In this document: positions 1 through 4,256 of the stretch, in pieces
Layout: each line of letters begins with the position of its first letter
How positions within the stretch are numbered: the first letter of the stretch is position 1
Source: a virus
Taxonomy: Duplodnaviria; Heunggongvirae; Uroviricota; Caudoviricetes
Reading direction: 5' to 3' (one strand)
DNA length: 4,256 nucleotides
IMG/VR virus record: IMGVR_UViG_2537561928_000019
Made by a program: the position numbers and the translations under genes
Notes under the pieces: model-generated
What the model saw: only the letters and a program-made list of their open reading frames with translations
What the model was told of the DNA's origin: nothing
Databases searched by the model: none

Positions 1-67
1 CTTCGCCTTCGGCAAGACCTTCGAAGTATTCTTCGTAAGCCTTTTCCATGATTGCGTCGAAATCCAT
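1..67 (-). CDS. 5' end of a small prophage early-left-operon protein (possibly YdfB-like); the rest lies beyond the left window edge
   Basis: Minus-strand ATG at 67..65 preceded by an AGGTGA Shine-Dalgarno-like motif (rc of 72-77). Open frame to the window edge; visible N-terminus is MDFDAIMEKAYEEYFEGLAEGE. The start lies 1 nt after the stop of the upstream ORF (TGAtATG), an operon-type junction. Not in the ORF track because it has no stop inside the window. Confidence 0.45.
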   Translation of the reverse strand, partial: MDFDAIMEKAYEEYFEGLAEGE

Positions 68-68
68 A

Positions 69-224
69 TCACTCACCTGAGTTTCTTTCCAGCCAGCGAC
101 GAGCGCCAGTTTCGGTTTTAAACGTTTTGCTTTTGGTATACGTCATCGCGGTGAATGTGCCGTCCTGGTTGGGAAACACGCCGCATACCAGAGATTCGCT
201 GTTGCCAAGATCGATAGTATCCAT
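69..224 (-). CDS. ydfA: Small 51-aa prophage protein, YdfA-like (DUF1391-type family of the Qin dicB-operon region)
   Basis: Within track ORF 69..302(-). Chosen start is the internal Met at 224 (MDTIDLGNSESLVCGVFPNQDGTFTAMTYTKSKTFKTETGARRWLERNSGE) because a GAGGT SD sits 4 nt upstream. The 51-aa length and sequence match my recollection of the YdfA family; assignment is from memory, not a search. Confidence 0.5.
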   Translation of the reverse strand: MDTIDLGNSESLVCGVFPNQDGTFTAMTYTKSKTFKTETGARRWLERNSGE

Positions 225-400
225 GCTGACCTCATTTCCCCTTAACGCCGGGGTAGCGGAACAAAAACCTGCTGCATAGTTAAAGTTGAACCCTGCCGTC
301 ATGTTCTTACGCCTCGGGCTGGCTACTTAACCCCTGACCACTGCCTGGTAACTCGAAGTATTGCCCTGCATTATGTGGGGCGGGGTGGGTTGATATTTTT

Positions 401-443
401 AGTTTAATAAACATTAAACTTAAGTCAAGTAAAAACTAAACCG
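401..443 (-). promoter_or_regulatory. OL-like operator/promoter element for the leftward early operon
   Basis: Perfect 8-4-8 palindrome AGTTTAAT-aaac-ATTAAACT at 401-420. On the minus strand, TTGACT (428..423), a 16-nt spacer and TAAACT (406..401) form a sigma70-like promoter reading toward ydfA. The segment 402-420 is 17/19 identical to 1427-1445, and AACTAAACCG at 434-443 recurs as CACTAAACCG at 1457-1466. Confidence 0.5.
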
Positions 444-512
444 CAGGGCGTAACAAACACAACGCTTTTGATAAAGTCGTTGCGGTTGTTATGTTTCTAT
501 TGGTAGTGAAAG

Positions 513-791
513 TTAGGGAAACTGGCGTCTTGCGTGGATCACGTTTACTACTTCAACGCTTGATGTTGTTACGCGGTATAGAATTATATAGTTAGGGTGG
601 GCTACAATCTCACGCAAGCCAGGTACTCTGTCGCTTGGTGGGTATAAATACGGATGTTCGGATAACGGCAGCACACAACCCCTTAATCGCTGCCATAAGC
701 GTTCAGCCGCATCTATGTCGAAACGAGCAATATAACTAGTTATATCATCTAGGTCGGTATCTGCGCTTTCAAGCCATAACACGGGTAACAT
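513..791 (-). CDS. parE2: ParE-family (RelE/ParE superfamily) type II toxin, 92 aa
   Basis: Within track ORF 513..887(-); start placed at the internal ATG 791..789, 1 nt after the stop of the upstream antitoxin (TAAtATG). Protein MLPVLWLESADTDLDDITSYIARFDIDAAERLWQRLRGCVLPLSEHPYLYPPSDRVPGLREIVAHPNYIILYRVTTSSVEVVNVIHARRQFP has the typical ParE layout and a C-terminal ...YRV...V.VV.V.H.RR motif. I cannot tell paralog 1 from paralog 2 by eye. Confidence 0.75.
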   Translation of the reverse strand: MLPVLWLESADTDLDDITSYIARFDIDAAERLWQRLRGCVLPLSEHPYLYPPSDRVPGLREIVAHPNYIILYRVTTSSVEVVNVIHARRQFP

Positions 792-792
792 T

Positions 793-984
793 TTACTGCT
801 TGCTCCGTTCCTTGCGCATTTTAGCAAAGCGTTCTGCCATTCTGCGCTCAACTTCGTCATGGGGAATTGCTGGGCGTGGATCTGCAAGGCTCGTTGCTAC
901 TTTTGCACGCAGCCATTCGTTGTAACTGTTTTCTTGTTCAATGGTTTCAAATTCAGAAACCATTGGTGAAAGGGCTCTATTCAT
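793..984 (-). CDS. paaA2: PaaA2-type antitoxin (small, likely disordered), 63 aa, partner of ParE
   Basis: Within track ORF 793..1038(-); start at Met 984..982 has a GGAGG SD 4 nt upstream (rc of 989-993). Protein MNRALSPMVSEFETIEQENSYNEWLRAKVATSLADPRPAIPHDEVERRMAERFAKMRKERSKQ matches my recollection of the E. coli O157 PaaA2 antitoxin. Lies between the regulator and the toxin in one operon. Confidence 0.7.
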   Translation of the reverse strand: MNRALSPMVSEFETIEQENSYNEWLRAKVATSLADPRPAIPHDEVERRMAERFAKMRKERSKQ

Positions 985-1004
985 GTTTCCTCCGGTTTTA
1001 TAAC

Positions 1005-1376
1005 TCAGGCGCGGCGGCATTTTTGCGCCGCAATCCATCTCGCTATGAGATCTTCCATTGATTCTTTTTTCTGCTTTAACTCGCTGATTATCTGGCGTTG
1101 CTCATCCTCAGGGAAGGCTGAAAAAATCTGCAATAATTCCAGTTGATTAGACGTTAACCCTGCATGTGGTGGAGAAACCTCCGGTTGTTCTGCGTATTCC
1201 GCATCCAGATACCCTTCCGGCATCCCGTATGTTTGCTCTATTCTTCTGGCAGCCTTTTCTCCAAACGAGGCTCTCCCACTCATTAGTTGAGATAGGTAGC
1301 TCTTCTCTTTGGGTGGCAGAGTTTTATCTTTAAACCACTCCTTGAGACGTAAACGGCGAATTTCTTTTTTTTGCAT
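1005..1376 (-). CDS. paaR2: PaaR2-type CI-like HTH transcriptional regulator, 123 aa (first gene of the three-component TA operon; occupies the prophage repressor position)
   Basis: Within track ORF 1005..1481(-); start placed at Met 1376 (MQKKEIRRLRLKEWFKDKTLPPKEKSYLSQLMSGRASFGEKAARRIEQTYGMPEGYLDAE...). The N-terminal HTH-like segment (SYLSQLMSGRASFGEKAARRIEQTYGMPEGYL) resembles the YdaS-like protein encoded divergently. No SD before ATG 1376, but a GATAAT -10 lies 6 nt upstream, suggesting a leaderless transcript. The stop is 20 nt before the paaA2 start. Confidence 0.7.
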   Translation of the reverse strand: MQKKEIRRLRLKEWFKDKTLPPKEKSYLSQLMSGRASFGEKAARRIEQTYGMPEGYLDAEYAEQPEVSPPHAGLTSNQLELLQIFSAFPEDEQRQIISELKQKKESMEDLIARWIAAQKCRRA

Positions 1377-1474
1377 GTGGTAATTATCTTTAGTAATCAC
1401 TAAACAAGCAAATACTTGACTTAATGGTTTATTAAACACTAAACTCTCAAAAAAAACACTAAACCGAGGAAGGT
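1377..1474. promoter_or_regulatory. Divergent promoter/operator region (OR-like) between paaR2 and the ydaS-like gene
   Basis: Palindrome TTTAGT-aatc-ACTAAA at 1389-1404. Three ACTAAAC-containing elements at 1398-1405, 1438-1444 and 1459-1465. Rightward candidate promoter: TTGACT 1416-1421, 18-nt spacer, TAAACT 1440-1445, then GAGGA SD 1466-1470 before ATG 1475. Leftward candidate promoter (minus strand): -35 TTGCTT (rc of 1406-1411), 17-nt spacer containing the palindrome, -10 GATAAT (rc of 1383-1388). Confidence 0.6.
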
Positions 1475-1777
1475 ATGACATTAAAAGAGTTTATTAAATC
1501 ATTGAGGGTTGGTGATGCTAAGAAATTCGCAGCCAGACTTGGTGTATCGCCATCTTACTTATCGCAAATGGCGTCTGGACGAGCAGCTATATCTCCAACA
1601 CGCGCCCTTATGATCGAATCTGCGACGGAAGGCCAAGTAAGTAGGGCGGAGCTACGACCCCATGATTGGGAGCTTATTTGGCCTGAGTATGCGAGCGGCA
1701 TTCGTTTGGGGCAAACACATGTAGTTCATGCTGAAGGTGATTGTAGTGCATGCTTATCTGATGGAGTTGATTCATGA
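1475..1777 (+). CDS. ydaS: YdaS-like Cro-type HTH regulator, 100 aa
   Basis: Track ORF 1475..1777(+). HTH-like segment FAARLGVSPSYLSQMASGRAAISPTRALMIESAT. Divergent from the CI-like regulator, as in cI/cro and racR/ydaS pairs. Stop overlaps the next start (ATGA at 1774-1777). GAGGA SD upstream. Confidence 0.7.
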   Translation: MTLKEFIKSLRVGDAKKFAARLGVSPSYLSQMASGRAAISPTRALMIESATEGQVSRAELRPHDWELIWPEYASGIRLGQTHVVHAEGDCSACLSDGVDS

Positions 1778-2199
1778 AAATCAAGCATGAACACATCCGC
1801 ATGGCGATGAATGCCTGGGCGCATCCGGACGGTGAAAAAGTTCCGGCTGCGAAAATTACCAAAGCGTATTTCGAGCTGGGAATGACGTTCCCGGAACTGT
1901 ATAACGACAGCCATCCGGAAGCCCTGGCTCGCAATACTCAGAAAATTTTCCGCTGGGTGGAGAAAGACACCCCTGATGCGGTTAAAAAAATTCAGGCGTT
2001 GTTACCAGCTATCGAAAAGGCAATGCCACCTCTGCTGGTGGCCCGAATGCGCAGCCACAGTTCAGCCTATTTTCGGGAGCTGGTGGAGACACGGGAGCGA
2101 CTGGTGAGAGACGCTGATGATTTTGTCGCAGTGGCAATCGCCGGTTTCAATCAGATGAACCGCGGTGGCCCGGCAGGAAATGCTGTGGCAGTGCATTGA
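1774..2199 (+). CDS. ydaT: YdaT-like protein (CII-like regulator of Rac/CP-933P-type prophages), 141 aa
   Basis: Track ORF 1774..2199(+). N-terminus MKIKHEHI... and size match my recollection of the YdaT family. Translationally coupled to the ydaS-like gene through the ATGA overlap. Confidence 0.75.
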   Translation: MKIKHEHIRMAMNAWAHPDGEKVPAAKITKAYFELGMTFPELYNDSHPEALARNTQKIFRWVEKDTPDAVKKIQALLPAIEKAMPPLLVARMRSHSSAYFRELVETRERLVRDADDFVAVAIAGFNQMNRGGPAGNAVAVH

Positions 2200-2270
2200 C
2201 TGACAATAGCCATATCGAATCGCTTCCGGCAACTCGTGAGTAAAAAGATTCGGTATCAGAAGAGGTGAGT

Positions 2271-3341
2271 ATGGCTAACGCCTGGCTCAGATTATGGCAT
2301 GACATGCCAAATGACCCTAAGTGGCGAACAATTGCCAGGGTGTCAGGGCAGCCAATTGCAACAGTGATGGCAGTGTATATCCACCTCCTGGTGAGCGCGT
2401 CACGAAATGTCACGCGAGGTCACATTGATGTCACGACAGAAGATTTGGCAAGTGCGCTCGACGTGACAGAAGAGGTAATTGATTCAATTTTGCAGACGAT
2501 GCAGGGGCGGGTACTTGACGGTGATTTAATCACTGGATGGGAAAAACGCCAGGTGCTGAAAGAGGACAACGGCAATATTTCGCAAACCGCAAAATCTCCT
2601 GCAGAGCGCAAGAGGGCGCAGCGAGAGAGGGAAAGAAAGCGGGAACAAAATGGCAATTGTCACGGCGCGTCACGAAATGTCACGCACATGTCACGACGAG
2701 TCACGACAGATAAAGATACAGATAAAGATACAGATCAAGAAGATCAAAACACTATGGTCCATGGCGTAAAAAACGCCACGAACCAGGCAGGGGATGTTCA
2801 GACCGTCAATCCTGGTCAGCCAGCAGGCACGACACCGGAAGCCGATTCAGCGTATGCGCTGAAAGCCGATTCGGGCGCTGTGCAGCAGGTGATGACCGCA
2901 AGGCCGGAGCAATCACACCAACTGCAGCAGCCTGAAGCCGATTCCGCCATTCAGCGGGAAGCCGATCGGGTAGTCCCGGAAAACACCGGGCAGCCTGTGA
3001 GACGAGTGGATTATCCGGATGTGTTCGAACAGGTCTGGCGGGAATACCCGCTGCGTGCTGGGGCAAACCCGAAGAAATCCGCTTTCAGTGCCTGGAAGGC
3101 CAGATTACGCGAGGGGGTGTCACCAGAGGCCATGCTGGATGGCGTGAGGCGTTACGCAAGATACCTTGCGGCTACCGGGAAAACGGGAACGGAATTTGTT
3201 CAGCGAGCGACGACGTTTTTTGGACCGGACCGGAATTTTGAAAACCCCTGGCTGCTCCCGGTAAGCGGCACGAACAACCAGCGTTGTGTGAATCATATTT
3301 CTGAACCGGATACCGAAATTCCACCGGGCTTCAGGGGGTAA
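2271..3341 (+). CDS. Putative phage replication initiation protein (in the YdaU / lambda-O position) with a low-complexity central linker and embedded iterons
   Basis: Track ORF 2265..3341(+). I prefer ATG 2271 (MANAWLRLWHDMPNDPKWR...) with GAGGTG 3 nt upstream; GTG 2265 is the alternative. The C-terminal segment VFEQVWREYPLRAGANPKKSAFSAWKARL... resembles a motif I recall from phage replication proteins. The central part is Asp/Lys/Thr-rich low complexity encoded by DNA repeats. Position after the cro/cII analogs matches lambdoid O-type genes. Confidence 0.65.
   Translation: MANAWLRLWHDMPNDPKWRTIARVSGQPIATVMAVYIHLLVSASRNVTRGHIDVTTEDLASALDVTEEVIDSILQTMQGRVLDGDLITGWEKRQVLKEDNGNISQTAKSPAERKRAQRERERKREQNGNCHGASRNVTHMSRRVTTDKDTDKDTDQEDQNTMVHGVKNATNQAGDVQTVNPGQPAGTTPEADSAYALKADSGAVQQVMTARPEQSHQLQQPEADSAIQREADRVVPENTGQPVRRVDYPDVFEQVWREYPLRAGANPKKSAFSAWKARLREGVSPEAMLDGVRRYARYLAATGKTGTEFVQRATTFFGPDRNFENPWLLPVSGTNNQRCVNHISEPDTEIPPGFRG
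2399..2435 (+). repeat. Iteron-like direct repeat cluster 1 (4 copies of GTCACR at 10-11 bp phasing)
   Basis: GTCACG at 2399 and 2409, GTCACA at 2419, GTCACG at 2430. The 21-mer GCGCGTCACGAAATGTCACGC at 2396-2416 recurs exactly at 2666-2686. Confidence 0.5.
2659..2705 (+). repeat. Iteron-like direct repeat cluster 2 (5 copies of GTCACG at 10-11 bp phasing); candidate origin core
   Basis: GTCACG at 2659, 2669, 2679, 2690 and 2700, one copy per helical turn, immediately followed by an AT-rich tandem repeat. Located inside the initiator gene, as lambda ori is inside O. Confidence 0.55.
2707..2750 (+). repeat. AT-rich tandem repeat (CAGATAAAGATA x2, then degenerate CAGATCAAGAAGATCAA); possible DNA-unwinding element
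   Basis: Exact 12-bp tandem duplication at 2707-2718 and 2719-2730, followed by degenerate copies. Encodes DKDTDKDTDQEDQ in the initiator. Directly 3' of iteron cluster 2. Confidence 0.45.
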
Positions 3342-3381
3342 GTGTTGATTTCTGGTCATGAGGTAATTTTCAGGAGGGCTT

Positions 3382-3804
3382 GTGGCAAAAGTTTTTACAC
3401 AAGAAGAGCGGGAAAAAATTAAAGGGCAGGTTGTTGAACTCGTACGCCGGAGTGGGCGTGAGACGTTACGGCAACTGGAAGTCAAGACAGGTGCGACAAG
3501 ATATCTGATGAGCGTTCTCGCAAGAGAGCTGGTTGCCAGCGGCGATGTATACAACTCTGGTTACGGGTTATTCCCGTCTGAACAGGCGCGTAAGGACTGG
3601 CAAAATGCCCGTAAAAAGCTCTCAAGGGCAAAGCTGAAGGAACCATCTGCGGTTGATCCGGACCTTATCTGGTCATTACCTGACGGAGAAATACGTCGTT
3701 ACGACAGGCGTCATAATATGATTTGTACTGAGTGTCGTAAAAGCGAAGTTATGCAGCGCATATTGTCGTTTTATCAGGGGGATGTCCGGTATTTATTGAA
3801 GTGA
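3382..3804 (+). CDS. Hypothetical protein, 140 aa, function unknown
   Basis: Track ORF 3382..3804(+). GTG start with AGGAGG SD at 3372-3377; an in-frame stop 18 nt upstream limits any extension. Starts 40 nt after the initiator stop, so probably the same operon. The protein is basic with a possible HTH-like N-terminal segment (RETLRQLEVKTGATRYLMSVLARELV) and a C-terminal CTECRK motif. I do not recognise the family. Confidence 0.6.
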   Translation: MAKVFTQEEREKIKGQVVELVRRSGRETLRQLEVKTGATRYLMSVLARELVASGDVYNSGYGLFPSEQARKDWQNARKKLSRAKLKEPSAVDPDLIWSLPDGEIRRYDRRHNMICTECRKSEVMQRILSFYQGDVRYLLK

Positions 3805-3872
3805 CGAGATTAAAGTGCATTAGTTCAGATGCAAATTGACATTTTGTGGCACAGGGTAGAGCTAGCGTGGTT

Positions 3873-3896
3873 GTCCGCTTTGTGCCAAGAGCGGAC
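3873..3896. terminator. Candidate stem-loop between convergent genes (weak intrinsic terminator candidate)
   Basis: GTCCGCT (3873-3879) pairs with AGCGGAC (3890-3896) around a 10-nt loop, followed by TTTG. The U-tract is short, so this is weak. Confidence 0.25.
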
Positions 3897-3933
3897 TTTG
3901 CAAAATGGGGGTTATTTCAATCAAAACGTAACG

Positions 3934-4254
3934 TCACAACCAGCCGACGCTCTCTCGCCATTTATAATTAGTAACTTTATCATTTTCGCTTATTTTTTTA
4001 GATATAGAGCGCGGCTCTCTTCCTAGATACTCAGATATTTCTATCGGGGACAAATCAAAATCAACAAGCATGACTCTAAGTTTTTCCATTTCCTTTAAAG
4101 TCCAAGGCTTGCCATAATTTTCATAAAGAGATACCTTATGCTCCCTGATAGTTCGCTTTCTCTGAGTTTCACTTTCCCTCTGAAAAATCTCGCTTTTAAA
4201 TTGTGAACGGAACTCTTTACAGAAGTTGTTATCAGTTTTTTTGTTATATAGATT
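3934..4254 (-). CDS. 3' part of a minus-strand gene running off the right edge; hypothetical protein with a Myb/SANT-like HTH motif, encoded in low-GC DNA
   Basis: Manual translation of the reverse strand gives a 107-codon open frame from the window edge to TGA at 3936..3934: ...NLYNKKTDNNFCKEFRSQFKSEIFQRESETQRKRTIREHKVSLYENYGKPWTLKEMEKLRVMLVDFDLSPIEISEYLGREPRSISKKISENDKVTNYKWRESVGWL. Absent from the ORF track because the start is outside the window. The segment KPWTLKEMEKL...ISEYLGREPRSISKKI resembles a Myb/SANT-type helix-turn-helix. The region is clearly more AT-rich than the rest of the window. Confidence 0.5.
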   Translation of the reverse strand, partial: NLYNKKTDNNFCKEFRSQFKSEIFQRESETQRKRTIREHKVSLYENYGKPWTLKEMEKLRVMLVDFDLSPIEISEYLGREPRSISKKISENDKVTNYKWRESVGWL

Positions 4255-4256
4255 GC

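Follow-up and report, generated by a model that had tools for sequence, protein, structure and literature searches.

Gene content of the immunity region

The window, the whole stretch of 4,256 nucleotides that was analysed, represents a mosaic lambdoid prophage when compared by megablast with complete E. coli genomes. Positions 235–2188 are 95.6% identical to the cryptic prophage CP-933P of strain EDL933, and the immunity region is a variant that is 96–99% identical overall. The central genes, assigned from Pfam matches and sequence identity, show the order of the CP-933P type, with parE2, paaA2 and paaR2 read leftward and ydaS and ydaT read rightward. The toxin gene parE2 lies on the minus strand at 513–791 (Pfam ParE_toxin, E = 1.9e-16) and is annotated as a RelE/ParE toxin in the related loci L001 and L002. 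It is joined on the same strand by the antitoxin gene paaA2 (793–984; Pfam PaaA2, E = 1e-19) and by paaR2 (1005–1376), which encodes a CI-like repressor of 123 aa and has a leaderless ATG at 1376. The paaR2 gene of CP-933P is also leaderless, its promoter PRM933P having been mapped by 5′ RACE (PMC8630535). On the plus strand, ydaS (1475–1777; Pfam YdaS_toxin, E = 3.9e-12, and HTH_3, E = 1.4e-6) encodes a Cro-like regulator and is followed by a ydaT-like gene (1774–2199; Pfam YdaT_toxin); further along the window are genes for a replication-type protein (2271–3341) and a DUF977 protein (3382–3804). At the opposite end, a ydfA-like gene on the minus strand (69–224; DUF1391, Pfam E = 1e-27), annotated in loci L002 to L006, is the first gene downstream of the left promoter PL, and after it comes ydfB (1–67, minus strand), which is cut by the window edge.

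Both regulators closely resemble their EDL933 counterparts. PaaR2 shares 121 of its 123 residues (98%), with both changes located in the linker and the DNA-binding domain unchanged, and YdaS shares 99 of 100, the one difference being A37T. The N-terminal domain of PaaR2 matches PDB entries 7nkv, 8c3k and 8c3l, and a literature search by the codes 7NKV, 8C3K and 8C3L yielded no relevant paper. None of the Pfam HTH families matched PaaR2 significantly (best HTH_31, E = 0.063). Neither did Pfam reveal a Peptidase_S24 domain in the 123-aa protein, such as would provide autocleavage of the lambda-like type, and PaaR2 was earlier described as lacking the S24 autocleavage motif (PMC8630535).

Some additional elements were observed to the right of the immunity genes. 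A perfect YdaT operator (TTGATTCATGAAAATCAA; 1767–1784) extends over the stop codon of ydaS and the start of ydaT and corresponds to the published consensus TTGATTN6AATCAA, site OM. The replication-protein gene contains two clusters of TGTCACG-type repeats (2399–2437 and 2659–2707), 260 bp apart and with a spacing of about 10 bp, which resemble the iterons of a replication origin located inside an O-like gene, as in lambda, and it also carries a short GATAAAGATACA tandem at 2709–2745 that encodes DKDTDKDT. Region 3279–4256 is 99.6% identical to strain EC6030, and the part from 3805 to 4256 departs from the CP-933P-like relatives; a minus-strand ORF in its AT-rich stretch continues beyond the end of the window.

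Promoters and transcript leaders

A consensus promoter scan located PL, the equivalent of PL933P, on the minus strand at 401–428, with a −35 hexamer TTGACT (428..423), a 16-nt spacer and a −10 hexamer TAAACT (406..401); it reads leftward into ydfA-ydfB. PR, on the plus strand at 1416–1445, consists of the same hexamers, TTGACT (1416–1421) and TAAACT (1440–1445), separated by 18 nt, and it reads into ydaS-ydaT. An earlier note on this DNA had proposed the leftward TTGACT-16-TAAACT promoter and identical hexamers near 1416–1445, and the scan lists both. A PRM-like promoter of paaR2 was read from the sequence on the minus strand at 1382–1410 (−35 TTGCTT, 1410..1405; −10 GATAAT, 1387..1382). Its layout is conserved upstream of diverged repressor genes, and the operator IR1, described below, fills its spacer.

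The predicted leader of the PL transcript (225–396, minus strand) is about 170 nt long and is 95% identical in the heteroimmune locus L005, unlike in L003, L004 and L006. An in-frame ATG lies upstream at 302, preceded by GAGG, and its use would lengthen YdfA from 51 to 77 aa. Between the parE2 stop and the left operator region OL there is a hairpin on the minus strand (449–490); folding of the RNA of 430–520 yielded −20.1 kcal/mol (z = −3.46), and none of 200 shuffles was as stable. Positions 453–512 are invariant in three PaaR2-type loci, and the stem lacks a canonical U-tract directly after it. By analogy with tIMM of lambda, the hairpin could terminate transcription of the paaR2 operon. On the plus strand a U-rich stretch (AUGUUUCUAUU) follows the stem, and the structure might act in both directions. 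A search of the whole window against Rfam at E ≤ 1 produced no match, leaving the PL leader and the hairpin without a known RNA family.

A repeated palindrome at the two ends of the repressor operon

Segment 402–420 (GTTTAATAAACATTAAACT) is identical to 1427–1445 (GTTTATTAAACACTAAACT) at 17 of 19 positions, there is a perfect 8-4-8 palindrome at 401–420 (AGTTTAAT-AAAC-ATTAAACT), and AACTAAACCG at 434–443 has a counterpart, CACTAAACCG, at 1457–1466. These repeats, the palindrome and the recurring 10-mers had been reported in the earlier note, and every coordinate was borne out by a scripted check. On the plus strand, 402–443 and 1427–1466 form a direct repeat, not a mirrored one, consisting of the palindrome, 13–15 nt and the 9-mer ACTAAACCG. 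This 9-mer has two copies in the window, starting at 435 in OL and lying at 1458–1466 in the right operator region OR, against 0.04 expected, and ACTAAAC occurs four times against an expectation of 0.52, with every copy inside the two operator regions. When up to 3 mismatches were allowed, the 19-mer was found at only two places in the window, and two matches arose in none of 200 whole-window shuffles. Given the AT-rich patches, such whole-window shuffles overstate the significance: the GC content is 22% and 30% in the two operator regions against 48% for the window. Because both patches are so much more AT-rich than the window, a local control was run in which dinucleotide shuffles were restricted to the right intergenic zone (n = 300), and there 17/19 was reached in a single one of the 300 shuffles.

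The earlier note had proposed a motif search across the prophage, since a motif common throughout the genome would point to a coincidence of AT-rich background. All 18-mers were compared with the palindrome GTTTAGTAATTACTAAAC, whose half-site is the published one (PMC8630535), and sites matching at 13 or more of 18 positions were regarded as strong. The window contains exactly four such sites, two per promoter region, where the shuffle mean is 0.15, and the same four sites, and no others, were found in L002, a 15.8-kb arm of a related prophage. The motif is not common: its strong sites are confined to the two regions.

Anatomy of the left and right operators

The promoter-proximal operator of OL (402–419) is an 18-bp palindrome (GTTTAATAAACATTAAAC) that matches the consensus at 14 of 18 positions, is identical in EDL933 and has outer 7-nt arms that are perfectly self-complementary; an equivalent site is kept in the diverged loci considered below. 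Its left half overlies the PL −10 and the remainder most of the spacer. The second operator (424–441; GTCAAGTAAAAACTAAAC), also 14/18 to the consensus and with the half-site ACTAAAC at 435–441, overlies the PL −35 and the adjoining upstream sequence, and its centre lies 22 bp, about two helical turns, from that of the first. This two-site layout (…TTACTTGAC-N4-5-GTTTAGT…TAAACT) recurs in many of the diverged loci. The OL core at 399–432 is identical to that of EDL933, and there is one substitution in the second site (T433 versus C). A third candidate at 441–458 is weak and without self-complementarity, and only two OL sites are convincing.

In OR, operator IR1 (1388–1405; CTTTAGTAATCACTAAAC; 16/18) lies within the PRM spacer, and IR3 (1427–1444; GTTTATTAAACACTAAAC; 15/18), the 17/19 partner of 402–420, overlaps the PR −10; in the diverged loci their equivalents occur at about −21 and −60, respectively, from the repressor start. 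Degenerate sites possessing a right half-site only are present at about 1407–1424 and at 1447–1464, the latter with ACTAAAC (1458–1464) alone conserved. They match IR2 and IR4 of CP-933P, which were described as having no left-half conservation (PMC8630535).

The OR sequence equals that of EDL933 except around an A-run (1446–1457) between IR3 and the IR4 half-site, where there is a T/G substitution at 1447 and where the run is 8 nt long in the window, 7 in EDL933 and 6 in L002. Consequently, the IR3–IR4 spacing and the length of the ydaS leader drift by 1–2 bp among near-identical prophages, which suggests that IR4 is not tightly phased with IR3 and that not every site need be under a tight phasing constraint. 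An extra left half-site (GTTTATTAA; 8/9) occurs at 1489–1506 in the 5′ coding end of ydaS, 42 bp from the centre of IR4, and is kept in EDL933 and L002; this may represent a fifth, weak site or a chance match.

The promoter-like TTGACT/TAAACT hexamers overlapped by the two operator blocks are directed outward. When one T is added to the end of a half-site, the result is TAAACT, such that the palindrome furnishes a −10 hexamer on either strand, and it is for this reason that sites repeated directly on the plus strand can serve promoters of opposite orientation.

Experimental work on CP-933P

This region was studied by Jurenas et al. (2021, mBio; PMC8630535) in the cryptic prophage CP-933P (Sp12) of E. 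coli O157:H7. EMSA and DNase I footprints located PaaR2 and YdaS on the 97-bp paaR2-ydaS intergenic region, where four evenly spaced 18-bp inverted repeats, IR1–4, with the half-site consensus GTTTAGTAA, overlap PRM933P and PR933P, IR1 being placed over PRM933P inside the footprinted region (PMC8630535). PaaR2 was found to octamerise in solution, and the possibility of looping by a lambda CI-like octamer motivated a search for a left promoter; the putative promoter PL933P, named by analogy with lambda, has −35 and −10 hexamers identical to those of PR933P and operators OL1–3 (PMC8630535). PaaR2 and YdaS each lowered the expression of a PL-gfp fusion about 100-fold, and repression was demonstrated for PL, PR and PRM reporters (PMC8630535).

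The window likewise carries, beyond parE2, a promoter with the hexamers of PR and adjoining OR-like operators. The operator pair has, therefore, been rediscovered from sequence alone; the interpretation is correct and the finding was already known (PMC8630535). Binding and repression by PaaR2 and YdaS probably carry over from CP-933P to the variant in the window, which has the same gene order (parE2, paaA2, paaR2, ydaS, ydaT), the same PL and PR hexamers and the same PaaR2 DNA-binding domain. The two differ to the left of position 235, where the window has ydfA-ydfB directly downstream of PL and EDL933 another segment, and in the replication genes to the right; single changes also fall in the second OL site and in YdaS, and two in the linker of PaaR2.

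Heteroimmune relatives and the exchangeable cassette

Four E. coli prophages, L003 to L006, carry other repressor/cro pairs, including DicA/DicC of the Qin type, and constitute a heteroimmune set. They share the left flank of the window (ydfA-ydfB); on the right flank two of them are homologous from 1763, before ydaT, onwards, and two only from 3279, that is over the 3′ end of the replication-type gene and the DUF977 gene. In L005, homology to the window is limited to 1–396 and 1763–3779, and since it ends at 396 and returns at 1763, the exchangeable immunity cassette can be defined as 397–1762, comprising OL/PL, parE2, paaA2, paaR2, OR and ydaS. On the left the cassette ends immediately beyond the PL −10 and on the right shortly before the YdaT operator, and these boundaries (396/397 and 1762/1763) take in both operator sets, the repressor gene and the cro-like gene. 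The YdaT operator begins 4 bp to the right of the boundary at 1763; it is outside the swapped segment and, thus, stays with ydaT and not with the PaaR2/YdaS cassette. At a coverage of at least 80%, the cassette was detected in 592 of 5426 complete E. coli genomes (about 11%), mostly at 95–99% identity, and Escherichia phage Evi, deposited as a 40-kb genome, has it as well (98.3% identity).

Each PL zone was compared with each OR zone in a 6 × 6 matrix of 19-mer matches. The match within the own locus was always the best, at 17, 17, 14, 15, 16 and 15 of 19, with off-diagonal values of 12–14, and the motifs differ visibly from locus to locus, being for example ATACCCAYRGGTA in L005 and TGAGAAAACTCAA in L006. 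By local shuffles the own-locus match was significant for the window, L004, L005 and L006. For L003 the own-locus 19-mer test was not significant (134 of 300 local shuffles); by eye, a 9-mer, AAATATTAG, is present in both of its zones. OL and OR thus vary in step with the repressor, in line with the reading of both by a single protein, the match being non-significant for L003.

Diverged PaaR2-like loci

A search with PaaR2 yielded loci from Xenorhabdus, Photorhabdus, Yersinia, Morganella, Erwinia, Raoultella, Enterobacter and others, at 44–76% amino acid identity, with a common upstream layout, …GTTTAnTAAnCACTAAAC…GTCAAG.ATTTGCTTGTTTAGnnATTACTAATCAAAATG. Twenty-five non-redundant diverged loci were scanned with the outer 7+7 positions of the palindrome at a threshold of at least 12/14. 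In the OR zone there are 41 sites over the 25 loci, typically one close to each of the IR1 and IR3 positions given above. Downstream, 22 sites were detected in 19 of the 25 loci, between +452 and +2301 from the repressor start, and many of those sampled lie within an outward TTGAC…TAAACT promoter, some with a −35 of TTTAC or TTGCC. Further upstream, 52 kb over the diverged loci contained no site. The 63 sites observed compare with 0.375 per shuffled set. The OL–OR distance among the relatives ranges from about 0.5 to 2.4 kb. In a group with a PaaR2 of about 73% identity (L086–L097), the OR sites are altered and mostly fall below the threshold, and no OL was found by this consensus.

In diverged loci, unrelated cargo is encoded in the interval from the repressor gene to OL, with Pfam matches to DUF4236 and to an Arc-like RHH protein and a weak coiled-coil match below the Pfam cut-off, and with several cargo ORFs devoid of any Pfam family; the segments examined are L021 3197–4088, L022 3086–4012, L025 3691–4515, L028 3345–3970 and L033 3176–3439. 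In other diverged loci OL directly follows the repressor gene. The repressor–OL segment is, on this comparison, apparently a variable cargo slot, equivalent to that of rexAB in lambda and occupied here by paaA2-parE2.

In L021, L024 and L030 (repressor 2501–3140) the PaaR2-like N-terminal region is fused to a Peptidase_S24 domain of the LexA/CI type, unlike the E. coli PaaR2 with its short non-cleavable tail. These fused repressors, from Yersinia, Erwinia and Acerihabitans, are 58–76% identical to PaaR2 over the first 58–87 residues or so and are associated with the same operator motif. It follows that the two-ended operator design belongs to the family of DNA-binding domains and is not peculiar to the E. 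coli prophage that bears the toxin-antitoxin genes.

Comparison with lambda and Qin

As in lambda, two early promoters directed outward enclose a leftward operon that encodes the repressor and cargo proteins, the operators are multiple and adjacent, a cro-like competitor acts at the same regions, the repressor octamerises, and operators and repressor are exchanged together as one immunity cassette. One motif recurs over the −10 and −35 elements of two outward early promoters flanking the repressor gene, this architecture is conserved among homologous repressors (19 of the 25 diverged loci), and the operators co-vary with the repressor in heteroimmune relatives, significantly except for L003. 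There are also clear differences. The operators have no sequence homology to those of lambda, PaaR2 is a protein of 123 aa lacking S24, a ParE-type toxin-antitoxin pair occupies the slot of lambda rexAB between repressor and OL, and OL and OR are 1.0 kb apart, whereas the separation in lambda is about 2.3 kb. Moreover, for CP-933P four roughly equally spaced OR sites have been reported as against three in lambda (PMC8630535).

There is also a parallel with Qin of E. coli K-12, where dicBp occupies the position of PL immediately upstream of the ydfA-ydfB homologue; with the flank of the Qin type, positions 1–262 of the window share about 95% identity. The Qin repressor DicA acts on dicBp and dicCp, each with three operators, and these promoters have been called PL- and PR-like (PMC10448788). 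Unlike the window, Qin has DicA as repressor, DicC as the cro-like protein and a TTAGYTAxxACTAAC-like operator motif, and no toxin-antitoxin cargo lies between its repressor and PL.

Mechanism and alternative explanations

We estimate at roughly 90% the probability that the region constitutes the core of a lambdoid OL/OR switch in which PaaR2 acts at both operator sets and is opposed by YdaS. The proposal of the earlier note, one repressor for two promoter-overlapping operator sets, agrees with the CP-933P study (PMC8630535), with the confinement of the motif, with its change with immunity type and with its conservation in diverged relatives. Sites 402–419 and 424–441 would form OL, and sites 1388–1405 and 1427–1444, plus the weaker half-sites, would form OR. 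PL is expected to drive ydfA-ydfB, and in related prophages the region further left of PL carries ydfC, dicB/kil and an exonuclease gene. OR would overlap the divergent promoters PRM (paaR2-paaA2-parE2) and PR (ydaS-ydaT). The common 18-bp palindrome, GTTTAGTAA/TTACTAAAC, would be read by the HTH domain of PaaR2, whose dimers at OL and OR are predicted to cover the −10 and −35 elements and to turn both early operons off, with PRM also becoming occluded at higher PaaR2 occupancy. Cro-like YdaS, by binding overlapping sequences, would counteract PaaR2 and so produce a bistable switch; for CP-933P, this much of the mechanism has been demonstrated (PMC8630535). We infer, in addition, that dimers pair cooperatively on sites about two helical turns apart, and that a PaaR2 octamer may bridge OL and OR, 1025 bp apart, to yield a loop of about 1.0 kb.

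The most serious competitor of this last step holds that OL and OR are both genuine but work independently, by plain promoter occlusion with neither a loop nor long-range cooperativity. It draws on the fact that the OL–OR distance is not conserved among relatives. However, that variation is compatible with looping, without constituting a demonstration of it, and in lambda and lac the exact distance is of little matter for loops beyond about 0.5 kb. Local occlusion alone also explains the strong repression of an isolated PL-gfp fusion in the absence of OR, and no looping experiment was reported (PMC8630535), while independence of the two ends sits less easily with the CI-like octamer that PaaR2 forms in solution (PMC8630535) and with the pairing of sites at about two helical turns at both ends, which is the lambda arrangement. 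Independent action seems to us to fall somewhat short of an even chance.

It is very improbable that the left sites are a decayed relic of OR, a duplicate in direct orientation that fell into disuse in a cryptic prophage. The direct-repeat alignment of 402–443 and 1427–1466 on the plus strand would be in keeping with such an origin, as would the defective state of prophages of the CP-933P type (PMC8630535). Against it, three relatives have an unchanged OL core next to variable non-coding bases, about 590 genomes retain the cassette at 95–99% identity, many distant relatives have kept the outward promoter with its two sites, and PL933P is active and repressible (PMC8630535). Even less credible is a chance likeness of two AT-rich intergenic patches with no shared function, which we reject: despite the AT-richness of both regions and the one local shuffle in 300 that reached 17/19, the local-composition control remains significant, the motif occurs nowhere else in the 15.8-kb prophage arm, diverged loci from other genera have it at both positions, far above the shuffled expectation, and reporter and footprint results have been published for the near-identical CP-933P with its identical OL core (PMC8630535).

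Biological implications

The lambdoid switch reading implies that the ParE2-PaaA2 pair is embedded in, and controlled by, a lambdoid immunity switch and is not autoregulated as are ordinary type II modules, and that the left promoter governs host-killing genes of the dicB/kil type, in a prophage present in about 11% of complete E. coli genomes. The control of ParE2-PaaA2 and of the host-killing genes has already been published for CP-933P (PMC8630535), and what is added here is modest, namely the boundaries of the cassette, the joint change of the OL and OR motifs, and the two-ended design in distant PaaR2-like repressors.

More tentatively, and with odds that we would put slightly below even, the GTTTAGT…ACTAAAC OL/OR design may be ancient and portable in all prophages with a PaaR2-type domain, whether this domain bears a short oligomerisation tail or S24, with a variable cargo slot for ParE toxin-antitoxin genes, DUF4236, Arc-like or unknown proteins that would lie inside a DNA loop made by the repressor, the formation of the loop tying cargo expression to lysogeny. 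If this is true, only the looping and the coupling of cargo would be new, the operator pair itself having been published. The comparative results define no new kind of system; they strengthen the published model and provide a motif that is ready for use in annotating immunity regions of this type.

Follow-up and report, generated by a model that had tools for sequence, protein, structure and literature searches.

The 4,256-nucleotide stretch of phage DNA analyzed here (hereafter, the window) carries what is, with a probability somewhat above 90%, an allele of paaR2-paaA2-parE2, an operon that here forms part of a complete lambdoid immunity cassette (about 391-1757, plus ydaT), where it would function as an addiction device. 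What can be read from the window itself is the structure of the genes, the identities of their proteins, the architecture of operators and promoters, and synteny. [quoted passage not shown] For this 99% identical locus, publications already cover the module and its control by PaaR2, YdaS and YdaT, as well as bistability, addiction and the comparison with rexAB.

The paaR2-paaA2-parE2 operon and its proteins

The operon consists of three co-directional genes on the minus strand, with paaR2 first (open reading frame listing and direct reading; Table 1). Each gene starts with ATG, and PaaR2 begins MQKKE. On the same strand, a gap of 20 nt (985-1004) lies between paaR2 and paaA2 and includes GGAGG 4 nt before the paaA2 ATG, whereas paaA2 and parE2 are separated by the single nucleotide at position 792 (junction TAA-A-ATG). 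The gene order, the protein sizes and both junction lengths reported by a previous model-made annotation of the same DNA (the sequence-only reading) are exact. The mechanical list of reading frames also contains the longer frames 513-887, 793-1038 and 1005-1481 (124, 81 and 158 aa, respectively), which are artefacts of its 'first start after a stop' rule and were rejected as genes; the shorter starts are fixed by the crystallized proteins and by the N-terminus of PaaR2 as sequenced in PMC8630535 (MQKKE).

Table 1 Features of the immunity cassette and its neighborhood, in window coordinates.
Feature	Position	Strand	Basis
OL/PL, left of parE2	396..441	-	promoter scan and inverted repeats
Imperfect hairpin after the parE2 stop codon, possible weak transcript end	452..492	-	RNA fold
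parE2, ParE-family toxin, 92 aa	513..791	-	Pfam, PDB, EDL933 protein
paaA2, antitoxin without DNA-binding domain, 63 aa	793..984	-	Pfam, PDB, EDL933 protein
paaR2, CI-analogue repressor, 123 aa	1005..1376	-	PDB, EDL933 protein, PHROG
OR region, 98 bp	1377..1474	.	between paaR2 and divergent ydaS
PRM-like promoter (TTGCTT, 17-nt spacer, GATAAT)	1383..1411	-	direct reading
OR operator palindrome CTTTAGTAATCACTAAAC	1388-1405		predicted from repeats
PR-like promoter (TTGACT, 18-nt spacer, TAAACT), driving ydaS-ydaT	1416..1445	+	promoter scan
OR operator palindrome GTTTATTAAACACTAAAC	1427-1444		predicted from repeats
OR operator half-site ACACTAAAC	1456-1464		predicted from repeats
ydaS, Cro analogue, 100 aa	1475..1777	+	Pfam YdaS_toxin and HTH_3
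YdaT operator OM TTGATTCATGAAAATCAA, ydaS/ydaT junction	1767..1784	+	match to published site
ydaT, CII analogue, 141 aa	1774..2199	+	Pfam YdaT_toxin
O-like replication initiator	2265-3341		PHROG 3729

The 92-aa protein belongs to Pfam family PF05016 ParE_toxin (E = 1.9e-16; 60.9 bits vs. a cut-off of 23) and is identical, over 92/92 residues, to the crystallized O157:H7 toxin (PDB 5CW7 chain B/5CZE) as well as to the EDL933 protein WP_001303511.1. The 63-aa protein belongs to PF21217 PaaA2 (E = 1e-19; 70.7 bits vs. a cut-off of 27); it is identical to the EDL933 protein, and its residues 2-63 are identical to PDB 3ZBE/5CW7 at all 62 aligned positions. The regulator agrees with PDB 7NKV/8C3K, which the depositors named 'Phage repressor protein CI', at every one of residues 1-65, and the whole protein matches the transcriptional regulators of PHROG 5736 (E = 1.6e-39). 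It is composed of an N-terminal HTH domain and a C-terminal oligomerization domain, and its C-terminus weakly resembles DicA. In a search of the 123-aa PaaR2, no Pfam family was detected at E ≤ 0.01, and an S24 peptidase domain was not found. Because this C-terminal domain, which underlies RecA-stimulated self-cleavage, is absent, PaaR2 is CI-like in function and not a member of the CI/LexA family; PaaR2 has been reported to lack a peptidase motif and not to respond to mitomycin C (PMC8630535).

A ParE-family toxin gene, a PaaA-family antitoxin gene directly upstream of it, and paaR at the head of the array together make up the PaaR-PaaA-ParE type of three-component toxin-antitoxin system. The sequence-only reading had equated the three genes with the paaR2-paaA2-parE2 module of O157 prophages, and the searches bear this out: the PaaA and ParE families were recovered in both Pfam and PDB, and the regulator was matched to PaaR2 in PDB and in EDL933. 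In EDL933 CP-933P, the toxin and the antitoxin are identical to those of the window, and the regulator is identical at 121 of the 123 positions.

When the EDL933 CP-933P locus was compared with the window base by base, 11 differences were found in the 1081 bp between positions 400 and 1480 (99.0% identity). The order, sizes and junctions of paaR2-paaA2-parE2 are the same as in CP-933P/Sp12, and OL/PL, OR/PRM/PR and ydaS are the same save for single-base changes. The only protein changes in the three operon genes are G66E and G67V of PaaR2, in the interdomain linker that follows the HTH domain; paaA2 differs at three nucleotides, all synonymous, and parE2 at none. The OR region is 98 bp long in the window, with a run of eight A residues (A8), compared to 97 bp (A7) in CP-933P, T1447G being the sole other difference within OR, and YdaS carries T37A relative to EDL933. 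The linker changes, YdaS T37A and the longer A-run could shift the switch quantitatively. With His6 added, the calculated mass of EDL933 PaaR2 is 15081.0 Da and equals the intact mass measured in PMC8630535, and thus EDL933 harbors the allele that was studied experimentally. Full-length identity of the window PaaR2 with the studied protein was rejected, as the tagged window protein has a calculated mass of 15195 Da instead of 15081 Da, because residues 66-67 differ from EDL933.

On the minus strand, neither a promoter-like nor a terminator-like site was detected between paaR2, paaA2 and parE2 (promoter and terminator scans). The published paaR-paaA-parE locus is a co-transcribed three-component system whose promoter lies ahead of paaR (Hallez 2010, as summarized in PMC4803016), and co-transcription of the three genes is likely in the present allele as well. 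Both the described co-transcription and the lack of an intervening promoter or terminator support the transcriptional link between lysogenic maintenance and toxin-antitoxin expression that the sequence-only reading had drawn. The link is not exclusive, given that transcription of paaA2-parE2 occurs whichever state the switch is in; nor is ParE2 activated when the switch flips (PMC8630535).

Operators, promoters and the genetic switch

The two palindromes and the half-site predicted in OR form one repeat family (D1). The motif GTTTAGT is present in four copies in the window, compared to 0.34 expected, and all four fall inside OR or OL. The spacing of the PRM-like promoter places the predicted transcript start at, or adjoining, the paaR2 ATG, as in a leaderless mRNA; this stretch is identical in sequence in CP-933P, where a leaderless paaR2 mRNA was mapped by 5' RACE and N-terminal sequencing (PMC8630535). 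The PR-like promoter on the opposite strand corresponds to PR933P of PMC8630535. To the left of parE2, the leftward PL consists of TTGACT (428-423), a 16-nt spacer and TAAACT (406-401); the palindrome GTTTAATAAACATTAAAC (402-419) overlaps it, and another half-site lies at 433-441. Both hexamers are common to PL and PR (promoter scan), the hexamers of PL933P have likewise been reported as identical to those of PR933P (PMC8630535), and two inverted repeats (I1 and I3) tie 402-431 to 1413-1437.

The locus therefore displays divergent repressor and cro-type genes, a common multi-operator region with back-to-back promoters, and a second operator/promoter set beyond the repressor operon, all of which are hallmarks of lambdoid immunity regions. 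In CP-933P, PaaR2 has been identified as the functional analogue of lambda CI (Jurenas 2021, PMC8630535). In the intergenic region, which is 97 bp long there, the footprints of PaaR2 and YdaS fall on overlapping operators, each of the two proteins represses PR, PRM and the PL left of parE2, the primary role of PaaR2 is the repression of ydaST, and the immunity region is bistable (PMC8630535). The placement of the regulator in the CI position by the sequence-only reading holds on each of these counts, since the gene diverges from the Cro analogue ydaS across the 98-bp operator region, the operator motif and the promoter hexamers recur at PL/OL, and the CP-933P protein represses PR, PL and PRM (PMC8630535).

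Downstream of parE2, the RNA fold of 395-530 on the minus strand has an energy of −27.2 kcal/mol (z = −2.6). The terminator scan detected no minus-strand terminator after parE2, and the hairpin, which is not canonical, is a weak candidate for the end of the operon transcript by fold prediction. A scan of the whole window against Rfam produced no match at E ≤ 1.

On the rightward side of the switch, YdaS is identical at 99 of 100 residues to PDB 8C7K, 'Phage antirepressor protein Cro'. YdaT matches the CII-like transcriptional activators of PHROG 163 (E = 3e-45) and is identical to the CP-933P YdaT (PDB 8BT1) at 120 of 141 residues, being nearer to PDB 3C4R. The OM site is an exact match to TTGATTN6AATCAA, with 0.04 matches expected by chance; a YdaT footprint on this motif was mapped in Prolic-Kalinsek 2023 (PMC9986795), and a PRE-type promoter activated by YdaT, PRE933P, has been described in CP-933P (PMC8630535). 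By analogy, OM is a putative site of a PRE-type promoter that would read back into paaR2-paaA2-parE2.

We propose the following mode of action for the cassette. PaaR2, an HTH protein without a peptidase domain, would bind the GTTTAGT-type operators at OR and OL, repress both PR (ydaS-ydaT, rightward) and PL (leftward), and control its own leaderless PRM transcript, on which paaA2 and parE2 would ride. The Cro-like YdaS would compete for the same operators, and the CII-like YdaT would bind at 1767-1784 and activate the PRE-type promoter reading into the operon. PaaA2, unstable and largely disordered, would sequester the stable ParE2; upon loss of the cassette, PaaA2 would be degraded by ClpXP/ClpAP and ParE2 would kill the cell. 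Such killing would make the PaaA2-ParE2 pair an addiction device that stabilizes the prophage immunity region.

Much of this scheme has precedents in the published locus. ParE is toxic and is specifically neutralized by PaaA, and PaaA2 is degraded by ClpXP/ClpAP (Hallez 2010, as summarized in PMC4803016, and PMC8630535); PaaA2 has no DNA-binding domain, ParE2 induces SOS and co-localizes with the nucleoid, and a mini-F plasmid is stabilized by the whole ydaST-RAE2 region (PMC8630535). Addiction, which the sequence-only reading had suggested, is in agreement with the post-segregational killing demonstrated for the published locus (Hallez 2010, in the same summary; PMC8630535). Stabilization of the prophage is still a proposal, because single-cell work did not identify a physiological trigger of ParE2 (PMC8630535).

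Mosaic context and recurrence of the toxin-antitoxin pair

The best match to the whole window among complete E. coli genomes covers 89% of it at 96.9% identity, and there is no full-length match in this set. Homology to CP-933P stops at about position 235 on the left and about position 2188 on the right, and the replication modules differ: the window has the O-like initiator with iterons and a DUF977 protein, whereas CP-933P has an HTH/DnaC-like pair. The DUF977 protein, also annotated as 'Ren-like', lies in the right arm (Pfam, PHROG); a partial reading frame at the right end of the window had no match in Pfam. Judged by sequence, the window is a mosaic variant and not CP-933P itself.

The closest full context is that of the temperate coliphage Evi (LR597642), which matches positions 235-3899 at 97.1% and encodes ParE2 and YdaS identical to those of the window. 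Evi is an infectious phage isolated from infant faecal viromes, and thus the cassette is not confined to cryptic prophages. Another phage, Tritos, matches positions 1-390 and 1758-3900 at 95-98%, with an unrelated CI/Cro pair in between. This swap sets the bounds of the exchangeable immunity cassette at about 391-1757, with the toxin-antitoxin pair travelling inside, and replacement by a different immunity specificity while the flanks are conserved is a further lambdoid hallmark of the region. Among 5426 complete E. coli genomes, 633 (about 12%) contain the cassette, with a coverage of at least 80% in 595 of the 633 and an identity of at least 99% in 534.

The pair is also found behind other repressors. 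Loci in strains STEC2017-197 and RMDEC364 encode ParE and PaaA that are 90-95% identical to those of the window and that, as in the window, lie between PL/OL and a repressor gene diverging from ydaS/ydaT-like genes. However, the repressors of these loci have an unrelated N-terminal HTH domain, such that only their C-terminal 46-80 residues align with PaaR2 (41-52% identity), and their operators differ from those of the window, with AAGTGT-type motifs in STEC2017-197. These loci are grouped with the heteroimmune variants, alongside paaR1-paaA1-parE1-type modules, the equivalence of their repressors to paaR1 being putative. The homology between the STEC2017-197 locus and the window ends exactly at the start of paaA, position 985; paaA-parE can therefore be separated from the repressor as a module, which fits the published idea that the pair was inserted into the immunity region (PMC8630535). 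The retention of the pair behind differing repressors, together with the break at the paaR/paaA junction, suggests selection that is independent of the repressor.

What the window adds to the published work is thus comparative, namely, an allele in a different prophage backbone, the presence of the cassette in a plaque-forming phage and across a substantial set of E. coli genomes, and the recurrence of the toxin-antitoxin pair behind other repressors; these observations could guide tests of immunity-region protection or of phage exclusion. The role of the pair and the target of ParE2 are no more testable from the window than from the published locus.

Role of the pair and comparison with lambda and parDE systems

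Given its position, the pair might act like RexAB, that is, as an abortive infection or superinfection exclusion function that is co-transcribed with the repressor and kills or arrests the lysogen upon infection, for example, when an invading phage halts host transcription and the labile PaaA2 decays. The pair occupies the rexA-rexB position, downstream of the repressor in one transcript, its antitoxin is protease-labile, its transcription continues in either state of the switch, it is carried by the infectious temperate phage Evi, and it keeps 90-95% identity even where the repressor ahead of it has another specificity, all of which would suit such a function. However, ParE2, PaaA2 and PaaR2 had no match among the PADLOC defence models, the pair shows no sequence relation to RexA or RexB (Pfam identifies ParE_toxin and PaaA2), phage exclusion by PaaA2-ParE2 was not found reported in the searched literature, and the published phenotype is post-segregational killing (PMC8630535), so that we regard the RexAB-like function as quite unlikely. 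As a prediction for Evi-type phages, it is conceivable, if rather doubtful, that PaaA2-ParE2 guards the cassette by killing lysogens that have lost it or exchanged it for one without the pair, or else causes rex-like abortive infection when a superinfecting phage shuts off the host.

If PaaR2 were merely the third part of a stand-alone tripartite toxin-antitoxin system with a split antitoxin, and not a prophage repressor, its adjacency to ydaS would be coincidental. Although Hallez 2010 (as summarized in PMC4803016) first described the locus as a toxin-antitoxin system of three components and PaaA2, having no DNA-binding domain, needs some regulator, the operator motif and the PR hexamers are repeated at PL/OL, outside the toxin-antitoxin operon; PaaR2 represses PR and PL in reporter assays, with ydaST repression as its primary role (PMC8630535); the CI/Cro pair of Tritos fills the exact slot of parE2-paaA2-paaR2-ydaS; and the homology break at 985 makes the pair and the repressor separable. 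This possibility is already largely refuted and scarcely credible. Decay of a cryptic prophage could have left the locus as a remnant that no longer does anything in this host, but this too is very improbable: all five reading frames are intact, the toxin and the antitoxin are identical to functional proteins, with the nucleotide differences limited to the three synonymous ones in paaA2, the cassette is conserved at 99% or above in the 534 genomes, and plasmid stabilization has been shown experimentally (PMC8630535). These observations outweigh the cryptic state of CP-933P and the failure to detect steady-state ParE2 activity (both PMC8630535), as well as the mosaic neighborhood, which speak for a remnant. 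An addiction device within a lambdoid immunity cassette is the reading that best accounts for the data.

Compared to the canonical parDE systems of RK2, Caulobacter and Vibrio, the operon shares the ParE fold (PDB 3KXE, E = 3.6e-05) and a gene order in which the antitoxin precedes the toxin. However, the antitoxin is PaaA, which has no DNA-binding domain, and not ParD, transcription is under separate phage regulators, and ParE2 has been reported neither to bind GyrA59 nor to inhibit gyrase (PMC10886550).

The analogy with lambda rexAB that the sequence-only reading had proposed is already in print, with paaA2-parE2 replacing rexA-rexB and PaaR2 replacing lambda CI (Prolic-Kalinsek 2023, PMC9986795). 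[quoted passage not shown] The layout and the logic, however, are those of lambda cI-rexA-rexB: the repressor gene reads leftward and is leaderless, two accessory genes follow it on one transcript, OL/PL and OR/PR lie on either side, and the region also has a cro analogue that diverges from the repressor and a CII analogue with a PRE-type site.

Repressors and annotation of related loci

Repressors with unrelated HTH domains, namely PaaR2 (residues ~70-123) and the repressors of the prophage loci L007 and L008 and of locus L004, have in common a C-terminal motif, ELLQ.F.AFPE.EQ...K.KKE.ME, which is weakly similar to the C-terminus of DicA (NCBIfam PRK09706, E=9e-07). In the CI protein of phage Tritos, an apparent trace of this motif was discerned by eye, in an alignment at 21% overall. 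The motif is probably an oligomerisation domain common to peptidase-less lambdoid repressors.

The prophage locus of strain RMDEC364 (L007, NZ_CM177020.1) contains, at 3437-4300, a tandem pair of repressor genes upstream of paaA-parE. The repressor adjoining OR is PaaR2-like (123 aa, 73% identical); the second, a 153-aa HTH gene of the other type, overlaps the antitoxin gene at its annotated start, and an IS66 element lies to the left of parE. This locus looks like a recombinant of two immunity types.

In the deposited record of the temperate coliphage Evi (LR597642.1), parE2 is absent from the annotation, yet an ORF identical to ParE2 is present at ~4282-4560; in the same record, paaA2 is labelled a hypothetical protein and paaR2 a regulator.

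The O-like initiator gene and the ends of the window

The gene for the O-like replication initiator contains GTCAC(G) iterons in two clusters, of 4 and 5 copies respectively, spaced by ~10 bp; the pattern GTCACGN4GTCAC was found 5 times, compared to 0.05 expected. By analogy with lambda O, the iteron clusters probably represent the phage replication origin. The middle of this gene also harbors repeats (repeat region, window 2706-2729 and 2835-2966), i.e. a perfect 12-bp tandem repeat, ACAGATAAAGAT, in two copies, and a 36-nt direct repeat that includes GAAGCCGATTC; the repeats encode a low-complexity linker (DKDTDKDT..., PEADSA...).

At the right end, the product of the partial minus-strand gene matches the end of WP_001678528.1 at 100% identity, the latter being a hypothetical protein of 314 aa that is present in many E. 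coli genomes, and no Pfam family was found for this partial product; the gene looks like a moron. The small ORF at the left end is represented by its start only (MDFDAIMEKAYEEYFEGLAEGE...).

Features of the O-like initiator gene and of the two ends of the window
Feature	Window position	Strand	Remarks
Small ORF	1-66	-	Among first genes downstream of PL; leaves window at left end
DUF1391 (ydfA-like) ORF	69-302	-	Among first genes downstream of PL
GTCAC(G) iterons, cluster 1 of 2	2399-2437		Inside O-like initiator gene (2265-3341)
GTCAC(G) iterons, cluster 2 of 2	2659-2707		Inside O-like initiator gene (2265-3341)
DUF977 protein (LygF in phage-record annotation)	3382-3804		PHROG 142 'Ren-like exclusion protein', E=2e-44
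Partial gene, 3' end, 106 codons	3934-4256	-	AT-rich segment, 37% GC; leaves window

Operator spacing compared to CP-933P

When the paaR2-ydaS intergenic region was compared with that of CP-933P, the near-identical locus of E. coli O157:H7 EDL933, the region in the window proved to be longer (98 bp vs. 97 bp), with a T/G change between the two at position 1447. Within 1447-1456, between the third OR operator and the fourth, the window has a run of eight A (A8) and CP-933P one of seven (A7), so that the operator spacing in OR is altered by 1 bp.

Follow-up and report, generated by a model that had tools for sequence, protein, structure and literature searches.

A caudovirus sequence that very probably carries an allele of the CP-933P-type immunity region, with a toxin-antitoxin pair behind the repressor gene

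Positions 1005-2199 of a 4,256-nucleotide caudovirus sequence (IMG/VR record IMGVR_UViG_2537561928_000019; the whole stretch is referred to here as the window), together with an operator cluster to their left, are very probably an allele of the CP-933P/Sp12-type lambdoid immunity region, which is the best explanation of the locus as a whole. The immunity switch is real but ordinary, as a near-identical copy has already been characterised in the cryptic prophage CP-933P/Sp12 of E. coli O157:H7. In that work PaaR2, YdaS and YdaT behave as CI, Cro and CII, respectively (Jurenas et al. 2021, PMC8630535; Prolic-Kalinsek et al. 2023, PMC9986795). The DNase I footprints of PaaR2 and YdaS in CP-933P overlap, the PR, PRM and PL promoters are cross-repressed, and expression is bistable, a behaviour that is lost on mutating either gene (PMC8630535). 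YdaT is a POU-type tetramer and does not have the CII fold (PMC9986795). The PaaR2/YdaS/YdaT switch was known beforehand and the window itself adds little as a finding; the locus is a textbook-style case of a toxin-antitoxin (TA) pair inside a prophage lysis/lysogeny switch, and genetic, biochemical and structural work has already taken it apart. An initial annotation, made from the sequence, had described this stretch as an immunity core whose two helix-turn-helix (HTH) proteins share operators, and had predicted that the repressor would be hard to delete. The immunity core and the shared operators hold up; the deletion prediction is unsupported and, in the plasmid setting of the published test, contradicted.

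The genes, protein identities, operators, promoters and YdaT site described below are all present in the window sequence, and nothing was found there that contradicts a CP-933P-type reading. Positions 235-2188 are 95.7% identical at the DNA level to O157:H7 ATCC 35150. The gene set, order and orientation are the same as in CP-933P/Sp12, with paaR2-paaA2-parE2 facing ydaS-ydaT. PaaA2 and ParE2 are identical between the two loci, while PaaR2 matches at 121 of 123 residues, YdaS at 99 of 100 and YdaT at 120 of 141 (85%). Identity extends to each of the four inverted repeats, to the hexamers of PR, PRM and PL and to the OM site of YdaT. Within the 98-bp intergenic region (97 bp in O157:H7) there are two differences, T1447G and one extra A, both placed between IR3 and IR4. 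Elsewhere, residues 66-67 of the PaaR2 linker are EV in the window and GG in CP-933P/Sp12, and YdaS residue 37, just past the recognition helix, is alanine in place of threonine. With a spacer of 98 instead of 97 bp, A37 in YdaS and a YdaT that is 85% identical, the quantitative behaviour of this allele could differ from that of the characterised one. The homology to O157:H7 stops at window position 2188; beyond it the window has a 356-aa replisome organiser, whereas O157:H7 has an HTH_36 protein and a DnaC-like loader.

The gene map bears out the arrangement first proposed, a CI-like regulator that heads a TA operon opposite Cro- and CII-like genes, as do the protein identities and the published CP-933P locus. 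The coordinates originally given, 1005-2199 for the whole core and 1377-1474 for the intergenic region, are exact. On the minus strand, paaR2 (1005-1376, 123 aa, beginning MQKKE) encodes the CI-like repressor, and its residues 1-65 are identical to PDB 7nkv/8c3k. Directly downstream lie paaA2 (793-984, minus strand) and parE2 (513-791, minus strand), separated from each other by 1 base. PaaA2 (63 aa) is an antitoxin without a DNA-binding domain (Pfam PaaA2, 1e-19), with residues 2-63 identical to PDB 3zbe/5cw7. ParE2 (92 aa) is a ParE-family toxin (Pfam ParE_toxin, 1.9e-16) identical at 92 of 92 residues to PDB 5cw7_B. Both proteins are thereby identical to chains of the solved complex 5cw7, and the ParE-fold toxin gene follows that of its small cognate antitoxin at once in one operon, the arrangement of ParE/ParD-like type II TA systems.

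The plus strand carries ydaS (1475-1777) and ydaT (1774-2199), which overlap at the ydaS stop and ydaT start (1774-1777). YdaS (100 aa) is a Cro-like HTH regulator (Pfam YdaS_toxin, 3.9e-12; HTH_3, 1.4e-6) and matches PDB 8c7k, 'Phage antirepressor protein Cro', at 99 of 100 residues, with A37 for T37 as the sole change; its gene is preceded by a Shine-Dalgarno sequence on the same strand (GAGGAAGG, 1466-1473). YdaT (141 aa) is a CII-like tetrameric POU-type regulator (Pfam YdaT_toxin, 1.1e-9), matched over its full length by PDB 3c4r (3.2e-89) and PDB 8bt1 (1.8e-80). The labels 'toxin YdaS/YdaT' in Pfam and RefSeq are misleading, and Cro-like and CII-like fit instead; in the same way CI-like fits PaaR2 better than its label 'hypothetical protein'.

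PaaR2 consists of an N-terminal HTH domain with a predicted recognition helix at residues 22-33, a disordered linker (64-71) and a C-terminal helical domain (76-122). In an AF2 model (mean pLDDT 84.6) the C-terminus is predicted as two helices, and the model matches 8c3k, 'PaaR2 N-terminal domain', with an rmsd of 0.8 Å. The PDB matches of the N-domain carry the name 'Phage repressor protein CI'. Judged by this fold match and by the published footprints, PaaR2 has the N-terminal HTH domain of lambda CI/LexA-type repressors, acting on operators between divergent promoters. The 123-aa protein gave no Pfam match, and the S24 autopeptidase domain that is typical of lambda CI and LexA was not found in it; without that domain PaaR2 is not cleavable in the SOS response. 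A longer 158-aa paaR2 reading frame that reaches 1481 was rejected, as N-terminal sequencing of the published protein established the start MQKKE (PMC8630535), which corresponds to the ATG at 1376. The published mass of PaaR2-His, 15,081 Da, fitted none of the tags that we guessed.

Promoters and operators were located in the 98-bp paaR2-ydaS intergenic region (1377-1474) and to the left of the TA genes. A PR-type promoter on the plus strand (1416-1445, TTGACT-18 nt-TAAACT) was found by promoter scan, is identical to that of O157:H7 and drives ydaS-ydaT. On the minus strand a PRM-type promoter is predicted at 1383-1411, with the -35 element TTGCTT (1411-1406), a 17-nt spacer that forms the IR1 core and the -10 element GATAAT (1388-1383). 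This promoter was missed by the consensus scan because its -35 element matches at only 3 of 6 positions. The -10 element lies 6 nt upstream of the paaR2 ATG, which has no Shine-Dalgarno sequence ahead of it. The PRM start point would be A1376, the first base of that ATG, giving a leaderless mRNA; the O157:H7 sequence is identical here, and 5' RACE placed the start of the paaR2 transcript at the start codon (PMC8630535).

The published region contains four equally spaced 18-bp inverted repeats, with an approximate half-site consensus of GTTTAGTAA and degenerate left halves in IR2 and IR4 (PMC8630535). The same array is found in the window, as four inverted repeats of about 18 bp that share this half-site and overlap PR and PRM, accompanied by an OL/PL cluster. 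IR1 (1388-1405, CTTTAGTAATCACTAAAC) lies within the spacer of PRM and is palindromic over 18 bp, with 2 mismatches to GTTTAGTAATTACTAAAC. IR2, placed at 1408-1425 from the spacing of about 20 bp, has a conserved right half alone and overlaps the back-to-back -35 elements; AAGCAAATACTTGAC is the most conserved block among 46 distinct switch regions. IR3 (1427-1444, GTTTATTAAACACTAAAC) overlaps the -10 element of PR and was identified by both its repeat and its palindrome matches. In IR4 (1447-1464) the right half ACACTAAAC is conserved, and the run of A at 1449-1456 exceeds that of O157:H7 by one base. The motif ACTAAAC occurs in 4 copies against 0.52 expected, a count reached in 0 of 200 shuffles, and the 18-bp palindrome consensus has 2 matches against 0.01 expected.

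The second cluster, at 398-441, is OL-like and consists of the repeats AATAAACATTAAAC (406-419), AGTAAAAACTAAAC (428-441) and TTTAGTTTAAT (398-408). These belong to one repeat family with the three OR copies, with ACTAAAC at 435-441; operators OL1-3 have been described upstream of the paaR2 operon (PMC8630535). A PL-type promoter here (401-428, minus strand, TTGACT-16 nt-TAAACT) was likewise found by promoter scan, reads leftward to a DUF1391 gene and has the same hexamers as PR, as published for PL933P (PMC8630535). The primary YdaT site, OM (TTGATTCATGAAAATCAA, 1767-1784), spans the ydaS stop/ydaT start overlap. It is an exact match to TTGATTN6AATCAA, the site defined by footprinting (PMC9986795), and 0.04 such matches are expected by chance.

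Binding, repression, bistability and leaderless translation are assumed for the window allele from the almost identical published locus. On that basis PaaR2 would take the role of lambda CI, translated from a leaderless mRNA made at the weak PRM-type promoter, and paaR2 would be co-transcribed with the PaaA2-ParE2 addiction pair, sited where lambda has rexAB. YdaS would take the role of Cro and be expressed together with YdaT from the strong divergent PR-type promoter. Both PaaR2 and YdaS would bind the four ~18-bp inverted repeats, ~20 bp apart, that extend across the back-to-back promoters, as well as the second operator cluster at the PL-type promoter ~1 kb left of this array. Each would repress the promoter of the other, making the locus bistable. 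YdaT, in the role of CII, would act at TTGATTN6AATCAA and activate a PRE-type promoter that reads leftward into the paaR2 operon. The TA pair would be transcribed in both states and stabilise the region, and would not form a second lock on the repressor.

The two HTH proteins had been noted to contain similar recognition-helix-like segments and were suggested to use the same operators. Both peptides are present: SYLSQLMSGRA corresponds to PaaR2 residues 26-36 and SPSYLSQMASGRA to YdaS residues 25-37. PaaR2 and YdaS are 37% identical over 46 aa by BLASTP (pairwise E = 8e-5). Comparison by hhalign of a PaaR-type profile (58 sequences) with a YdaS-type profile (46 sequences) gave a probability of 94% (E = 1e-7, 48% identity over 25 columns), in an alignment that covers the shared helix and the next one. 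The SYLSQ..SG helix is kept in both partners across 54 loci of Gamma- and Betaproteobacteria, as is the operator layout. S-[YF]-[LI]-S-Q is retained by repressor and YdaS-type partner alike in distant loci, where the switch DNA has been conserved as well, although conservation of the repressor helix is partly forced by the method by which the loci were retrieved. It is likely that these similar S-Y-L-S-Q helices let PaaR2 and YdaS read the same half-sites. In phages 434 and P22 the recognition helices of repressor and Cro are almost the same, and the two proteins read common half-sites in a different order of affinity. As in those pairs, the antagonists PaaR2 and YdaS share similar recognition helices and operators; PaaR2 differs in that its HTH is too divergent for Pfam HTH_3 and is joined to an oligomerisation domain that is short and helical. 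The published overlapping footprints and cross-repression (PMC8630535) place the two proteins on the same operator region, in agreement with the conserved helix and operators. The phrase 'recognition helix' is absent from PMC8630535, and our literature search found no paper on the PaaR2/YdaS structures 7nkv, 8c3k, 8c7k and 8co2.

The alternative that survives best, which we still consider unlikely, is that paaR2 cannot be deleted, its loss freeing toxic YdaS/YdaT from repression and simultaneously leaving the ParE2 toxin operon unregulated. The published test was performed with the whole immunity region on a plasmid in K-12, as opposed to the native or intact prophage. In that setting, stop codons in paaR2 gave a uniform ydaST-on state by flow cytometry and microscopy, and the mutants were propagated and analysed with no lethality reported (PMC8630535), contrary to the expectation of a repressor that is hard to delete. 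Release of a second growth-inhibitory module had also been anticipated; however, CP-933P YdaT showed no toxicity, and ydaST-on was already the majority state, in ~90% of cells with the wild-type construct (PMC8630535). Nor did the forecast deregulation of the TA pair agree with the data, as the ParE2-dependent SOS signal was equal in both states and in construct-free cells, ParE2 being activated in neither state (PMC8630535). Toxin and antitoxin are co-transcribed, so that a change in promoter activity leaves their ratio unchanged.

An undeletable repressor is favoured by the Rac prophage, where racR is essential and expression of ydaS/ydaT is toxic. Rac YdaT toxicity works through host rcsA (RcsA), and K-12 transposon data show hits at 3.3% of racR sites and 0% of ydaS sites. 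CP-933P YdaS and YdaT, however, are 26% and 31% identical, respectively, to the Rac proteins (PMC8630535). Prolonged overexpression of YdaS from pBAD does slow growth (PMC8630535). All 593 carriers among 5,426 complete E. coli genomes have a full-length paaR2, while only 584 have ydaS at 80% coverage or more and about nine lack it or carry a truncated copy. Replacement of ydaS-ydaT by an IS1203 element was seen in strain E2863, with paaR2-paaA2-parE2 left intact. Physical linkage of paaR2 to an addictive TA pair explains its retention equally well.

We consider it very improbable that PaaR2 is instead the dedicated regulator of a three-component TA system (a 'split antitoxin') with incidental adjacency to ydaS-ydaT. 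The locus was first described as a three-component module, paaR2-paaA2-parE2, and PaaA2 lacks a DNA-binding domain (PMC8630535). Against this, PaaA2 or ParE2 was present in 0 of 65 distant loci with a PaaR-type N-domain, most of which show a YdaS-type partner in divergent orientation and share the layout of promoters and operators, and about half of the PaaR-type relatives bear an S24 autopeptidase domain like genuine phage CI repressors. Least credible of all is that YdaS and YdaT are themselves a TA pair, as the Pfam family names YdaS_toxin and YdaT_toxin imply and as the toxic effect of ectopically expressed Rac homologues might suggest, given that both proteins are regulators that bind DNA, with their structures solved and their sites mapped, that the CP-933P study saw no YdaT toxicity and rejected a TA module (PMC8630535), and that 42 of 53 distant loci having a YdaS partner are without YdaT.

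The CP-933P-type module is widespread. It is present in 593 of 5,426 complete E. coli genomes (11%), including O157:H7, ATCC 25922 and ST131, so that the way it behaves bears on how stable prophages are in many strains. The five genes are kept together in 10 different E. coli contexts and also occur in the isolated coliphage Evi. A divergent YdaS-type partner accompanies the PaaR-type repressor in 53 of 64 classifiable distant loci. About half of the relatives of PaaR2 have a C-terminal S24 peptidase domain, which PaaR2 is without. S24 (LexA/CI-type) repressors in prophages of Serratia, Yersinia, Proteus, Brenneria and Pandoraea have an N-terminal HTH that is 55-85% identical to that of PaaR2, a divergent YdaS-type partner and the operator/promoter layout of the window; they differ in their C-terminal Peptidase_S24 domain and in having neither PaaA2/ParE2 nor a detectable YdaT-type gene. 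As distant loci without PaaA2/ParE2 have the YdaS partner and S24 forms, the repressor/Cro pair appears to be older than the TA insertion, which was seen only in the E. coli lineage. This relative age, read from sequence comparison, is a modest addition to what was known.

A broader proposal, which we put forward tentatively and do not yet favour, is that PaaR2/YdaS is an allele of an unusually conserved cassette distributed among Enterobacterales, Pasteurellales, Orbales, Burkholderiales and Nitrosomonadales, in which the C-terminal half of the repressor alternates between an S24 peptidase that can be cleaved in the SOS response and a short helical oligomerisation domain. Its operator/promoter core, TTAGTA-N4-CTAAACAAGCAAATACTTGAC-N5-GTTTAGT...TAAACT, is almost unchanged across loci. 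If this proposal is true, PaaR2 would derive from a classical CI and be blind to SOS, PaaA2-ParE2 would have been inserted late and in the E. coli lineage alone, and homoimmunity might exist between prophages whose hosts are very different. No description of such a cassette was found in the literature searched. The comparative data offer a clean case of a domain swap in a phage repressor, in which an S24 peptidase and a short oligomerisation domain replace one another while the rest of the switch stays fixed.

Compared with the Rac locus of K-12 (racR/ydaS-ydaT), the window has the same gene order, the same YdaS and YdaT Pfam families and the same CI/Cro/CII-like logic. Rac differs in having no TA pair behind the repressor, and in that RacR is essential and YdaT toxic via rcsA, neither of which is true of CP-933P under the conditions tested. 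The resemblance to lambda covers the divergent arrangement of repressor and Cro about operators that they share, the absence of a leader on the repressor mRNA, the additional group of operators at PL, activation of a leftward promoter by a CII-type protein, and cargo genes transcribed together with the repressor. Lambda has three operators where the window has four inverted repeats, and the position of rexAB is occupied here by the ParE TA pair. Lambda CI also carries the S24 autopeptidase domain, and PaaR2 does not.

The initial annotation placed an immunity core at 1005-2199, and this was confirmed: its limits coincide exactly with the stops of paaR2 and ydaT. The minus strand carries parE2 (513-791), paaA2 (793-984) and the gene for the CI-like repressor, paaR2 (1005-1376). 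A 98-bp intergenic region (1377-1474) separates these from Cro-like ydaS (1475-1777) and CII-like ydaT (1774-2199) on the plus strand. Next on the plus strand come the gene for a phage replisome organiser of 356 aa (2271-3341) and a DUF977 gene (3382-3804), and beyond them lies an AT-rich end. Downstream of PL, in the left arm, are two minus-strand reading frames: a DUF1391 gene (69-224; Pfam 1e-27) and an ORF that starts at 66 and leaves the contig end (window 1-66). Mechanical ORF calling lengthened paaR2 to 158 aa by taking in 1376-1481 (minus strand), across the whole operator region and into ydaS; database entries that share its 90% cluster, 131, 144 and 150 aa long, probably reflect the same start-site miscall.

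Promoters PR (TTGACT-18-TAAACT, 1416-1445) and PL (TTGACT-16-TAAACT, 428-401) were located, together with a putative PRM (-35 TTGCTT at 1411-1406, -10 GATAAT at 1388-1383) whose +1 falls on the first base (A) of the ATG. Two palindromes occupy 1388-1405 and 1427-1444. Three copies of the repeat belong to the OR cluster and two to the OL cluster at PL, and ACTAAAC was counted four times where 0.5 occurrences are expected. In the CP-933P switch, four 18-bp inverted repeats (IR1-IR4; half-site GTTTAGTAA) lie at equal intervals in the 97-bp intergenic region, on which PaaR2 and YdaS give overlapping DNase I footprints. Both proteins repress PR, PRM and PL, the -35 and -10 elements of PL are identical to those of PR, PRM is activated at low PaaR2 levels, and the PaaR2 mRNA is leaderless, beginning at its ATG (PMC8630535). 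YdaT activates a PRE-type promoter (PMC8630535, PMC9986795) and binds TTGATTN6AATCAA at the ydaS end (PMC9986795); a sequence match to this site was found at 1767-1784. The locus is bistable, and mutating a regulator abolishes the corresponding state; ParE2 is activated in neither state, and the region nonetheless stabilises an unstable plasmid (PMC8630535).

PaaR2 and YdaS had also been suggested to share recognition-helix-like segments and to compete for the same operators. Both peptide segments quoted for this are real. That of PaaR2 falls within a predicted helix (22-33), and that of YdaS lies within the stretch that we take to match helix 3 of Pfam HTH_3. Pairwise BLASTP aligned the two proteins over 46 residues at 37% identity (E = 8e-5); PaaR2 itself fell below HTH_3 detection in the Pfam search. 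PaaR2 homologues were collected, 27 were aligned, and 65 loci were fetched from one-genome-per-species contigs. A divergent YdaS-type gene was present at E <= 1e-3 in 54 of the 65. Both partners in these 54 pairs kept S-[YF]-[LI]-S-Q-[LM]-x-x-G, conservation that for the repressor is partly by construction because the retrieval pattern included its helix; the Cro helix and the DNA lay outside that pattern. PaaR-type and YdaS-type family profiles aligned over the recognition helix and the next helix (hhalign probability 94%, E = 1e-7), and 46 distinct intergenic sequences had a common core, AtTtTGaTTAGtaatnncTAAAcAAGCAAAtACTTGACntttngTTTagtnttnantAAAcT. Conservation of helix and DNA, in agreement with the published footprint overlap, supports the view that PaaR2 and YdaS would act through the same half-sites.

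The only element of the initial annotation that went beyond recall was its prediction that the repressor is hard to delete, and existing evidence speaks against it. The interpretation as a whole was partly supported. A plasmid with the whole immunity region and stop codons in paaR2 has been built; by flow cytometry and microscopy all cells were ydaST-on, a state already occupied by ~9/10 of wild-type cells, and no lethality was reported (PMC8630535). CP-933P YdaT showed no toxicity, and SOS induction did not differ between the two states or from that of cells lacking the construct (PMC8630535). As toxin and antitoxin are on one transcript, loss of the regulator leaves the PaaA2/ParE2 balance unchanged. 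The Rac evidence comes from distant homologues, and Rac YdaT works via host rcsA. The points favouring the prediction carry little weight: growth slows on prolonged YdaS overexpression (PMC8630535), all 593 carriers among 5,426 complete E. coli genomes have a full-length paaR2 (ydaS reaches 80% coverage in 584), and in one case IS1203 removed ydaS-ydaT and spared paaR2-paaA2-parE2. In that genome, E. coli E2863 (NZ_AP018802.1; locus L078, 2501-4238), IS1203 abuts the intergenic region and the replication genes are also gone; the locus is a natural decay product retaining the toxin-antitoxin side. Linkage to an addictive toxin-antitoxin pair accounts equally well for survival of the paaR2 side. 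In an intact prophage, repressor loss would be lethal through ordinary lytic induction.

Across the comparison loci L012-L076, each with the PaaR2 homologue placed at about 3001, the PaaR2-type HTH domain occurred in two architectures, one of ~123 aa whose C-terminus is helical and one of ~210-250 aa that carries an S24 peptidase at its C-terminus. Both had the same switch layout and a YdaS-type partner. Among 64 classifiable relatives, 34 were of 175-252 aa and 30 were short; Pfam Peptidase_S24 was found in four long forms (Yersinia, Proteus, Brenneria and Pandoraea) and in many database matches. Set beside these S24-bearing relatives, PaaR2 is thus, as judged from sequence, the short, SOS-blind form, and its sister forms are predicted to be classical cleavable CI proteins. 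YdaT-type genes were detected beside short forms (11/30) and beside none of the long ones (0/34). Neither PaaA2 nor ParE2 was found in any of the 65 distant loci; therefore, the toxin-antitoxin pair was inserted late, into a repressor/Cro switch that predates it, as already proposed (PMC8630535).

The paaA2-parE2 DNA (window 513-984) was present in 633 complete E. coli genomes versus only 593 for paaR2. The 40 extra genomes, at 80-95% identity, presumably carry paralogous paaA/parE pairs behind another regulator. In E. coli UMNF18 (L004, 3183-3604), ydaT lies in two reading frames (two tblastn segments), with ydaS and paaR2-paaA2-parE2 intact. All five genes are present in the isolated coliphage Evi, where the deposited annotation omits parE2 and an intact ORF (LR597642.1; L001, 6285-6560) is 100% identical to ParE2; therefore, a viable temperate phage carries the toxin-antitoxin-containing immunity region.

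Within the replisome-organiser gene, iteron-like repeats containing GTCACG form two clusters (2399-2437 and 2659-2707), followed by a perfect tandem of two copies of ACAGATAAAGAT (2706-2729). The iteron-like repeats probably mark a replication origin inside the initiator gene, as in lambda O. The right end (3830-4256) has 37-42% GC versus about 50% elsewhere, and the closest E. coli and phage relatives lose their match at about 3780-3900. An ORF there on the minus strand, at least 106 aa long, runs off the contig, has no Pfam match and looks like a moron or cargo gene.

Compared with O157:H7 ATCC 35150, the window is 95.7% identical in DNA over 235-2188; homology stops at 2188, an ordinary mosaic junction beyond which the replication modules of the two prophages differ. 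PaaA2 and ParE2 show complete identity with their counterparts in the solved O157:H7 complex. PaaR2 differs from the ATCC 35150 protein at two linker residues; its residues 1-65 are identical to PDB 7nkv/8c3k, and its AlphaFold model fits 8c3k ('PaaR2 N-terminal domain') with an rmsd of 0.8 A. YdaS matches PDB 8c7k at 99/100 residues; codon 37 (window 1583), immediately after the recognition helix ...MASGR, encodes Ala37 versus Thr37 in the O157:H7 protein used for structures and in the ATCC 35150 protein, and the Ala37 form is very common, its exact sequence occurring on at least 1,000 contigs. YdaT has full-length matches to PDB 3c4r and 8bt1 and is identical to the ATCC 35150 protein at 120/141 positions, with divergence climbing from about position 1900; its exact sequence, EMU64675.1, is on a single contig. 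The intergenic regions differ in just two ways, by T1447G and by an additional A in the 1449-1456 run. This IR3-IR4 spacer (TCAAAAAAAA, 1447-1456) accounts for the 98 bp here, where 12 relatives, O157:H7 and phage Evi among them, have 96-97 bp, and displaces IR4 and the ydaS Shine-Dalgarno by one base with respect to the PR -10. The feature is already known, and the window is a common natural allele (593/5,426 complete E. coli genomes) of the CP-933P-type switch.

Follow-up and report, generated by a model that had tools for sequence, protein, structure and literature searches.

A leaderless paaR2 repressor gene in the immunity switch of a CP-933P-like prophage and the promoter geometry of its homologues

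Gene content and prophage context of the window

The window, the whole stretch of 4,256 nucleotides analysed here, represents the immunity region of a lambdoid E. coli prophage of the CP-933P type. The paaR2 gene (1005‒1376, minus strand) encodes a CI-like repressor of 123 residues with the N-terminus MQKKEIRR and an N-terminal helix-turn-helix domain, as assigned from its open reading frame, allele identity and a PDB match. PaaR2 is 98‒100% identical to its positional counterparts in E. coli genomes, O157:H7 among them, and its residues 1‒71 match 'Phage repressor protein CI' (PDB 7nkv/8c3k, E = 1e-39). A Pfam scan of PaaR2 gave no match and no S24 peptidase domain, and the peptidase motif has been reported missing (PMC8630535). 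Since the C-terminal S24 autocleavage domain is absent, we rejected PaaR2 as a LexA/S24-type CI in the strict sense, and the protein is therefore not SOS-inducible.

Downstream of paaR2 and co-transcribed with it lie the genes for the antitoxin PaaA2 (793‒984, minus strand; Pfam PaaA2, E = 1e-19) and the toxin ParE2 (513‒791, minus strand; Pfam ParE_toxin, E = 2e-16), and the three-component paaR2-paaA2-parE2 module is present in the window. Divergently from paaR2 runs ydaS (1475‒1777, plus strand), a Cro-like regulator gene identified from its open reading frame, Pfam (YdaS_toxin/HTH_3) and the published switch (PMC8630535), followed by the YdaT-family gene ydaT (1774‒2199, plus strand). The open reading frames and Pfam also define a DUF1391 gene (69‒302, minus strand), an O-like replication gene (2271‒3341, plus strand) and a DUF977 gene (3382‒3804, plus strand). 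A low-GC open reading frame at 3934‒4256 (minus strand) leaves the window at its right end; it codes for at least 106 residues ending in ...KWRESVGWL, has no Pfam match and lies beyond about position 3780, the limit of similarity to most E. coli relatives.

Of 5,426 complete E. coli genomes, 593 (about 11%) carry the immunity core (1005‒1777) with at least 95% identity, and the identities reach 99.5%. No complete E. coli genome carries the whole window at 100%, and the best match reaches 96.9% identity over 89% of the length, which makes the window a mosaic relative rather than CP-933P itself. Genes and gene order are the same as in CP-933P (EDL933; Sp12 in Sakai), while the flanking replication genes of the window are mosaic with respect to it. 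Escherichia phage Evi (LR597642.1, 40 kb) carries the immunity core at 98.4% identity together with a gene at the paaA2 position, so that the switch is not limited to cryptic prophages.

We tied the window to the published CP-933P sequence through the primer table of PMC8630535, of which all eight tested primers match the O157:H7 locus (L001) exactly. The window is identical to this locus from inside paaR2 through alignment column 107, a stretch that covers the whole leftward promoter. CP-933P and the window agree fully in the leftward promoter, the first three operator repeats (IR1‒IR3) and the start codon context, and both have the PL/OL region and the YdaT site. The only intergenic differences from O157:H7 are T1447 in place of G and eight A's at 1449‒1456 in place of seven. 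Because of the extra A, the intergenic region of the window measures 98 bp instead of 97 bp, and the spacing between IR3 and IR4 is 20 bp instead of 19 bp. These differences fall on IR4 and the PR start and leave PRM unchanged; the published experiments were performed with the 97-bp allele, which thus differs from the window on the PR side. PaaR2 itself is 98% identical to the O157:H7 allele and differs at residues 66‒67 (EV versus GG).

Divergent promoters in 98 base pairs

The open reading frame listing and direct reading of the sequence place the paaR2-ydaS intergenic region at exactly 1377‒1474 (98 bp). From it paaR2 (minus strand) and ydaS (plus strand) diverge, driven by back-to-back promoters, PR having been located in a scan and PRM on inspection. 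On the minus strand, the leftward promoter PRM933P consists of a weak -35 hexamer TTGCTT (1406‒1411, read directly from the sequence), a 17-nt spacer (1405‒1389; minus strand, G followed by TTTAGTGATTACTAAA) and the -10 hexamer GATAAT (1383‒1388), which stands out from sequence, shuffle test and homologues alike. The 6-nt gap TACCAC (1377‒1382, minus strand), defined by sequence and homologue comparison, separates the -10 from the paaR2 ATG (1374‒1376, minus strand), which according to the sequence and to published 5' RACE and Edman data (PMC8630535) is also the leftward PRM-type +1. The palindrome TTTAGTaatcACTAAA (plus strand 1389‒1404; TTTAGT-N4-ACTAAA) takes up 16 of the 17 spacer bases. 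No GGAG, GAGG, AGGA or longer Shine-Dalgarno motif occurs 4‒12 nt upstream of the ATG. A preliminary description, made from the sequence, had listed all of these elements as well as the missing Shine-Dalgarno sequence, and had placed a rightward promoter and a third ACTAAAC site within the same 98 bp; every element was recovered exactly where it had been read (leftward elements at 1411‒1374, minus strand).

The leftward -35 agrees with TTGACA at only three of six positions, which is why a generic sigma-70 scan did not return this promoter; we verified it through direct reading and a custom scan. Such a poor -35 fits an activator-dependent promoter of the PRM type. When the intergenic region was shuffled with its dinucleotide composition preserved, a promoter with at least 5/6 matches in the -10 and at least 3/6 in the -35 fell 5‒7 nt before the ATG in 180 of 20,000 shuffles (about 0.9%), and one of the same quality lay exactly 6 nt before it in 64 of 20,000 (0.3%). 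In the minimum-free-energy fold of the predicted paaR2 mRNA the first 35 nt are unpaired, and the fold is weaker than those of shuffled sequences (z = +1.49). Directly after the AUG, codons 2‒4 of paaR2 contain an A8 homopolymer (1365‒1372, minus strand).

On the plus strand, the promoter scan places PR933P at 1416‒1445, with TTGACT (1416‒1421), an 18-nt spacer and TAAACT (1440‒1445). The Shine-Dalgarno sequence of ydaS, GAGGAAGG, and its ATG are read together at 1466‒1477 (plus strand), and the cro-like ydaS is conventionally leadered.

Operator repeats and remote control sites

Four copies of ACTAAAC (at 1399, 1438, 1458 and 435) occur in the window against 0.52 expected, a count reached in none of 200 shuffles. 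In the published switch, four equally spaced 18-bp inverted repeats with the consensus half-site GTTTAGTAA were described, IR1 lying over PRM and IR3 over PR, with left half-site conservation absent from IR2 and IR4 (PMC8630535). In the window, IR1 (CTTTAGTAATCACTAAAC, 1388‒1405, core 1389‒1404) fills the PRM spacer and is defined by the repeats and by the published footprint and assignment (PMC8630535). The degenerate IR2 (1408‒1425, computed position; right half TGACTTAAT) lies over the PR -35, and IR3 (GTTTATTAAACACTAAAC, 1427‒1444; repeats and PMC8630535) covers the PR spacer and -10. IR4 (1447‒1464), found from the repeats and the alignment, contains the third intergenic ACTAAAC (1458‒1464) and lies over the PR start region. 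Relative to the PRM +1 (1376), the centres of IR1‒IR4 are at -20.5, -40.5, -59.5 and -79.5. By analogy with lambda OR2, IR2 at about -40 would occupy the activating position for PRM. Natural alleles of the intergenic region measure 96, 97 and 98 bp (window 1447‒1457; L001, L002, L003); they combine the G/T change with a run of seven or eight A's, with or without a preceding C, between IR3 and IR4, and accordingly bring the IR3-IR4 spacing to 18, 19 or 20 bp.

Three repeat families (D1‒D3) connect 402‒441 with 1388‒1464. There, scan and repeats reveal a PL933P-type promoter with OL operators (395‒445, minus strand), composed of TTGACT (428‒423), a 16-nt spacer and TAAACT (406‒401). Its hexamers are identical to those of PR, and it is flanked by ACTAAAC-type repeats, including the ACTAAAC at 435‒441. 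This stretch corresponds to the published PL933P/OL region, and the PL primers of that study match the window at 395‒416 and 492‒512 (PMC8630535). At the junction of the ydaS stop and the ydaT start, TTGATTcatgaaAATCAA (1767‒1784) matches the published operator consensus of the CII-like YdaT, TTGATTN6AATCAA (PMC9986795), perfectly. This site lies inside the PRE933P fragment, whose published primers match the window at 1683‒1701 and 1783‒1802 (PMC8630535).

Published experiments on the CP-933P switch

The switch of CP-933P was studied experimentally by Jurenas et al. (2021, mBio 12:e02947-21, PMC8630535). With EDL933 RNA, their 5' RACE mapped the PRM933P start to the paaR2 translation start. 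When paaR2-His was placed at +1 of araB, it was translated as a leaderless mRNA, and the product matched in size the protein made from the native promoter; Edman degradation of the leaderless product yielded MQKKE, and mass spectrometry gave the expected mass (PMC8630535). The Edman data concern the engineered leaderless pBAD construct, and the native-promoter product was compared by size only, on a Western blot (PMC8630535). The 5' RACE comprised five clones per end, and the methods of that paper describe no minus-TAP control, so that RACE alone does not formally exclude a processed 5' end. The ydaS 5' RACE was reported as 'in line with' PR933P (PMC8630535).

DNase I footprints in the intergenic region extend over about 78 bp for PaaR2 and about 65 bp for YdaS, and PaaR2 represses PR, while it activates PRM at low level and represses it at high level (PMC8630535). 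Beyond parE2, a PL933P promoter with OL sites is repressed by both PaaR2 and YdaS, and PRE933P is activated by YdaT and silent without it (PMC8630535). Operator binding and bistable expression of CP-933P are documented in the same study by EMSA, footprints, gfp fusions and single-cell data (PMC8630535).

These experiments bear directly on what the preliminary description had proposed. The predicted transcript start at the AUG agrees with the 5' RACE from EDL933, whose promoter is identical to that of the window, and the suggested autoregulation through the spacer operator agrees with IR1 over PRM and with the dual effect of PaaR2 on this promoter (PMC8630535). The 5' RACE and leaderless constructs it put forward as checks had in fact been carried out, with the start at the paaR2 AUG and MQKKE as the N-terminus (PMC8630535). 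The leaderless paaR2 switch is thus correct but already known, on experimental grounds since 2021 (PMC8630535).

Conservation of the promoter-to-start distance among homologous loci

A protein search returned PaaR2-like proteins of 118‒140 residues as well as S24 repressors of about 210 residues with PF00717, which have only the DNA-binding N-terminal domain (60‒70 residues) in common with PaaR2. Scanning one genome per species, we obtained 65 homologous loci, 64 of them usable, anchored their upstream regions on the conserved repressor N-terminus and sorted them into four groups, A‒D. A YdaS-like gene is divergently co-conserved in most of the homologous loci. PaaA2 or ParE2 was found beside none of the 64 repressors at E ≤ 1e-3, which places the toxin-antitoxin insertion outside the conserved module.

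Group A comprises 38 of the 64 loci from 29 genera (30 with the window), belonging to Enterobacterales, Burkholderiales, Nitrosomonadales and others, and includes both short and S24-type repressors. In this group the homologous promoter block is kept and a Shine-Dalgarno sequence is absent. The block is composed of the PR -35 on the opposite strand, TTGCTT or TTGATT, the operator, and a -10 that is mostly CAAAAT, CACAAT or TAAACT; positions 2, 4 and 6 of the homologue -10 hexamers (A, A and T) are invariant. An ATG is found at the position aligned with that of paaR2 in 38 homologous loci, 5‒7 nt past the conserved -10. With the window included, the gap between -10 and ATG is 6 nt in 36 of 39 loci, 5 nt in two and 7 nt in one. 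These gaps have 36 different sequences, and their mean pairwise identity is 0.27, as compared with 0.78 for the -10 and 0.77 for the -35. From this alignment, the length of the 6-nt gap is constrained while its sequence is free, the outcome expected if the +1 must fall on the AUG.

In group B (10 loci from Pasteurellaceae and Orbaceae) the promoter and operator are kept 19‒29 nt before the ATG, and AGGAG, GGAGG or GAGGT is located 4‒8 nt from the ATG. The variable leader length of this group shows that the spacing can vary once the gene has a Shine-Dalgarno sequence. Group C (nine Photorhabdus/Xenorhabdus loci) keeps the promoter block and has an insert of 54‒85 nt, with no well-placed Shine-Dalgarno sequence. 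The Photorhabdus/Xenorhabdus loci L005‒L013 and L020 have either a long leader or a second, proximal promoter (TATAAA/TAGAAA, 4 nt from the ATG). Group D consists of seven loci (L019, L022, L043, L045, L061, L067, L069) with no recognisable homologous promoter and was left unclassified. In one of them, from Xenorhabdus khoisanae (L019), tandem units of about 22 nt (AATAGTGTTATGTGTAC...) take the place of the operator/promoter block 130 nt upstream of the repressor ATG. In the Morganella psychrotolerans homologue (L016, about 1491‒1510), the A7 run equivalent to the homopolymer of paaR2 is out of frame (ATG AAC ATA AAA AAA T...), which could be due to a pseudogene, an assembly error or slippage.

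Repressors of about 210‒250 residues from many genera (L023, L024, L026‒L031, L033, L035, L039, L042, L046 and others) combine the DNA-binding domain of PaaR2 (at most about 76% identity) with an S24 peptidase domain, and have the same operators and leaderless geometry. Judging from these relatives, an inducible repressor of wide distribution appears to have a domain-swapped, non-SOS variant in PaaR2. We further consider it probable from the sequence comparison that leaderless expression is an ancestral, length-constrained trait of a module made up of a repressor with the PaaR2-type N-terminal domain, GTTTAGTAA-type operators and a YdaS-type Cro in prophages of Enterobacterales, Burkholderiales and Nitrosomonadales, with short PaaR2-like as well as SOS-type S24 repressors, and that two lineages (Pasteurellaceae with Orbaceae, and Photorhabdus with Xenorhabdus) have departed from it. 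Our limited search of the searchable literature returned no description of this family-wide leaderless pattern.

Discussion

We interpret the 98-bp region, with a probability of roughly 93%, as the OR-type operator/promoter region of a CP-933P-like lambdoid prophage, in which paaR2 is leaderless and PaaR2 and YdaS form a bistable switch. At the weak, repressor-modulated promoter TTGCTT-17-GATAAT, RNA polymerase begins transcription with the A of the paaR2 start codon, and the paaR2-paaA2-parE2 mRNA consequently has neither a 5' UTR nor a Shine-Dalgarno sequence. As with the lambda cI mRNA made from PRM, translation presumably begins with 70S ribosomes on the AUG at the 5' end. PaaR2 competes with the Cro-like YdaS for the four GTTTAGTAA-type inverted repeats spaced by about 19‒20 bp, of which IR1 occupies the PRM spacer, IR2 combines a position of about -40 from PRM with the PR -35, IR3 covers the PR spacer and -10, and IR4 covers the PR start. 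The outcome is repression of PR and autoregulation of PRM that is positive at low and negative at high PaaR2 levels, giving a bistable switch. For this explanation, the start site, N-terminus, footprints and reporters come from the literature, the geometry, allele identity and gap conservation come from the present analysis, and the 70S route and the activating repeat are what we infer.

The leaderless reading has to be weighed against paaR2 expression from a leadered transcript, another start codon, or both, with GATAAT being incidental. Beyond the ATG at 1376 the frame indeed stays open for another 114 nt upstream, with one ATG (at 1481, giving a 158-residue open reading frame) and two GTGs (at 1439 and 1400), and some gene callers lengthen the protein to 144‒150 residues (P0001, P0002). 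However, none of these upstream candidates has a Shine-Dalgarno sequence; the N-termini of the homologues align from the M at 1376, many of them with in-frame stops 0‒9 nt upstream, and the RefSeq annotation is the 123-residue form. Together with the published Edman sequence MQKKE, the intact mass and the 5' RACE at the AUG (PMC8630535), this makes a leadered or extended paaR2 very improbable, and the 158-residue form was rejected on the homologue alignment, the upstream stops and the published protein chemistry. A mere coincidence of promoter and ATG in an AT-rich intergenic region is less credible still. About 0.9% of the dinucleotide shuffles do yield an equivalent promoter 5‒7 nt from the ATG, and nine sites of similar promoter quality occur in the window, but the 6-nt distance is kept in 36 of 39 loci while the gap sequence is randomised, and the start was mapped directly by experiment (PMC8630535); conservation and published mapping thus refute chance as the explanation.

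A third possibility concerns the supply of PaaR2 rather than the start of PRM: leaderless PRM would provide the PaaR2 for maintenance, and establishment PaaR2 would come mostly from YdaT-activated PRE933P, on a transcript with a long leader that runs antisense through ydaS. Lambda cI is expressed by such a dual supply. The window has both the YdaT operator (1767‒1784) and the PRE fragment in intact form, and PRE933P is silent unless YdaT is made (PMC8630535). On the PRE transcript, however, the paaR2 AUG is preceded by ...ACUAAAGAUAAUUACCAC, which has no Shine-Dalgarno sequence, so that efficient internal initiation at paaR2 is not obvious. We regard a predominant role of PRE in establishment as rather unlikely, at perhaps one chance in a few; a read-through contribution to PaaR2 is plausible and would complement the leaderless reading rather than exclude it.

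As a slightly variant allele of the switch published in 2021, the window matters little alone. It serves as a positive control, since a reading of the sequence alone correctly recovered a leaderless mRNA, a rare feature in E. coli. The only addition made here is the family-wide leaderless geometry with its leadered replacement in two clades: the constancy of the 6-nt distance over 30 genera and two independent shifts to leadered starts provide modest new support for selected leaderless initiation. The comparison also identifies natural pairs of leadered and leaderless loci that are suited to experiment. If the pattern is true, the family series suits the questions of what makes leaderless mRNAs the preferred form for temperate phage repressors and whether this preference is imposed by the host lineage.

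Comparison with lambda and Rac

The likeness to lambda cI and PRM pointed out in the preliminary description is borne out in detail. Lambda PRM reads TAGATA-17 nt-TAGATT-TAACGT-ATG with OR3 (37951‒37967) inside the spacer; like its counterpart in the window it is a weak leftward promoter, and it has the 17-nt spacer, the operator within it and the 6 nt from -10 to ATG in common with the window. OR3, OR2 and OR1 are centred at -19, -42 and -66 in lambda, and IR1 of the window has the same position as OR3. Divergent repressor and cro genes, a leaderless repressor mRNA and A-rich first codons are likewise common to both, and lambda resembles the CP-933P-type switch in its remote OL/PL and in a CII-type activator with a PRE promoter. 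On the other hand, the operators of the two systems have no detectable sequence homology, the window has four repeats at a spacing of about 19‒20 bp whereas lambda has three 17-bp operators, PaaR2 differs from lambda CI in having no S24 autocleavage domain, and the toxin-antitoxin pair of the window occupies the place of lambda rexAB. The first codons of lambda cI (ATGAGCACAAAAAAGAAA, L004 720‒741) and paaR2 (ATGCAAAAAAAAGAAA, 1359‒1376) have an A-rich CAAAAAAGAAA-like stretch in common, and a Klebsiella homologue (ATGAGCACAAAA, L015 1501‒1512) starts with the same 12 nt as lambda cI. These common A-rich starts may be coincidental, or leaderless mRNAs may be under selection in their 5' coding sequence.

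The Rac prophage of E. coli K-12 offers a second comparison. Its CI-like repressor gene racR is divergent from ydaS-ydaT, as paaR2 is in the window, and the strongest promoter of racR, PracR3, gives a leaderless transcript (PMC9638921). Unlike the window, the Rac racR-ydaS region has three mapped promoters and different operators (nine monomer sites), with one operator located inside coding sequence (PMC9638921), and the YdaS and YdaT proteins of Rac are only about 26‒31% identical to those of CP-933P (PMC8630535).

Follow-up and report, generated by a model that had tools for sequence, protein, structure and literature searches.

The stretch of DNA analysed here (4,256 nt, referred to throughout as the window) raises the question of whether two arrays of a short repeat within one of its genes, together with the AT-rich tract that adjoins the second array, form the replication origin of an E. 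coli prophage, lying inside the gene of its own initiator. From the comparisons described below we think that they quite probably do.

Two phased hexamer arrays in one gene

Counting GTCACR hexamers on both strands, we found 11 in the window against 3.07 expected, a number that was reached by 0 of 200 dinucleotide-preserving shuffles of the window. On the + strand there were nine, at 2399, 2409, 2419 (GTCACA), 2430, 2659, 2669, 2679, 2690 and 2700, which are exactly the positions given by an earlier sequence-only reading that had described nine GTCACG/A direct repeats, 10-11 bp apart, in two clusters. The spacings are 10, 10 and 11 nt in cluster 1 and 10, 10, 11 and 10 nt in cluster 2. That reading had counted the + strand correctly and had missed a tenth, inverted copy shortly past cluster 1 (Table 1). 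The 21-bp duplication it had reported between the clusters is real, with coordinates that were off by one: the segments 2396-2416 and 2666-2686 differ at their last base, and the exact copies begin one base earlier. The flanks of the hexamers are near-random apart from a preference for T at position -1, and the GTCACG core is asymmetric. Since the hexamers recur every 10-11 nt they occupy frames 0, 1 and 2 of the gene, and they are therefore not a peptide repeat. Iteron origins in general have at least three helically phased direct repeats of one motif, of which there are four plus five here.

Table 1. Positions of the gene, its domains and the sequence elements discussed in the text, numbered from the first nucleotide of the window
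Feature	Position	Strand	Remarks
Weak sigma-70 promoter match, consensus level	1416..1445	+	9/12 matches; upstream of cro-like / CII-like / organizer operon
Replisome organizer / replication initiator gene (by homology)	2271..3341	+	ORF, 356 aa from ATG; phrog_3729
N-terminal winged-helix domain (predicted)	2271..2660	+	aa 1-130; AlphaFold2; presumed iteron binder
21-bp exact duplicate	2395..2415 = 2665..2685	+	two hexamers and spacer; joins both clusters
Iteron cluster 1	2399..2435	+	4 GTCACR; codes aa 43-55 of winged helix, where helix 1 ends and the loop leads to helix 2
Inverted single hexamer	2462..2467	-	GTCACG on - strand; 27 nt past cluster 1; tenth nearby copy
Iteron cluster 2	2659..2705	+	5 GTCACG; linker-coding region, aa 130-145
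AT-rich, purine-rich tract	2706..2750	+	ACAGATAAAGAT x2.9, then CAAGAAGATCAAAAC; putative DNA unwinding element
Imperfect inverted repeat	2755..2785		13-nt arms, 5-nt loop; directly past AT-rich tract
C-terminal module	2868..3341	+	aa 200-356; phrog_18526, phrog_1701 'DnaD-like helicase loader'

The 12-bp AT-rich tandem repeat that the same reading had placed directly after cluster 2 is also present, starting immediately after the last hexamer and running from 2706 to 2741 (2.9 copies, 95% matches). The best 40-nt segment (~2710-2749) is 75% A+T compared to 46% for the gene, and the tract 2706-2750, with 70-75% A+T over 40 nt, is the richest within the gene's first 900 nt and only moderately rich in absolute terms. 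By composition and position it would thus qualify as the adjacent A+T-rich element of a generic iteron origin. It also codes for an acidic/basic linker (DKDTDKDTDQEDQ, aa 146-160), and selection on the protein could account for some of its conservation. An IMG/VR scan, from which we kept 80 relatives, all 99-100% identical and hence used for repeat copy number and not for divergence, gave 1 to 3 copies of the 12-bp unit among the matches listed.

Other elements near the arrays were less distinctive. A palindrome adjoins the AT-rich region of lambda ori, and an inverted repeat lies just past the AT-rich tract here (Table 1); the hairpin is not family-wide, as the best-hairpin scores after cluster 2 averaged 6.1 compared to 5.2 at random positions. 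Searching for DnaA boxes (TTATNCACA, at most one mismatch) we found 3 versus 3.5 expected, none near the repeats, and hence no sequence sign of DnaA. GATC sites numbered 9 versus 14.7 expected, and those at 2733 and 2742 are unremarkable.

A replisome organizer with a predicted winged-helix domain

The enclosing ORF has the extent previously proposed for it, and its product matched phrog_3729 'replication initiation protein' over its full length (E 3.5e-256). RefSeq relatives carry the name 'phage replisome organizer', which is also used by the annotators of phage Tritos. The earlier reading could not name a family and had suggested a possibly uncharacterised origin type; the family can be named (phrog_3729, 'phage replisome organizer'), while the origin itself is indeed uncharacterised. 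In the literature searched we found nothing on the origin or iterons of this organizer family, and origins are not addressed in the papers on the Eru replication regions of Stx phages. The designation as an initiator is one made by homology.

The protein appears to be built of an N-terminal DNA-binding domain (predicted), a charged linker and a C-terminal domain that can be exchanged. AlphaFold2 confidently predicts a winged helix for the N-domain, with pLDDT >90 for aa 11-90 and with helices at 16-25, 29-45, 56-63 and 67-77 followed by a beta hairpin at 78-88. A Foldseek search of this model against the PDB returned nothing at E ≤ 0.001, and the non-significant matches were mostly to wHTH regulators. 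The Pfam family PF09681 (Phage_rep_org_N) aligned to the N-domain over profile positions 1-119 of 121 with an E-value of 0.0083 and 16.6 bits, which is under the gathering cutoff of 23.3, and it was found at E < 0.01 in 3 of 53 relatives. When the N-domain alignment was compared with SPP1 G38P by hhalign, the match was not significant, so homology to the experimentally studied organizer cannot be claimed.

The C-terminal module presumably recruits host helicase machinery. Its last 25 residues (3267-3341) resemble the C-terminal end of host DnaT, matching the PDB DnaT chains 6aep, 2ru8 and 9zbt end to end with E-values of 0.017-0.064; the NCBIfam DnaT model also found this tail (E 0.0015), far below the family cutoff. 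The gene following the organizer is DUF977 / Ren-like (3382-3804), and downstream in the window there is no P, DnaC, helicase-loader or helicase gene.

Conservation of the arrays at the DNA level

We compared third codon positions in 25 diverged homologues from different species and found that they are 96.5% conserved within the cluster-1 hexamer cores and 55.7% conserved outside them, while spacer-encoded and neighbouring amino acids change across the same 25 homologues. Free variation at synonymous positions, which the sequence-only reading had named as an argument against a DNA-level role, is thus not what we saw, and the alignments show selection on the hexamers to operate at the DNA level. 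Because cluster 1 overlaps conserved protein sequence, the DNA-level case for it comes from 8 third-codon positions per sequence. As judged from these comparisons, the GTCACR overlap clearly exemplifies how a DNA site constrains an overlapping protein sequence.

These data also bear on whether the repeats might be a side effect of a repetitive or low-complexity linker and have no role as DNA. Such a source of the repeats would account for the 12-bp unit being in frame and coding DKDT repeats, for its variable copy number, and for the 21-bp duplication coding ASRNVT twice. However, the hexamers stand 10-11 nt apart in all three frames, the synonymous positions of their cores are nearly invariant where adjacent residues are not, and the frame of the cluster-2 hexamers differs between homologues. 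In addition, the AT tract of at least one homologue (locus L093, ACAGATTAGATAAG...) would hold stop codons in the reading frame of the window, and must therefore be read in another frame. We consider this explanation very improbable; for the hexamers it is already contradicted, and for the AT tract alone it keeps some plausibility.

For a wider survey we used 79 loci, comprising proteobacterial genomes, MAGs (with the labels Acidobacteriaceae/Terracidiphilus, Flavobacteriaceae, Gemmataceae and Anaerolineaceae) and five phage or window sequences. A layout of two clusters, at ~+130 and ~+350-450 from the start of the gene, is kept in 58 of the 79; another 11 had only cluster 2 that we could detect, and in 10 our exact-6-mer detector found no array, which indicates that cluster 1 may be dispensable. 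The cluster-1 offsets +128, 138, 148 and 159 are common to Aeromonas, Pseudomonas, Bordetella, Aquitalea and other homologues, and the inverted copy, whose positions are 68-92% conserved among the 25 homologues, keeps its offset (+192) in Aeromonas and Pseudomonas phage homologues. In most homologues cluster 2 consists of 3-5 copies, located between +350 and +450. The cores are lineage-specific (GTCACG, GTAACG, GTGACG, GCAACG or CGAACGC), the cluster-1 core changes in step with the cluster-2 core, and the core follows the lineage of the N-domain. The first 600 nt of the gene hold a mean of 3.8 phased hexamer pairs over the 79 loci (3-7 in most genes) compared to 0.8-0.9, with a maximum of 2, in real flanking 600-nt blocks. 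The repeats of a generic iteron origin co-vary with a cognate initiator encoded where they lie, and both features are found here.

The AT-rich element recurs along with the arrays. In 51 of 61 loci the most AT-rich 40-nt segment of the gene begins between -10 and +40 nt from where cluster 2 ends, and it has a mean A+T content of 65% versus 44% for the loci, a difference that holds in GC-rich hosts; the tracts of homologues are of the (GATAAA)n or (AGAGAAG)n type. The layout of iterons followed by an AT-rich sequence within a putative initiator gene, which had been likened to lambda on the basis of the single sequence, therefore recurs across a wide family with lineage-specific cores.

Two further comparisons concerned helical phasing and specificity. 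The distances between the clusters fall into groups around 250, 260, 270 and 280 bp (R = 0.77 for a period of 10); as edge iterons are gained or lost at 10-11 bp steps, which confounds phasing between the clusters, we drew no conclusion from this. A search for recognition-helix residues that track the hexamer type found no clean specificity determinant, because the clades differ throughout and the cluster-1 loop is itself set by the DNA motif.

The arrays travel with the N-terminal domain

The IMG/VR database holds 582 related viral contigs. The organizer of phage Tritos (TRITO_36) is 99.2% identical to that of the window and is the only protein annotated as a replication protein in this phage. 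Its complete genome (46,360 bp) has no GTCACR clusters beyond these two, and both a phage helicase loader and a DnaB-type helicase are absent from the whole Tritos annotation. Tritos is viable, forming plaques on MG1655 (PMC9928086).

In mosaic relatives the GTCAC arrays stay with the N-domain despite different C-halves and different downstream genes. Array-bearing examples are STEC711 (with P), Aeromonas pAEv1818 (with a helicase) and Pseudomonas P7869 (with a primase-helicase); a helicase loader and DnaB-type helicase follow the organizer in Aeromonas, Pseudomonas and Ralstonia phage relatives, and a P gene occurs only in mosaic relatives that have another C-half. Conversely, unrelated N-domains precede the C-domain in Shigella phage 75/02 Stx and mEp460, and the arrays are absent where the same C-domain follows other N-domains. 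In E. coli relatives the mosaic breakpoint is located at ~2728, within the AT tract. Relatives in E. albertii and STEC711 have a 21-bp insertion that provides two extra cluster-1 hexamers and adds 7 aa. In the sequences compared, the arrays are thus linked to the N-terminal domain and not to the exchangeable C-terminal domain.

This linkage is relevant to two other roles that the arrays could have. One is that they are transcriptional operators unrelated to replication, bound by the organizer or by some other phage or host protein. Phased short repeats can serve as operators too, the N-domain fold resembles wHTH transcription factors, and a weak promoter-like match lies on the - strand (2683-2656) within cluster 2. 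However, promoter matches in total are at the level expected by chance (8 versus 5.5 ± 2.5), the arrays follow the initiator-family N-domain through different immunity and regulatory contexts and hosts, none of the other neighbouring genes is conserved among the loci compared, and the arrays adjoin the most AT-rich tract of the gene in the large majority of loci, as given above; we therefore regard an operator role as improbable. The weak promoter match upstream (Table 1) would drive transcription through the putative origin.

The other is a cis site for packaging (pac), recombination or some further process that lies by chance in a replication gene. Terminase recognition sites can be phased short-repeat arrays within a gene, as for the pac sites of SPP1 and P22. 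Against this, the arrays co-vary with the initiator N-domain and not with packaging genes, the terminase genes of Tritos are ~32 kb away from the arrays, and the layout fits iterons with an unwinding element, so that we give a site of this kind hardly any credence.

Comparison with known origins

Short direct repeats for one initiator in two separate clusters are found in P4 (ori and crr) and in P1 and F (ori and inc), in which one cluster is at the unwinding site and the other is a required or regulatory partner. The arrangement here, recognised from sequence, is similar in having two clusters. It differs in that the clusters of P4, P1 and F are found beside or outside the initiator gene and are separated by kilobases or by an entire gene, and in that the initiators belong to unrelated families (the P4 alpha primase-helicase; RepA/RepE).

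A layout close to this one is that of SPP1. Its oriL lies inside gene 38 and consists of direct repeats bound by gp38 and of an AT-rich unwinding element (PMC6316719). In gene 38 we found 11-bp-period repeats of the GAAACGACA type at +360 to +404 from the ATG, which from a reading of the sequence we took to be the gp38 boxes, followed by an A/T-rich tract to ~+458. The order of repeats and then AT-rich sequence, and their position after the N-domain (+360 to +458, versus +388 to +480 here), are alike, as is the division of both proteins into an N-terminal part that binds DNA (predicted in our case) and a distinct C-terminal part. Since cluster 2 and the AT tract match the oriL layout, we regard the locus as an uncharacterised case of a known arrangement rather than a new origin type. 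There are also differences. The two proteins show no demonstrable similarity, and in a Pfam scan G38P matches only Phg_2220_C. A repeat cluster at ~+130 is missing from SPP1, the other binding region of SPP1 (oriR) is ~13 kb away whereas cluster 1 here is 260 bp upstream, and SPP1 codes for its own loader (gp39) and helicase (gp40), neither of which is encoded in the window.

In lambda and Stx phages ori likewise has iterons and an AT-rich tract in the middle of gene O, and the N-terminal domain of lambda O binds the iterons while its C-terminal domain recruits the helicase loader (PMC7466680). The window resembles lambda ori and its equivalents in Stx phages, phi80 and P22 in having iterons and then an AT tract in the linker-coding middle of the initiator gene, cluster 2 and the tract (aa 130-160) lying between the folded N-domain and the start of the C-module at aa 200. 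As in lambda, the DNA-binding domain and origin are inherited as a module with recombination in the linker (here at ~2728), and changes in iteron number add amino acids, 13 in Stx O (PMC7466680) and 7 in the E. albertii and STEC711 relatives. The iterons themselves are different, being 19-bp imperfect inverted repeats in lambda (PMC7466680) versus an asymmetric hexamer every 10-11 bp here. Lambda also has one cluster compared to two here, one of which is in the region coding for the DNA-binding domain; no P-type loader gene is directly downstream in the window, and DnaA boxes here are not above chance. The lambda O family gave no Pfam match, for the N-domain even at E-values up to 10, and tblastn searches with the N-domain found no classical lambdoid phage.

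These comparisons leave the role of cluster 1 to be considered. It is possible, though we hold it as a tentative view somewhat short of even, that functions are split, with cluster 2 and the AT tract forming the origin proper and cluster 1 and the inverted copy being auxiliary or regulatory, through initiator titration/handcuffing, an autoregulatory block to transcription, or enhancement of firing. Parallels would be the inc iterons of P1 and F and the crr of P4. Cluster 1 escaped detection in the 11 loci where cluster 2 was found by itself, its copy number varies by the 21-bp insertion seen in E. albertii and STEC711, and the SPP1 gene 38 repeats are only at the cluster-2 position; lambda unwinding in vitro, too, needs only the iterons beside the AT-rich region (PMC7466680). 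On the other hand, most loci (the 58 noted above) retain cluster 1 at an unchanged offset despite its coding cost, its core changes together with that of cluster 2, and Stx phages require extra distal iterons for replication (PMC7466680).

Proposed mechanism and significance

Under the origin reading that we favour, initiation could proceed as follows. Derepression would lead to transcription of the rightward operon (cro-like, CII-like, organizer), and the N-terminal winged-helix domain of the organizer would bind the GTCACG sites. As the average spacing of the sites (10.25-10.33 bp) is close to one helical turn, bound monomers would line one face of the DNA and might oligomerise into an O-some-like complex, whereupon the purine-rich tract 2706-2750 adjoining cluster 2 would melt. 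Cluster 1 and the inverted copy, ~230-260 bp upstream, may loop into the same complex or modulate it. The C-terminal module would then bring in host helicase-loading factors, its tail mimicking the C-terminus of host DnaT.

A more ambitious joint reading, in which the bipartite layout is functional as such (by bridging and looping or as a brake), the cores form a natural recognition code and a DnaT mimic takes the place of a phage loader, strikes us as rather unlikely in its entirety. If the bipartite part of it is true, an array in the winged-helix loop and another ~230-280 bp downstream would be bridged with the intervening DNA looped, or cluster 1 would be a built-in brake. If the remainder is true, the five or more hexamer cores would be a natural initiator-iteron recognition code across several bacterial phyla, and the E. 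coli version would do without any phage helicase loader and have origin firing tied to the replication-restart machinery by way of the DnaT mimic.

The general picture of how phage origins are constructed is unchanged by this finding. What it provides is a probable origin, located to nucleotide resolution, for a replication module carried by very many E. coli and Shigella prophages. The 79 loci supply matched pairs of initiator and iteron variants with which changes in the specificity of winged-helix initiators can be studied, and the fragment 2390-2790 together with the gene is a candidate minimal replicon. The fragment may also serve as a marker for typing prophage replication modules and for predicting incompatibility or cross-activation of co-resident prophages.

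Hexamer arrays and AT-rich tract in the organizer gene

The nine direct GTCACR hexamers that the sequence-only reading had reported in the replisome organizer gene were all found where it had placed them, with spacings of 10, 10 and 11 bp in cluster 1 and 10, 10, 11 and 10 bp in cluster 2, and a tenth, inverted copy lay between the clusters. The window held 11 GTCACR matches against 3.07 expected, a number that none of 200 shuffles reached. The 21-bp duplication linking the clusters was indeed exact and needed only a change of position, as it lies one base to the left of where it had been put, and the 12-bp tandem AT-rich repeat (ACAGATAAAGAT, 2.9 copies) directly abuts the last hexamer as described. 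Within this tract a 40-nt window reached 75% A+T, more than any other across the gene's first 900 nt. In the complete genome (46,360 bp) of Escherichia phage Tritos (prophage of strain LF82), the closest deposited phage, with a 99.2% identical organizer, GTCACR occurs 23 times on the plus and 12 times on the minus strand (~20.6 expected per strand), and two or more copies within 25 nt of one another occur solely in the two organizer-gene clusters.

Features of the window
Feature	Coordinates	Strand	Detail
DUF1391 gene	69-302	-	
Operator-/promoter-like sequences	395-440; 1389-1463		AT-rich, mutually related
Inverted pair	402-425; 1414-1437		24 nt, 79% complementary
Promoter-like hexamers TTGACT...TAAACT	428-401; 1416-1445	opposite	identical
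ParE	513-887	-	Pfam ParE_toxin, E 4.8e-16
PaaA2	793-1038	-	Pfam PaaA2, E 1.7e-19
DicA/PaaR2-like repressor	1005-1379	-	
Direct pair	1389-1412; 1428-1451		TTTAGTAATCACTAAAC; TTTATTAAACACTAAAC
YdaS/Cro-like gene	1475-1777	+	
YdaT/CII-like gene	1774-2199	+	
Organizer gene	2271-3341	+	356 aa
21-bp duplication	2395-2415; 2665-2685		
Cluster 1	2399-2435		codon offsets 2, 0, 1, 0
Inverted hexamer	2462-2467		
Cluster 2	2659-2705		codon offsets 1, 2, 0, 2, 0
Tandem repeat	2706-2741		
AT-richest 40-nt window	~2710-2749		
Imperfect inverted repeat	2755-2785		13-nt arms, 5-nt loop
DUF977/Ren-like gene	3382-3804	+	

Among prophages otherwise 99-100% identical (loci L005-L084) the ACAGATAAAGAT unit was present in 1 to 3 exact copies, giving region lengths of 494, 500, 506 or 512 nt, and all nine hexamers were retained in 34 of the 38 distinct sequences, the remaining four each missing one. 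Directly 3' of the AT tract we saw an imperfect inverted repeat, which on the minus strand also scored as terminator-like and which showed no family-wide conservation across homologous loci. Lambda ori has a palindrome beside its AT-rich region, of which this repeat is reminiscent.

Constraint on the DNA and layout across the family

A peptide repeat as the source of the hexamers was ruled out because their period is 10-11 nt. N-domain homologs were taken from phage records and bacterial contigs, one genome per species, and 25 distinct sequences of the GTCAC type, which tblastn placed at 51-99% amino-acid identity to the window, were used for a third-position test. The earlier concern that the repeats might vary freely at synonymous positions was not borne out: third codon positions were 96.5% conserved in the four cluster-1 cores versus 55.7% elsewhere in the first 210 nt (n=25). 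The amino acids encoded by the spacers vary among these homologs (e.g., R/Q, N/G/S, I/V/A, T/H/K/A), and in cluster 2 the frame of the same hexamers differs from homolog to homolog.

Aeromonas phage pAEv1818 (71% identity) and Pseudomonas phage P7869 (69%) carry GTCAC(G) at exactly +128, 138, 148 and 159 from the gene start and again at ~+387 to +417, with an inverted copy at +192. Remoter members keep the layout with an altered motif: an uncultured podovirus has three copies of CGAACGC at +121 to +143 and five at +311 to +362, after which comes (GAA)n, and Ralstonia phage Firinga has five copies of GCAACG at +129 to +181 and four at +400 to +430, with an AGAGAAG-type tract behind them. An automatic scan covered 79 loci, namely the window, four phage loci and 74 genome or MAG contigs from gamma-, beta- and alpha-proteobacteria and from MAGs labelled Acidobacteriaceae/Terracidiphilus, Flavobacteriaceae, Gemmataceae and Anaerolineaceae. 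Of the 79, 58 had two clusters, 11 only the downstream one and 10 neither; the cores were GTCACG, GTAACG, GTGACG, GCAACG or CGAACGC. Over the gene's first 600 nt, phased pairs averaged 3.8. Two 600-nt blocks of real sequence from the same loci, one upstream and one further downstream, served as control and gave 0.9 and 0.8, never more than 2.

In 51 of 61 loci, the 40-nt window with the highest A+T in the gene begins -10 to +40 nt from where cluster 2 ends. The AT tract, typically reading (GATAAA)n or (AGAGAAG)n, averages 65% A+T versus 44% for the loci and is 73% purine on the coding strand; that of at least one locus, L093 (ACAGATTAGATAAG...), would give stop codons if read in the window's frame. 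Neither cluster 1 nor an exact-hexamer array was detected in L111, L113, L128, L129, L130, L133, L150 and L152, yet a long (AGATAA)n tract runs from +374 to +416 in L128. In such array-less members either the iterons are too degenerate for an exact-hexamer detector or the origin is elsewhere.

Linkage of the arrays to the N-terminal domain

GTCAC arrays are kept where the same N-domain precedes C-terminal halves that are quite unlike one another and where the downstream genes differ too: E. coli STEC711 has a C-terminal half with a Pfam DnaT domain, then a P gene, and the genes downstream encode a helicase in pAEv1818 and a primase-helicase in P7869. Conversely, in Shigella phage 75/02 Stx (65% identity) and mEp460 the window's C-domain is joined to N-domains unrelated to the window's, and no GTCAC arrays were found in these two genes. 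Similarity to several mosaic relatives in E. coli genomes ends at ~2728, within the AT tract. Because the arrays track the N-domain, not the C-domain, and mosaic similarity ends at this point, the N-domain, both arrays and the AT tract behave as one inherited module. The mEp460 replication gene has repeats of its own at the domain junction (+265 to +414; ATTCAC, GTGCAG and GAACCA motifs spaced roughly 12-45 nt), which probably represent a further type of iteron in the corresponding place.

Cluster 1 codes for aa 43-55, where helix 1 ends and a loop leads to helix 2. In E. albertii (L086) and STEC711 (L169, 5901-5953) a 21-bp insertion in the stretch equivalent to window 2409-2430 adds two GTCAC hexamers to cluster 1 and seven amino acids (TCHGVSL) to the loop, which tolerates them. 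Stx phage O proteins, with two extra iterons and 13 extra amino acids (PMC7466680), likewise change iteron number with added residues; here the change falls within the coding sequence of a folded domain.

The organizer protein and a possible mechanism

The window is the immunity and replication region of a lambdoid prophage of the E. coli type. The place of the cI repressor is taken by a three-gene module (513-1379, minus strand) of PaaR2-like repressor, PaaA2 antitoxin and ParE toxin, and because of this position the immunity repressor seems to belong to a toxin-antitoxin operon. Operator- and promoter-like sequences flank the block, resembling left and right operators.

The organizer, whose RefSeq relatives are named "phage replisome organizer", matched phrog_3729 (replication initiation protein) over its full length (E 3.5e-256). 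It is modular, as aa 1-160 and aa 200-356 match separate sets of PHROGs, the latter annotated as DnaD-like helicase loader or primosomal protein. AlphaFold2 predicted a helical bundle that ends in a helix-turn-helix and a beta hairpin (pLDDT >90 for aa 11-90), so that the N-domain is confidently predicted to be a winged helix; a Foldseek search of this model against the PDB gave no significant match, with wHTH regulators dominating the list. By Pfam the organizer did not belong to the lambda O family, and a match to PF09681 (Phage_rep_org_N) spanned the full profile at 16.6 bits (threshold 23.3). Comparison with G38P was not significant, and a homolog search of phage records found the N-domain in no classical model phage.

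The last 25 residues (aa 332-356; 3267-3341; SGTNNQRCVNHISEPDTEIPPGFRG-stop) align end to end with the C-terminus of host DnaT (PDB 6aep, 2ru8 and 9zbt; E 0.017-0.064). The 75/02 Stx protein ends in the same way and that of mEp460 similarly (IPAGFRG), and relatives contain a bona fide Pfam DnaT DNA-binding domain. On ssDNA the DnaT C-terminal domain assembles into filaments, and in the preprimosome it docks on PriA (PMC13377028). As a lead, the tail may be a mimic of this host replication-restart protein. No helicase loader or helicase gene lies downstream of the organizer within the window. In Tritos the organizer is the sole protein annotated as a replication protein; since Tritos, with such a module, forms plaques and was propagated on MG1655 hsdR- (PMC9928086), a module composed in this way is enough for a living phage.

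We propose that the winged-helix domain would bind the hexamers, which at a mean spacing of 10.25-10.33 bp would lie on one helix face, and then oligomerise; the purine-rich AT tract beside cluster 2 would open, and the C-terminal module would recruit host helicase-loading functions. It is conceivable, if somewhat doubtful, that function is split, with cluster 1 a regulatory partner and not part of one looped complex.

Relation to known origins

The parallel with lambda ori drawn in the sequence-only reading holds: the candidate origin has the lambda ori/gene O arrangement in anatomy and, by analogy, in function (PMC7466680), and SPP1 oriL, which lies in gene 38 (PMC6316719) as lambda ori lies in gene O, is closer. 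SPP1 gene 38 has GAAACGACA-type repeats of 11-bp period at +360 to +404, then an A/T-rich tract to ~+458, in the same place as cluster 2 and the AT tract here. Lambda iterons are 19-bp inverted-repeat sites, unlike those of the window, and the second, intragenic cluster is without counterpart in lambda or SPP1 gene 38. In the searchable literature we found no description of an origin of the organizer family or of GTCACG-type iterons. An iteron origin inside an initiator gene is already known, and a specialist would expect one here; what is added is how strong the comparative evidence is, a two-cluster layout that is conserved and whose cores co-vary, and a candidate binding site that overlaps the coding sequence of the very domain presumed to bind there.

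Follow-up and report, generated by a model that had tools for sequence, protein, structure and literature searches.

A DUF977/Ren-like gene at the end of a phage replication module without a helicase loader of its own

The open reading frame described here lies downstream of the replication initiator in a 4,256-nt stretch of caudoviricete DNA (IMG/VR record IMGVR_UViG_2537561928_000019; hereafter the window), and its 140-residue product is, judged by profile similarity, a member of the DUF977/lambda Ren family. Taken as a whole, the observations are probably best explained by a terminal gene of the DUF977/Ren family that has a Ren-type role by homology and is not a helicase loader. The gene is an already known, widely annotated family member at its canonical place, and its novelty is low. 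As a finding, a routinely annotated DUF977/Ren-like protein at the usual place carries little weight; what interest is left attaches to how Ren-family proteins work and to the idea of a DnaT-like tail on the neighboring initiator (Table 1).

Table 1. Features of the module, with positions in the window except where another locus is named.
Feature	Position	Strand	Basis
Replication initiator/replisome organizer, 358 aa from GTG 2265	2265..3341	+	PHROG 3729
Two (T)GTCACG iteron clusters within the initiator gene	2398-2468, 2658-2705	+	sequence
DnaT-like C-terminal tail of the initiator, QRCVNHISEPDTEIPPGFRG	3279..3338	+	14/20 identical to DnaT C-terminus
Shine-Dalgarno AGGAGG, 5 nt before the GTG	3371..3376	+	read from sequence
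DUF977/Ren-like protein gene, 140 aa (LygF in some phage records)	3382..3804	+	Pfam, PHROG, hhalign, dN/dS
N-terminal winged helix-turn-helix, residues 7-64	3400..3573	+	AlphaFold2, pLDDT ~87-94
Conserved C-terminal Ren motif, residues 105-131, RRYDRRHNMICTECRKSEVMQRILSFY	3694..3774	+	most conserved family segment
3' part of the convergent cargo gene, 314-aa hypothetical protein, cut by the window end	3934..4256	-	translation
DUF1627 genes	L002 7122-7835; L017 5753-6313		

The frame is a genuine coding gene under purifying selection because its dN/dS ratio is 0.11-0.22 (Nei-Gojobori method, against 13 homologues). Its start codon is a GTG on the plus strand, and in 12 homologous loci of the DUF977 gene a GTG or ATG stands at the identical start position with the Shine-Dalgarno sequence kept before it; PGAP calls the same frame and the same start. 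A spurious open reading frame is ruled out by the dN/dS ratio together with the kept start codon and the kept Shine-Dalgarno sequence. The original prediction of a basic 140-residue protein with a GTG start and a strong ribosome-binding sequence holds: the protein has a pI of 9.76, with 28 Lys and Arg residues against 19 Asp and Glu residues, and AGGAGG ends 5 nt before the start. The spacer that separates the gene from the initiator measures 40 nt and contains no helicase-loader gene. A promoter and terminator scan of positions 2100-4256 returned counts equal to the shuffle expectation and no plus-strand terminator 3' of the DUF977 gene, and an Rfam scan of the entire window returned no match.

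Pfam PF06163 (DUF977) matches the protein at E 1.3e-28 (100.1 bits, cutoff 22.1) in a full-length alignment that pairs residues 1-135 with positions 1-133 of the 134-position profile. Residues 1-137 also match PHROG 142, "Ren-like exclusion protein", at E 2.1e-44. Lambda Ren itself matches the PHROG 142 profile at E 1.6e-41, and a DUF977 profile built from 12 diverse family proteins with Ren left out gave an hhalign probability of 94.7% against lambda Ren (E 6e-8), the 75 aligned columns spanning the winged helix, at Ren residues 14-50, and the C-terminal motif. BLASTP against lambda Ren aligned the C-terminal 20 residues alone (45% identity, E 1e-5); the Pfam DUF977 model by itself gave no match to lambda Ren, and an NCBIfam search with the 140-residue protein returned no family at all. 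An identical protein is present in RefSeq as "DUF977 family protein" (L018; E. coli UK_Dog_Liverpool), close homologues in phage records are named DUF977, Ren-like or, in those of Rac-like phages, LygF, and PF06163 is present in 120 of the 120 closest database clusters. The earlier statement that the protein could not be matched to any family was wrong in view of the Pfam and PHROG E-values, and a profile search that returns a confident match to a known replication-module family refutes its description as unrecognised.

This small basic protein consists of an N-terminal winged helix, a variable helical linker and a conserved C-terminal motif. In the AlphaFold2 model (mean pLDDT 76.6), the N-terminal domain is predicted to comprise helices at residues 7-24, 29-36 and 40-53 and a beta wing, and a long helix covers residues 67-86. 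Structure prediction, which had been put forward as a check on the gene, is confident for the winged helix-turn-helix and yielded only generic fold matches: searches of the model against PDB and BFVD returned generic winged-helix domains at E ~0.01 and nothing for the C-terminal part, and a PDB sequence-profile search returned only weak matches to winged helices of Z-alpha, AsnC and MntR type (E ~1e-3).

Conservation is concentrated in the C-terminal motif, with a majority-residue fraction of 0.74 compared with 0.50-0.53 in the N-terminal and winged-helix segments and 0.26 in the linker. The shared motif reads N-x-[IV]-[CF]-x-E-C-R-x-S-x-x-M-x-R-[IV]-L-x-x-Y, and N112, E117, C118, R119, S121, M124 and R126 are invariant, lambda Ren included. 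Because this segment combines high conservation with low predicted order (pLDDT 59-72), we suggest that it may fold on a partner. A zinc ribbon at C115-x-x-C118 was considered and discarded: there are two cysteines only, lambda Ren lacks the first of them, and there is no further conserved Cys or His; a zinc-bridged dimer is conceivable, though not supported.

Set against the Pfam DUF977 family, the window protein falls in the same length class (130-142 aa) and its gene occupies the same place after the replication genes, with no difference of substance. Its likeness to lambda Ren consists of the same PHROG 142 membership, the same order of a winged helix followed by the C-terminal motif, and a gene that stands last in its replication operon, on the rightward early transcript. 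Lambda Ren has 96 residues; the window protein is 44 residues longer and has an extra N-terminal helix and a 40-residue helical or variable linker with an FPSEQ...W segment that is absent from Ren. Ren also carries F in place of the first Cys of the DUF977 C-x-x-C pair, and lambda ren overlaps the P stop codon, whereas here the 40-nt spacer lies between the initiator and DUF977 genes.

In all the layouts examined, the replication module ends with the DUF977/Ren gene. Lambda has O-P-ren; E. coli M1, Rac-SA53 and two Stx phages have an initiator followed by a DnaC-like gene, a DUF1627 gene and DUF977; the order YdaU-YdaV-DUF977 is also found; and in the window, L001, Tritos, HannyBb, Shigella flexneri and E. 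ruysiae the initiator is followed directly by DUF977, which several O-like initiators likewise adjoin. The DUF977 gene has been lost from K-12 Rac. Among 5426 complete E. coli genomes, the loader-less junction (window positions 3142-3582, counted at a coverage of at least 80%) is present in 1550, compared with 639 for the initiator-to-DnaC junction. Phage Tritos has the loader-less layout and a DUF977 gene 95% identical to that of the window; no DnaC- or P-like gene was found in its genome by annotation or tblastn, and it plaques on MG1655 (PMC9928086).

These layouts bear on three proposals of the original prediction. That a loader is to be expected at this position is partly correct, but the loader-less junction is the commoner of the two. 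That the gene stands in place of a loader does not survive, as a DnaC-like loader is present elsewhere with DUF977 still downstream of it; synteny, which had been named as the means to settle the matter, puts the gene after the loader wherever there is one. That it is an inserted accessory gene disagrees with its standing as the conserved terminal gene of the module in all layouts examined. Because of this synteny, and because the loader-less phage Tritos forms plaques, the gene is, on comparative grounds, neither a loader substitute nor an insertion, and the module type of the window is simply one without its own loader.

The best-supported reading is that the protein would be a Ren-type early protein, shielding the replication phase from Rex-like abortive exclusion, and it is the best supported because the known facts concern lambda Ren. 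Rex+ lysogens support only poor growth of heteroimmune lambda ren mutants, suppressors of lambda ren lie in O and P, ren is co-transcribed and co-translated with O and P, and Ren pairs with RexA and with RexB in bacterial two-hybrid assays, with modest signals of ~100-330 units (bioRxiv 10.1101/2021.04.19.439022 supplement). A yeast two-hybrid screen detected RexB-Ren with a single vector pair, and Ren also bound four further lambda proteins there, again with a single vector pair each (PMC3224144). Resistance to Rex exclusion is the only known phenotype of Ren, and it is known for lambda Ren only; for proteins called DUF977, LygF or "Ren-like exclusion protein", the literature searched contained no functional study. 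Through Rex resistance and co-transcription with O and P, the link to lambda Ren upholds in spirit the earlier suggestions of a replication accessory or an anti-defence function.

We envisage that the DUF977 gene ends the rightward early (replication) operon and presumably shares a transcript with the Cro-like, CII/YdaT-like and initiator genes. Homology and the conserved position suggest that its product would do as Ren does in lambda and, in cells that carry another prophage, keep the replication phase of the phage from being aborted by Rex-type exclusion. It would probably do so through its conserved C-terminal motif, by contacting Abi proteins, or the replication complex that sets off these proteins by its activity, or both. 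Because ~74% of complete E. coli genomes contain a member of the family, we suggest that its role may be broader than countering Rex. PADLOC, whose models describe defences and not counter-defences, gave no family at E <= 0.01.

Three other functions have to be weighed against this Ren-type role. That the gene encodes a novel small helicase loader or adaptor, in place of a DnaC- or P-like protein, is barely credible. Its position relative to the initiator is that of the loader in lambda and Rac, and Tritos has no phage-encoded loader; yet this position right after the initiator is the sole likeness to the DnaC/YdaV-type and lambda P loaders, whose sequence and domain similarity and ATPase fold the window protein does not have. 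The protein gave no AAA+, IstB_IS21 or Bac_DnaA match in Pfam at E <= 1, whereas the genuine loader of L002 matches IstB_IS21 at E 4e-20; it contains no Walker A sequence (GxxxxGK[ST]), and neither BLASTP against lambda P in the reference panel nor Pfam connects it to that family. Moreover, DUF977 proteins 64-86% identical to that of the window coexist with DnaC-like loaders in M1, Rac-SA53, the Stx phages and the YdaU/YdaV layout, as Ren coexists with P in lambda, and initiators that are 97-99% identical occur both with and without a DnaC-like gene. Synteny thus already goes most of the way to refuting the loader reading.

The chief competing reading makes the protein an intrinsic replication accessory. 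Its target would be the initiator, the origin or the helicase-loading step of the phage itself, with an effect on, for instance, initiation or the theta-to-sigma switch, and Rex protection would be a side effect of altered replication intermediates. We hold this to be unlikely, even with the evidence that it can draw upon: the gene is invariably at the 3' end of the replication module, whatever the type of initiator or loader; lambda ren overlaps P and is translated with it, and its suppressors map to O and P; Thomason et al. describe Ren as "likely involved in DNA replication"; and the winged-helix domain is basic. The papers examined on Ren, however, mention no replication defect of lambda ren mutants on non-lysogens, and no binding site was found, the sole nearby iteron-like sequence being a 12-nt match with one mismatch. 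A winged-helix transcription regulator, acting on the downstream (nin-region or cargo) genes or on the early operon, is highly unlikely. The N-terminal domain does resemble winged helices of MarR, GntR and AsnC type, at weak E-values, and PHROG 2391, "DNA binding protein", matches at E 3e-5, but a regulatory role becomes less likely because the downstream neighbors differ wholly between loci while the protein is still conserved, and because the highest conservation falls in the non-HTH C-terminal motif and not in the recognition helix; a search for a palindromic operator nearby found none.

The Ren-type reading also has a more general form, which we consider quite improbable, in which Ren/DUF977 would be a "replication-module guardian" whose C-terminal motif binds a sensor of phage replication intermediates, RexAB being only one such sensor. 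The sensor would belong to the host or to a prophage, and folding of the motif would probably be induced by this partner; in loader-less modules, the protein might cooperate with the DnaT-tail-mimicking initiator to capture host DnaB-DnaC. If true, some three quarters of E. coli genomes would carry this widespread factor for counter-defence or replication coupling. Tritos, a K-12 plaque former with a 95%-identical copy, offers a tractable system for the family.

A connection through YdaW was also pursued and dropped. K-12 ydaW has been reported as a blocker of the retron-Sen2 toxin (bioRxiv 10.1101/2020.06.22.160242); YdaW is a truncated member of the DUF1627 family, with 56% identity to its M1 counterpart, and not a DUF977 protein, and it gave no BLAST match to the window protein. 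The retron-Sen2 result is not transferable to the window gene because YdaW belongs to a different family. The likeness of YdaW/DUF1627 (Rac) consists in being a neighbor of DUF977 in loader-containing modules and in winged-helix domains with a faint PHROG 142 match (E 0.0055). DUF1627, the true YdaW family, and a DnaC-like loader form the usual two-gene cassette between initiator and DUF977.

On the other side of the spacer, the initiator, for which the PGAP-type start is ATG 2271, matches PHROG 3729, "replication initiation protein", at E 4e-256, its C-terminal half matches DnaD-like and primosomal PHROGs, and its identity to the initiators found in phage Tritos and E. coli M1 is 97-99%. Its tail shares 70% identity (14 of 20 residues) with the C-terminus of E. 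coli K-12 DnaT, matches positions 156-179 of the NCBIfam DnaT model, and is common to the YdaU and O-like initiators that stand beside DUF977; the last ~63 nt of the initiator gene and the spacer are conserved even where the remaining initiator differs. As part of the pre-primosome, DnaT brings in DnaB-DnaC (PMC13220808), and the initiator tail may, by mimicry of host DnaT, recruit host DnaB-DnaC. The loader-less module would probably borrow host DnaB-DnaC, possibly via this tail, and a DnaT-like tail on a loader-less initiator is a concrete, testable idea for host helicase recruitment.

The two iteron clusters within the initiator gene, the second of which has five copies with ~10-nt phasing, probably constitute the origin, as in lambda O. 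One inverted 12-mer that resembles the iterons, TGACATTTTGTG, is located in the intergenic sequence just 3' of the DUF977 gene (3837-3848); it has one mismatch to CACGAAATGTCA and could be a chance occurrence or an extra initiator site.

With matches in 4020 of 5426 complete E. coli genomes, DUF977 ranks among the most frequent prophage genes of that species, and the family is narrow in range: among 1.84 billion proteins it forms 101 clusters at 50% identity and 856-951 clusters at 90% identity, and the source-named matches in the 90% clusters are all from Escherichia or Salmonella. Contigs L005, L008, L009 and L010, binned in Collinsella, Veillonella parvula and Bacillota metagenome-assembled genomes, carry the gene at 87-95% protein identity, and its presence in these bins is most likely binning contamination.

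The whole window is intact in none of the 5426 complete E. coli genomes. Coverage reaches 89% at most, at ~97% identity, and stops near 3780, whole-window matches in these genomes break at ~3779-3783, and positions 3700-4256 are 100% identical to a different set of strains, L018 included. Because the left-hand match ends at ~3780 and the right-hand segment is identical in other strains, the window is, as its pattern of matches indicates, a recombinant of two common segments. The final codons of the DUF977 gene contain a mosaic junction, both in the window (3780-3804) and in homologous loci: the window protein ends in the seven residues DVRYLLK, and the tails that follow ...FYQG in homologues read DVRYLLK, NFQEVMA, NFQEAVL, NVRYFRRY or YA, or give way to an immediate stop.

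The slot downstream of DUF977 looks like a variable site for defence cargo. In the window and in L018 it holds a gene for a 314-residue hypothetical protein, in L018 WP_001678528.1 (7235-8179, minus strand), which is followed there by a homologue of PD-T7-1 (E 7e-157; L018 7235-10076 for the two together), and in Tritos the same slot holds a PDC-S15/FRG-domain protein (L003 5661-6995). At the other end of the window, positions 513-1376 on the minus strand encode a three-gene module of a PaaR2-like regulator, a PaaA2 antitoxin and a ParE toxin, which stands where the immunity region would have its repressor side and is divergent from the YdaS/Cro-like gene.

Follow-up and report, generated by a model that had tools for sequence, protein, structure and literature searches.

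The right-hand end of the window, by which we mean the whole stretch of 4,256 nucleotides analysed here, contains the 3' third of a horizontally acquired, intact gene, which encodes a protein of 314 amino acids. The gene is a stand-alone, self-contained cassette of 1.2 kb with its own upstream region, and it lies in a cargo slot of a lambdoid prophage. Judged by its sequence motif, its presumed catalytic residues, and its predicted fold, the product is a member of the GIY-YIG superfamily. We lean, with modest confidence, towards a protein that acts alone as a DNA-targeting nuclease in defence or in the competition between mobile elements. It is best filed as an uncharacterised single-protein nuclease cargo of mobile elements, that is, as a testable candidate of a common general type.

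The end of the window stands out by its base composition. A direct composition test gave a GC content of 0.359 for positions 3934-4256 versus 0.488 for positions 1-3933, and the best-fitting change point was located at 3959, which agrees with the sequence-only reading that AT-rich DNA begins at about 3960. Along the GC profile, values fall from ~0.50-0.60 over the replication genes to 0.365-0.38 past position 3900. GC is not uniform, as would be expected if foreign cargo were present. The segment had also been called unlike the rest of the window. This holds at the scale of 323 nt, at which no other stretch is as low (minimum, 0.368), but it is slightly overstated at the scale of 200 nt, where the cI/cro intergenic region (1301-1500; GC 0.315) is equally AT-rich. 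Translation of the segment revealed a single open minus-strand frame, frame 1, which extends from 4254 to a stop codon at 3934-3936; the remaining two minus-strand frames contain many stops. The open frame faces the DUF977 gene on the plus strand and is convergent with the replication operon, as had been noted from the letters alone. It comprises residues 209-314 (window 3937-4254), bases 4255-4256 being part of codon 208; the visible portion amounts to 106 residues plus the stop codon and not to the 107 residues counted earlier. A putative terminator-like hairpin overlaps the stop codon (Table 1). The DUF977 gene closes the replication module of the prophage and is part of the phage backbone, outside the cargo. 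Backbone homology with other Qin/Rac-like prophages reaches window position 3779 (L011) or 3892 (L012).

The complete gene was recovered from identical DNA. Window 3700-4256 occurs at 100% identity in 181 complete E. coli genomes, in which the open reading frame runs on uninterrupted to 314 aa. In this identical DNA, the frame is thus unbroken, and the pseudogene that had been considered as an alternative was not found there. Comparison of the E. coli gene with those of three other genera gave dN/dS values of 0.07-0.18; the gene is under purifying selection, which speaks for a functional gene. None of the complete E. coli genomes matched the window as a whole. The window is a mosaic, in which positions 1-3279 resemble L011-type prophages (96.9% identity) and the right 978 bases (3279-4256) resemble the L001 type (99.7% identity). 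The cargo and the DUF977 region have therefore recombined onto different immunity and replication modules.

Table 1. Features at the right-hand end of the window and in L001, the corresponding locus of E. coli strain UK_Dog_Liverpool. Positions refer to the window unless L001 is named; window coordinate = L001 coordinate - 8301.
Feature	Position	Strand	Basis or remark
DUF977 family gene	3382..3804	+	ORF; same annotation in identical E. coli DNA
24-nt palindrome, type A: GTCCGCT-TTGTGCCAAG-AGCGGAC	3873..3896	.	read from sequence
Putative terminator-like hairpin with T-rich tail	3930..3951	-	consensus scan: 7-pair stem, tail ACGTTTTGAT
3' part of the GIY-YIG/Myb-like nuclease gene	3934..4256	-	translation; identical to the L001 gene over the shared part
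Predicted SANT/Myb-/GcrA-like DNA-binding domain, residues 256-303	3970..4113	-	G256-K-P-W259, helices 261-273, 278-285, 289-303
Long connecting helix, residues 218-251	4126..4227	-	AlphaFold2 helices 218-226 and 228-251, pLDDT ~94
Full nuclease gene	L001 12235-13179	-	314 aa; annotated as hypothetical protein WP_001678528.1; the cassette with its upstream region spans L001 12174-13371
Type A palindromes	L001 12174-12197 (= window 3873-3896), 13390-13413		two copies
Type B palindromes	L001 13348-13371, 15331-15354, 17561-17584		three copies

In L001, the nuclease gene is the first gene of a low-GC cargo island of ~5.4 kb. Next to it, in the same orientation, comes a 449-aa gene matching the PADLOC model for PD-T7-1 (E = 7e-157), and GC is 0.34-0.40 across both minus-strand genes. 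Beyond PD-T7-1, on the opposite strand, a gene for a tyrosine recombinase of 200 aa extends over L001 15394-15996. The island also includes a 326-aa gene, for which the profile libraries gave no matches. On its far side follow hokD/sok, rem, DUF968, RusA, and Q, so that the island fills the DUF977-hokD interval of a Qin/Rac-like lambdoid prophage. In L012 the same interval is occupied by QueH and in L011 by two unrelated genes; the DUF977-hokD slot is therefore a variable cargo position. The comparison with related prophages identifies the segment as a variable insertion and, together with the GC break and the adjoining PD-T7-1 gene, bears out the earlier proposal that the replication module ends in foreign cargo, such as a moron or a defence island. 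Conservation as a core phage gene, the outcome that would have spoken against this proposal, is not what we observed: the cassette gene had no match in 50,697 phage genomes and turned up in only 7 of 2.9 million viral contigs; it was also found in three plasmids. Because the validated defence gene PD-T7-1 is its upstream neighbour, in the same orientation, the expression "defence island in a prophage" applies in its literal sense. Neither PD-T7-1 nor prophage cargo slots are new as such; DUF977-hokD is a concrete cargo slot that holds stacked defences in the Qin/Rac-like prophages carried by clinical E. coli lineages.

Among 5.8 billion proteins searched, 72 homologues were identified, nearly all of ~310 aa and aligned over their full length. 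Their hosts are Enterobacterales, Aeromonas, Vibrio, Photobacterium, Thalassotalea, Pseudoalteromonas, and Undibacterium. The majority bear the name "GIY-YIG nuclease family protein". The GIY...YIG motif pair is present as G23-V-Y25 and Y38-V-G40. In an alignment of 31 members with identities down to 38%, the N-terminal residues G-x-Y25, Y38-V-G40, R48, H52, E153, and N171 are invariant. On account of their spacing, we take Y25, Y38, R48, H52, E153, and N171 to correspond to the GIY-YIG catalytic residues of I-TevI and UvrC; by this analogy, R48 and H52 would be the catalytic Arg and His/Tyr, E153 the metal-binding Glu, and N171 the structural Asn. The invariance of these residues argues for a genuine nuclease. 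All 31 members matched the Pfam family GIY-YIG (PF01541) at E<=0.1, with a best value of 7e-6. The E. coli protein alone reached 15.8 bits, which is under the gathering score of 22.6, and the distant members P0074 and P0094 exceeded that score. An AlphaFold2 model computed from the family alignment (pLDDT 93, pTM 0.85) predicts an alpha/beta domain with the GIY-YIG fold at residues 1 to ~165, followed by a small middle region. Searches of PADLOC, NCBIfam, and PHROGs with the protein returned nothing past the GIY-YIG motif. The N-terminal two thirds, which are encoded outside the window, correspond to the GIY-YIG nuclease domain, so that the protein is a nuclease with a Myb-like tail and not a Myb-type regulator.

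The C-terminal part, encoded within the window, consists of a long connecting helix, which links the nuclease and middle domains to the DNA-binding domain and is in sequence the least conserved part of the family, and of the predicted DNA-binding domain itself. The latter is modelled as a three-helix bundle with a helix-turn-helix formed by helices 2 and 3, which corresponds to the SANT/Myb fold (PF00249/PF13921). Among the 31 members, G256, W259, E265, L267, R268, F274, R287, I296, and W307 are invariant, and a Myb-type, regularly spaced aromatic core would comprise W259 and W307 with F274 in the middle position. The Myb/SANT-type helix-turn-helix suggested by the sequence-only reading is therefore upheld at the level of the fold (three AlphaFold2 helices within residues 261-303), but the sequence level is marginal, as Myb_DNA-bind_6 was matched by 6 of the 31 members (best E = 9.8e-4) and HTH_38 by two. 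The E. coli protein matched neither of these two families, and a profile search against PDB sequences reached a Myb-like factor at an E value of 1.8 only, besides chance antibody matches. That such a domain is uncommon was an overstatement, because three-helix Myb/GcrA-like domains are not so unusual in phage and mobile-element proteins. Unlike the GcrA domain and the eukaryotic SANT/Myb domains, the domain is present here as a single copy fused to a nuclease, and its Pfam scores are marginal. A profile of the C-terminal block alone matched GcrA/Myb-repeat proteins and one LAGLIDADG fusion (P0149). For the whole protein, Foldseek found no structural match in the PDB or BFVD, local matches being confined to the level of domains. 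A HMMER scan of 1.84 billion representative proteins gave only ~140 matches or clusters. Fewer than 10 clusters have the full nuclease plus Myb-like architecture, and ~60 clusters of 200-230-aa proteins have positions 1-208 only in common with the family.

Precedents for single-protein GIY-YIG defences are PD-T4-3/CMoRE, PD-lambda-1, and Uzume (PMC12923530; bioRxiv 10.1101/2024.10.26.620412). [quoted passage not shown] It differs from CMoRE in three respects: no PADLOC match to PD-T4-3 was obtained at E<=1, the motif reads G-V-Y-L-I and is without the extra tyrosine of the "GIYxY-YIG" motif, and the C-terminus is predicted to be a Myb/GcrA-like three-helix bundle and not the novel modification-sensing fold. 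No PADLOC defence model was matched significantly. The best values were obtained for PDC-S14 (E = 0.0075) and for UzuA of the Uzume system (E = 0.015), with ~45 residues aligned at the GIY-YIG motif and not the full length; distant relatives of the cassette protein gave the same motif-only matches. On sequence comparisons, the cassette protein lies outside the I-TevI family, CMoRE/PD-T4-3, Uzume, and PDC-S14. In contrast to GIY-YIG restriction enzymes of the Eco29kI type, there is no adjoining methyltransferase gene in L001, L002, L004, L008, L038, L041, or L044. Type I restriction-modification (RM) genes lie close to the nuclease gene in few loci only, and no gene for self-protection (methylase, immunity protein) is visible. 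A PICI-encoded GIY-YIG defence, "FS_GIY_YIG" in DefenseFinder, was reportedly described by Fillol-Salom and coworkers in 2022. Literature searches gave nothing for the accession numbers, nothing relevant on a defence combining GIY-YIG and Myb/SANT, and, in the domain-centric and metagenomic defence screens, no mention of such a protein.

The cassette was found in 289 of 5426 complete E. coli genomes, 180 of which also carry PD-T7-1 and ~109 of which are without it. PD-T7-1 is absent from all 23 loci of other species, and co-occurrence is restricted to the L001-type prophage. At all loci but one, the gene has a GC content of 0.32-0.41 while the flanks range from 0.33 to 0.63; the exception is a Rugamonas locus (L036) with 0.58 in the gene versus 0.68 in the flanks. 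Clustering of 315 neighbour ORFs from the 23 species loci revealed no recurrent neighbour. The surroundings are nevertheless often those of mobile or defence DNA. Elsewhere in E. coli, the cassette also lies in a CP4-44-like island, adjoining a cluster of type I RM and DarTG genes, and in L010 it is adjoined by the same small recombinase and a restriction endonuclease. AbiH adjoins the nuclease gene in Aeromonas, and a BrxR-headed operon precedes it in Thalassotalea. HEPN-RES and HNH genes are located near it in Undibacterium. Brenneria carries it in an ICE-like region, Salmonella in a mobilisable element together with ThsB/TIR genes, and Yersinia on a plasmid-like contig, adjoined by the gene for a TIR protein; in Salmonella diarizonae (L015) it directly adjoins a small tyrosine recombinase. 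In Kosakonia, the cassette is a solitary low-GC insertion amid housekeeping genes. The 114 nearest neighbours include type I RM genes, integrases, and CbtA toxins, plus many housekeeping genes, which in the representative genomes of other species encode MFS transporters, GNAT acetyltransferases, dehydrogenases, and ribonucleotide reductase. The association between the cassette and defence genes is real, but with so many housekeeping neighbours, guilt by association is only moderate as functional evidence. Occasionally the cassette is broken (L054), and one partial copy was found (H120).

Every module border of the L001 island is marked by a 24-nt palindrome with the stems GTCCGCT and AGCGGAC and a 10-nt loop, of which there are two types, A and B (Table 1). 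Type A plus flanks is ~76% the reverse complement of type B plus flanks, and the junction B-18 nt-A folds into a single long hairpin (z = -5). The A hairpin itself gave fold z-scores of only -1.0 and -1.8. The palindrome within the window is the left boundary and probably also the crossover point of the cargo, to judge from alignments with other loci. Homology of the cassette starts at window position 3873 in L009, L048, and L054 and at 3871 in L010, all of which are unrelated islands or viral contigs. The four loci share the cassette from A to within or just beyond B, and over the shared stretch the identity is 98.8-99.5% across at least five unrelated contexts. The GIY-YIG cassette of L010 meets the recombinase directly, with the join located within B; relative to this locus, the PD-T7-1 cassette is therefore a clean insertion. 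The QueH prophage (L012) has its own degenerate copy of A at the same spot of the backbone, and its homology with the window stops inside the palindrome. The recombinase-adjacent position that is held by PD-T7-1 in L001 is occupied in L013 by the candidate defence HEC-08, next to DRT1, and in L047 the recombinase has a distant PD-T7-1 relative two genes away. The small recombinase is present in 905 of the 5426 E. coli genomes, CFT073 and Nissle 1917 among them. Non-defence modules, for example, a TonB/ABC iron-uptake operon, are likewise flanked by the palindromes in CFT073. The B-A junction occurs in 703 of the 5426 genomes, usually as a single copy and at most three times, and we rejected on this ground the notion that the palindromes are high-copy REP elements. 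A role of the A hairpin as terminator of both convergent genes is likewise unsupported, given its 10-nt loop, the lack of a T-run on the minus strand, a mere TTT on the plus strand, and the fold z-scores stated above. An Rfam search of the island identified sok/hokD only and no family for the palindromes.

Located beside an anti-phage gene in a swappable prophage cargo slot, the gene most likely represents a further phage-defence gene and not a core phage gene. The Myb-like domain and the linker helix would place the protein on DNA, the GIY-YIG domain would cut the bound DNA, and the prophage would thereby shield its host from other phages or plasmids. Candidate cues that might separate foreign from host DNA are DNA modification, sequence, or structure. 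The position next to PD-T7-1 also raises the question of whether the protein is a second component of that system, acting as sensor, regulator, or co-effector, since the two genes are adjoining, on the same strand, and similarly low in GC in 180 E. coli genomes. Moreover, PD-T7-1 (Vassallo et al. 2022) is itself a palindrome-bounded, single-gene, nuclease-type cassette in the same island. However, PD-T7-1 is protective as a single gene on a clone that extends only 45-302 bp past the ORF and is without the nuclease gene (PMC9519451, Table S2), and it is active alone when expressed in K-12 (PMC12409345). The two genes are separated by a 547-bp spacer with two palindromes, and the nuclease gene occurs without PD-T7-1 in the ~109 E. 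coli genomes and 23 other-species loci mentioned above. The proteins differ in fold family, PD-T7-1 having a PD-(D/E)XK fold (PMC10952713; bioRxiv 10.1101/2024.10.26.620412), show no sequence relationship, and have independent gene distributions. Single-gene validation and independent distribution essentially refute a partner role, which we regard as highly improbable.

The main alternative, though unlikely, is a selfish, free-standing gene of the homing-endonuclease kind, which would benefit the host only incidentally, if at all. The Myb-like domain would find a specific site, perhaps the palindromic border or the empty slot; after a nick or cut there by the GIY-YIG domain, the cassette would be copied to new locations during repair. 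The combination of a nuclease with a helix-turn-helix follows the domain order of I-TevI, the best local matches in BFVD include intron-associated and homing endonucleases, and the same type of C-terminal domain is fused to LAGLIDADG in P0149. Solitary low-GC insertions amid housekeeping genes, as in Kosakonia, would also fit, as would a precisely delimited cassette that recurs nearly unchanged in at least five unrelated contexts. Yet homing conserves the flanks, whereas here the contexts differ in nearly all 23 species, and in E. coli the slot that holds the cassette has defence genes as neighbours. Throughout the family, the recognition helix is highly conserved and not diversified as in enzymes that track different targets. 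Phage genomes are the usual habitat of free-standing homing genes, but none of the 50,697 searched contained the gene, which resides in bacterial islands and prophage cargo and not in introns or intergenic sites of lytic phages. The protein failed the group I intron endonuclease model TIGR01453 (14.5 bits versus a cutoff of 56.05, with residues 22-63 alone aligned). Unlike the homing endonucleases of the I-TevI/Seg type, it has ~60 extra residues between H52 and E153 plus a middle domain, and is predicted to be compact (pTM 0.85) and not to form beads on a flexible tether. We regard as improbable, finally, a DNA-binding regulator or a repair or recombination factor of the carrier elements that aids, for example, cassette excision or integration. 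GcrA/Myb-like domains are typically transcription-factor modules, the gene directly adjoins a small tyrosine recombinase in L010 and L015, and it is found in ICE, IME, and plasmid backbones. On the other hand, the catalytic residues are all invariant and point to a real nuclease, most loci have no recombinase nearby, and none of the contexts examined outside E. coli (L002-L008) has the palindromes. Should the protein be a defence nuclease, as we favour, it adds a rare and compact family to the few single-protein GIY-YIG immune enzymes, and its pairing of a Myb/GcrA-like DNA reader with a GIY-YIG cutter might be useful as a programmable or modification-sensing nuclease.

That the cassettes are framed by palindromes and lie next to a mini-recombinase is the least expected element of the finding. 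Gene modules bounded by short imperfect palindromes are known as integron cassettes, Acinetobacter pdif modules, and T4 PeSL cassettes. The E. coli modules resemble these in being bounded by palindromes and in that different cassettes occupy the same position across genomes; with integrons, they share as the only common topology a tyrosine recombinase divergent from the cassette array. The recombinase is, however, just 200 aa long and far below the integron integrase models (TIGR02249, 17.2 bits versus 265; NF011946, 17.6 versus 435). The candidate sites are 24-nt hairpins, often arranged as B-18 nt-A pairs, and have no GTTRRRY core. Some of the palindrome-bounded modules, such as the TonB/ABC operon of CFT073, are non-defence modules. 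The cassette may have entered the prophage via recombination at the palindromes, and the neighbouring small recombinase possibly catalyses this recombination. The palindromes could either be recombinase sites or merely be conserved hairpins that serve as places of homologous recombination, like those of T4 PeSL. Tentatively, the A and B palindromes and the 200-aa recombinase might constitute an undescribed integron- or pdif-like exchange system that shuffles single-gene modules, such as PD-T7-1, HEC-08, and the GIY-YIG gene, among the genomic islands, plasmids, and lambdoid prophages of E. coli, with the GIY-YIG/Myb-like protein as a new single-gene anti-phage family carried by it; we consider this combination, taken as a whole, doubtful. 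If the packaging reflects site-specific recombination, it would explain how defence genes move one at a time between islands, plasmids, and prophages. Under such a cassette exchange, the window would hold the outermost site of the array (3873-3896) and the 3' end of the first cassette.

All module borders of the low-GC island in the prophage locus of E. coli UK_Dog_Liverpool (L001) carry a 24-nt palindrome, and related E. coli genomic islands do likewise. The palindromes consist of the stems GTCCGCT and AGCGGAC and a 10-nt loop, which occurs in two types, A and B. Copies were also found in five other E. coli loci (L009, L010, L013, L014, and L045 of CFT073). When unrelated contexts were compared, homology began or ended at these palindromes or at most a few bases away. 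A B and an A copy separated by 18 nt fold into a single long hairpin (fold z-score, z = -5). This B-A junction is of low copy number, being present in 703 of 5426 complete E. coli genomes, mostly once per genome, and Rfam holds no family for the palindromes. The B palindrome together with approximately 45 nt of flank (L001 13301-13371) showed 80-90% identity to more than 100 Pantoea and Klebsiella plasmids. The border element is therefore not confined to E. coli chromosomes.

Within the island, the cassette array and the 200-aa tyrosine recombinase, which comprises the catalytic domain only, are divergently transcribed. The recombinase is encoded in 905 of the 5426 genomes, including those of CFT073 and Nissle 1917, and the cassette beside it depends on the strain: PD-T7-1, the candidate defence HEC-08, the GIY-YIG gene, or a 191-aa gene. 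The recombinase start codon is overlapped by a perfect 15-bp inverted repeat with a fold z-score of -5.9, which may serve as a regulatory site or a binding site. In strain PK8275 (L047), the small recombinase lies two genes away from a PD-T7-1-like protein, one more nuclease-type cassette in an array of this kind.

Coordinates of the features in the window, the island, and related loci
Feature	Location	Strand	Remarks
Palindrome, 24 nt	window 3873-3896 = L001 12174-12197		outermost copy, shown in window
Further palindromes, 24 nt	L001 13348-13371, 13390-13413, 15331-15354, 17561-17584
Tyrosine recombinase, 200 aa	L001 15394-15996	+
Tyrosine recombinase, 200 aa	L010 8240-8842; L013 9607-10209; L045 9056-9658
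Perfect inverted repeat, 15 bp	L001 15358-15396		arms CATACTCAAATCTCC / GGAGATTTGAGTATG
PD-T7-1-like protein, 340 aa	L047 11442-12464	-	25% identity to PD-T7-1
326-aa gene	L001 16356-17336	+	within island, downstream of recombinase
313-nt stretch	L001 13414-13726		between A palindrome and PD-T7-1 stop codon
Left 3.3 kb	window 1-3279		RelE/ParE module, cI/cro-like genes, YdaT, most of replisome organiser
RelE/ParE toxin and antitoxin	window 513-1038	-	directly adjoining prophage repressor gene
Shortened nuclease ORF, 210 aa	L054 5509-6141		viral contig
Partial nuclease copy	H120 (NZ_CP091773.1)		one genome, 62% coverage

The 326-aa gene had no match in Pfam, PADLOC, NCBIfam, or PHROGs. Measured in 400-nt windows, the GC content of the 313-nt stretch was approximately 0.41-0.44, compared with 0.34-0.40 in the genes on either side; the stretch contains no convincing ORF, and an Rfam scan gave no match.

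The window itself is a recombinant of two prophage types. Its left part resembles L011-type prophages with 96.9% identity, and the right 978 bases (3279-4256) resemble L001-type prophages with 99.7% identity. The joint falls in the replisome-organiser gene, at its 3' end, and the window as a whole was found in no complete E. coli genome. The nuclease gene, finally, is disrupted or partial in some of its copies.
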